Shown here: piece by piece, positions 1 to 9,984 of the stretch
How positions within the stretch are numbered: position 1 is the stretch's first letter
Layout: every line of letters begins with the position of its first letter
IMG/VR virus record: IMGVR_UViG_2740892442_000016
Reading direction: 5' to 3' (one strand)
Length of the DNA stretch: 9,984 nt
From: a virus
Taxonomy: Duplodnaviria > Heunggongvirae > Uroviricota > Caudoviricetes
Position numbers and translations under genes: made by a program
The notes under the pieces: model-generated
What the model saw: the letters and a program-made list of their open reading frames with translations, nothing else
Told to the model about the DNA's origin: nothing
The model's database searches: none

Positions 1-600
1 ATGCAAATTGGCTATATTCGTGTGTCAACAAACGACCAGAACACGGATTTACAACGCAATGCACTGAACTGCGCAGGATGTGAACTGATTTTTGAAGATA
101 AAATCAGCGGAACGAAATCAACCAGACCGGGATTGAAAAAACTGCTCAGAACGCTATCAGAAGGAGATACGCTGGTTGTCTGGAAGCTGGACAGACTGGG
201 CAGAAGTATGAAACACCTGATCACGCTTATTGAGGAATTGCGGGAAAAAGGTGTTAATTTCCGTAGTCTGACGGACAGCATTGACACGTCAACACCCATG
301 GGGCGTTTCTTTTTTCACGTCATGGGGGCTTTAGCCGAAATGGAACGTGAATTAATTGTAGAACGTACACTGGCCGGGCTGGCAGCAGCACGCGCACAAG
401 GACGCATTGGCGGACGTCGCCCGAAGTTGACAAAAGAACAACACGAGCAAATAGCAAGGCTGATTAAAAACGGTCATGACAGGAAACAACTGGCGATCAT
501 TTACGACATCGGCATATCGACGATTTATCGTTATCACCCTGTAGGCGATATACAGGCTGAAGCAACAACCAGGCAGACTCAGGAAAATGAAAACCGCTAA
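1..600 (+). CDS. Serine recombinase, DNA invertase of the Hin/Gin/Pin/Cin family
   Basis: 199-aa ORF starting MQIGYIRVSTNDQNTDLQRNAL with the catalytic-serine N-terminus, the GDTLVVWKLDRLGRS and MGRFFFHVMGALAEMERELI blocks and a C-terminal helix-turn-helix (GRIGGRRPKLTKEQHEQI), all matching my recollection of Hin/Pin. Confidence 0.9.
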   Translation: MQIGYIRVSTNDQNTDLQRNALNCAGCELIFEDKISGTKSTRPGLKKLLRTLSEGDTLVVWKLDRLGRSMKHLITLIEELREKGVNFRSLTDSIDTSTPMGRFFFHVMGALAEMERELIVERTLAGLAAARAQGRIGGRRPKLTKEQHEQIARLIKNGHDRKQLAIIYDIGISTIYRYHPVGDIQAEATTRQTQENENR

Positions 601-619
601 TCTGACCATTAGCGGTTTT
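590..619. terminator. Perfect 11-bp inverted repeat (AAAACCGCTAA / TTAGCGGTTTT) with 8-nt loop between the convergent invertase and U genes; likely bidirectional terminator
   Basis: Seen directly: stem 590-600 and 609-619, loop 601-608; A-run before and T-run after. The invertase stop codon lies in the left arm. Confidence 0.45.
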
Positions 620-626
620 GCGTTAA

Positions 627-1121
627 TCAAAACAGCCCTTTAACGGAGCTGACCGCGCTGTTAAGGGATGATGTGACCTTATCTTTGAAGCCGGACAGCA
701 TATCACTGAACGATGAGGATTGCAGGCGCTCCCGCAAATCCTCATCACAGCGTTCAAGGGTCAGTGAAAATTCTATCTTTTTCGCCTTACCGTAGCGATC
801 AAACTCGGAACGGGTCGTATTCGTTTCGGTCAGGACATACATGCCGTAAATCTGCCCGACACCATCAATCAGAGGCCAGGGGCGTCCTGTATATGCCTGC
901 GTGGTCAGCAACGAAAGCGACACTTCGCCACCTGTAATTTCAGGATAAAGCACGCCTGAAAGCACGATGCGATCATCACCTGCACCGATATACTGCCAGC
1001 TTGCTGAACGGTTAACGCGTTCATTTTTCACATGCCGCCAGCTTTTGCTTTGCTGTAACTGCTGATGCGGCAACGTGCGCAGCTCAAAAACAAACATGCC
1101 GTAGATCATCATCATGGCCAT
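627..1121 (-). CDS. U: Phage tail protein U (P2 gpU / Mu N-like)
   Basis: 164-aa ORF directly after the tape measure gene (T stop 1128-1130, U ATG 1121-1119, GAGGAG RBS inside the T 3' end); N-terminus MMMIYGMFVFEL...LSGVLYPEITGG resembles gpU as recalled. Confidence 0.8.
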   Translation of the reverse strand: MAMMMIYGMFVFELRTLPHQQLQQSKSWRHVKNERVNRSASWQYIGAGDDRIVLSGVLYPEITGGEVSLSLLTTQAYTGRPWPLIDGVGQIYGMYVLTETNTTRSEFDRYGKAKKIEFSLTLERCDEDLRERLQSSSFSDMLSGFKDKVTSSLNSAVSSVKGLF

Positions 1122-1127
1122 GACTCC

Positions 1128-4049
1128 TCAATCTTTATCGTAAAAACTGCCACGCCCGGCACGGGCGCGCCGTTCCATTTCTGCCCTGACCATTTCACCG
1201 ACCAGTTTCGCCAGTTCGCGGGGATTCTGCGTAACAACGTTATGCAGATGAACATGAATTTCACCACCAAATCCGGAGGCAACAGGCTCCCGGTTACGGG
1301 AAGTTACAGGAACTGATGCCACTGGCGATCGTATGGCCTCCGCCACCGGGCGGGAGCTGGCCGCAACAACAGGGACCAGCGCCGGAGGCAGCGGAGCCGG
1401 GACCACGGGTGTGATATTAATTGCGGGGGCAGGCTTACTGACCTGCGCAATCTTCCGCTCCTGCCACTCCCCACCAGGGACCAGCGCCAGAGGCAGCGGA
1501 GCAGGGACCACGGGTGTGATATTAATTGCGGAGGCAGGCTTACTGACCTGCGCAATCTTCCGCTCCTGCCACTCCCCACGAACGGCAAGTGCGCGGGGCA
1601 GGTTCTTAAAGACAATATCACCGGGGCCAATGCGTTTTTTCGTCTCATCAACCAGCTTACCTGTGTTATCAGCAATTTTGCTGAGTCTGCGTAGCGTACC
1701 GGTATTGCTGTCTGTGAGCGGTTTGTTGTCTTTGGGTTTATCGCCTCCGGTGCCATTGCCATTTTCCGCAGACTTCGGCGGATTGATTTTCGCAAGGTCT
1801 CCCTGAAACAGAGCAACCTTGTCCTGAAGAATGGCCGCACGCTGTGCGTCTTCAATTTTCTTGCGCGCCCTTTCCGCTTCATCCGGAAGGACACCAAGTT
1901 TTTCAAGTATCCACGCCAGCGTATCCAGTAGCATTTTTGCAGGTGTCAGAACAAGCTGTAACGCACCGCCAAGAACGTTACCGAATATCTCGCCAGCACT
2001 GGTACATTTATCCAGCGTTTCCTTGCTGGACTCCATCGGTGACAGCAGCGATTTAAACCAGTTAAAGACCTGAATAATCCCATCGCGCACGACATCAAAA
2101 ACAGGACCGAACCGTTCAAAGGTTTCGCGCAACGGAGCCAGTCGTTCCATAATCCCGTTGAACACCCCGATATAAAACGCCTTGATGGGTTCCCAGTATT
2201 TCCAGATGAGAACTGCCGCAGCCACAAACGCGGCAACAATCAATCCGACCGGACTGAACAGCGCCCCGATAGCGCCACCCAGCAACGAGATGGAACCTGT
2301 TACCATTCCCCATAGTGCTGGCAGCACCCTGACGACATTCATTGATCCTGTCAGGAGAGAAAAACCGAGACGTAACGTAGCCAGCTTCCCGTGAAGCACC
2401 CCAATAACCAGAGACAACGAACCAACCGTTGCTGTTGTCGCCAGCAGTGCGCCTCCCGCTATCAGTAACTGGCGCGTCAGTACCGGATGGGCCTGCGCCA
2501 GCGCCGTCACCTTTGAGACCACCCGCGTGAGCCACTGCGTGACAGAACGCAGCGGACCGTCAATCAGATCTGCAATGCGGATGCGCAACCCTTCCCATGC
2601 ACTGCCGAGTGATTTCAGATCGCCATCAAGGTTGTTGGCCATAACCTTTGCCGTGCGTTCAGCCTCACCGCGTGCGCCCTCAAGTTCTTTTCTCAGTTTG
2701 GGTAAGGAACCGTCACCCGCCGCATCAACGAGTGCCATAAACGATGTGAAAGCCTCTTCCCCGGCGATGTCCTTAAAGAAGGATACCCGGTCAACTTCCC
2801 CGTATTTGCGGGTAGCTTTATAAAGGTCAGCCAGCAGATCTTCCATCGGGCGCATTTTGCCCCCGGCATCCGAGACGGACACGCCCAGCTCTTTCAGAGC
2901 TTCTGCCGCCGCCTTTGGCGGTGATGCCAGACGAGCCAGGCTGGCACGCATTGCCGTCCCGGCATCACTCCCTCTGATGCCCATATTCGCCAGCACGCCC
3001 GCCATCGCTGCGGCCTGCTCCAGCGATATCCCCAGCTTACCCGCCACCGGACCGGCATATTTCATGGTTTCGCCCAGTGCGCGAAGGTCAGTGTTGGTAC
3101 GGGTAAACGCTGCGGTGAGTGTGTCTCCGACCCGGTCCATCTGGTCAGCAGAAAGGCCGAACTGCGTCAGGATATTTGAGCCAATATCTGCCGTCTCGCC
3201 GAGATCCATACCGCCAGCCGTTGCCATGCTCAGTACGCCGGGAAGCGCAGCCTGAATGGCCTGCGGAGTGAAGCCTGCCATTGCAAGAAATGCCTGCCCA
3301 CTGGCGGCATCGCCTGCGGTGAACTGCGTTTCAGAGCCAAGTTTTAACGCCTGCTCACGCAGCGCCTTAAACTGCGGGCTGTTTTTGTCGATTCGCGTCA
3401 GTGCCTGAACGCGGGACATCTCTTTCCCGAACCCGATCGCAGGCTGCAAAAAACGCCCGGCAGCATAGCCGCCAGCCGCTGCCGCACCAATTGCCAGCGC
3501 ACCACCTGTTTTCAGTTTTCCTGCTGTTTCCTGCGCGCGCGAATACCGCTCACGCGCACGCGTTACACGCGCAAGCGCCTGCCGTTCGCGTTCAAGCTGA
3601 TTGTTGTACTGTTCGGTGCGTCTGATAGCCTGCTGGATGGTGTTATCGCTGCCTGTCAGGGAAATGCCGTGGCGTTTCAGCTCTCCGCCAAGCTCCCGCA
3701 TTTTCTGAATTTCCCGTGTGCGCGATTCATTCAGGCGTTCAAGCCGGGTGCTTAACTGCTGCATCAGCTTTTGTTGTTTTTCGCTGAGCACTGTACCCGT
3801 GCGTTGTAACTGATTAAGGGCGTTAAGCTGGCGTCGTGCTTTCACGATGCCAGCATCCGCTTTACTGACAGCGTCACGGGCGCGCTCAAATGAACGCGCC
3901 TGACGCTCGAGATTTTTGATCGCCCCCTGCGTTCGCTGGATGGAGTCACCAAACTGCCCCATCAGACGGCGGGCGTTTTCGGCAGGCCGGGTCAGCCTGT
4001 CAACGGCGCTGAAAGCGACCCGGATATCAAGAGTCTTCATTGTCTGCAT
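1128..4049 (-). CDS. T: Tail tape measure protein (P2 gpT-like)
   Basis: Long ORF, about 970-980 aa, with coiled-coil-like N-terminal part, Ala/Gly-rich hydrophobic middle and a Pro-rich C-terminal part; sits between E/E' and U. Start uncertain: ATG at 4049 or 4040, or GTG at 4076; the E+E' product overlaps the start as in P2. Confidence 0.85.
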   Translation of the reverse strand: MQTMKTLDIRVAFSAVDRLTRPAENARRLMGQFGDSIQRTQGAIKNLERQARSFERARDAVSKADAGIVKARRQLNALNQLQRTGTVLSEKQQKLMQQLSTRLERLNESRTREIQKMRELGGELKRHGISLTGSDNTIQQAIRRTEQYNNQLERERQALARVTRARERYSRAQETAGKLKTGGALAIGAAAAGGYAAGRFLQPAIGFGKEMSRVQALTRIDKNSPQFKALREQALKLGSETQFTAGDAASGQAFLAMAGFTPQAIQAALPGVLSMATAGGMDLGETADIGSNILTQFGLSADQMDRVGDTLTAAFTRTNTDLRALGETMKYAGPVAGKLGISLEQAAAMAGVLANMGIRGSDAGTAMRASLARLASPPKAAAEALKELGVSVSDAGGKMRPMEDLLADLYKATRKYGEVDRVSFFKDIAGEEAFTSFMALVDAAGDGSLPKLRKELEGARGEAERTAKVMANNLDGDLKSLGSAWEGLRIRIADLIDGPLRSVTQWLTRVVSKVTALAQAHPVLTRQLLIAGGALLATTATVGSLSLVIGVLHGKLATLRLGFSLLTGSMNVVRVLPALWGMVTGSISLLGGAIGALFSPVGLIVAAFVAAAVLIWKYWEPIKAFYIGVFNGIMERLAPLRETFERFGPVFDVVRDGIIQVFNWFKSLLSPMESSKETLDKCTSAGEIFGNVLGGALQLVLTPAKMLLDTLAWILEKLGVLPDEAERARKKIEDAQRAAILQDKVALFQGDLAKINPPKSAENGNGTGGDKPKDNKPLTDSNTGTLRRLSKIADNTGKLVDETKKRIGPGDIVFKNLPRALAVRGEWQERKIAQVSKPASAINITPVVPAPLPLALVPGGEWQERKIAQVSKPAPAINITPVVPAPLPPALVPVVAASSRPVAEAIRSPVASVPVTSRNREPVASGFGGEIHVHLHNVVTQNPRELAKLVGEMVRAEMERRARAGRGSFYDKD
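1371..1580. repeat. In-frame 105-bp tandem duplication (2 copies, 4 mismatches) inside the tape measure gene
   Basis: Copy 1 at 1371-1475 and copy 2 at 1476-1580 align base by base; they encode a repeated 35-aa unit GEWQERKIAQVSKPA(S/P)AINITPVVPAPLP(L/P)ALVP. Confidence 0.9.
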
Positions 4050-4556
4050 TCCCGCTGCGAAGTGCCGCCCGCTCACGCCAGCTAACCACTTCGCCGGGCG
4101 TCATCATGAAGATTTCGGCGGGCGACCAGTTAAAAATAACGGCAATATCTGCCACAAAGTCTTCTATGTGCTCAAAGCACACAACCGTGATCAGGCTTCC
4201 GTCGCCTGTTCGTTCTTCCCGCCAGAGTCCGCACCGCTCAAAAAATTTACGGCAACCACACATAACTGAATAAAGTCACGGGATGCCATTTTTTTGATCG
4301 TCACTTCATCCAGTCGCGGTGATGTCACGCGTGACAGCAGCGTAAACATGGATTCCGCTTTCAGATTCAGCACATCAGACAACGACAAATCTCGCAGAGA
4401 TCCAGCCTGCTCAATAGCTCCGGTGATCTCCACATACGTGATTTTTTCGCCGCCTCGCTCAATTGGTTGGGTAAGTTTTACGCCACGCTCACTGGTTTCT
4501 TTCACAGTGTCAGTAACTACCGTGTTTTCGGTATCGATGTTTTTCGTCTCTTTCAT
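4027..4556 (-). CDS. E+E': E+E' fusion made by programmed -1 ribosomal frameshift at 4245-4239; about 176 aa, overlapping the start of T
   Basis: Minus-strand heptamer T_TTT_TTG is in the E zero frame (codons AAT TTT TTG = N F L). The -1 frame is open from 4275 to the stop at 4029-4027 and reads KFFERCG... after the slip. Confidence 0.65.
4191..4556 (-). CDS. E: Tail assembly chaperone (P2 gpE-like), zero-frame product
   Basis: 121-aa ORF between FII and T with AAAGGAG RBS 8 nt upstream of the ATG at 4556; contains the slippery heptamer near its 3' end. Confidence 0.7.
   Translation of the reverse strand: MKETKNIDTENTVVTDTVKETSERGVKLTQPIERGGEKITYVEITGAIEQAGSLRDLSLSDVLNLKAESMFTLLSRVTSPRLDEVTIKKMASRDFIQLCVVAVNFLSGADSGGKNEQATEA
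4239..4245 (-). other. Slippery heptamer TTTTTTG for the E/E' -1 frameshift
   Basis: Seen in sequence; it is the same heptamer I recall for the P2 E/E' frameshift site. Confidence 0.6.
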
Positions 4557-4610
4557 CAGGAAACTCCTTTCAGTCAGAGGCGACGCACTGCGCCGCCTGC
4601 ATATTACTTA

Positions 4611-5123
4611 TCAGCCAAGCCCAAGCGCGGAACGGATACGGTCAGGCACAATGTCCTTGCCGTCCTTCCGGTAAATGAAGTTCAGCAGGTCAATCTCCCA
4701 CAACGGGCGATCGTTAACACTCAGCTTGTAGTAGGTGTTTTTAATGGCGTAAGTGTGTGATGTGGCTTCGCCCTGTTTGGCTTCCCCCATATCAATTTCC
4801 GTCACACGTCCGCGCATTTCGACTTCATACAGGTCGCTTTCTGCATCGGTGTAGTATTCACCCGCAAAACGCAGCAGCGTGCCGTCAATCGTGCCGCCAT
4901 ACTTAAGGAACAGCTCACGAACTGCGCCCCCCATGACAAAGCTCGCATCAAGCGCGGAGTCGTCCAGACCGAGATCAATACTTACCGCACCCATCATGCC
5001 ACCACCCCGGTAGCTGTCGGTTTTGCGCGTCAGTTTAGGCAGAGTGACGGACGTCACCTTACCCACTTCGTTTTCACCATCCACAAACAGCGTAAAAAAG
5101 CGAAGATGTTTTGGTACAGCCAT
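4611..5123 (-). CDS. FII: Major tail tube protein (P2 gpFII-like)
   Basis: 170-aa ORF starting MAVPKHLRFFTLFVDG...VTSVTLPKLTRK; its ATG overlaps the sheath stop in a TGATG junction at 5121-5125. Confidence 0.85.
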   Translation of the reverse strand: MAVPKHLRFFTLFVDGENEVGKVTSVTLPKLTRKTDSYRGGGMMGAVSIDLGLDDSALDASFVMGGAVRELFLKYGGTIDGTLLRFAGEYYTDAESDLYEVEMRGRVTEIDMGEAKQGEATSHTYAIKNTYYKLSVNDRPLWEIDLLNFIYRKDGKDIVPDRIRSALGLG

Positions 5124-6306
5124 CAGGCACCTCCCAGCACCGCAAATGCGGGACCAAAGAATTCATCAGTAAACGACTGGTAAAGCTCCATGTCTTCCAG
5201 CGGGGGAACTGGCGTATATTTGTAGCGAATACGCACACGTCCCTGACGTAAACCCGTGGTGCTGTTATCCACCACGTCATACCAGCACTCCGCGCCAATC
5301 AGTTTCCCGGCAGTAACCAGTGAATCCAGTTTTGCCCTGATGGCACTGATAACATCCTTCACGTTCGCAGGCGTCAGTGGACTGTCGATGGTTTCAAACT
5401 GCGCTTCCGCAATTGAATCAGCCAGCACCTGTGCGGTTCGGGTATACACCTCAAAGATGTAGGCGTTCGTTTCCGGTGTGCGGTTGCCCCAGAAGCGGAA
5501 CCCGTTACGACGAATAATGGTCGTGATTTCTTTGTTGTTAAGGCTGTTGGCATCGCTGTCTTCGGCCTGCAACGACCAGAACACATGCCGGGACATCCCC
5601 AGCACATTTTTAACCGGAACGTTGGACAGTGATTTGTGCCAGCCCTGCTCATGGTCAATGTACGCACGAAGGCCGCACGCATAAGCAGGCGCGGGGAACG
5701 TTTCGTTTTTGCCACTTTTCGGGTTGTAGGCGATGAAGTCCGGCCATAAGAGCATCACCTCACGTTCGTTGAATTTCTGGCGGTAGGTAATTGCCTCTGC
5801 CATCGTGTTACAGCCATGACATGAGGCATACACAAACGCGCGCAGTTTACCCGCAATCACGCACAGGGATTTTGTCACCGCCTCCGTGTCCAGCTCCGGC
5901 GCGGCCAGAATACGCGGACGGTATCCGATGCTTTCATCCTGCTCTGCAACAAGCAGCGCATACATCCCCGTATAGCTGCCGTCAGATTCAGAACCACCGA
6001 TAACCAGTTGATCCTGCGTCTTTCCGTTTTCTTCTTTGTGTTCAGCCACGCGAACGACGATCACCTTTGTGCTCACCTGGTCTGCGATGGCCTTAAGCGC
6101 ACGATAAAGCGTCCCCGTTGTCCCGCATTTTCCCAGCACGTCATTGACGCGGGTCAGCAGTGTGGCTTGTTCAGCGGGAACAGCTTCGCGTCCGCATCAT
6201 CCGCCGTTGCCACGATACCGATAACGCTGGAATCAACATCGTTAATCGCTGTTACCAGGTCGGTACTTTCCGTAACACGGGCACCATGAAAACGAGTTTC
6301 ACTCAT
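5123..6306 (-). CDS. FI: Tail sheath protein (P2 gpFI-like), interrupted by an apparent 1-nt frameshift near 6157-6165; possible pseudogene or sequencing error
   Basis: ATG at 6306 gives MSETRFHGARVTE...DADAKLFPLNKPHC then TGA at 6156-6154. The rest of the sheath (LLTRVNDVLGKCGTTGTLYRALKAIADQ... to the stop at 5123) continues in another frame that opens after 6196. Combined length of about 393 codons matches a full sheath. Confidence 0.8.
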
Positions 6307-6463
6307 AGCTTCAGCCCCTTGTATCCGTTAAATGATTCGGCAACAATCATCACCCACCACGCGCGTAATCTCACCCCTGCGCCGTTCTCCCGCCACGGCG
6401 ACAACAAAAAGCAGTAACCCCCTCCGCACGCACATGCGACCATGCCGCACAGGGAGGGAGCAG

Positions 6464-7573
6464 ATGACCGACACCACCATGCAATTGCTCAGTCAGGGCA
6501 CAGACACCGTGAAAATGCCGGATTTTGATATTCTCGCGGAGGGTAAAACGCTGTCAGGCGTGGCAGAGCGCCTGATGAGCCTGTCACTGACCGACAACCG
6601 GGGATTTGAGGCGGACCAGCTCACCATCACGCTGGATGATGCGGATGGTCAGTTGCAGCTACCGCCACGGGGCGCGCGCCTGACGGTTCTCATTGGCTGG
6701 AAGGGAGAACCGCTGACAGAAAAAGGCACTTACATTGTTGATGAAATCGCTCACGAAGGACCGCCGGACAGGCTGACTGTTTCAGCCAGAAGCGCAGATT
6801 TTCGGGATGAATTTAACGTTAAACGTGAGGTGTCCTGGCATGATGTGACCGTTGAGCGTGTGGTATCCGCCATCGCTCATCGGTATGGTCTGAAACCGCA
6901 AATCAGCGAAATGCTGATGGATATCGAAATCGACCACGCCGACCAGACCGAAGAAAGCGACATGTCCTTCCTTACGCGCATGGCGGAAATGCTGGGCGCA
7001 ATCACCACGGTAAAAAGCGGCAATCTGTTATTCATCATGCCAGGTGGTGGCGTGAACGCACAGGGCCAGCCGTTGCCCTCGTTCGCCATTACACGCAGCA
7101 GCGGCGATCGCCATCAGTTCCGCATTGCTGACCGCGAGGCGTATACGGGGGTACGCGCCTACTGGCTTGATCTTAATTACGGGAAAAAGAAAAAAGTCAG
7201 CGTGAAACGCCGTAAACCGCCAAAACCCAAAAAGGAGAAAAGCAGCAGCCGTGAAGGTGATTATATGGAAGGCGCGGAAGGCAATGTGTTTGTGTTACGC
7301 AAGACTTATCAGAACGAGCAGGCAGCAAGACGCGCAGCGGCGGCAAAGTGGCAGCAGCTACAACGCGGAGCCGCATCATTCTCCATCACGCTGGCATGTG
7401 GTCGTGCAGAACTCTACCCCGAAATGCATGGCACGGTAACAGGATTTAAAAGCGAGATTGATAATCAGGACTGGATTATTGCAAAAGCCGAGCACACCAT
7501 CGATAACAGCGGCTTTACCACGCAGCTTGAGCTTGAGGCAAAAATCTCGGAATGGATAGCAGAAACAGAGTGA
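6464..7573 (+). CDS. D: Phage tail protein D (P2 gpD / late control D family)
   Basis: ORF with AGGGAGGGAG RBS at 6451-6460 and ATG at 6464. Motifs SLTDNRGFEADQL, SARSADFRDEF, ESDMSFLTRMAE and YTGVRAYW fit the gpD family as recalled. The open frame runs upstream to 6332 but has no RBS there. Confidence 0.85.
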   Translation: MTDTTMQLLSQGTDTVKMPDFDILAEGKTLSGVAERLMSLSLTDNRGFEADQLTITLDDADGQLQLPPRGARLTVLIGWKGEPLTEKGTYIVDEIAHEGPPDRLTVSARSADFRDEFNVKREVSWHDVTVERVVSAIAHRYGLKPQISEMLMDIEIDHADQTEESDMSFLTRMAEMLGAITTVKSGNLLFIMPGGGVNAQGQPLPSFAITRSSGDRHQFRIADREAYTGVRAYWLDLNYGKKKKVSVKRRKPPKPKKEKSSSREGDYMEGAEGNVFVLRKTYQNEQAARRAAAAKWQQLQRGAASFSITLACGRAELYPEMHGTVTGFKSEIDNQDWIIAKAEHTIDNSGFTTQLELEAKISEWIAETE

Positions 7574-7615
7574 GCAACTTAGAATAGCAGCAGCACCACG
7601 TTAAGGGAGGTCGCT

Positions 7616-7876
7616 ATGTTCCGTTGTCCGCTTTGTGGCGCATCTGCCCGTATCCGCACCAGTCGTCCTGAAAATGATTCAAACACCGTGCGGCAAAAGT
7701 ATTACCAGTGTAACAACCTGGAATGCGGCGTATGCTTCTCAACACTGGAAGCTTTCCATAAATTCACATCAAAACACGCCTCCGGCGTTCACTCTTCAGA
7801 AGGTATCCCGTGGCATGAGCTGCCAGCTTCACACAGGGGAAACAATCAGATGAGTTTGCCTTTACCTCAGAATTAA
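7616..7876 (+). CDS. ogr: Ogr-type zinc-finger late transcription activator
   Basis: Starts MFRCPLCGASARIRTSR...YYQCNNLEC, giving the C-X2-C-X23-C-X4-C finger; AAGGGAGG RBS 5 nt upstream. At 86 aa it has a C-terminal extension relative to P2 Ogr (about 72 aa). Confidence 0.85.
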   Translation: MFRCPLCGASARIRTSRPENDSNTVRQKYYQCNNLECGVCFSTLEAFHKFTSKHASGVHSSEGIPWHELPASHRGNNQMSLPLPQN

Positions 7877-7885
7877 CAGGCAGAA

Positions 7886-7914
7886 TTGCCGGAGTAACAA
7901 AAAAGCGATAGATT
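7886..7914 (+). promoter_or_regulatory. Candidate sigma70 promoter for the toxin mRNA (TTGCCG, 17-bp spacer, TAGATT)
   Basis: Seen in sequence just after the ogr stop. It would place the transcript start near 7921, giving a leader of about 147 nt before the toxin ATG. Confidence 0.3.
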
Positions 7915-8067
7915 ACGCGCGGGTGCCTTTCGGCTGATGGTCGGAGGGAATACCCGAAGGCCAGATGTGGAAAGGCCCCGGAAAACATTTCTGTTTAACC
8001 GAGGCCCTAACATATCTACCTTAAGCAAGTGATAGGTTAGCGCCTCTCCAACAAAGGAGCAAGCGCT

Positions 8068-8208
8068 ATGTCGCAAAAATCGCTTACGGCCATCACGTTC
8101 TGCGTGACGGTAATCCTCATCATCTGGATGCTACACGGTTCGCTGTGTGAAATACGGATGAGCTTCTGGGGAGCGGAGTTTGCGGCGTTCTTACAGTGTA
8201 AGCAGTAA
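8068..8208 (+). CDS. Hok/Gef/PndA-family type I toxin (46 aa, single transmembrane helix)
   Basis: MSQKSLTAITFCVTVILIIWMLHGSLCEIRMSFWGAEFAAFLQCKQ: hydrophobic N-terminal helix followed by the SLCEIR and E-x-AAF-L-x-C-K motifs I recall from Hok and PndA; AAAGGAG RBS 8 nt upstream. Below the 60-aa cutoff of the ORF track. Confidence 0.65.
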   Translation: MSQKSLTAITFCVTVILIIWMLHGSLCEIRMSFWGAEFAAFLQCKQ

Positions 8209-8217
8209 GGAAACCGC

Positions 8218-8239
8218 GACGGGGGAGCAATCCCCCGTC
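8218..8239 (+). other. Stable stem-loop (9-bp GC-rich stem, GCAA tetraloop) directly after the toxin stop codon
   Basis: GACGGGGGA-GCAA-TCCCCCGTC seen in sequence; no U-tract follows, so it is more likely an mRNA structural element than a terminator. Confidence 0.4.
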
Positions 8240-8296
8240 AATCGGTTGCTAAGGTTGGCTGAAGTGGCACCCTATCTCACAGACATGAACAACAAA

Positions 8297-8328
8297 CCCG
8301 CAGCGTAAGAACTGCGGGTTTTCTTTTT
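8297..8328 (+). terminator. Rho-independent terminator (CCCGCAG stem, 8-nt loop, TTTTCTTTTT tail)
   Basis: Seen in sequence; would end the toxin transcript at a total length of roughly 400 nt. Confidence 0.6.
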
Positions 8329-8336
8329 GGAACTAT

Positions 8337-8364
8337 CACTAGCTAGTGTACCGTTAACGGCACA
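8337..8364. promoter_or_regulatory. Two overlapping palindromes: CACTAGCTAGTG (perfect 12-mer) and TGTaCCGTTAACGGcACA (matches the TGT-N12-ACA dyad)
   Basis: Seen in sequence. TGT-N12-ACA is the dyad I recall for Ogr/Delta-type late activators; no clear -10 element is placed correctly on either side, so function is unassigned. Confidence 0.3.
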
Positions 8365-8396
8365 TAATGCTCGCACAACAAACCTGTTAAAAGAGA

Positions 8397-8678
8397 TTAC
8401 TCAGCATTCTCCTGCTTCCATTGCCGGATCATTTCATCGGTAACATCACCCTCATAACATACCACGTCATACCCTCCATTACGGCTATATGCACTGCGTC
8501 CACCACATCTACTACCATTCCTTGCATGATTATAAGGACACGCACAATTGCCTGGATAAGATTCAATGGATTCTTTAATTATTTCTTTTTTGATCTGAGC
8601 ATCAGACTTTCCTGTTGCTGCATATCCGCTAAAAGATACTAAACAAAGGCAGATTGCCATTAATAAACCACATCGCAT
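8397..8678 (-). CDS. Hypothetical small secreted Cys-containing protein in an AT-rich cargo segment
   Basis: The ORF is open to 8792, but the likely start is the Met at 8678 that begins a signal-peptide-like stretch (MRCGLLMAICLCLVSFSGYAA, A-A before TGK). The mature part is about 70 aa with four Cys (GNCACPYNHARNGSRCGGRSAYSRNGGYDVVCYEG). Weak RBS; local AT content is clearly higher than in the flanking phage genes. Family not recognised. Confidence 0.45.
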   Translation of the reverse strand: MRCGLLMAICLCLVSFSGYAATGKSDAQIKKEIIKESIESYPGNCACPYNHARNGSRCGGRSAYSRNGGYDVVCYEGDVTDEMIRQWKQENAE

Positions 8679-8910
8679 ACCGATACACTCTATTACTAAC
8701 CAATCATAGTCCACATCATAAAATCGAGATGAGGAGTACAATACCTTTAACAAGAAGGTGTCATAACGATAATATGTCGTGCAATTCATCAAAAAAAAGA
8801 TCTATATCAAAGAGATAGAACTCTTATCAGTGCTTCAGACATCGGCATTCGAGGCAGCAGAAAAACAGTAAATTTGACGAATTTGCCTTTTCCCAAGATG
8901 TTGTCAGATT

Positions 8911-9064
8911 AAAAAGATAGATTAGCGCAGGTACCTGTTGGTGGATTGCAGGAGGAAAAATGAAGTCGAGTGGAAAAATCCCAGAAAAATTTTTGTTTAA
9001 CAGAGGTCCTGGTTCACTATGCGAAATACGGAGGAGCTGCAGAAGAATTCTGCTTCATCCTTAG
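8911..9064 (+). pseudogene. Internally deleted paralog of the toxin locus (promoter -10, leader and toxin C-terminal segment retained; toxin transmembrane region missing)
   Basis: 8911-8935 resembles 7900-7927 (AAAAAG..ATAGATTA..GCGCAGGTACC), 8970-9010 resembles 7967-8008, and 9011-9042 resembles 8137-8170; the 128 bp between the last two in the intact copy (8009-8136) are absent. The remaining ORF (ATG 8960, stop 9062-9064) reads MKSSGKIPEKFLFNRGPGSLCEIRRSCRRILLHP. Confidence 0.45.
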
Positions 9065-9140
9065 AGTTTAAACAGCACGTGCACTACCATTGTTTCTGCA
9101 TATCGCCACACCATCGCCACTCAACCGCCATTGCACAAAA

Positions 9141-9173
9141 TACAAATACAAAAAAACCACCCGAAGGTGGTTT
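9141..9173 (-). terminator. Rho-independent terminator of the glyW-cysT-leuZ tRNA operon
   Basis: Plus-strand ACCACC-CGAA-GGTGGT hairpin (9156-9171); on the minus strand it is followed by TTTTTGTATTTG, about 45 nt past the leuZ 3' end. Confidence 0.6.
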
Positions 9174-9216
9174 CACGACACTGCTTATTGCTTTGATTTT
9201 ATTCTTATCTTTCCCA

Positions 9217-9303
9217 TGGTACCCGGAGCGGGACTTGAACCCGCACAGCGCGAACGCCGAGGGATTTTAAATCCCTTGTGTCTACCGATTCCACCATCCG
9301 GGC
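9217..9303 (-). tRNA. leuZ: tRNA-Leu (anticodon UAA), 87 nt, CCA encoded
   Basis: Reverse complement reads GCCCGGATGGTGGAATCGGTAGACACAAGGGATTTAAAATCCC...GGGTACCA: cloverleaf with long variable arm, matching E. coli leuZ as recalled. Confidence 0.92.
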
Positions 9304-9315
9304 TCGGGAAGAAAG

Positions 9316-9389
9316 TGGAGGCGCGTTCCGGAGTCGAACCGGACTAGACGGATTTGCAATCCGCTACATAACCGCTTTGTTAACGCGCC
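9316..9389 (-). tRNA. cysT: tRNA-Cys (anticodon GCA), 74 nt
   Basis: Reverse complement reads GGCGCGTTAACAAAGCGGTTATGTAGCGGATTGCAAATCCGTCTAGTCCGGTTCGACTCCGGAACGCGCCTCCA. Confidence 0.92.
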
Positions 9390-9442
9390 AAATTCTTCAG
9401 GCCTTTCAGCCAGACATCCGCTGACGCCGATGTCTTTTAAAC

Positions 9443-9519
<77 letters not shown>

Positions 9520-9669
9520 TTCATCAAGCAATCAGTTAATCACTTGATTTTATTATCGTCTGGCAATCAGTGCCGCCGTTCGATGCGTTGCATTCTACTT
9601 ACCTGGCGCGATGAGTCAACGATATTTTTCACCACTTTTGATCGTTTGCTGAAAATTGCGCCGAAACGA

Positions 9670-9984
9670 TCACTGATCAAGCAAATCTGCACGCGCAGCG
9701 CTCAAATATTGCAACATTGACCACAGAGTCAGTACCGCAGCCACAAAGAAAAGTGCAATACCGGCGTACTCAACCCAAATGTTCGGACGCCACAGCAGCC
9801 AGGCCAACGCCACCATCTGGGCAGTGGTTTTCACTTTCCCAATCCAGGAGACAGCCACGCTACTGCGTTTACCCAACTCCGCCATCCATTCGCGTAGCGC
9901 AGAAATAATAATTTCACGGGCGATCATCGTTGCCGCCGGTAAGGTCACCCACCAGCTGTGATAATGCTCGGTTACCAGCACCAT
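9670..9984 (-). CDS. pgsA: Phosphatidylglycerophosphate synthase, C-terminal 104 codons (5' part lies beyond the window end)
   Basis: Translation ...[42 protein letters not shown]...[11 protein letters not shown] matches the E. coli PgsA C-terminus as recalled; lies upstream of the tRNA operon on the same strand. Confidence 0.9.

Follow-up and report, generated by a model that had tools for sequence, protein, structure and literature searches.

A sheath-to-U tail operon inverted relative to P2 in P88-like prophages, and the predicted late promoters that separate it from gene D

Gene content and layout of the window

The window, i.e. the whole stretch of 9,984 nucleotides that was analyzed, comes from a P88-like prophage (Xuanwuvirus-type, Peduoviridae), of which it forms the right end, and lies beside the genes for tRNA-Leu, tRNA-Cys and tRNA-Gly. 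An Rfam scan of the window returned three tRNAs only. The genes of interest and the hairpin that separates the first two of them are:

1-600, plus strand: serine DNA invertase of the Hin/Gin/Cin/Pin type (Pfam Resolvase and HTH_7; catalytic Ser9)
590-619, no strand assigned: hairpin AAAACCGCTAAT-N6-ATTAGCGGTTTT, filling the 26 nt that separate the stops of the convergent genes for the invertase and U
627-1121, minus strand: tail protein gpU, encoded at the end of the flipped operon (Pfam Phage_P2_GpU, 5e-39)
1128-4076, minus strand: gpT tape measure (Pfam PhageMin_Tail)
4027-4556, minus strand: gpE and gpE+E' (Pfam Phage_P2_GpE on the 4027-4263 frame)
4191-4556, minus strand: E ORF, the N-terminal ORF of E
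4611-5123, minus strand: gpFII tail tube (Pfam Phage_tube, 7.5e-47)
5123-6306, minus strand: gpFI tail sheath (Pfam; ATG at 6306-6304)
6464-7573, plus strand: gpD baseplate hub / late control D (Pfam Phage_GPD; the start agrees with the P88 annotation)
7616-7876, plus strand: late activator of the Ogr/Delta type with a CX2CX24CX4C zinc finger (Pfam Ogr_Delta, 52 bits; cut-off 26)

The homologs of FI, FII, E/E', T, U, D and Ogr were identified by Pfam matches above the cut-off for all but the N-terminal ORF of E. Every NCBIfam match fell below its curated cut-off and added nothing to Pfam. The P2 F operon and Fels-2 contain the same seven genes, as well as an E/E' slippery site and an Ogr-type activator. 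The proteins of the window are 32-49% identical to those of P2 (blastp, E values of 1e-10 to 1e-122), the identity being 32% for E, 46% for U and 49% for D. A TTTTTTG heptamer on the minus strand (4239-4245), where the E and E' frames overlap, is a putative slippery sequence of the P2-type -1 site. The true start of gpT is probably an ATG near 4040-4049. The stop codon of U is at 627-629, and the ATG of D at 6464 is preceded by the Shine-Dalgarno sequence GGGAGGGAG.

The hairpin at 590-619 was found by a terminator scan and is kept in P88, in the related locus L002 and in PhiR44_2. Its folding energy is -16.9 kcal/mol on the plus strand and -15.8 kcal/mol on the minus strand (z = -5.4 and -3.3, respectively). 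It is likely to be a bidirectional intrinsic terminator that closes the FI-U operon.

Two of the tail genes carry changes of their own. Gene T contains a 105-nt tandem duplication (1370-1579; TRF: period 105, 2.0 copies, 97% matches), the second copy of which is absent from both P88 and L002. Gene FI is disrupted by a deletion of one nucleotide: the window has GG at 6164-6165, compared to GGG in its relatives, so that the reading frame is lost from about codon 47 onwards and a stop follows at codon 51. The FI region is 1184 nt long versus 1185 in P88 and L002, and the alignment has a single gap column. In the nearest E. coli genomes the third G is present and the sheath gene is intact. The deletion is private to the window and unrelated to the orientation of the block.

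The gene order given in the preliminary description, that is invertase (plus), U-T-E/E'-FII-FI (minus) and D-ogr (plus), was confirmed by the Pfam assignments in gene identities, positions and strands. In both P2 and Fels-2 the genes FI-FII-E-T-U-D-ogr all point the same way, with U abutting D; compared to both, the block in the window is indeed inverted. The canonical single-operon order is absent from the window. In P2 and Fels-2 the F operon ends with D, which overlaps the stop of U, whereas D and ogr of the window form a separate rightward unit.

Distribution of the flipped order

The order is not peculiar to the window. Members of Xuanwuvirus, a genus that includes P88, phiSM and PhiR44_2, are 93-97% identical in nucleotide sequence to positions 7-8330 of the window and share with it the succession invertase, U T E' E FII FI (minus), D ogr (plus), the exceptions being members without the invertase. 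The identity to P88 is 95.3% over 83% of the window and 96.5% over 1472-8328. The FI-D spacer of the P88-like relatives equals that of the window but for 1-3 bases. The window differs from these relatives in the FI deletion, in the T duplication and in its invertase allele, which is only ~90% identical. In SEN4/5, which belong to a different genus (Senquatrovirus), the U...FI block is likewise flipped and diverges from D, although their D is just 63% identical to that of the window and the invertase gene is missing, leaving a 13-aa remnant.

Several of these phages are functional. P88 forms plaques with a burst size of ~65 and its contractile-tailed particles have been observed (PMC5285337). 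PhiSM is plaque-forming (PMC6456863), and SEN4/5 is a plaque-forming myovirus, the contractile-tailed particles of which have also been observed (PMC5261728). The host given in the PhiR44_2 record is E. coli C. The suggestion of an event in this genome that is noteworthy or might be damaging is contradicted by these working close relatives, in which the order is exactly the same.

The FI/D junction of the window was found in 1,358 of 5,426 complete E. coli genomes, a quarter of the total, and the invertase/U junction in 621. Populations carrying both orientations had been envisaged, but synthetic P2-like junctions (invertase to FI and U to D) matched none of the 5,426 genomes. A survey of D covered 185,579 species genomes and gave 306 D loci, the best 80 of which were inspected. 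In 48 of the 80, spread over more than 20 genera of Enterobacterales, FI is divergent from D, and D is 61-98% identical to that of the window; all loci among the best 80 with D at least 61% identical are flipped. The remaining 32 (D 47-54% identical) were classed as having the P2 order, 31 of them with U directly upstream of D on the same strand and one (L082) without a U match. In an unrooted neighbor-joining tree of D, a single branch splits 45 flipped sequences from 31 sequences with the P2 order, and the window is placed in the flipped clade.

Literature searches with Xuanwuvirus, or with Peduoviridae plus synteny, returned no description of the flip of this block. The papers on P88, phiSM and SEN4/5 (PMC5285337, PMC6456863, PMC5261728) never call it an inversion or a rearrangement, and the inversions treated in a paper on Xenorhabdus tailocins concern tail fibers only. 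The gene order of P2 is unsuitable as a template for all P2-like prophages. This is mostly a correction. A large branch, harbored by a quarter of complete E. coli genomes as well as by many other Enterobacterales, carries the flipped sheath-to-U operon, and annotators and programs that judge prophage integrity should not flag the block as damage.

The invertase, the junctions and the origin of the inversion

The invertase of the window is ~90% identical in nucleotide sequence to the Hin genes of P1-like phages. In L002, 26-bp gix-like crossover sites TTCTCGTAAACCGAGGTTTTAGATAA are found at 234-263 and 2915-2944, the right one ~50 bp before the invertase ATG, and they flank alternative, oppositely oriented tail-fiber and assembly genes. 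A Ser9 invertase and inverted 26-bp sites around fiber genes thus constitute a segment of the Hin/Gin/Cin type, as in the Mu G, P1 C and e14 P segments (Gin, Cin, Pin and Hin). The invertase belongs to this invertible segment of ~2.65 kb just upstream of the window, and not to the FI-U block. Unlike such segments, the 5.7-kb FI-U block lacks the two inverted 26-bp sites and has one orientation in its relatives. The crossover site has no match in the window at up to three mismatches, the best-matching stretches having at least 10 mismatches in 26 positions. The core AAACCNNGGTTT is absent near both junctions, and a search for a third gix/hix-like site found none at either junction or elsewhere in the window. 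The preliminary description left open whether the invertase had been involved; no gix/hix-like site lies at either junction, and the enzyme's own sites flank the tail-fiber segment. What the invertase switches are alternative tail-fiber genes; the way in which the tail block is oriented does not now depend on it.

The invertase gene has been lost in PhiR44_2 and Chuche. A C-terminal remnant of 20 aa (E 5e-6) is still present beside U in PhiR44_2, and the remnant of 13 aa in SEN5 is in the same position (E 0.02). These remnants suggest that the invertase was already the neighbor of the block in the common ancestor. PhiR44_2 and SEN5 had been regarded as proof that the flip was independent of an invertase. 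This argument was dropped because both carry remnants, so that only a present-day invertase is shown to be dispensable.

The short inverted repeat that had been pointed out near both junctions does exist, TTTAACGGA at 639-647 and TCCGTTAAA at 6324-6332, the latter one base away from the position first given (6325-6333). It is at chance level: such a 9-mer occurs in 5% of shuffles and in 8% of random pairs of stretches of the same sizes. It does not lengthen to 10 nt and its left copy is within the coding sequence of U.

These observations bear on three accounts of the inversion. It could be recent and private, made possibly by the neighboring invertase, in which case D would be severed from its promoter and the prophage crippled. 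The departure from the P2 and Fels-2 order, the adjacent invertase, the 9-mer near both junctions and the possibly defective state of the prophage, with its frameshifted FI, all speak in favor of this. Nevertheless, a recent event is very improbable and is refuted by the order common to P88, SEN5 and PhiR44_2. The identical order occurs in functional phages, in E. coli (1,358 genomes) and in members of more than 20 other genera, and the other orientation in none of the E. coli genomes; the 9-mer is at chance level, the crossover-site matches are poor, and the frameshift is an unrelated deletion that the nearest relatives lack. A mis-oriented 5.7-kb block in the assembly, which the preliminary description had allowed for, can practically be dismissed. 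Inverted blocks between repeats can be mis-assembled, but nothing specific points to such an error here. The 25 longest of 117 pairs of inverted repeats are all chance-like and include no long repeats flanking the block, and each of the two junctions is seen again, 99-100% identical, in independent complete genomes as well as in phage records, which refutes an artefact.

The third account is that of an old, fixed inversion, originally made in a Fels-2-like ancestor by a Hin-family invertase acting on quasi crossover sites. Like this lineage, Fels-2 has an invertase and an invertible fiber segment, and its invertase sits directly before PF-FI. Furthermore, the invertase gene or its C-terminal remnant abuts the end of U, even in SEN5 and PhiR44_2, so that one breakpoint coincides with the 3' end of this gene. 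Cin and Gin are able to use quasi-sites at low frequency. However, both breakpoints would have had to be quasi-sites because the true sites are on the other side of the invertase, and no residual site similarity is present at either junction. Illegitimate recombination accounts for the event equally well, and nothing diagnostic remains after 40-50% protein divergence. The participation of an ancestral invertase is therefore considered unlikely, if less so than the two accounts above.

The FI-D spacer and the expression of D

The spacer between FI and D contains the following predicted elements:

6346-6351, minus strand: predicted PF -10 element, GATGAT, bases 44-49 to the left of the dyad center; predicted start at ~6338-6339
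6386-6403, no strand assigned: Ogr-type activator dyad TCTCCCGCCACGGCGACA, TCT-N12-ACA, i.e. TGT-N12-ACA with one mismatch; center at 6394.5
6438-6443, plus strand: predicted PD -10 element, GACCAT after TGC, bases 44-49 to the right of the dyad center; predicted start at ~6450

The late promoters of P2 have the consensus TGT-N12-ACA and depend on Ogr, as cited in PMC3931495. The dyad of the window is 88.5 nt from the FI ATG compared to 82.5 nt at P2 PF, a TGT-N12-ACA-type site being situated ~82-88 nt before FI in both. The P2 PF site (TGT-N12-CCA) likewise has one mismatch, and its spacing to the -10 element is the same as that on the FI side of the window. A perfect TGT-N12-ACA is absent from the FI-D spacer, and the only one in the window, at 8347-8364, is outside the late genes. 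A generic sigma-70 scan gave no match within the spacer, as is expected for activator-dependent promoters. As in late promoters of the P2 type, whose dyad is centered ~55 nt upstream of the start, a weak -35 region accompanies the dyad of the window, the starts here being predicted. An extended form of the motif, GTTCT-N12-ACAACAAAA, is confined in the P88 genome to the FI-D spacer and the divergent region between P and O.

The arrangement is conserved. The dyad, with at most one mismatch, is 74-88 nt from the FI ATG in 45 of 49 loci of the clade, and a dyad-type site is seen in the spacers of loci about as diverged as SEN4/5. An A2/T6 hexamer occupies offset 44-49 on the FI side in 43 of 44 distinct clade sequences and on the D side in 40 of 44, where no other offset between 25 and 65 has it in more than 7 of 44, although these sequences are kin and the counts do not represent independent events. 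One dyad is thus equidistant from two divergent -10 elements, both with predicted start sites. The same design is found at P2 PP/PO, where one dyad lies between divergent late units and the -10 hexamers begin 43-44 nt from its center; the P2 record annotates a single activator site for pO and pP, centered 55.5 nt from each start. PP and PO serve the terminase/portal and capsid genes, whereas the spacer of the window would serve the sheath operon and D-ogr.

Gene D had been thought to be stripped of its promoter by the inversion. Given the conserved promoter-like arrangement in front of it, D probably keeps one. We infer that one Ogr site drives PF and PD divergently, the start of PD and its dependence on Ogr being deduced from geometry and conservation. 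Two observations go against the promoter model: the predicted D leader is short (~14 nt), and the dyad of the window reads TCT and not TGT.

D could instead be expressed, after an equally old and fixed inversion, from an independent promoter, either a constitutive sigma-70 promoter or one following the early logic of ogr, and not from the shared dyad. Some members of the clade have a fair -35 element (TTGTCT) at a 17-nt spacing from AATCAT, which might work without an activator, and ogr of P2 has its own activator-independent promoter. However, the -10-like element is kept at the fixed offset of 44-49 from the dyad center despite diverged spacers, its placement mirrors the FI side as well as P2 PP/PO, and the -35 region of the window (GTAACC) is poor, which is typical of activator-dependent late promoters. 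An independent promoter appears rather unlikely, though it is the most plausible of the alternatives weighed here.

It is highly probable that an old inversion relative to a Fels-2-like layout became fixed in one P2-like lineage, and that the resulting order is the normal one in this lineage; expression would probably rely on the shared dyad. The preliminary description was right about an inversion compared to P2 and Fels-2, in that the FI-FII-E/E'-T-U segment is turned around together with PF, but not about an event in this genome. By comparison of the layouts, one putative junction follows the stop codon of U, and the second falls in the stretch from the PF activator site to D. The starting layout would have been H-G-[invertible fiber segment]-invertase-FI...U-D-ogr. 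The view that this order is ancestral rests on its wider spread and on its occurrence in other P2-like phages, the D tree being unrooted. The cassette [PF promoter-FI-FII-E/E'-T-U] would have inverted once, long ago, and would have been inherited since across the branch. The flipped operon would be transcribed leftwards from PF and end at the 590-619 hairpin, where the convergent invertase gene would end as well. Genes D and ogr would have stayed put, with rightward transcription from PD using the Ogr-binding dyad of PF (6386-6403).

The further step, that the PF dyad was co-opted after the flip as a two-way switch, in the manner of PP/PO, for the operon of the sheath gene on one side and a new unit of D and ogr on the other, is favored with some reserve. 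The spacer looks like a natural reuse of a late activator site in both directions following a rearrangement. If this is true, it would be a second bidirectional late promoter of the PP/PO style, and one produced by rearrangement. The terminator scan detected no terminator-like site between D and ogr, so that a two-way switch would probably give ogr late positive feedback.

Gene order at the right end of the prophage

The proteins encoded in the window share 32-49% identity with their P2 counterparts, and tRNA genes are present as well. The gene order is as follows.

1-600, plus strand: serine invertase of the Hin/Gin/Cin type (stop codon at 598-600)
627-1121, minus strand: gpU (stop codon at 627-629)
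1128-4076, minus strand: tape measure protein T
4027-4556, minus strand: E and E'
4611-5123, minus strand: tube protein FII
5123-6306, minus strand: sheath protein FI
6464-7573, plus strand: gpD
7616-7876, plus strand: zinc-finger activator of the Ogr/Delta family
9217-9518, minus strand: tRNA-Leu, tRNA-Cys and tRNA-Gly

In P2 and Fels-2, the genes FI-FII-E-E'-T-U-D-ogr are all co-directional and the start of D abuts the stop of U. What sets the window apart from the P2 type is a single defining feature: it lacks the co-directional F operon with D as a member. As stated in the preliminary description and confirmed by the P2 and Fels-2 gene orders, the block from FI to U runs opposite to D-ogr; it is likewise opposite to the H/G tail fiber genes. 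The inversion relative to P2 is real, yet it is old, shared by the whole lineage and compatible with function; no sign that the invertase was involved was found, and D probably has a promoter. The coordinates reported earlier are all correct, except that the right-hand copy of a 9-mer repeat is at 6324-6332 instead of 6325-6333.

The stop codons of the invertase and U converge on a hairpin with a 12-bp stem (590-619). Folding is stable for either strand (-16.9 and -15.8 kcal/mol, with z of -5.4 and -3.3), the U strand has a T-rich run after the hairpin, and the hairpin is kept in P88, PhiR44_2 and L002, a relative that extends further to the left. The hairpin probably terminates the flipped operon.

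FI has GG at 6164-6165 (minus strand, approximately codon 47), where P88, L002 and the closest E. coli genomes have GGG. This 1-nt deletion in a G run shifts the frame of the tail sheath gene, which then reaches a stop at codon 51. Either the prophage is unable to make tails or the deletion is a homopolymer sequencing error. Gene T carries a perfect-frame 105-nt tandem duplication (1370-1579; 2.0 copies, 97% matches), making the tape measure 35 amino acids longer than in P88 and L002. If the tape measure acts as a ruler, the duplication would give a slightly longer tail.

Distribution and origin of the flipped block

An alignment of D was scanned against 185,579 species, each represented by one genome, giving 306 loci, of which the best 80 were inspected and classed by the content upstream of D. 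FI is divergent from D in all 48 of these 80 loci that have a D 61-98% identical to that of the window. The 48 loci span more than 20 genera, including Salmonella, Citrobacter, Enterobacter, Klebsiella, Kosakonia, Pantoea, Erwinia, Pectobacterium, Brenneria, Serratia, Edwardsiella, Yersinia, Hafnia, Providencia, Morganella, Xenorhabdus, Photorhabdus and Symbiopectobacterium. The other 32 of the best 80 loci (47-54% identity) were classed as having the P2 order; a same-strand U lies just upstream of D in 31 of them, and one, L082, had no U match and its order is unconfirmed. Of the sequences analysed in a neighbor-joining tree of D, 45 are flipped and 31 unflipped, and a single branch divides the two sets. 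This is most simply read as one old inversion that became fixed in one lineage. The layout of Fels-2 is H-G-[invertible segment]-invertase-FI...U-D-ogr, and flipping the segment from PF, the promoter of the FI operon, through U in this layout results in exactly the order of the window.

The locus belongs to the P88-like lineage. P88 is 95% identical to the window over 7-8328 with an identical order, and Xuanwuvirus P884B11, Citrobacter phage phiSM, PhiR44_2 and Chuche likewise match the window, order included. SEN4/5, which belong to a different genus, Senquatrovirus, and have a D just 63% identical, show the same U...FI (minus)/D (plus) order. P88 is mitomycin-inducible and plaque-forming, with a burst size of ~65 and a contractile tail (PMC5285337); phiSM makes plaques and lysogenises K-12 (PMC6456863); SEN4/5 form plaques and myovirus particles (PMC5261728). 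Closely related functional phages with exactly this order, named in the preliminary description as what would refute its reading, thus exist, and the event is neither private nor recent. The arrangement is unremarked in the papers on P88, phiSM and SEN4/5 despite their annotated genomes (PMC5285337, PMC6456863, PMC5261728), and no description of it turned up in a wider literature search of incomplete coverage. As originally posed, the finding is ordinary, the arrangement being already present in published, annotated phage genomes.

The possibility that both orientations coexist in populations, as in a switching element, was addressed by building the P2-orientation junctions (invertase 3' end to FI 5' end, and U 3' end to D 5' end) and searching for them in 5,426 complete E. 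coli genomes. The halves of these synthetic junctions were matched in 1,533 and 1,413 genomes, but neither junction was spanned in any of the 5,426. As positive controls, the junctions actually present in the window were spanned correctly, invertase/U in 621 genomes and FI/D in 1,358. The single orientation found in this set argues against a switching element and against an assembly artefact.

The invertase and its crossover sites

The proximity of a Hin/Gin/Cin-type recombinase to the flipped block raised the question of its participation. In L002, inverted 26-bp crossover sites (TTCTCGTAAACCGAGGTTTTAGATAA) flank a segment of ~2.65 kb that contains alternative tail fiber C-termini and assembly genes. 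The right site is ~50 bp ahead of the invertase ATG and hence falls just outside the window. This tail fiber segment with its crossover sites accounts for the role of the invertase. Every sequence in the window is at least 10 mismatches out of 26 away from the crossover site, the crossover core AAACCNNGGTTT was not found near either junction of the FI-to-U block, and none of the 25 longest among 117 inverted-repeat pairs flanks the block. The 9-mer inverted repeat, noted earlier as weak evidence, is at chance level (5-8% of comparable pairs of stretches), and its left copy falls inside the U reading frame.

Neither PhiR44_2 nor SEN5 has an invertase gene, but both retain a C-terminal helix-turn-helix remnant between G and the U stop (PhiR44_2, 5997-6056, 20 amino acids, E = 5e-6; SEN5, 5030-5068, 13 amino acids, E = 0.02). 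These remnants imply that the invertible fiber segment was deleted along with the invertase and, being next to U, that the invertase was probably a neighbor already in the clade ancestor. Its involvement in the original inversion is unlikely.

Identity to P88 is only ~90% across the invertase and U (7-1474), compared to 96.5% for the remainder (1472-8328); the window invertase also shows ~90% identity with Hin genes from P1-like phages. This pattern of identities points to acquisition of the invertase allele by mosaic exchange.

A putative bidirectional late promoter between FI and D

Ogr-dependent P2 late promoters have the consensus TGT-N12-ACA (PMC3931495). The 157-nt FI-D spacer holds such a dyad with one mismatch, TCTCCCGCCACGGCGACA, at 6386-6403; the P2 PF site is also one mismatch off the consensus (TGT-N12-CCA). 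The dyad center is 88.5 nt from the FI ATG, compared to 82.5 nt in P2 PF. In 45 of 49 clade loci, a dyad with no more than one mismatch lies 74-88 nt from the start of FI, despite divergence elsewhere in the spacer. The dyad being kept at this distance, PF must have moved with the flipped block, which places the right breakpoint between the PF activator site and D.

When 44 distinct spacers were aligned on the dyad center and scored for a -10 hallmark (A at position 2 and T at position 6), the hexamer occurred at bases 44-49 from the center in 43 of the 44 spacers on the FI side and in 40 on the D side, and in at most 12 at all other offsets between 25 and 65. The predicted -10 elements of the window, both at offset 44-49, are:

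6351-6346, minus strand: FI side, GATGAT
6438-6443, plus strand: D side, GACCAT after TGC

The spacer reproduces the geometry of the shared activator site of the divergent P2 late promoters pO and pP. In the P2 GenBank record, one annotated activator-binding site serves both of them, and its dyad center is 55.5 nt from each of two mapped start sites; the starts in the window are predicted only. The extended motif GTTCT-N12-ACAACAAAA has just two occurrences in the P88 genome, one in the divergent P/O spacer and one between FI and D. At the center of the P/O spacer (14152-14305) is one dyad, TCT-N12-ACA at 14216, with the two start codons 73 and 81 nt away. Late control in the P88 group thus seems to involve two bidirectional regions, with no obvious separate PV.

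One Ogr site would drive both PF and a divergent rightward promoter of D, PD, with predicted starts at ~6338-6339 (left) and ~6450 (right). Contrary to the earlier suggestion that the inversion would strip D of its operon promoter, the conserved dyad and the D-side -10 geometry indicate that D probably has one. Because a terminator scan reported no terminator-like site between D and ogr, ogr would be co-transcribed late with D. Late read-through into ogr in P2 originates at PF, the P2 record giving the ogr transcript and the F operon one terminator. The proposed PF/PD promoter, predicted from sequence, is the sole modestly new element of the locus.

The Ogr homolog has a zinc-finger spacing of CX2CX24CX4C, compared to CX2CX22CX4C quoted for P2 Ogr, and a C-terminal extension of 30 amino acids. 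It is followed by a hok/gef-like region (~7900-8272), 84% identical to hok regions of Stx phages. The sole perfect TGT-N12-ACA in the window, TGTACCGTTAACGGCACA at 8347-8364, is nearly palindromic, lies just past the end of P88 homology (8328) and adjoins a bidirectional hairpin (8294-8321). It may represent a stray Ogr-type site, a piece of the attachment region or a chance match, of which 2.3 are expected per window. Between the hok/gef-like region and tRNA-Leu, a low-GC stretch (8330-9200, 36-42%) contains an open reading frame (8397-8792, minus strand) with no Pfam match. The stretch is shared with E. coli genomes and absent from P88, and may be cargo or the prophage end.

Follow-up and report, generated by a model that had tools for sequence, protein, structure and literature searches.

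A variable-number 35-codon repeat in the tail tape-measure gene of a P88-like prophage of Escherichia coli

Tail gene cluster and tape-measure gene of the prophage

The 9,984-nucleotide stretch of viral DNA analyzed here (IMG/VR record IMGVR_UViG_2740892442_000016), referred to below as the window, carries tail genes in the order FI-FII-E-E'-T-U, which is also their order in annotated relatives. The tail tape-measure gene gpT (1128..4040, minus strand) encodes 970 residues plus a stop from an ATG at 4040, the start annotated in relatives, and the longest T open reading frame on this strand reaches a GTG at 4076 (982 aa). Upstream are the tail assembly chaperone genes (4027..4556, minus strand), comprising gpE (4191-4556) and a GpE-family E' frame (4027-4182) that overlaps the start of T, and directly downstream of T is the gene for the tail protein gpU (627..1115, minus strand). 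We assigned T as the tape-measure gene because of its Pfam match, its place between gpE/E' and gpU, and its 94-95% identity to genes annotated as tape measures in P88-like phages. The Pfam match is to PF10145 (PhageMin_Tail), the full profile of which (1-201) aligns with aa 240-439 of the 982-aa ORF (196.1 bits vs. a cutoff of 33.2, E=7.6e-58), and the PDB tape-measure chain 9g8s_w also matches the window protein (E=2e-40). With 970 residues, central hydrophobic segments (aa 530-550 and 583-616) and helices predicted to flank the linker described below (C-terminal 270 aa modeled), gpT has the long, largely helical build of a tape measure.

Whole-gene nucleotide identity of T to P88, Xuanwuvirus P884B11 and PhiR44_2 is 94.5-95.5%, and PhiR44_2 shares 96.6% identity and its gene order with the window across 6.8 kb. 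By sequence comparison, the prophage in the window is a P88-like, Xuanwuvirus-type member of the P2 family (Peduoviridae) of E. coli. The presence of gpD on the opposite strand and of an invertase beside gpU was considered as a possible rearrangement and rejected, as this is the normal gene order in the P88-like phage group. The tail sheath gene FI (5123..6306, minus strand) has a 1-bp deletion near 6163 (CCC to CC on the gene strand) that divides it into ORFs of 50 and 338 aa. This frameshift occurs in the window assembly alone, the sheath gene being intact (394 aa) in all other examined copies of the prophage. If it is real, a contractile tail would be impossible for the window's copy, which may be a dead prophage.

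The repeat array and its copy number in related prophages

The C-terminal part of gpT contains a tandem array of a 105-bp unit (1370-1579, minus strand), delimited both by Tandem Repeats Finder (period 105, 2.0 copies, 97% matches, 0 indels, score 399) and by direct alignment of its copies. The two head-to-tail copies are identical at 102/105 positions (97.1%), with a chance probability for identity of at least 102/105 at one offset of ~3e-57. They differ at unit columns 48, 77, and 91 (gene strand), and two of these differences are non-synonymous (S/P and L/P) and one is synonymous. The ends of the array are exact, in that not one base more repeats on either flank. Its period equals 35 codons and it lies within an uninterrupted minus-strand ORF (1128-4076), where it represents residues 822-891 of the 970-aa gpT, with 79 residues C-terminal to it. 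The unit reads GEWQERKIAQVSKPA(P/S)AINITPVVPAPLP(P/L)ALVP+G/V at the protein level and has eight prolines and one aromatic residue (W) per 35 residues, giving an aromatic spacing of 35. The first-pass annotation of this DNA, which had described in this part of the tape-measure gene an in-frame tandem duplication of a Pro-rich unit of 35 aa, is confirmed on this point; its two 105-bp copies stand, its interval of 1371-1580 was one base off, and its identity of about 96 percent becomes 97.1%.

The first unit in gene order, unit A (1475..1579, minus strand), has the haplotype T,T,T at columns 48/77/91 and encodes GEWQERKIAQVSKPASAINITPVVPAPLPLALVP-G, and the second, unit B (1370..1474, minus strand), has the haplotype C,G,C. 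Unit B is identical to the final unit of the 3-copy alleles L004/L005, and it shares C,G,C with the single copy of PhiR44_2 (the sole single-copy allele examined), from which it differs at two other positions. No older, degenerate copies of the unit were detected in other parts of the protein (best local score 27 vs. a shuffle mean of 26.3), and Rfam returned three host tRNAs only, with no sign of an RNA element in the repeat.

Related prophages hold 1, 2 (in two haplotypes), 3, 4, or 6 copies of the unit, consistent with the copy-number instability that had been suggested at first pass. The gpT gene of P88 resembles that of the window in its sequence (94.6% nucleotide identity over the gene), gene order, and possession of the 35-aa unit; however, the unit occurs once (935 aa) in P88 and in each of the 12 other related phage records and twice (970 aa) in the window, so that the phage records are single copy in 13 of 13 cases (2,844 vs. 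2,949 bp in the window). Among 5,426 complete E. coli genomes, the repeat region was found in 1,368, in ~1,363 of which it is single copy (all 59 single-copy rows sampled span 311-315 bp). The unit-unit junction was present in only five of the complete genomes, with two occurrences in each, and these have three units in a 3,018-bp gene; multi-copy alleles are therefore rare in this set (~0.4% of carrier genomes). A scan for the junction in a one-genome-per-species collection produced no match, and multi-copy alleles are thus unseen outside E. coli and metagenomes.

Contigs add to this range. In a census of exact proteins, the 2-copy protein of the window type was found on 4 contigs, that of the second 2-copy haplotype (TTC.CGC, as in L014) on 47, 3-copy proteins on 95 and 166, and 4-copy and 6-copy proteins on one each, the six units being contained in an intact 1,122-codon ORF on an IMG/VR contig (L013). 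Intact proteins of 935, 970, 1005, 1040, and 1110 aa have been recorded, and the reading frame is kept in all alleles because the 105-bp unit is a multiple of three (35 codons). Three units are present in strain 1439 and in ST69 NZ_CP102488, four in WP_306164123.1, and six in UMEA 3193-1. For a hypothesized 4-copy protein, the version on background II is on record and that on background I is not. A database-wide search with the C-terminal 270 aa, the matches of which were mostly contig-end fragments and served for linker lengths and alignment, revealed more than one 35-aa unit in 0/118 cluster representatives. The flanks of the 2-, 3-, and 6-copy loci are at least 99.7% identical on the left and 98.7-99.9% identical on the right, and the locus thus has differing copy numbers of one unit in otherwise near-identical genomes, as is characteristic of a variable-number tandem repeat.

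The Pro-rich linker and tail length

The array is located in a variable Pro/Ala/Val-rich linker (1266..1604, minus strand; aa 813-925) that is 113 aa long in the window and 57-233 aa long among relatives. At its N-terminal end is a conserved module, KRIGPGDIVFKNLPRALAVRGEW (1569..1637, minus strand; aa 802-824), which is strongly conserved in four genera of the Peduoviridae, with most residues invariant (IGPGDIVFK, L, P, ALA, RG) and few positions substituted, and whose last residues, GEW, form the start of the repeat unit. The linker is followed by a second conserved module, GEIHVHLH...RGSFYDKD (1131..1265, minus strand; aa 926-970), which includes a predicted helix (pLDDT 73-84) and which, by analogy, we presume to attach gpT to the hub or spike of the baseplate. 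Structure prediction was applied to the C-terminal 270 aa (mean pLDDT 52.9, pTM 0.19) and used for secondary-structure tendency only; it returned the linker without secondary structure (pLDDT 35-44), so that the Pro-rich linker containing the array is predicted to be disordered, with a conserved C-terminal module on either side. PDB sequence searches with the whole protein and with a C-terminal profile yielded no structure for the linker or C-terminal modules.

The tail of P88, which has one unit and a 935-aa tape measure, is 137-140 nm long, a ratio of 0.147 nm/aa, and for the TP901-1 tape measure the corresponding scaling of the tail with the protein is 0.145 nm/aa (PMC5099701). At first pass, one extra unit had been predicted to lengthen the tail by a few nanometers. 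If gpT, like other tape measures, is fixed to the spike or hub by its extreme C-terminus only, each unit would extend the ruler, and at the P88 ratio a gain in tail length of ~5 nm per unit, or ~1-2 tube/sheath rings, is plausible, which would come to roughly +26 nm for six units. An extended conformation of the Pro-rich segment could raise this gain and a compact one could lower it, and the rule of 0.15 nm/aa may not apply to the unit because the latter is predicted, at low confidence (pLDDT 35-44), to be non-helical.

It is conceivable, although we do not favor it, that the array is real and unstable and the linker is outside the measuring segment, in which case copy number would drift with tail length unaffected; the linker might form a loop in the cavity of the baseplate or hub, or might just be slack. 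Its predicted disorder is consistent with such a neutral spacer, as are the four-fold variation in linker length among relatives in which the two flanking modules are retained, a range (57-233 aa) that a neutral spacer fits equally well, and the case of TP901-1, in which ~127 terminal residues are not counted toward length. The rarity of multi-copy alleles points the same way and argues against strong selection for longer arrays. However, the tape measure of diffocin, the one such protein of a contractile system to have been modeled in full, is anchored by only ~23 residues at its C-terminus, with the remainder running through the lumen; the array in gpT ends 79 residues from the C-terminus. 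In addition, the full-length ratio of P88 is already the canonical 0.147 nm/aa, leaving little room for a large non-measuring part.

Independent duplications have occurred in the linkers of other lineages, with a 59-aa unit in P0100 and a ~81-aa repeat in P0076. These raise the idea, which we regard as doubtful, that the Pro-rich linker of P2-family tape measures is a dedicated, evolvable length "vernier" subject to recurrent duplications and quick expansion and contraction. Were this true, prophage populations would have standing variation, either in the length of the tail or in the periplasmic reach of the ejected tape measure, and selection could act on it when they encounter hosts that differ in envelope or O-antigen/capsule thickness.

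Origin of the two-copy allele and comparison with known systems

Written as the bases at columns 48/77/91 of successive units, the alleles of related prophages are TTC.CGC (two copies), TTC.CTT.CGC (three), TTC.CTT.CTT.CGC (four), and TTC.CTT.CTT.TTC.CTT.CGC (six), and that of the window is TTT.CGC. A TTT unit could also be produced by a parallel C-to-T substitution. In its composition, unit A (T,T,T) combines T48, which is exclusive to unit 1 (T,T,C) of the 3-copy array, with T91, which is exclusive to unit 2 (C,T,T). Outside the array, the window has no differences from the 3-copy strain 1439 in 1-1369 and a 1-bp indel only in the prophage part of 1580-9984. Because unit A is chimeric and the rest of the prophage matches a 3-copy prophage, a contraction from three units to two is the best reading of the window allele. 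An exchange between units 1 and 2 gives TTT directly, whereas the opposite course, a gain from the two units of the window to three, needs an extra substitution to account for the observed unit 1. We therefore consider it likely that the array represents one of several natural alleles of an in-frame variable-number repeat and that the window allele is such a contraction, with the direction of change the most likely one by parsimony over only three informative sites.

In the scheme we propose, a single founding duplication would have created the unit-to-unit junction inherited by all multi-copy alleles, and point mutations would then have marked the individual units. Misaligned pairing of units, through unequal homologous recombination or replication slippage, would subsequently allow the array to grow and shrink. 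In a 3-copy allele, an exchange between units 1 and 2 falling within columns 48-91 would generate TTT.CGC with the loss of exactly one unit and with the frame kept. The haplotypes suggest exchange as the mechanism behind the loss of the unit, and a raised rate of expansion and contraction may explain why two closely related backgrounds carry several distinct arrays.

The near identity of the copies had initially been taken to suggest a recent event, which would mean that a single-copy gene doubled the 105-bp segment once in the window lineage and then acquired three substitutions. That single copy is overwhelmingly the common state, and that the downstream unit has the C,G,C states of the examined single-copy allele, would accord with this, but we judge it improbable. 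It requires three substitutions per 105 bp compared with none in the other ~8.2 kb of the prophage (by comparison with strain 1439), the first two units of the 3-copy array on the same background already contain all three of the "new" bases, and the unit-unit junction is common to every multi-copy allele. The three differences appear instead to have been inherited from an older 3-copy array.

An error of assembly, which the first-pass annotation had named as grounds for dismissing the duplication, would have a source genome with three units (or one) whose repeat was collapsed or mis-joined into a chimeric unit; although collapsing units 1 and 2 would produce exactly the observed chimera, contigs break at the array (L012 begins inside it), and the same assembly has the suspicious 1-bp indel in the sheath gene, we consider this very unlikely because the exact TTT.CGC allele is present on four contigs from three independent datasets (a metagenome contig, k95_491, as well as GCA_025786305.2 and GCA_001630845.1), and because at k>=44 the window array holds k-mers absent from any 3-copy sequence, 52 of them as 95-mers ("k95" in the contig name appears to be the final k-mer size). 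In practical terms, short-read assemblies break, or can mis-size, at the array.

Repeats in tape-measure genes, and the setting of tail length by the length of the tape measure, are textbook knowledge, and the feature is ordinary in kind, the kind not being new; it is a natural allelic series. This series, of 1, 2, 3, 4, and 6 units on almost identical backgrounds in a contractile-tailed P2-type phage, would test whether a non-helical, probably disordered C-terminal linker counts toward the ruler and whether tail length shifts by whole tube/sheath rings. The idea of a protein ruler is shared with lambda gpH, for which Katsura and Hendrix in 1984 and Katsura in 1987 reportedly found in-frame insertions and deletions to change tail length proportionally; that system, however, is experimental, has a non-contractile tail, and has no natural repeat polymorphism. 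The tape-measure genes of mycobacteriophages are likewise said, by Belcaid and colleagues in 2011, to evolve via the gain and loss of tandem units, but this is between phages, over long timescales, and in siphoviruses, whereas here the change is between 1, 2, 3, 4, and 6 units in one prophage lineage with flanks at least 99.7% identical. With its 35-aa unit, single W, and predicted non-helical region, the repeat is also not of the aromatic 11/18-residue type of TP901-1 and Belcaid.

According to a 2026 survey, tandem repeats are typically lacking in the tape measures of myoviruses (PMC13585406). TP901-1 is similar to the window prophage in having an internal repeat region that tolerates in-frame variation in the number of units, and its repeats were suggested by the authors to ease duplication and deletion (PMC5099701). 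However, TP901-1 is a siphovirus with degenerate 11/18-residue units bearing aromatic residues in a central helical ruler, and its variants were engineered, whereas the window gpT is that of a myovirus, its 35-aa unit is near-identical in DNA, predicted non-helical and situated in a C-terminal linker, and its alleles are natural.

The repeat array, its gene and its copy number

Tandem Repeats Finder identified a single strong array in the window, located at 1370-1579, with a period of 105, exactly 2.0 copies, 97% matches, zero indels and a score of 399. Alignment of both copies, unit A (1475-1579, upstream in the gene) and unit B (1370-1474), found 102/105 bases identical, the three mismatches falling at columns 48, 77 and 91 of the unit (gene strand); two of them are non-synonymous (S/P and L/P) and one is silent. 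The probability of such a match arising by chance at one offset is ~3e-57, and when extension of the array was sought on both flanks not one further base was possible on either side. The tandem duplication reported in the first-pass annotation therefore stands, although its coordinates (1371-1580) were off by one base and its estimate of ~96 percent copy identity is corrected to 97.1%. The unit protein is GEWQERKIAQVSKPA(P/S)AINITPVVPAPLP(P/L)ALVP plus a junction residue, with Pro at 8/35 residues.

The array lies in an uninterrupted ORF (1128-4076, minus strand) that is assigned to the tape-measure protein by similarity, scoring 196 bits against Pfam PhageMin_Tail (cutoff 33.2). If translation starts where it is annotated in relatives (ATG at 4040), the gene encodes 970 aa, of which the array forms residues 822-891, with 79 residues C-terminal to it. 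The neighboring genes encode a DNA invertase (1-600), gpU (627-1115), gpE/E' (4027-4556), tube FII (4611-5123), sheath FI (5123-6306) and, on the strand opposite to T, gpD (6464-7573), an order exactly that of P88-like phages (Xuanwuvirus, Peduoviridae), whose T genes are 94.5-95.5% identical to that of the window. At the prophage end are plus-strand genes for an Ogr/Delta-type zinc-finger late activator (7616-7876) and a Hok/Gef-family toxin (8068-8208), beyond which lies a small, conserved gene of hypothetical product (8397-8678, minus strand); no Sok-like antisense RNA was found near the toxin gene at Rfam gathering thresholds. Host DNA (tRNA-Leu, tRNA-Cys, tRNA-Gly and pgsA) extends from ~8330 to the right end, and the window is 100% identical to an E. 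coli draft assembly (GCA_001630845.1, contig JUDY01000058.1). In the 3-copy strains, the RefSeq entry for gpD (15432-16232 in L007, the strain 1439 locus) is a "VgrG/Pvc8 family" protein cut down to 266 aa and preceded by a pseudo-fragment. The L007 DNA is identical to window 6464-7573, where the full 369-aa gpD frame is open, so this is probably a start-codon/annotation inconsistency and a real truncation is unlikely.

The comparison with related prophages suggested in the first-pass annotation returned alleles of 1, 2, 3, 4 and 6 copies, and the array is therefore truly a variable-number repeat. A single copy predominates by a wide margin: all 13 of 13 related phage records have a single unit (gene of 2,844 bp, versus 2,949 bp in the window), and in complete E. 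coli genomes, where the region is present in 1,368 of 5,426, all sampled single-copy rows span 311-315 bp against a 420-bp query. A 54-bp query centered on the unit-unit junction, unmatchable by single-copy genomes at the E-value limit, matched only five of the complete genomes, twice each; in every one of these the gene is 3,018 bp long and contains three units. An exact junction scan identified a 6-unit array with an intact 1,122-codon ORF in an IMG/VR contig (L013), a 2-unit array different from the window's in a metagenome contig (L014) and an IMG/VR contig that begins within the array (L012, position 1-145); the junction had no match in a one-genome-per-species collection. A census by exact-sequence look-ups in a 15-billion-protein collection found 4 contigs with the window type of 2-copy allele, 47 with the other 2-copy type, 95 and 166 with 3-copy alleles on two backgrounds, and one each with 4 copies and 6 copies (the latter E. 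coli UMEA 3193-1). Contig-end fragments make up most database matches to the C-terminal region of the tape measure. Assemblies from short reads seem often to be interrupted within this stretch or close to it, and copy number in draft genomes should therefore be handled cautiously.

The C-terminal linker and its possible effect on tail length

Two alignments, one including tape measures of three further Peduoviridae genera and the other 32 database homologues, both identified two conserved modules, KRIGPGDIVFKNLPRALAVRGEW and a C-terminal GEIHVHLH...RGSFxDxD, flanking a Pro/Ala/Val-rich linker in which the array sits; the final three residues of the first module are the start of the repeat unit. 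The linker is 57-233 residues long among 72 homologues, with 78 residues in single-copy Xuanwuvirus types, 113 in the window and 148 in 3-copy alleles. Sequence comparison indicates that it has expanded independently in other E. coli tape-measure lineages, as homolog P0100 has a near-perfect 59-aa tandem duplication (aa ~182-300) and the Pro/Val-rich linker of P0076 exceeds that of a relative, P0068, by 77 residues and contains a repeat offset by 81 aa. No solved structure covering the C-terminal part of the tape measure was found. The C-terminal 270 aa, when modeled with AlphaFold2, gave a poor overall result (mean pLDDT 52.9), with helices predicted on both sides of the linker and no secondary structure across the array (pLDDT 35-44).

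The tail of P88 is 137-140 nm (PMC5285337), which for its one-unit, 935-aa tape measure gives 0.147 nm/aa, in agreement with the 0.145-0.15 nm/aa of TP901-1 and lambda (PMC5099701). The tape measure of diffocin, a contractile system, has been traced in full, and there no more than ~23 C-terminal residues are anchored on the spike while the remainder spans the lumen (PMC11329794). By analogy, a position in the lumen is expected for the window array, which ends 79 residues before the C-terminus, and on that basis every unit would lengthen the tail by ~5 nm, or roughly 1-2 tube/sheath rings (ring rise ~4 nm). This constant may fail for the present unit, because it is predicted to be non-helical, and in the TP901-1 tape measure ~127 terminal residues are not counted toward length (PMC5099701). 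The linker may also be a neutral spacer, which would likewise show the four-fold range of lengths seen in relatives.

The window sheath gene has a 1-bp deletion near 6163 (within 6160-6166, minus strand; CCC to CC, changing AAG CCC ACA to AAG CCA CAC TGC TGA on the gene strand) that leaves FI as two ORFs, of 50 aa and 338 aa. Both other carriers of the window 2-copy allele have the full-length gene (394 aa), as do the two 3-copy loci examined (L007 and L008, the latter from an ST69 strain). By locus, FI is whole in L007, L008, L009, L010 and L013, and the deletion is private to the window assembly. It is either a sequencing error or a real pseudogene, in which case this prophage copy would yield no contractile tail and tape-measure length would be without phenotype in the window strain.

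Probable origin of the window allele and possible spread of the prophage

The window array occurs unchanged in three datasets, a metagenome contig (ERZ27270957 k95_491, seen in two samples), isolate GCA_025786305.2 and the window source GCA_001630845.1. For k>=44 it contains k-mers absent from the 3-copy sequence, 52 of the 95-mers among them, so that a de Bruijn assembler at k=95 (assuming k as read off the contig name) could not have made the array from 3-copy reads. An assembly artefact is very unlikely on these grounds.

Writing each unit as its bases at columns 48/77/91 in gene order, the single copy is CGC, the window TTT.CGC, the 2-copy array of L014 TTC.CGC, and the larger arrays TTC.CTT.CGC (3 copies), TTC.CTT.CTT.CGC (4) and TTC.CTT.CTT.TTC.CTT.CGC (6). 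All multi-copy alleles have one common junction and so derive from one founding duplication. Among the larger arrays T48 is restricted to unit 1 and T91 to unit 2, and the upstream window unit (TTT), which has both, thus resembles a recombinant of units 1 and 2. When single exchanges were enumerated, one between units 1 and 2 falling between columns 48 and 91 produced TTT then CGC with no other change, whereas conversion of the window allele to the 3-copy array required one extra substitution. The 3-copy prophage of strain 1439 occupies the same chromosomal site as that of the window, with 0 differences over 1-1369 and a 1-bp indel as the sole difference in the prophage part of 1580-9984. In addition, the 3-copy allele is more common and is found on two slightly diverged backgrounds, which suggests that it is the older. 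Taken together, we read the window allele as a probable 3-to-2 contraction of a 3-copy array via unit 1 x unit 2 exchange, a direction that we infer from three sites.

Between the window and L007 there are 0 substitutions over ~8.2 kb of prophage (1-8330), whereas the host flank (9311-9961; tRNA spacers and pgsA) has 7 clustered SNPs in ~650 bp, suggesting that the prophage has recently spread horizontally, or that the flank has recombined, between different E. coli backgrounds. The 3-copy prophage type occurs at two chromosomal places, as judged by the right ends of L007 and L008: in strain 1439, as in the window, it adjoins leuZ-cysT-glyW-pgsA, and in the ST69 strain it adjoins raiA, with an ATP-dependent nuclease gene and a methyltransferase fragment, possibly defence cargo, after hok. 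In otherwise identical prophages (L002 vs L003, and L004 vs L005) the tail-fibre/fibre-assembly segment beside the recombinase gene, at locus positions ~1-2050 and left of the invertase gene matching window 1-600, is in opposite orientations. Such a pattern is consistent with an active, invertible host-range switch of the Gin/Cin type, and as a consequence a number of fibre genes have partial annotations.

Comparison with known tape-measure repeats

In siphoviruses it is established that tape measures have repeats, that these are gained and lost, and that tail length changes in proportion (PMC5099701, with Belcaid et al. 2011 and Katsura 1987 as cited in the literature), and a 2026 survey found myovirus tape measures to be typically without tandem repeats (PMC13585406). 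Within its group the window repeat is thus somewhat out of the ordinary, yet of the same kind as known tape-measure repeats. Its main value is the natural 1-2-3-4-6 allelic series, which offers a possible test of the ruler model for a contractile tail. Relative to TP901-1-type repeats, it differs in that its unit is 35 aa with one aromatic residue, its copies are near-identical at the DNA level, it lies in a C-terminal linker predicted to be disordered, and it is a polymorphism within one lineage.

Follow-up and report, generated by a model that had tools for sequence, protein, structure and literature searches.

A one-base frameshift in the tail sheath gene of a P88-like prophage is very probably a sequencing artefact

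P88 is a mitomycin-inducible, plaque-forming phage with a contractile tail (PMC5285337). In contractile sheaths, the N-terminal part of the sheath protein gives a strand of the β-sheet mesh that connects neighboring subunits (PMC10329688). We analyzed a 9,984-nt stretch of DNA, called the window throughout, that shares the gene order of P88 (NC_026014, sheath SF19_gp49): invertase, U, T, E', E, tube, sheath, divergent D and hok. Order and orientation are the same and nucleotide identity is 96.5% over 6.9 kb, which places the element among the P88-like phages. Three differences stand out. In the window, one C is missing from codon 48 of the sheath gene, the tape measure gene carries two 105-bp repeats (970 aa versus 935 aa in P88) and the first 1.5 kb are only ~90% identical to P88.

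Gene layout of the prophage end

Judged from its sequence, the window covers the right-hand end of a P88-like prophage (Xuanwuvirus, Peduoviridae) adjoining host genes (Table 1). The placement of the element at a tRNA-Leu/pgsA site is a by-product of the analysis.

Table 1. Features of the window, with positions counted from its first letter
Feature	Position	Strand	Remarks
Invertase	1-600	+	
gpU	627-1115	-	
Tape measure (T)	1128-4040	-	
E'	4027-4182	-	
E	4191-4556	-	
Tail tube (gpFII)	4611-5123	-	Intact, 170 aa, PF04985
Tail sheath gene (P2 gpFI type)	5123-6306	-	1184 nt assembled versus 1185 nt in relatives
Sheath C-terminal fragment	5123-6139	-	338-aa ORF from internal GTG, -1 frame
Sheath N-terminal fragment	6154-6306	-	ATG 6306, 50 codons, TGA 6156-6154 (ORF table, translation)
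Sheath lesion	6164-6165	-	CC versus CCC (Pro48 codon) in every relative; 1-nt deletion, 3-base homopolymer
D, gpD (baseplate hub)	6464-7573	+	Intact, 369 aa, PF05954, divergent from sheath as in P88
ogr	7616-7876	+	
hok	8068-8208	+	
tRNA-Leu	9217-9303	-	
tRNA-Cys	9316-9389	-	
tRNA-Gly	9443-9518	-	
pgsA, partial (C-terminal fragment)	9670-9984	-	104-aa ORF

The tape measure gene varies in length by whole repeats. Its 105-bp (35-aa) tandem repeat lies at 1370-1579 in the window, in two copies, and T measures 935 aa in P88 and relative L013, 970 aa in the window, L007, L008 and L010, and 1005 aa in strain 1439, L011, L012 and L014, reflecting one, two and three copies. This polymorphism in repeat number should alter tail length stepwise. 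Further along the same strand, at 4239-4245, sits an intact P2-type slip site, TTTTTTG, whose programmed -1 shift yields the tail chaperone E+E'.

The baseplate hub gene appears to be annotated inconsistently across genomes. The identical gpD protein occurs in 388 blocks of the collection searched. RefSeq (PGAP) labels gpD as a 266-aa "VgrG/Pvc8 family" protein with an overlapping pseudo "hypothetical" (L004 4878-5731, L003 8107-8960). Because the 369-aa D ORF of strain 1439 is base-identical to that of the window, the mismatch looks like an inconsistency of start site or annotation and not like a broken gene. At the other edge, the source contig stops just past the invertase, 66 bp to the left of window position 1. 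The break falls at the tail-fibre segment, which is invertible and occurs in both orientations among relatives (L010 versus L011), and this invertibility explains why the contig ends there.

The sheath gene and its lesion

A single base divides the sheath gene into two frames. The N-terminal ORF translates to MSETRFHGARVTESTDLVTAINDVDSSVIGIVATADDADAKLFPLNKPHC followed by a stop; it begins MSETRF and ends PLNKPHC, and the final two residues (H and C) of the 50-codon fragment are out-of-frame products. The -1 frame reads QATLLTRVNDVLGKCG and on to the end of the sheath. This sheath frame is open from 6196 downwards, and its 338-aa ORF ends one base inside the tail tube gene. Alignment with P88 and PhiR44_2 contains exactly one gap in 225 columns, with AAGCCCACACTG in the phages and AAGCCACACTG in the window. 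In codons, P88 and PhiR44_2 read AAG CCC ACA CTG (K P T L) where the window reads AAG CCA CAC TGC TGA. On the + strand, the window has GG at 6164-6165 where GGG is expected.

A preliminary description of this DNA, made from its letters alone, had read the locus as a tail sheath gene split by one missing base, and that reading holds. The single alignment gap against P88 and PhiR44_2 bears out the missing base, the frames overlap at AAG CCA CAC TGC TGA exactly as described, and the start, length and stop given for the N-terminal fragment agree with the ORF table and its translation. The description had also proposed aligning intact sheath genes to find the indel, and doing so assigned it to one C of the CCC of Pro48. 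Its remaining part in another frame is real, comprising the 338-aa ORF within 346 codons 3' of the lesion, but the total needs a small correction: an intact sheath gene has 394 codons, not 393.

Restoring one base restores a complete sheath. As assembled, the window contains no single uninterrupted ORF of ~394 codons; re-inserting a C at codon 48 in silico produces one, and the resulting 394-aa protein is identical to the L007 sheath. The sheath region shares 98% nucleotide identity with the sheath gene of P88. The restored protein scores 45, 71.6 and 39.6 bits for the Pfam domains PF22671, PF04984 and PF17482, against gathering cut-offs of 27, 31.4 and 26.9, which upholds the original call of a P2-type tail sheath. 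On these scores, the restored protein is a predicted member of the Phage_sheath_1 family. The 338-aa fragment retains PF04984 and PF17482, while PF22671 falls under its cut-off. Since both pieces jointly match the sheath domains and more than 1300 intact homologues, the split is, by homology, not a chance pattern. An exact sequence look-up of the 50-aa N-terminal product found no record, as would be expected if the gene is treated as a pseudogene.

Among solved structures, the closest is the sheath of the R2 pyocin, PA0622 (PDB 3J9Q, 3J9R), with E = 2.6e-47 for 3J9Q. The two proteins are homologous over residues 6-384 and belong to the contractile-sheath fold family. Unlike the window's sheath, PA0622 is a Pseudomonas tailocin protein, distant in sequence, and the comparison serves only for judging the effect of losing the N-terminus.

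Source assembly, internal control and relatives

The window derives from an Ion Torrent draft genome. It is 100% identical across all 9984 bases to positions 67-10050 of contig JUDY01000058.1 (GCA_001630845.1), on which no sheath gene is called. JUDY00000000 is Escherichia coli RCE04; this "meta-assembly" combines isolates from a single patient with Crohn's disease and was built from Ion Torrent PGM reads with MIRA 4.0 (PMC5517970). Its authors report artificial frameshifts arising from homopolymer errors and a correction that lowers artificial indels ~2.5-fold (PMC5517970); many artificial indels therefore remain.

A neighboring host gene serves as an internal control. We compared 14.1 kb of the 28.4-kb source contig with five relatives and found exactly two 1-nt deletions that break genes, each in a C run: CCC to CC in the sheath gene and GCC to GC in pgsA. 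The pgsA lesion falls in the Ala78 codon, at window-equivalent position 9985 (~10051 on the contig, ~4056 in the 14.1-kb segment), one base past the window and 3.8 kb from the sheath lesion. It splits pgsA into an 81-aa and a 104-aa ORF, of which the window contains the latter, C-terminal one; JUDY01000058.1 has no gene call for pgsA, and all five relatives have it intact at 182 aa. In wild-type E. coli pgsA is absolutely required, and null alleles are viable only alongside lpp (and rcs) suppressors (PMC8027125). Because the gene is essential, its lesion is not credible in a cultured clinical isolate and is an error. Single-base under-calls in short C runs thus persist in the source contig, with a frequency of about one per 7 kb.

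Other indels in the 14.1 kb break no gene. The tRNA-Cys/tRNA-Gly spacer differs by 1 nt, the source contig and strain 1439 sharing one length and the other four relatives the other, and compensating gap pairs occur near position 930 of the 14.1-kb segment. Homopolymer context by itself is weak evidence, because ~18% of bases fall within runs of at least 3 (45% in runs of at least 2).

Among the genomes compared, the sheath deletion occurs only in this draft. A 91-bp query centered on it matched 1333 complete E. coli genomes, with no match at 99% identity or above, so none of the 1333 carries the deletion. A 35-mer across the deletion had 0 hits among contigs of GTDB species representatives, so the source genome is not one of them. 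Searching for exact copies of the window's 970-aa tape measure protein returned three assemblies: the source draft itself, ENA ERZ27270957 (L007) and GCA_025786305.2 (L008). L007 equals the window across 9242 bases (up to position 9242) except for the missing base, and L008 differs at four positions, the missing base included. A look-up of the D protein added five more relatives, all with a 394-aa sheath. In independent data, the lesion is absent from L007, L008, L010-L014 and L004, and present only in the one Ion Torrent draft.

Strain 1439 offers the sharpest comparison. Across window positions 1490-9310 it shows zero substitutions, and the sheath indel is the sole difference, while the chromosomal flank at 9311-9961 differs by 7 substitutions in 650 bp. 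Prophage identity beside a diverged chromosome places the same phage at one tRNA-Leu site in distinct host backgrounds, which suggests that an active phage spread horizontally and recently.

Sheath genes of this family are also disrupted in nature. In a related prophage of E. coli strain CE0021a (NZ_CP119006.1), an IS4 element occupies 7019-8446, corresponding to window positions 6113-6124. The insertion, flanked by a 12-bp overlap, lies only ~40 bp from the site of the window's lesion and is a true sheath knock-out that arose naturally in the P88-like phage family.

Artefact, knock-out or recoding

We hold that the sheath frameshift is very probably a sequencing or assembly artefact, an Ion Torrent homopolymer under-call. 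A like lesion lies on the same contig, every relative lacks the sheath lesion, and the lesion is the only difference from otherwise identical prophages. The read technology is flow-based with known residual indels, the change is a 1-nt difference in length within a mononucleotide run (CCC to CC), and the companion lesion, at pgsA codon 78, hits a gene that a viable cell cannot have broken. Indels are the signature error of the Ion Torrent platform, and a prophage whose sole difference is an indel fits that signature. On this account, the CCC of Pro48 would have been read as CC, and the under-call would have survived into the MIRA draft of RCE04. The real prophage would then be an intact P88-like temperate myovirus beside tRNA-Leu with a normal 394-aa sheath, and the third C is most likely present in the actual RCE04 DNA.

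The lesion resembles Ion Torrent homopolymer artefacts in that a single-base under-call in a mononucleotide run produces an apparent frameshift. Such errors are commoner in longer runs, and both runs here are short, 3 bases in the sheath gene and 2 in pgsA. Natural sheath inactivation counts against an artefact, and so does the shortness of the sheath run, although the pgsA run is shorter still. A real and very recent loss of function, in which one C was lost from Pro48 after lysogenisation of the RCE04 lineage, is nonetheless unlikely. Its products would be a 50-aa peptide and, at most, a sheath truncated at its N-terminus and unable to polymerise, because the N-terminal strand belongs to the β-sheet that holds the sheath lattice together, and particles would be tail-less or sheath-less and non-infectious. 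The deposited sequence does carry the lesion, IS4 in CE0021a shows that relatives can lose the sheath, the N-terminal arm sits in the inter-subunit mesh of contractile sheaths (PMC10329688), and the window's protein is homologous to the R2 pyocin sheath. Yet the platform and assembler are known for exactly such an error, by their own users' account, and the essential pgsA appears broken in the same way 3.8 kb off. No further change accompanies the lesion over 7.8 kb (strain 1439) or 9.2 kb (L007), and it is unique among more than 1300 genomes. The fuller version, that Crohn's-associated RCE04 carries a freshly disabled P88-like prophage and the pgsA lesion is a separate artefact, is if anything less likely again. 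Were the deletion real, the sheath frameshift would be the element's only defect, a first step of prophage domestication caught as it happened; it would also be a commonplace loss of a prophage structural gene, private to one lineage and of no wider consequence.

A programmed -1 ribosomal frameshift or transcriptional slippage that joins both sheath ORFs has a negligible probability. A -1 shift within the ~40-nt overlap (~6196-6157) would give a near-normal sheath, and the same gene cluster already uses one, at TTTTTTG in E/E+E'. The sheath is one uninterrupted ORF in every relative, however, so the two-ORF state is not conserved, and a scan of the overlap found neither an X XXY YYZ heptamer nor a long A/T run or homopolymer tract. 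Without a slip site or conservation, recoding is effectively excluded. Re-initiation at GTG 6139 as the source of a functional truncated sheath was likewise rejected: no Shine-Dalgarno sequence is visible upstream, and the product would lose its first 56 residues, comprising the N-terminal arm and half of PF22671.

Decay of the prophage finds no support. The preliminary description had suggested that the prophage cannot make a contractile sheath and is decaying, a view that the Ion Torrent source, the equally broken essential pgsA and the absence of other decay speak against. No other degenerative change was found in the window, where U, T, E, tube, D, ogr and hok are all intact. Two further supposed signs of decay are native features. 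D, described as displaced, is divergent from and upstream of the sheath in P88 and in every relative fetched, which corrects the D-sheath arrangement from rearranged to native, and the "deleted" second toxin copy has no counterpart, P88 and all relatives having a single hok. The description was right to qualify its claim with "if real" and to call for read pile-ups. More generally, in Ion Torrent-type drafts a single-base "frameshift" in a short homopolymer should not be equated with prophage decay or pseudogenisation unless read-level or independent support accompanies it.

The nearest known elements sit at the same site. Prophages in strain 1439 (NZ_CP184045.1), ERZ27270957, GCA_025786305.2 and GCA_031646395.1 all lie beside tRNA-Leu/Cys/Gly and pgsA and are base-identical over most or all of the window's prophage part. 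In strain 1439 the prophage is complete: its ~37 kb include genes for head, lysis, baseplate, replication and integrase. It differs from the window by a third 105-bp repeat in T. Three prophage copies match the window in every other base, and, unlike the window, strain 1439 and the other copies named here all carry an intact 394-aa sheath gene.

Follow-up and report, generated by a model that had tools for sequence, protein, structure and literature searches.

A probable type I toxin-antitoxin cassette of the hok/sok family beside ogr at the right end of a P2-like prophage

[quoted passage not shown] The hokW-sokW pair reportedly assists lysis when the prophage is induced (PMC8621323). In R1, toxicity is lost when the mok frame contains stop codons upstream of hok (PMC9841398), and recent surveys have explicitly left Mok out of their analysis. 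Toxicity has been found for 42 of 45 diverse Hok homologs (2026 preprint).

Here we describe one locus within a 9,984-nucleotide stretch of DNA from a Caudoviricetes record (IMG/VR IMGVR_UViG_2740892442_000016), referred to below as the window and numbered from its first letter. Most probably it is a type I toxin-antitoxin cassette of the hok/sok family, accessory cargo that a P2-like prophage carries at its right end, between ogr and the attachment site (probability about 0.88). The toxin annotation is already public and the cassette is of an ordinary, known kind; as identified, it is of low importance. The truncation of its mok-like leader frame is the one unusual point. Because public annotation covers the toxin ORF only, the Sok RNA and the elements of the hok mRNA constitute the gain in annotation.

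The toxin gene and its genomic setting

The hok coding sequence occupies 8068-8208 of the plus strand, from an ATG at 8068 to a TAA at 8206-8208, and its 46 codons specify MSQKSLTAITFCVTVILIIWMLHGSLCEIRMSFWGAEFAAFLQCKQ. This peptide has a single N-terminal hydrophobic helix with hydropathy peaks of 2.4-3.1 at approximately residues 5-25 (11-residue windows). The Pfam HOK_GEF profile (PF01848) matches it with 30.1 bits against a gathering cutoff of 22 (E 3.7e-7) and aligns residues 7-44 to profile positions 5-42 of 42. PHROG 251, which bears the name 'MokW-like host killing', matches over the full length (E 2.5e-23). E. coli 55989 is 100% identical to the window, and RefSeq labels the ORF there a 'Hok/Gef family protein' (WP_000078920.1). 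An earlier note, made from the letters of this DNA, had predicted a Hok/PndA-like toxin here. The family searches support a Hok-family type I toxin gene, but the PndA-like part of the label is less apt, since the nearest named relative is HokA at 43% identity.

HokA is also the top NCBIfam model for the peptide, with 35.8 bits against an equivalog cutoff of 89 (NF007290), and both the HokA and Hok models of NCBIfam give scores far under their cutoffs. We therefore reject HokA orthology and place the gene in a distinct 46-aa clade. Residues C12, T14, L26, E28, E37 and A39 are invariant in an alignment with K-12 HokA, HokB and HokC and two further Hok sequences; C27 is conserved there except in HokB, which has Y. 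Positions C12, T14, L26, C27, E28 and E37 are family-conserved in a published logo (bioRxiv 10.1101/2025.08.07.668861).

It would take a very improbable coincidence for the ORF and its flanking motifs to resemble a toxin-antitoxin locus that does not exist. Such an accident is favored only by the Rfam and NCBIfam scores that fall below threshold, and it is already refuted by the Pfam and PHROG family matches given above. Moreover, homology to K-12 hokB/sokB and hokC/sokC is co-linear with the locus, and the cassette is conserved in Escherichia, Salmonella, Klebsiella and Citrobacter with a hok dN/dS of about 0.3 (median 0.31), indicative of purifying selection.

The gene directly 5' of the cassette is ogr (7616-7876; Pfam Ogr_Delta, 52.4 bits), which bears out the location given by the earlier note, and ogr lies about 195 nt upstream of the cassette in 79 of the 80 viral contigs examined. 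This setting is the right end of a P2-like (P88/Xuanwuvirus-type) E. coli prophage, where the cassette separates ogr from the attachment site. At 8328-8330 the homology to phage P88 and to a P2-type phage copy on an IncC plasmid stops, and the hok terminator is the last phage-derived feature before the prophage end. Full-length homologs occur in 1740 of 5426 complete E. coli genomes (~32%), with up to nine cassette copies per genome, and in 311 IMG/VR contigs. A scan of GTDB genomes found seven loci, three of them in records labelled non-enteric (Planococcaceae, Vagococcus and Xanthomonas) that probably reflect contamination or mis-binning. Nothing specific on an association between ogr and hok was found in the literature. 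In a large group of P2-like prophages of E. coli and Salmonella the cassette almost always accompanies ogr at the cargo end, and about a third of complete E. coli genomes carry the clade. On both counts it is a candidate influence on the stability of the prophage, the timing of lysis or the outcome of superinfection.

Elements of the hok mRNA and the Sok antisense RNA

The hok promoter, read from the sequence of the plus strand at 7886-7914, consists of a -35 hexamer TTGCCG (7886-7891), a 17-nt spacer and a -10 hexamer TAGATT (7909-7914). A generic sigma-70 scan of the window reported neither this promoter nor that of sok; the hok promoter was missed because its match to the consensus, 8 of 12 positions, falls below the threshold of the scan. 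Both promoters were placed by homology instead. A -10 hexamer (TAGATT, TAGAAT or TAGAGT) stands at a fixed distance from the motif GGGTGC in most homologs and in K-12 hokB and hokC. Initiation here would give an hok mRNA of about 408 nt (7921-8328, plus strand), with the start taken from the Rfam model RF01794 and the end from an intrinsic terminator at 8294-8331, in which a stem (8294-8321) is followed by a T-run. The promoter, the leader of about 147 nt, the terminator and the transcript of about 400 nt were all anticipated correctly by the earlier note.

The predicted leader begins with GGGTGC at 7921 and would be 147 nt long. RF01794 (sok/hok-leader) matches 7921-8078 from end to end (model positions 1-157 of 157) with E 1.2e-9, but the score of 47.9 bits is under the gathering score of 59. 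Other members of the 46-aa clade score 38-57 bits. At gathering thresholds Rfam returns only three tRNAs in the window, and the hok/sok match surfaces only under E-value thresholds. The complete mRNA has a predicted folding energy of -178.1 kcal/mol (z = -7.9).

The two ends of this RNA are predicted to pair. The tac element at the mRNA 5' end (7921-7938, plus strand), in which GGGTGCCTT is invariant among 14 homologs, would form a duplex with the fold-back inhibition (fbi) element at 8254-8272. This duplex has 18 bp and one bulge and a predicted energy of -27.0 kcal/mol, whereas shuffled partners reach about -12 kcal/mol and none of 200 shuffles is equally good. The shorter pairing noticed earlier between GGGTGCC (7921-7927) and GGCACCC (8266-8272) is thus real but understated at 7 bp. 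The same pairing is present in the minimum-free-energy fold of the full-length RNA and is kept in all 14 homologs (13-18 bp, -21.6 to -30.1 kcal/mol) despite their differing distal sequence. RNAalifold did not recover it from the full mRNA alignment because the 3' region aligns poorly, and its conservation was measured by folding the duplex of each sequence separately. Once the RNA is truncated at its 3' end, tac is predicted to find a local partner, either 7939-7955 or AAAGGCCCC at 7971-7979. A GC-rich hairpin 3' of the hok stop codon (8217-8240, plus strand) has compensatory changes at several stem pairs among the 14 homologs. By analogy with R1 (PMC9841398), it likely protects the 3' end of hok mRNA that processing has truncated.

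The earlier note could not place an antisense RNA gene, which can now be positioned with good confidence on the minus strand with a promoter of its own. In the alignment, the annotated sokC and sokB genes of K-12 fall on the columns of 7965-8026 and co-align with a shared stem, and the predicted Sok RNA accordingly runs from 8026 to about 7965 (~57-62 nt). It has a free 13-nt 5' tail GCUUAAGGUAGAU, a hairpin with the core stem GGCCUCGG (8006-7999) and CCGGGGCC (7981-7974), and a terminal UUUCC that makes a weak terminator U-run. The predicted fold has an energy of -22.9 kcal/mol. Its hairpin contains U.G and G.U pairs whose sense-strand counterparts would be mismatched, and in each of the 14 homologs the antisense strand gives the more stable fold, by 4-16 kcal/mol.

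The candidate Sok promoter (8034-8062, minus strand) combines a -35 hexamer TTGCTC (8062-8057), which overlaps the hok SD region, with a 17-nt spacer, a -10 hexamer TAACCT (8039-8034) and a start at G 8026. The R1 sok promoter has the same layout. Among the 14 homologs TAACCT or TATCCT is invariant at the -10 position and TTGCTC, TTTACT or TTGACT is conserved at the -35 position. The 13-nt target of the Sok tail is the most variable segment of the coding sequence and leader, with 0.80 bits against 0.10 for the hok CDS. In the predicted full-length fold the target region (8019-8033) pairs with 8243-8256, which adjoins fbi, and its predicted accessibility increases on truncation of the RNA, from 0.14 to 0.36.

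These elements could operate as follows. Transcription from 7886-7914 would produce an hok mRNA whose first 18 nt are sequestered by fbi and whose ribosome-binding site (RBS) is locked in a local hairpin, while the convergent promoter would supply a Sok RNA of about 60 nt with its free tail and terminator hairpin. If the R1 scheme applies, the full-length mRNA would be inert and would not bind Sok, in keeping with the predicted pairing of the tail target. Slow 3' trimming to the 8217-8240 hairpin would then remove fbi and expose the target, to which abundant but unstable Sok would pair, and RNase III would destroy the duplex. Should the supply of Sok stop because the element is lost, transcription is shut off or the prophage is induced, stable trimmed mRNA would be translated, and the 46-aa Hok may insert in the inner membrane and kill or arrest the cell.

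The mok-like leader frame and the SD hairpin

A truncated mok-like ORF at 7937-8032 of the plus strand has possible starts at ATG 7937 and GTG 7967 and stops at TGA 8030-8032, and a second short frame extends from ATG 7965 to TAA 8022-8024 (7965-8024, plus strand). The mok-like frame ends 36 nt 5' of the hok ATG. No ORF initiated by ATG, GTG or TTG reaches the hok SD in the window allele, in which stops at 8022, 8030, 8033 and 8038 close all three frames between 8022 and 8040. The earlier note was right that the upstream ORF exists and does not overlap the toxin. This ORF is more than a chance frame: it corresponds to the front portion of a mok-like frame that, in related alleles, begins at the same ATGTG motif, spans 61-87 codons and overlaps hok. 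About a third of the sister alleles keep it open. In the window it is interrupted by a net difference of +1 nt around 8010-8024, where a mok-intact L024-type allele has CCTTAGC and the window allele has CCTTAAGC. A canonical mok start 8-9 nt after GAGG was considered and rejected (ATATC in the window, ATATG in mokC), and no near-cognate start is conserved across the clade. All frames are closed in 40 of 62 distinct variants, which puts mok-broken alleles in the majority.

The hok RBS, AAAGGAG at 8053-8059 (SD 8054-8059), lies 8 nt 5' of the ATG. It is strong by sequence, as noted earlier, yet predicted to be sequestered because it falls within the 3' arm of a hairpin at 8040-8066 (plus strand; GCGCCUCUCC and GGAGCAAGCGC; -10.5 kcal/mol locally). 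Among 16 clade members tested, 14 have the hairpin at -12 to -15.5 kcal/mol, with or without mok, and the other two have it at -10.5 and -5.8 kcal/mol. The SD of K-12 hokC and hokB is not inside a comparable hairpin.

Since the mok-like frame stops before hok, the activity of this copy may be reduced, or mok may be unnecessary in the clade. According to the first possibility, Hok synthesis requires ribosomes translating mok to melt the SD hairpin, and the broken frame makes the cassette a silenced or attenuated allele of the same family, a harmless passenger from which hardly any Hok would be produced. The stop at 8030-8032 falls 10 nt before the SD hairpin in a region where every frame is closed, sister alleles maintain the open frame, and the hairpin (-10.5 to -14.2 kcal/mol) is predicted to stay closed even after 3' trimming. 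The loss of toxicity caused by premature mok stops in R1 (PMC9841398) points the same way. However, Salmonella and Klebsiella clade members without any mok-like ORF keep the 46-codon Hok with dN/dS values of 0.17-0.27, broken alleles outnumber intact ones, and all other regulatory elements in the window are intact. We consider silencing less likely than not.

The second possibility is a switch that operates independently of mok. The segment GUUAGCGCCUC (8036-8046) could pair either with the hok SD, which closes it, or with GAGGCCCUAAC (8001-8011) of the Sok-target stem-loop, an alternative partner of the 5' arm of the SD hairpin, which leaves the SD open. Trimming would free tac to pair with AAAGGCCCC at 7971-7979, so that GAGGCCCUAAC is released and pulls the anti-SD segment off the hok SD. 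Sok bound at 7965-8026 would reverse the opening, and mok would be dispensable. Both pairings are possible and they are mutually exclusive. In constrained folding the closed state is the lower in energy, by 11 kcal/mol for the full-length RNA but by only 2.1 kcal/mol for the truncated RNA. The RNAalifold consensus of 14 homologs comprises tac/ucb and a GAGGC/GCCUC stem whose pairs are kept in 12-14 of the 14 sequences. The SD hairpin is characteristic of the clade regardless of mok status, and Hok is under purifying selection in the mok-less lineages. On the other hand, ensemble folding finds the SD accessibility flat upon 3' truncation (probability unpaired 0.33 in the full-length RNA and 0.34 in the truncated RNA), and the GAGGC/GCCUC helix does not have any double compensatory change. 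The Sok terminator and the Sok -10 hexamer draw on the same bases, and this could explain the conservation of these bases without a switch structure. Because SD accessibility is unchanged in the ensemble, direct opening of the SD is kept as a rival and not as the main explanation, and we consider it less likely than not.

A broader and equally tentative proposal is that the whole 46-aa clade, in P2-like and lambdoid prophages, is mok-independent, with Sok acting directly through the anti-SD toggle and with diversification of the Sok tail limiting cross-talk. If so, rapid change of the 13-nt tail target would prevent cross-talk among co-resident prophage copies and would account for the frequent scrambling of the mok frame as well. 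Alleles with an intact, a broken or no mok frame share the same strong SD hairpin and amount to a natural test of whether coupling to mok is universal.

Biological role and comparison with known systems

For a hok/sok cassette in this position, a prophage-retention module is a reasonable guess, as suggested earlier. A role in the phage lytic cycle, or in abortive-infection defence against other phages, rather than in post-segregational killing is a serious competitor that we rate at somewhat below even odds. Late transcription of D-ogr would extend into hok and oppose the sok promoter, and Hok would then appear on induction. A terminator scan found no plus-strand terminator between gpD/ogr and hok. 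The Sp5 hokW-sokW locus treated with mitomycin C loses SokW, makes HokW and approximately doubles phage release (PMC8621323), although HokW is a different, 51-aa Hok of a lambdoid phage. A defence role could draw on a report, cited in the Discussion of PMC8621323, that R1 hok/sok lowers T4 plating. The roughly four-fold enrichment of hok genes in prophages fits either activity, but hok is not enriched near defence systems (both bioRxiv 10.1101/2025.08.07.668861).

The hokW-sokW locus, a proven type I toxin-antitoxin pair (Takada et al. 2021, PMC8621323), is prophage-borne like the window cassette. It was considered as the same gene as the Stx-phage homolog of the window cassette, a reading rejected because its primers reveal a HokC-like peptide of 51 aa that begins MKQQKAM (primer YO-357, PMC8621323) and is encoded by a lambdoid phage.

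R1 hok/sok has a toxin of the same family and an mRNA of about 400 nt with tac/fbi end pairing and then a terminator, and it shares the protective hairpin 3' of the stop codon and a GAGG-containing stem in the Sok-target hairpin (PMC9841398). Its antisense Sok is likewise about 60 nt long, has an unpaired 5' tail and a single hairpin, and is transcribed from a TTGCNC-17-TAnCCT promoter whose -35 overlaps the hok SD. R1 Hok differs in length (52 aa against 46 aa in the window), and the window peptide is about 28% identical to an R1 Hok sequence. In contrast to R1, the window allele does not have a mok ORF that reaches hok. In those relatives that have a mok-like ORF, it begins about 50 nt farther 5' than in R1, where the Sok-complementary region has its 3' end. 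A strong hairpin specific to the clade encloses the hok SD, and the cassette is borne by a phage and not a plasmid.

The K-12 hokB and hokC loci are co-linear with the window from the -10 hexamer to fbi, with GGGTGC, GAGGCC and the hok ATG in register, and K-12 hokA encodes the closest named protein. RF01794 scores 110 bits for hokB and 118 bits for hokC but 48 bits in the window. At the position aligned with the ATG of mokB and mokC the window reads ATATC and therefore does not have a start codon.

The nearest loci are those encoding 46-aa Hok proteins in Stx2 and other lambdoid prophages (near lom/tail-fibre genes), on plasmids and in Salmonella P2-like prophages, which belong to the same clade. 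They contain the same elements, with 74-99% nucleotide identity along the entire cassette, but have other terminators, flanks and Sok-tail targets, and their mok status varies. In the Salmonella P2-like prophages, as in the window, the cassette directly follows ogr.

The toxin and its messenger RNA

The 46-codon ORF that the earlier note recognized as a Hok-like toxin gene (hok) runs from 8068 to 8208 on the plus strand as claimed, with AAAGGAG 8 nt to its 5' side. It lies directly downstream of ogr, which ends at 7876 and scores 52.4 bits with Pfam Ogr_Delta. The Hok/Gef HMM search proposed as a check returned Pfam HOK_GEF at 30.1 bits against a cutoff of 22, and PHROG 251 matches the entire peptide (E 2.5e-23). 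The NCBIfam models that score best are HokA and the Hok subfamily, but neither comes near its cutoff. The peptide thus belongs to the family without being orthologous to any named Hok of K-12; its identity is 43% to HokA and 22% to HokB and HokC. The conserved Cys, Thr, L-C-E and Glu positions are retained in an alignment with Hok proteins, and a database search recovered only relatives named 'Hok/Gef family protein', nearly all 46 aa long, from Escherichia, Shigella, Salmonella and Klebsiella. The median dN/dS of hok is 0.31 over 12 diverged copies and the 46-codon length is maintained, so purifying selection acts on the peptide. The original observation is confirmed, and its interpretation as a Hok-family toxin locus is supported.

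The proposed hok promoter (TTGCCG-17-TAGATT, 7886-7914) is present and too weak for a generic promoter scan, but most homologs, as well as K-12 hokB and hokC, preserve its -10 hexamer and the spacing from there to GGGTGC. A terminator follows hok at 8294-8321, again as predicted. GGGTGC as the 5' end of the mRNA agrees with Rfam RF01794, whose match begins exactly there and, under E-value thresholds, spans the whole model at 7921-8078 (47.9 bits, E 1.2e-9) without reaching the gathering score of 59. This model is named 'sok', yet it matches the hok-sense leader strand here and likewise at K-12 hokC (118 bits) and hokB (110 bits); other members of the clade, that is, the 46-aa Hok loci of P2-like and lambdoid prophages and plasmids, score 38-57 bits.

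The predicted 408-nt hok transcript has an unusually stable fold (-178.1 kcal/mol, z = -7.9), and its minimum-free-energy structure pairs the 5' end with the 3' region. A 7-nt match between these ends had been described as a modest 7 bp. The match is real, but the pairing is longer, since duplex folding gives 18 bp with one bulge between the mRNA 5' end (tac, 7921-7938) and the fold-back inhibition element (fbi, 8254-8272) at -27.0 kcal/mol, and 0 of 200 shuffles were as good. The pairing is kept in all 14 diverged homologs (13-18 bp, -21.6 to -30.1 kcal/mol), even with sequence changes in the distal half of the helix. This makes the fold-back element much stronger than first thought.

The predicted antisense RNA gene

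The earlier note could place no antisense RNA gene with confidence. Alignment, promoter, fold and strand asymmetry now lead us to consider the Sok gene placed at 8026-7965 on the minus strand, where transcription is predicted. In an alignment with the K-12 loci, annotated sokC and sokB both map to this interval, with the 5' end at 8026 and the 3' end at 7965. The candidate minus-strand promoter consists of a -35 TTGCTC (8062-8057), 17 nt, and a -10 TAACCT (8039-8034), followed by 7 nt to G8026. The R1 sok promoter is arranged in the same way, down to a -35 element that overlaps the hok Shine-Dalgarno (SD) sequence. Among 14 homologs the -10 is invariably TAACCT or TATCCT. The 62-nt Sok RNA is predicted to fold into a free 13-nt 5' tail, one long hairpin and then UUUCC, and alignment with SokB and SokC shows a GGCCUCGG/CCGGGGCC stem common to all three. 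This stem includes U.G and G.U pairs that would mismatch on the sense strand, and the antisense strand folds better than the sense strand by 4-16 kcal/mol in 14 of 14 homologs.

Among leader and coding segments, the 15-nt stretch targeted by the Sok 5' tail (8012-8026) varies most across 47 distinct E. coli-type alleles, at 0.80 bits per site, equal to fbi, versus 0.10 bits for the hok coding sequence. This variability could mean that co-resident copies, of which there are up to 9 per genome, have diversified in antitoxin specificity. Such diversification would also scramble any frame crossing 8012-8026 that corresponds to mok, the leader reading frame that overlaps hok and is coupled to its translation in plasmid R1.

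The mok frame and the SD hairpin

The window contains no ORF that extends as far as the hok SD; stops shut all three frames between 8022 and 8040, and the position aligned with the mokB and mokC ATG reads ATATC. About one third of distinct P2-type alleles have a 61-87-codon ORF that runs on to overlap hok. Its start is either the ATG at 7937 or an ATGTG motif (window 7965-7969), and in Citrobacter braakii this motif opens a 34-codon ORF that closes with TGATG at the start of hok. Relative to the open alleles, the window carries a net +1 nt (CCTTAAGC in place of CCTTAGC) that puts TGA 8030 in frame. The short upstream ORF reported earlier at 7937-8032 thus exists and stops short of hok as described, and it is in addition the 5' part of a broken mok-like frame. 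Because that frame is broken, the window allele may be attenuated; in R1, premature mok stops upstream of hok abolish toxicity (PMC9841398). The other reading that remains is that the clade does not depend on mok. All three frames are closed in 40 of 62 distinct variants, and the Salmonella and Klebsiella members, in which no mok candidate was found at all, have Hok dN/dS values of 0.17-0.27. The mildly interesting feature of the locus is how mok varies naturally, together with the hypervariable Sok-tail target.

The hok SD is enclosed in a predicted hairpin, GCGCCUCUCC/GGAGCAAGCGC, of -10.5 kcal/mol for 8040-8066. Sixteen clade members were folded with a few flanking bases, and irrespective of mok status the hairpin reaches -12 to -15.5 kcal/mol in 14 of them, with -10.5 and -5.8 for the remaining two; the local folds of K-12 hokB and hokC do not place the SD inside a comparable hairpin. 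The 5' arm could pair alternatively with GAGGCCCUAAC (8001-8011) to form a stem-loop that presents the Sok-tail target in its loop, and the R1 counterpart of this element is the 'mok SD/dcb' stem (PMC9841398). The folding models raise the idea, which we regard as rather doubtful, of a switch that would free the hok SD without mok and be reversed by Sok binding. In full-length RNA the open state, in which tac pairs with AAAGGCCCC (7971-7979), is 11 kcal/mol less favorable than the closed state, and the narrowing of this gap to only 2.1 kcal/mol in RNA trimmed to 8244 fits such a switch. However, ensemble SD accessibility stays flat on trimming (0.33 to 0.34), only the accessibility of the Sok-tail target rises (0.14 to 0.36), and the helix is without double compensatory changes.

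Prophage context and known systems

An exact copy of the block at 7880-8340 is present in E. coli 55989 and in no fewer than 13 further complete genomes, and phage P88 (Peduoviridae, Xuanwuvirus), which annotates the peptide as 'MokW-like host killing', has the same block at 98.6% identity. The annotated order in E. coli 55989 is tail sheath and tube genes, gpD (VgrG/Pvc8 family), the ogr/Delta zinc-finger protein and Hok/Gef (WP_000078920.1), then a hypothetical protein, tRNA-Leu/Cys/Gly, pgsA and uvrC. These matches indicate that the window contains the right end of a P2-like prophage adjoining the leuZ-cysT-glyW tRNA operon. P88 homology stops at 8328-8330, directly past the hok terminator, which makes the cassette the last phage feature ahead of the attachment site.

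The gpD-ogr-hok genes lie on the plus strand, divergent from the minus-strand sheath, tube and tape-measure genes. A terminator scan found no plus-strand terminator between gpD/ogr and hok, so phage transcription could conceivably read into hok, against the sok promoter. The mechanical gpD ORF (6332-7573, 413 aa) has a low-complexity, Arg/Pro/Thr-rich N-terminal stretch; RefSeq has only an 801-nt gene plus a 93-nt pseudogene fragment, opposite strand, in this region, P88 annotates 1101 nt, and the true start is probably downstream of 6332.

Between the prophage end and 9148, an 817-bp segment (8331-9147) matches neither phage P88 nor E. coli K-12 and might be what is left of an older element integrated at the same site. 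Its minus-strand ORF at 8397-8678 (extendable to 8792) encodes a small Cys-rich protein with a signal-like N-terminus and matches PHROG 27544, of unknown function (E 7e-58). K-12 homology restarts at 9148, where 3'ETS-leuZ begins, which K-12 annotation lists as a small regulatory RNA; the prophage-plus-islet insertion directly adjoins this 3' external transcribed spacer of leuZ (in the region 9148-9518), and yecA is on the other side of the junction in K-12.

Full-length homologs occur in 1740 of 5426 complete E. coli genomes, at up to 9 places per genome, and in 311 IMG/VR contigs. Among the 80 best viral contigs, 79 have ogr upstream on the same strand, usually at a distance of 193-195 nt. 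The ogr-hok order recurs next to ihfA/pheT in a P2-like prophage of Salmonella, next to serS in a prophage of ST131, and on an IncC plasmid that carries a P2-type phage copy with an integrase after hok. Other clade members adjoin lom or tail-fibre genes of Stx and other lambdoid prophages or are on conjugative plasmids. In two Salmonella loci (L012, 2809-2995; L097, 2795-2992) the cassette is about 150 nt from the sRNA STnc540 (Rfam 172-186 bits) beside ihfA/pheT, an integration site different from that of the window; a P2-like prophage end is shown for L097. A third Salmonella locus (L095, 2306-2776), at a lambdoid prophage end beside fieF/pfkA, keeps the Sok region, hok ORF, fbi and terminator, has unrelated sequence in place of the hok promoter and GGGTGCC 5' element, and looks like a naturally 5'-truncated copy. 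Identical or similar Hok copies in GTDB records of a Planococcaceae MAG (L007, 100%), a Vagococcus sp. (L008, 100%) and Xanthomonas pisi (L011, 74%) are most likely contamination or mis-binned contigs and not a true occurrence outside Enterobacteriaceae.

Existing annotation already covers this known element, with the exception of its RNA parts. Hok family diversity and prophage enrichment are documented in a 2026 survey with 6290 homologs in IMG/VR, which by its own statement leaves Mok unanalysed (bioRxiv 10.1101/2025.08.07.668861), and our literature search found no paper specifically describing the ogr-adjacent cassette. [quoted passage not shown] Judged from its sequence, the locus would resemble R1 hok/sok and the chromosomal hokB/sokB and hokC/sokC in all respects but mok.

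Follow-up and report, generated by a model that had tools for sequence, protein, structure and literature searches.

What is the small AT-rich open reading frame that lies between the late-gene activator gene ogr and the leuZ tRNA attachment site at the right end of a P2-like prophage, and what could its product do for the lysogen? We addressed this question in a stretch of 9,984 nucleotides of Caudoviricetes DNA (IMG/VR record IMGVR_UViG_2740892442_000016; hereafter, the window). A first-pass annotation, made from the letters alone, had proposed that an ORF at 8397-8792 was horizontally acquired cargo for a small secreted, cysteine-containing protein, bracketed by two copies of a toxin locus. 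Our analysis favors, with a probability of roughly 60%, the reading that the gene is a moron of P2-like prophages and that its product is a binding module, exported by Sec and stabilised by disulfides in the periplasm.

The window comes from an E. coli chromosome, and its bases 1-8330 form the right arm of a prophage of P2-like (P88/Xuanwuvirus) type, with genes for a Hin-type invertase, a tail protein, the tape measure, gpE, tube, sheath, gpD, ogr and hok/sok. The last conserved phage gene ahead of the cargo region is ogr; on the host side lie leuZ, cysT and glyW (9217-9518, minus strand), with pgsA next. The features concerned are as follows.

7616-7876, plus strand: ogr/Delta late-gene activator (Pfam Ogr_Delta, E = 5e-14; annotation).
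7921-8208, plus strand: type I toxin-antitoxin locus hok/sok, intact and facing the four-Cys ORF in convergent orientation (hok CDS, 8068-8208).
8294-8321: GC-rich hairpin between the convergent hok and four-Cys ORF, resembling a terminator on either strand but followed by a good T-tail on the plus strand alone.
8397-8678, minus strand: CDS for the precursor of a small, predicted exported four-Cys protein, 93 aa (MRCGLLMAICLCLVSFSGYAATGK...QENAE, stop; ORF list, PGAP and homologues).
8619-8678, minus strand: predicted Sec signal peptide, residues 1-20/21 (n-region MR, core CGLLMAICLCLVSF, c-region SGYA/A).
8400-8618, minus strand: mature domain, 72-73 aa (alignment A1; AF2 model).
8679-8792, minus strand: in-frame upstream extension of the mechanical ORF, 37 codons.
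8865-9060, plus strand: decayed ogr 3' end, hok/sok leader and Hok C-terminal fragment (repeat families D1, D2 and D6; pairwise alignment).
9146-9250, no strand assigned: attR core, a 105-bp direct repeat (k-mer comparison, K-12 alignment and tRNAs).

The intact hok gene matched Pfam HOK_GEF (E = 3.7e-7), with an NCBIfam HokA-like match below the cut-off, and sok matched its Rfam model at 7921-8078 (47.9 bits, against a gathering score of 59). Homology to K-12 (alignment with its yecA-leuZ region) starts near 9148 with 3'ETS-leuZ, the terminator of leuZ, and the 105-bp att repeat is made up of this 3'ETS-leuZ and the final 34 nt of leuZ. The second copy of the repeat directly adjoins the prophage integrase, about 36 kb off (genome NZ_CP184045.1), and k-mer comparison found no further att-core copy within 8250-9145. 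Because copies of the att core occur only at 9146-9250 and beside the integrase, the att-bounded element includes the four-Cys gene, which occupies the interval from hok/sok to attP. A location of the ORF outside the prophage, in an older remnant, was rejected on the same positions. In isolated P88-type phages (P88, Chuche, 500465-2 and others), similarity to the window stops at 8330, up to which the identity is 95-99%; the corresponding slot of P88 holds an unrelated 80-aa minus-strand ORF, and a tblastn search with the 93-aa protein against 50,697 phage records returned no match. The GC content is 0.41 in the CDS and 0.40 in the segment 8335-9145, compared with 0.54 in the phage genes (1-7600) and 0.51 in host DNA. 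Judged by these sequence comparisons, the gene, which is RefSeq WP_001303543.1, is a moron of a P2-like prophage integrated at leuZ, and the earlier proposal of AT-rich, horizontally acquired cargo between ogr and the tRNA site was well founded.

The attachment site has a feature of its own. In K-12 annotation, 3'ETS-leuZ is a sponge sRNA and terminator, all of which is included in the 105-bp att core, and a partial second copy of att/3'ETS-leuZ lies at attL, beside the integrase (L008, about 14650-14860). Since the core spans both 3'ETS-leuZ and the end of leuZ, the phage has its own copy of 3'ETS-leuZ and rebuilds leuZ at integration.

The bracketing by two toxin loci stood only in part: the first copy is an intact hok/sok locus, but the second (8865-9060) is a relic about 72% identical to it (71.6% across the aligned part). 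This relic begins with a remnant of the ogr 3' end (NLTNLPFPKM, versus NQMSLPLPQN followed by a stop), has an internal deletion, and retains of Hok only a 'GSLCEIR' piece; conservation among E. coli alleles is lower here (82.8%) than in the rest of the segment. By alignment, 8865-9060 reads as a recombination scar with another P2-like right end, and such an ogr'-hok' relic makes the right end of this prophage a recombinant. In Salmonella prophages integrated at this site, a tandem pair of intact hok genes takes its place (L091).

Several further observations were made in the window and in related prophages. The Hin/Gin/Cin-type serine invertase gene at 1-600 adjoins genes for tail fibre and tail-fibre assembly (seen in L001), an arrangement that suggests inversion of a host-range segment in this P2-like prophage. 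Within the tape-measure gene, a perfect-frame tandem repeat (1370-1579; 105 bp x 2, 97% identical) doubles a 35-aa segment (GEWQERKIAQVSKPA.AINITPVVPAPLP.ALVP); tail length is normally set by the length of the tape measure. The gpD frame (6332-7573) is open for 413 aa and a 369-aa Phage_GPD was called in L090, whereas RefSeq has only an 801-nt 'VgrG/Pvc8 family' CDS and a 93-nt pseudogene fragment (L001, L002); the short call probably arose as an artefact of how the start of gene D was annotated. A closely related prophage in E. coli strain H3 (L007, 451-2366) has SIR2-family and TIR-domain genes, a Thoeris-like pair, between gpD and ogr, a position absent from the P2 defence hotspots in PMC9122126 and PMC13586616. 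An S8 peptidase and AAA ATPase pair lies between the portal gene and parM/gpA in the prophage of the window itself, at a place beyond the window (L008, 1760-5043), at the classical P2 old/tin hotspot, and a plasmid-type ParM/partition pair is also found there (L008).

The N-terminus of the 93-aa product has the features of an export signal, with MR followed by 14 hydrophobic residues as the core (Kyte-Doolittle mean of the best 10-aa stretch, 3.26) and, at G-Y-A/A, a rule-based cleavage call that agrees with the -3/-1 rule. An equivalent signal-like N-terminus occurs in 104 of 106 family members, though the sequence there is not conserved. Read directly, the sequence contains no lipobox, cysteines 3, 10 and 12 being preceded by M-R, A-I and C-L, and a lipoprotein processed by SPase II was rejected for want of an [LVI][ASTVI][GAS]C motif. 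We infer that the product is exported by Sec, cleaved after residue 20 or 21, and resides in the periplasm, where it would fold as a small two-helix domain. The mature protein (8.1 kDa; pI about 5.8) is mildly acidic and consists of a helix (26-40), a Cys-rich loop (YPGNCxCPYN...NGSxCGxRSAYSR.GG...C) and an acidic, charged C-terminal helix (81-91). Both helices were confident in the AF2 model (pLDDT 78.5; pTM 0.63). Its four cysteines (C45, C47, C58 and C74) are all invariant, and belong to 13 invariant columns in 106 sequences that also comprise S37, Y41, P48, G55, G59, R61, S62, A63 and G69. The loop CGGRSAYSRxGG, rich in Gly, is where the invariant polar residues gather, and a putative anion-binding site would be compatible with this. 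Thus, the first-pass description of a Sec signal peptide followed by a short four-Cys mature domain with a charged C-terminus agrees with these features.

The family to which the protein belongs is very large. A search by word index retrieved 235 homologues (E reaching 1e-22 to 1e-57), and a full profile search of 1.84 billion representatives recovered 2307 clusters at 50% identity with E <= 1e-3, 1477 of them with E <= 1e-10. In a scan of one genome per species, at least 369 loci were distributed across Gamma-, Beta- and Alphaproteobacteria, Cyanobacteria/Melainabacteria, Geobacter relatives and Omnitrophota. Members also occur on 125 plasmids (e.g., Xanthomonas = 36; Pantoea = 30), and 189 viral contigs in IMG/VR encode relatives. 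Outside Enterobacteriaceae the family is mostly chromosomal, and its role therefore need not be phage-related. Most members are 85-130 aa long and stand alone, with the consensus of a signal peptide followed by SDAQIKQxIIxESIxSYPGNCPCPYNxARNGSRCGGRSAYSRxGGYxPxCYxxDVTxEM. A conserved-operon reading was dropped after all-against-all ORF clustering of 80 genome loci, in which no neighbour was common across taxa, and the gene is therefore a stand-alone one. On about 30 IMG/VR prophage contigs (L142, 3974-4267), where the predicted prophages span 43-52 kb, a 48%-identical member was seen some 1.3 kb short of the prophage end, flanked by a UmuD-like gene and a gene for a transthyretin-like (HiuH-type) periplasmic protein; this member may be host flank instead of phage cargo.

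That no family could be assigned, as stated earlier, is consistent with our searches, yet the protein is no orphan. None of the 106 members exceeded a Pfam gathering threshold; the window protein had no match in the NCBIfam scan and none among PADLOC models (0 families at E <= 1); and sequence and profile searches of the PDB returned nothing for the protein or the family, nor did searches of PDB and BFVD yield structural neighbours. A likeness to Sclerostin (18 bits, cut-off 27) and a TGF-beta mimic was attributed to chance, being below threshold and confined to one of the 106 members. In phage protein clusters, PHROG 27544 matched end to end (E = 7.2e-58; residues 13-93 versus profile positions 1-81 of 81), and phrog_14503 ('membrane associated protein', moron category) and phrog_3117 matched the core motif (residues 37-70, E about 1e-6); all three are automatic clusters without an attached function. 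Databases thus already list the gene, under the name hypothetical protein and as PHROG 27544, and its existence is not new. A description of the family or domain was not found in Pfam, NCBIfam, PADLOC, the PDB or the literature searched by accession WP_001303543.1 and by the family motif.

The company that the domain keeps offers clues to its role. Among the best 150 matches, 44 longer members contained partner domains, including SH3_3 (12), SH3_4 (7), PG_binding_1 (3), PG_binding_2 (1), SNase (3, in either order), TonB_C (1) and GmrSD_C (1), and one of them also had, by eye, an Excalibur-like segment. Almost every one of these partners is extracytoplasmic, many of them being secreted nucleases or modules that bind the cell wall. 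Five members (P0121, P0122, P0124, P0147 and P0235) contain the domain as a tandem duplication. Since the partners are nearly all extracytoplasmic or cell-wall-associated, and the domain also occurs in tandem copies, it would most likely bind a ligand associated with the cell envelope or cell wall, probably an anionic one, rather than act as an enzyme. The evidence for a binding module is the domain partners themselves, in 44 of the best 150 matches, and within this set the SNase and GmrSD_C partners count against a cell-wall ligand and point to nucleic acid. The mild acidity of the mature protein also speaks against the favored reading. A comparison with Excalibur, bacterial SH3 and PG_binding_1 domains is instructive: the four-Cys domain likewise occurs alone, in tandem or fused in either order (SNase, GmrSD_C, SH3_3, PG_binding_1 and TonB_C), and differs from them in its invariant four-Cys pattern and the absence of a Pfam match in 106 members. 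By this analogy, the domain seems to behave as a promiscuous periplasmic or extracellular binding or targeting module, which in a lysogen would confer a trait at the level of the envelope.

The same fusions to SH3/PG_binding modules and secreted nucleases would also suit a protective periplasmic mini-protein that excludes superinfecting phages by inhibiting incoming muralytic or nuclease activity. By analogy with T4 Spackle and the periplasmic lysozyme inhibitors, the activity that it blocks might be that of a tail lysozyme from a phage, of a T6SS or colicin effector, or of the host's lysozyme. The accessory slot is kept across divergent P2-like prophages, and in size and export signal the four-Cys protein resembles periplasmic exclusion proteins such as T4 Sp. 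However, exclusion gains no structural or PADLOC support, and similarity in sequence or fold to solved members of T4 Spackle, Ivy, MliC/PliC or PliG was not encountered. The known P2-like slots, old/tin (gpA-gpQ) and Z/fun (tail genes), are alike in placing variable cargo in a conserved P2-type genome, but the cargo at ogr-att is a single exported mini-protein with no defence system recognisable by PADLOC, and the ogr-att slot is absent from the P2 defence hotspots described in PMC9122126 and PMC13586616. We therefore regard an exclusion factor as unlikely, though the best placed of the alternatives. A more general likeness is to the classical morons (lambda Bor/Lom, T5 Llp, phi80/N15 Cor and T4 Spackle), which share a small, exported, non-essential product, a variable slot near the prophage end between conserved phage genes, and a deviant base composition. 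They have no likeness to the four-Cys protein in sequence or fold, and the latter is not a lipoprotein and has a family far wider outside phages.

The cysteines themselves raise another reading, in which the CxC (mostly CPC) motif is functional and the domain is a periplasmic redox-active or Cu/Zn-binding module, with a structural role for the remaining two cysteines or a place in a Cys4 site. In its favor, the C-x-C...C...C pattern does not vary and has the consensus CPCPY, and CPC/CxC motifs are redox-active or metal-binding in Mia40, Hsp33 and metallothioneins. Against this reading, no fold or sequence match to such proteins was found, no metal- or redox-related neighbours are conserved, and Cys4 metal sites are unusual in the oxidising periplasm. 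Short phage relatives bear on the same point. These podophage proteins share the GSRCGGRSAxSRPGG core and a signal peptide with the four-Cys protein, but they are only 53 aa long, lack both flanking helices and keep only two cysteines, spaced like C45 and C58. From this spacing, a CxC cysteine is suggested to pair with C58 in a structural disulfide, which hints at the pairing C45-C58 and C47-C74. The central loops of the binding module would probably be held by two disulfides formed from the four invariant cysteines, and we consider a redox or metal function rather doubtful. In phage TL-2011b (L094, 2453-2614) and other podophages, the 53-aa signal-peptide proteins (…GRCQHDSDTAADGSRCGGRSADSRPGGGGIR) are annotated as 'transmembrane anchored protein' and sit amid immunity-region morons (YafO toxin, Ant and Arc).

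Whichever activity the family has, the E. coli copy might be a silent passenger, that is, H-NS-silenced AT-rich DNA that hitch-hikes with the prophage end. Low GC content, the decayed relic adjoining the gene, a weak Shine-Dalgarno sequence (AGAG only, before the 8678 start) and the lack of a recognisable promoter (no sigma-70 match on the minus strand passed the scan) are in keeping with this, and the last two also count against the favored reading. The distribution of the gene argues otherwise. The CDS was found in 606 of 5426 complete E. coli genomes (about 11%), with the frame intact at >=80% coverage in 581; apart from one match on a plasmid, all are chromosomal. Carriers include O157:H7, O26, O111, O55 and EAEC 55989, and the label is everywhere "hypothetical protein"; the identical protein occurs on at least 1000 contigs, all sources of which call it hypothetical or uncharacterised. 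The whole segment 8335-9147 moves as a unit in 618 genomes and adjoins leuZ in all contexts inspected, including decayed O157:H7 prophages. The ogr-hok module by itself is found in 1550 genomes, and thus only a subset of such phages carries the cargo. A homologue with 68% aa identity occupies the same slot in Salmonella enterica (pgsA - tRNAs - ORF - hok - hok - ogr - gpD), and a 74%-identical one adjoins hok-ogr-gpD-sheath on a metagenomic P2-like contig. An E. coli variant (P0012, 80% identity) lies beside copA at a contig end, a neighbourhood that is an insertion-site coincidence. These divergent alleles (68-80% aa identity), kept in other prophages, retain all the invariant residues. Between E. 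coli alleles, the CDS is 97.2% identical, compared with 82.8% for the neighbouring relic, and its substitutions are skewed towards synonymous changes (dN/dS ~0.15 against the 97%-identical allele, a value from few sites). On such patterns of change the CDS is under purifying selection, and a silent passenger is improbable.

The ORF named in the first-pass annotation does exist as a minus-strand frame at 8397-8792 (131 aa from TTG, or 130 aa from the ATG at 8789), but its coding part is likely only 8397-8678 (93 aa). If the long form were the true product, an uncleaved signal-anchor would hold it in the membrane, with 37 N-terminal residues in the cytoplasm and the Cys domain displayed in the periplasm. 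In its favor, each of the three E. coli alleles inspected keeps the upstream frame open, many of the automated gene calls from metagenomic data give the 130-aa version, and the 'transmembrane anchored protein' label of the related short phage proteins would fit. PGAP, however, picks 93 aa, with exactly this call ("hypothetical protein") in all genomes inspected (L001, L002 and L005). Homologues in other prophages and genera begin at the equivalent M(K/R), as in MRCGLL.., MRVVNLL.. and MKVKFF... The family-wide N-terminus is a classical short signal peptide, and relatives have a GGAG/GAGG Shine-Dalgarno-like motif 8-12 nt 5' of the start Met. No Shine-Dalgarno motif precedes the ATG at 8789. 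The 37-codon extension is different or missing in the closest homologues (P0004, P0012-P0015 and Salmonella), and 4 of its 4 substitutions between E. coli alleles are non-synonymous, versus 3 of 8 in the CDS. The long form is accordingly disfavored, more strongly than a silent passenger, and 8679-8792 is probably a 5' untranslated or promoter region. No Rfam match was found in 8330-9150 for an RNA gene overlapping the ORF; the hairpin at 8294-8321 lies past the stop of the four-Cys CDS, with a poor T-tail on the minus strand. A chance ORF, for which AT-richness and the sole annotation 'hypothetical' are the only arguments, is refuted by conservation, with homologues across phyla (E down to 1e-57), 13 invariant columns and signal-like N-termini in nearly all members, and its probability is negligible; the gene is real.

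A bolder proposal, to which we give only tentative credence, is that the ~65-residue YPGNCxCPYN...GSxCGxRSAYSR.GG...C module adopts a new fold outside the cytoplasm and has a specific activity, for example recognition of an anionic envelope ligand or CPC-based redox or metal chemistry, and that EHEC and Salmonella P2-like prophages have captured it as a lysogenic-conversion or exclusion factor. If true, such a new-fold module would account for >2000 unannotated clusters and for an accessory domain of some secreted nucleases and SH3/PG-binding proteins.

In practical terms, what the analysis yields at present is an exact gene model together with an alignment of the family and an inventory of its domain partners; these make the question testable and are not yet a new mechanism. 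The E. coli gene represents a very large unnamed family of exported four-Cys mini-domains in Proteobacteria, Cyanobacteria, plasmids and prophages, and the structure or ligand of one member would annotate thousands of proteins. For the lysogen, any benefit would come through the envelope-level trait proposed above, and defining the family would show what P2-like prophages gain from their right-end cargo.

Follow-up and report, generated by a model that had tools for sequence, protein, structure and literature searches.

The stretch of DNA analysed here (the window: 9,984 nucleotides, Caudoviricetes, IMG/VR record IMGVR_UViG_2740892442_000016) carries a hok-type toxin locus and, about 1 kb downstream, a stretch at 8911–9064 that the original prediction described as a second, internally deleted copy of the first. 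Does this second copy still make a protein or an RNA that acts on the intact locus, or is it what is left of a dead module? We find that 8843–9080 is very probably a non-functional relic (pseudogene) of a second ogr-hok/Sok module situated by the attP/attR arm.

The window covers the right end of a P88-like (P2-type, Peduoviridae) prophage in the tRNA-Leu gene leuZ: gpD is followed by ogr, the integrase lies at the opposite end of the prophage, and direct att repeats are found at the tRNA gene. From left to right it reads gpD, ogr, hok, a small minus-strand ORF, the relic, the minus-strand genes for tRNA-Leu, tRNA-Cys and tRNA-Gly, and then pgsA. E. coli strain 1439 is 100% identical to this stretch, and its record continues to the left with a complete P2-type prophage (capsid, terminase, tail and replication genes, integrase). 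The features that define the setting are as follows.

6332–7573, plus strand: gpD (late control D / tail protein), an ORF annotated as late control D / VgrG-Pvc8 family in identical or related records
7616–7876, plus strand: ogr, the late-gene activator with a zinc finger (Pfam Ogr_Delta, 52.4 bits against a cutoff of 26.3; RefSeq WP_000488107.1)
9081–9145, no strand: presumed attP arm beside the att core, phage DNA with no homology to the hok 3′ UTR
9146–9271, no strand: attR core, a 126-bp exact repeat of the attL beside the prophage integrase in strain 1439, spanning the leuZ terminator and the 3′ part of tRNA-Leu
9217–9303, minus strand: tRNA-Leu (UAA), leuZ, the integration target (ARAGORN; Rfam tRNA)

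The second position of the att repeat in the strain 1439 record (L003) is 5147–5272 on the reverse complement, and in prophage-free genomes the match to the window begins only at 9148. Hence, all DNA to the left of 9146 is phage DNA. Both hok copies and the ORF between them lie within the prophage, between ogr and attR, and neither is a chromosomal toxin locus. As the att core covers the 3′ part of tRNA-Leu together with the leuZ terminator, the tRNA gene is rebuilt by the phage on integration.

Several observations on this end of the prophage stand on their own. An exact repeat of 126 bp is unusually long for an att core. In strain 1439, a second tyrosine integrase followed by siphovirus-type genes lies just past attL (L003 38115–39131) and abuts the same att core, which suggests two tandem prophages at leuZ; the window query was placed three times in that genome. 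A literature search for a published name of the leuZ prophage gave nothing usable. The mechanically called gpD ORF is 413 aa long and has an odd basic N-terminal extension, the RefSeq versions being 267 aa plus a small upstream pseudogene in strain 1439 and 369 aa in O145:H28; translation probably starts at the methionine of MTDTTMQLL.

The upstream copy provides the standard against which the relic can be read. Its parts, several of them placed by prediction, are the following.

7886–7914, plus strand: putative hok promoter read from the sequence (TTGCCG at 7886–7891, 17 nt, TAGATT at 7909–7914), with a start near G7921
7921–8324, plus strand: full-length hok mRNA, with a predicted fold of −178.1 kcal/mol (z = −7.9) in which the 5′ end is paired to the 3′ region
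7962–8027 (ends approximate), minus strand: predicted Sok antisense RNA, a free single-stranded 5′ tail and a long hairpin (−27 kcal/mol, z = −4.05)
8034–8062, minus strand: putative Sok promoter (TTGCTC at 8062–8057, 17 nt, TAACCT at 8039–8034), within the stretch that is absent from the relic
8068–8208, plus strand: intact hok toxin CDS, 46 aa (Pfam HOK_GEF PF01848, 30.1 bits against a cutoff of 22; phrog_251, E = 2.5e-23; RefSeq WP_000078920.1, Hok/Gef family)

The toxin is thus a member of the Hok/Gef family, and it also matches the NCBIfam HokA and Hok models below their cutoffs. The Rfam model of the sok/hok leader (RF01794) begins at 7921 and matches over its full length with 47.9 bits (E = 4.8e-9), below its gathering score of 59. 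In the predicted mRNA fold, tac (7921–7935) pairs with fbi (8257–8272), and a terminator scan places the terminator hairpin at 8294–8321, so that a tac–fbi closed mRNA and a Sok-like antisense hairpin are both present among the predicted folds at the z-scores given above. A strict sigma-70 scan of 7800–9220 returned no hok or Sok promoter in either copy. Its criteria were too strict to inform, the hok promoter of the intact copy having been missed because it matches the consensus at only 8 of 12 positions, and the promoters were therefore placed by homology.

For Sok, the position follows from homology to sokW, using probe YO-592 and the −10 mutagenesis primers of PMC8621323. Takada et al. silenced sokW by mutating its −10 sequence 'GGTTAGCC' (primers YO-421/422, probe YO-597; PMC8621323), and this −10 region aligns with 8035–8042 of the window. 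The position of the sokW −10 relative to the hok SD in hokW-sokW, from the Stx2 prophage Sp5, accordingly matches that in the intact copy; unlike the arrangement here, hokW-sokW is carried by a lambdoid phage in one functional copy only and encodes a toxin of 51 aa (PMC8621323). The R1 hok/sok locus (parB) resembles the intact copy in its tac/fbi closure, its Sok hairpin with a 5′ tail and its Sok promoter over the hok SD (PMC9841398, together with the general layout of that locus). The mok-like leader ORF of the intact copy (7937–8032) ends 36 nt upstream of the hok start, whereas R1 mok overlaps hok, and the position of the canonical R1 mok ATG reads ACA. The intact ogr-hok module is 95–98.6% identical to phages P88, Chuche, 500465-2 and P884B11, with 98.6% over ogr-hok in P88, and the homology of these phages to the window ends at 8328–8330. 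Taken together, the predicted elements suggest that the upstream copy (7886–8324) may be a working type I toxin–antitoxin system, and our best explanation proposes it as such.

The second copy repeats a large part of this unit.

8843–8912, plus strand: probable relic of the ogr 3′ end, reading ...NLTNLPFPKMLSD followed by a stop at 8910–8912 (z = 3.7, a 21/28 block; moderate support)
8913–9010, plus strand: relic of the hok −10 box (TAGATT at 8918–8923) and the hok/mok leader, in which the Sok-hairpin region is degraded (z = 19.1)
9011–9080, plus strand: relic of hok codons 24–46 (GSLCEIR...), frameshifted after EIR (z = 12.2), with the junction at 9010/9011

Overall, 8843–9080 is a diverged (~75–86% identical), colinear partial copy of 7823–8210. 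MAFFT and a repeat finder agree on direct-repeat blocks pairing 7902–7915 with 8911–8924, 7967–8008 with 8970–9010, 8137–8164 with 9011–9038 (24/28 identical) and 7844–7871 with 8871–8898 (21/28). When local alignments were compared with 2000 shuffles, no shuffle scored as high as the hok leader block (7900–8008 against 8911–9010, z = 19.1) or the hok C-terminal block (8137–8210 against 9011–9080, z = 12.2). The ogr 3′ end (7823–7880 against 8843–8908) was equalled by 5 of 2000 shuffles (z = 3.7), which is moderate support only, and homology further into ogr (7616–7899 tested) was not significant (z = 1.6); the duplicated unit thus probably starts in the ogr 3′ end. On the other side, the hok 3′ UTR with fbi and the terminator (8209–8345) has no similarity to 9070–9147 (z = −0.9). 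Against phage genomes, the best blastn matches of the relic are the hok loci of P88-like phages, at 72.5% over ~100 nt (E = 1e-3).

The relic is therefore homologous by descent to a hok locus, and the original prediction of a colinear, same-orientation repeat stands. So does the picture of two toxin-locus copies in the same orientation, one intact and one decayed, flanking the AT-rich ORF (38.6% GC). The extent of 8911–9064 first given to the second copy is real, but too short, as the relic reaches from ~8843 to 9080.

What separates the copies is, above all, a gap. The 128 bp at 8009–8136 are absent from the second copy, which passes directly from the leader to the toxin C-terminus at 9010/9011. 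The loss of the toxin transmembrane helix had been recognised from the outset, but it is not the helix alone that is missing: in the intact copy, these 128 bp hold the mok 3′ end, the Sok 5′ tail region, the putative Sok promoter, the hok SD, the start codon and codons 1–23, which encode the helix. In R1, the Sok promoter overlaps the hok SD region. With the Sok promoter placed by homology, the same deletion that takes the hok SD, start and helix also takes that promoter; the relic is thus unable to make Hok, and would yield no Sok from a promoter of its own.

The remaining elements have fared no better. No Hok/Gef CDS with an N-terminal transmembrane helix is present, as codons 1–23, the SD and the start are absent and the C-terminus is frameshifted after EIR by a 5-nt deletion and a 1-nt insertion. 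A Sok gene with its own promoter, 5′ tail and hairpin is likewise missing, the counterpart of 8009–8062 lying within the deletion if the promoter is where homology puts it, and the antisense strand of the relic no longer folds (−6.9 kcal/mol, z = +0.9). Neither a tac–fbi mRNA nor a terminator can be recognised, given the lack of 3′ UTR homology (z = −0.9), and the sense RNA folds no better than shuffles (z = +0.3). The −10 box TAGATT is retained, and the −35 position reads AAGATG. Decayed hok loci may leave behind an orphan Sok antisense RNA of the sokX type, which retains the Sok promoter without the hok CDS; here, with the same placement by homology, the region of the Sok promoter is precisely the deleted part. 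Judged from its sequence, the relic fails every defining functional feature of a hok/Sok locus that was tested and passes on descent only, from which we infer that it is not expressed.

In a search of 5426 complete E. coli genomes, 666 (~12%) matched the relic, 615 of them over at least 80% of its length. The deletion junction is identical in six of six aligned alleles, and among the matches listed with full cover each is 286–288 nt long and in one piece, consistent with the same deletion; the statement on the junction rests on these six alleles and on match lengths. The alleles form two main groups, ~86% identical to each other. Since the junction is the same in all six and the lengths are uniform, the deletion appears to be older than the split between them. 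Between alleles, relic segments are 81–89% identical, whereas gpD, ogr, the intact hok locus and the cargo are 93–97% identical and the att core and tRNA genes ~100%. The relic is thus the fastest-diverging segment between prophage alleles, which indicates relaxed constraint. It is unannotated in RefSeq, and a literature search found no paper describing it.

Whether related genomes carry one copy or two has a mixed answer: both occur together in 322 genomes, and O157:H7 has the relic only. In O157:H7 ATCC 43888 (L001 4488–5895), gpD is cut short by IS30, which stands in place of ogr and the intact hok. Because of this replacement, only the cargo ORF and the relic are kept, and the prophage is defective. 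No relic turned up in P2-like phages that use other att sites (Chuche, P88, the ihfA-site prophage) or within the alternative cargo of PSS-08-2; its absence from Chuche and from the ihfA-site prophage indicates that it travels with the leuZ att/int module.

Between the two copies lies a slot whose content changes from prophage to prophage.

8331–8807, no strand: variable cargo module, beginning where P88 and Chuche homology ends (8328–8330) and holding one gene here
8397–8678, minus strand: cargo CDS, 93 aa, a small secreted Cys-rich protein (phrog_27544, E = 7e-58, function unknown)

The cargo protein has a signal-peptide-like N-terminus and several cysteines. PHROG 27544 is its sole match, as searches against Pfam, NCBIfam and PADLOC gave nothing meaningful and tblastn against phage genomes gave no match. 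The original prediction had asked whether this ORF is always found between the copies, and it is not: the PSS-08-2 slot (L005 2614–3844) carries two other genes on the plus strand, for a zinc-ribbon protein and a 'T6SS-associated TagO'. In that prophage, homology to the hok 3′ end stops at window position 8282, earlier than in P88 and Chuche, and resumes at 8808; thus the slot varies and the relic stays. In phage Chuche, com and a methyltransferase lie between hok and int and there is no relic, and the ihfA-site prophage has neither cargo nor relic. An 8-mer at 8331, AACTATCA, equals the first eight bases of the attL arm and was considered as an old att junction. Other alleles read AACTCTCA at this position, so the match is probably due to chance. 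Elsewhere in the same prophage type, E. coli H3 (L004 956–2871) carries genes for a TIR-domain protein and a SIR2-family protein as an insertion between gpD and ogr, a pair that looks like anti-phage defence cargo in a second variable slot.

Could a relic without toxin and antitoxin nevertheless act on the intact locus? The original prediction suggested that it might still express a leader or antisense-target RNA and interfere. In its most explicit form, the retained −10 box would drive a leader-like RNA that serves as a decoy, a sponge or another modulator of the Sok of the intact copy and thereby tunes Hok. Two observations speak for it. The island 8898–8929 (33 columns comprising the ogr′ stop, an A-tract, the −10 box TAGATT and the first leader bases) is the most conserved part of the relic, with 2 variable columns among 14 distinct alleles, whereas 21–29% of columns vary elsewhere in the relic; the nominal P of ~0.005 applies to an interval that was chosen after viewing the data. 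Some constraint is therefore possible, such as a live promoter or a binding site. In addition, the predicted Sok of the intact copy would form a duplex of −54.6 kcal/mol with the sense strand of the relic, compared with −33 ± 4 kcal/mol for shuffles and −129.5 kcal/mol for the true target.

However, in R1 it is the Sok 5′ tail that starts Sok–hok pairing, and the target stretch that would match this single-stranded tail (8009–8027) is deleted from the relic. The −35 position reads AAGATG and the relic RNA has no excess structure. The leader proper has 29% variable columns and is 84–85% identical between alleles, below any functional neighbour. The relic is also kept in O157:H7, although IS30 has removed the intact copy there. 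Sok RNAs are, moreover, specific even between intact loci, as those from intact chromosomal loci fail to cross-regulate hok of R1 (PMC9841398). With the tail target gone, no excess structure and the fastest divergence in the region, interference with the intact locus is unlikely; the −10 island and the residual complementarity are what it has left. We hold it still more doubtful that the island drives a short RNA which titrates or mis-pairs Sok and so sets the Hok threshold at induction, and/or that the ogr-hok repeats act as homology handles for cargo swaps.

The location of the relic invites another explanation, namely that the region has been kept as a functional attP arm, with Int arm-type, IHF or Cox sites, or for site-specific recombination. 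The relic lies 66–300 bp from the att core and is found only with the leuZ att/int module, and two copies of the motif (T)ATCGCCAC(T) lie in the arm on the attR side (9101–9109 and 9113–9121) and one in the arm beside int at attL, which makes these motifs candidate Int arm-type binding sites. But the repeated motifs fall in 9081–9145, outside the hok-homologous part, and the hok-derived 8930–9080 is the most variable segment. In several genomes, the relic is also interrupted or truncated by IS1 or IS3 in it or near it, although those prophages may be defective. We consider an attP role for the relic itself very unlikely.

That the second copy encodes a small protein is more improbable again. 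The deletion was said to fuse the upstream ORF in frame to the C-terminal motif of the toxin, and the window does contain such an ORF.

8960–9064, plus strand: fused 34-aa ORF from the ORF list, MKSSGKIPEKFLFNRGPGSLCEIRRSCRRILLHP; fortuitous, no conserved gene

It is present as described, with GGAGG 5 nt upstream of its ATG and 34 open codons, and could be imagined to yield, for example, a truncated, non-toxic Hok-derived peptide. It is not conserved across alleles, however: the O157:H7 alleles have ATA in place of ATG, and the frame closes early in two others, at an in-frame TAA after 8 codons in H3 and at a stop after 13 codons in 2022S01-140. A Pfam search with the ORF gave no match, and it lacks the transmembrane helix. 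The allele in the window has this ORF by accident, and a coding function can be given hardly any credence.

Chance or low-complexity matching, which might be suspected because single blocks are short (14–28 nt) and the region is AT-rich, is practically negligible as an explanation, as colinear blocks with z = 19 and z = 12 were reached by 0 of 2000 shuffles and blastn independently matched the relic to the hok loci of other phages.

How, then, might a dead ogr-hok/Sok module have come to lie beside the att core? According to the preferred reading of 8843–9080 as a relic, an ancestral phage would have had two units, each consisting of an ogr 3′ end and hok/Sok. The present order (ogr, hok, cargo, ogr 3′ end, hok relic, attP) agrees with either of two origins: partial tandem duplication, with cargo inserted afterwards, or illegitimate recombination between two related phages. 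In the case of recombination, one phage would have supplied its late region together with ogr, hok and cargo, and a leuZ-specific phage the 3′ half of ogr to which these were joined; a new ogr-hok-cargo block would thereby have come to lie upstream of the ogr-hok-attP-int block already in place. Recombination appears slightly favoured over duplication because the intact module is matched almost exactly in phages with other att sites, from all of which the relic is ~25% diverged. We infer that a single 128-bp deletion would then have disabled the att-proximal copy; as it removed the Sok promoter and 5′ end along with the hok RBS, start and helix, toxin and antitoxin would have been lost in one step. 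Later drift would have cost the relic its −35, the frame of its C-terminus, fbi and the terminator, and its RNA structure, while the slot between the copies would have come to hold different cargo in different prophages.

The two-copy ancestor is reconstructed from these sequences, and searches for an undeleted sibling of the relic returned none: nothing closer than 72.5% in the phage collection; 13 loci in IMG/VR with the pattern AAGATAGATTAGCGCAG, all of the same deleted E. coli type; no matches in two pattern scans of one genome per species; and, in complete E. coli genomes, matches that were all of the deleted-form length among those listed with full cover. Partial relic matches (strain EC590) had been considered as recombination products of both copies and proved to be IS1 truncations.

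The relic is a further example of the decayed hok loci that are well known in E. coli. In the hok loci of K-12, the hok CDS can still be recognised and the damage is due to IS elements, point mutations or rearrangements; in the relic, by comparison, one internal 128-bp deletion took the toxin N-terminus and the Sok promoter together, and the relic sits inside a prophage beside a paralogue that is called working. According to bioRxiv 10.1101/2025.08.07.668861, which cites Pedersen and Gerdes 1999, hokA, hokB, hokC and hokE of K-12 are inactivated chromosomal hok/sok loci. Like the relic, they are hok-family loci that decayed in place, are judged inactive and are among several hok copies per genome. 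The closest relatives of the module are in P88-like phages (Xuanwuvirus: P88, Chuche, 500465-2, P884B11), of which the intact copy is the ogr-hok/Sok right-end module. In the relic, the parts follow one another as they do there (ogr 3′ end, hok leader, hok C-terminus), but identity is only ~72–79%, the 128 bp and the 3′ UTR are missing, and those phages, which have other att sites, do not carry a relic. Compared with R1, the relic has no regulatory elements besides the leader homology.

The finding is real and ordinary, and it carries little weight for biology at large. hokW-sokW hints at a possible role for the intact copy, in aiding lysis or release, and not at one for the relic. For annotation, the relic accounts for an unannotated 240-bp stretch in ~12% of complete E. 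coli genomes, and in O157:H7 it is the only hok-like sequence remaining at this prophage end. It also delimits a variable cargo slot in P2-like prophages that integrate into leuZ. Seen as a mosaic scar, the relic would be a record of duplication or recombination at the ogr-hok-attP junction, and it illustrates what may be a safe death route for a type I toxin–antitoxin locus, in which a single deletion removes the antitoxin promoter and the toxin translation start together.
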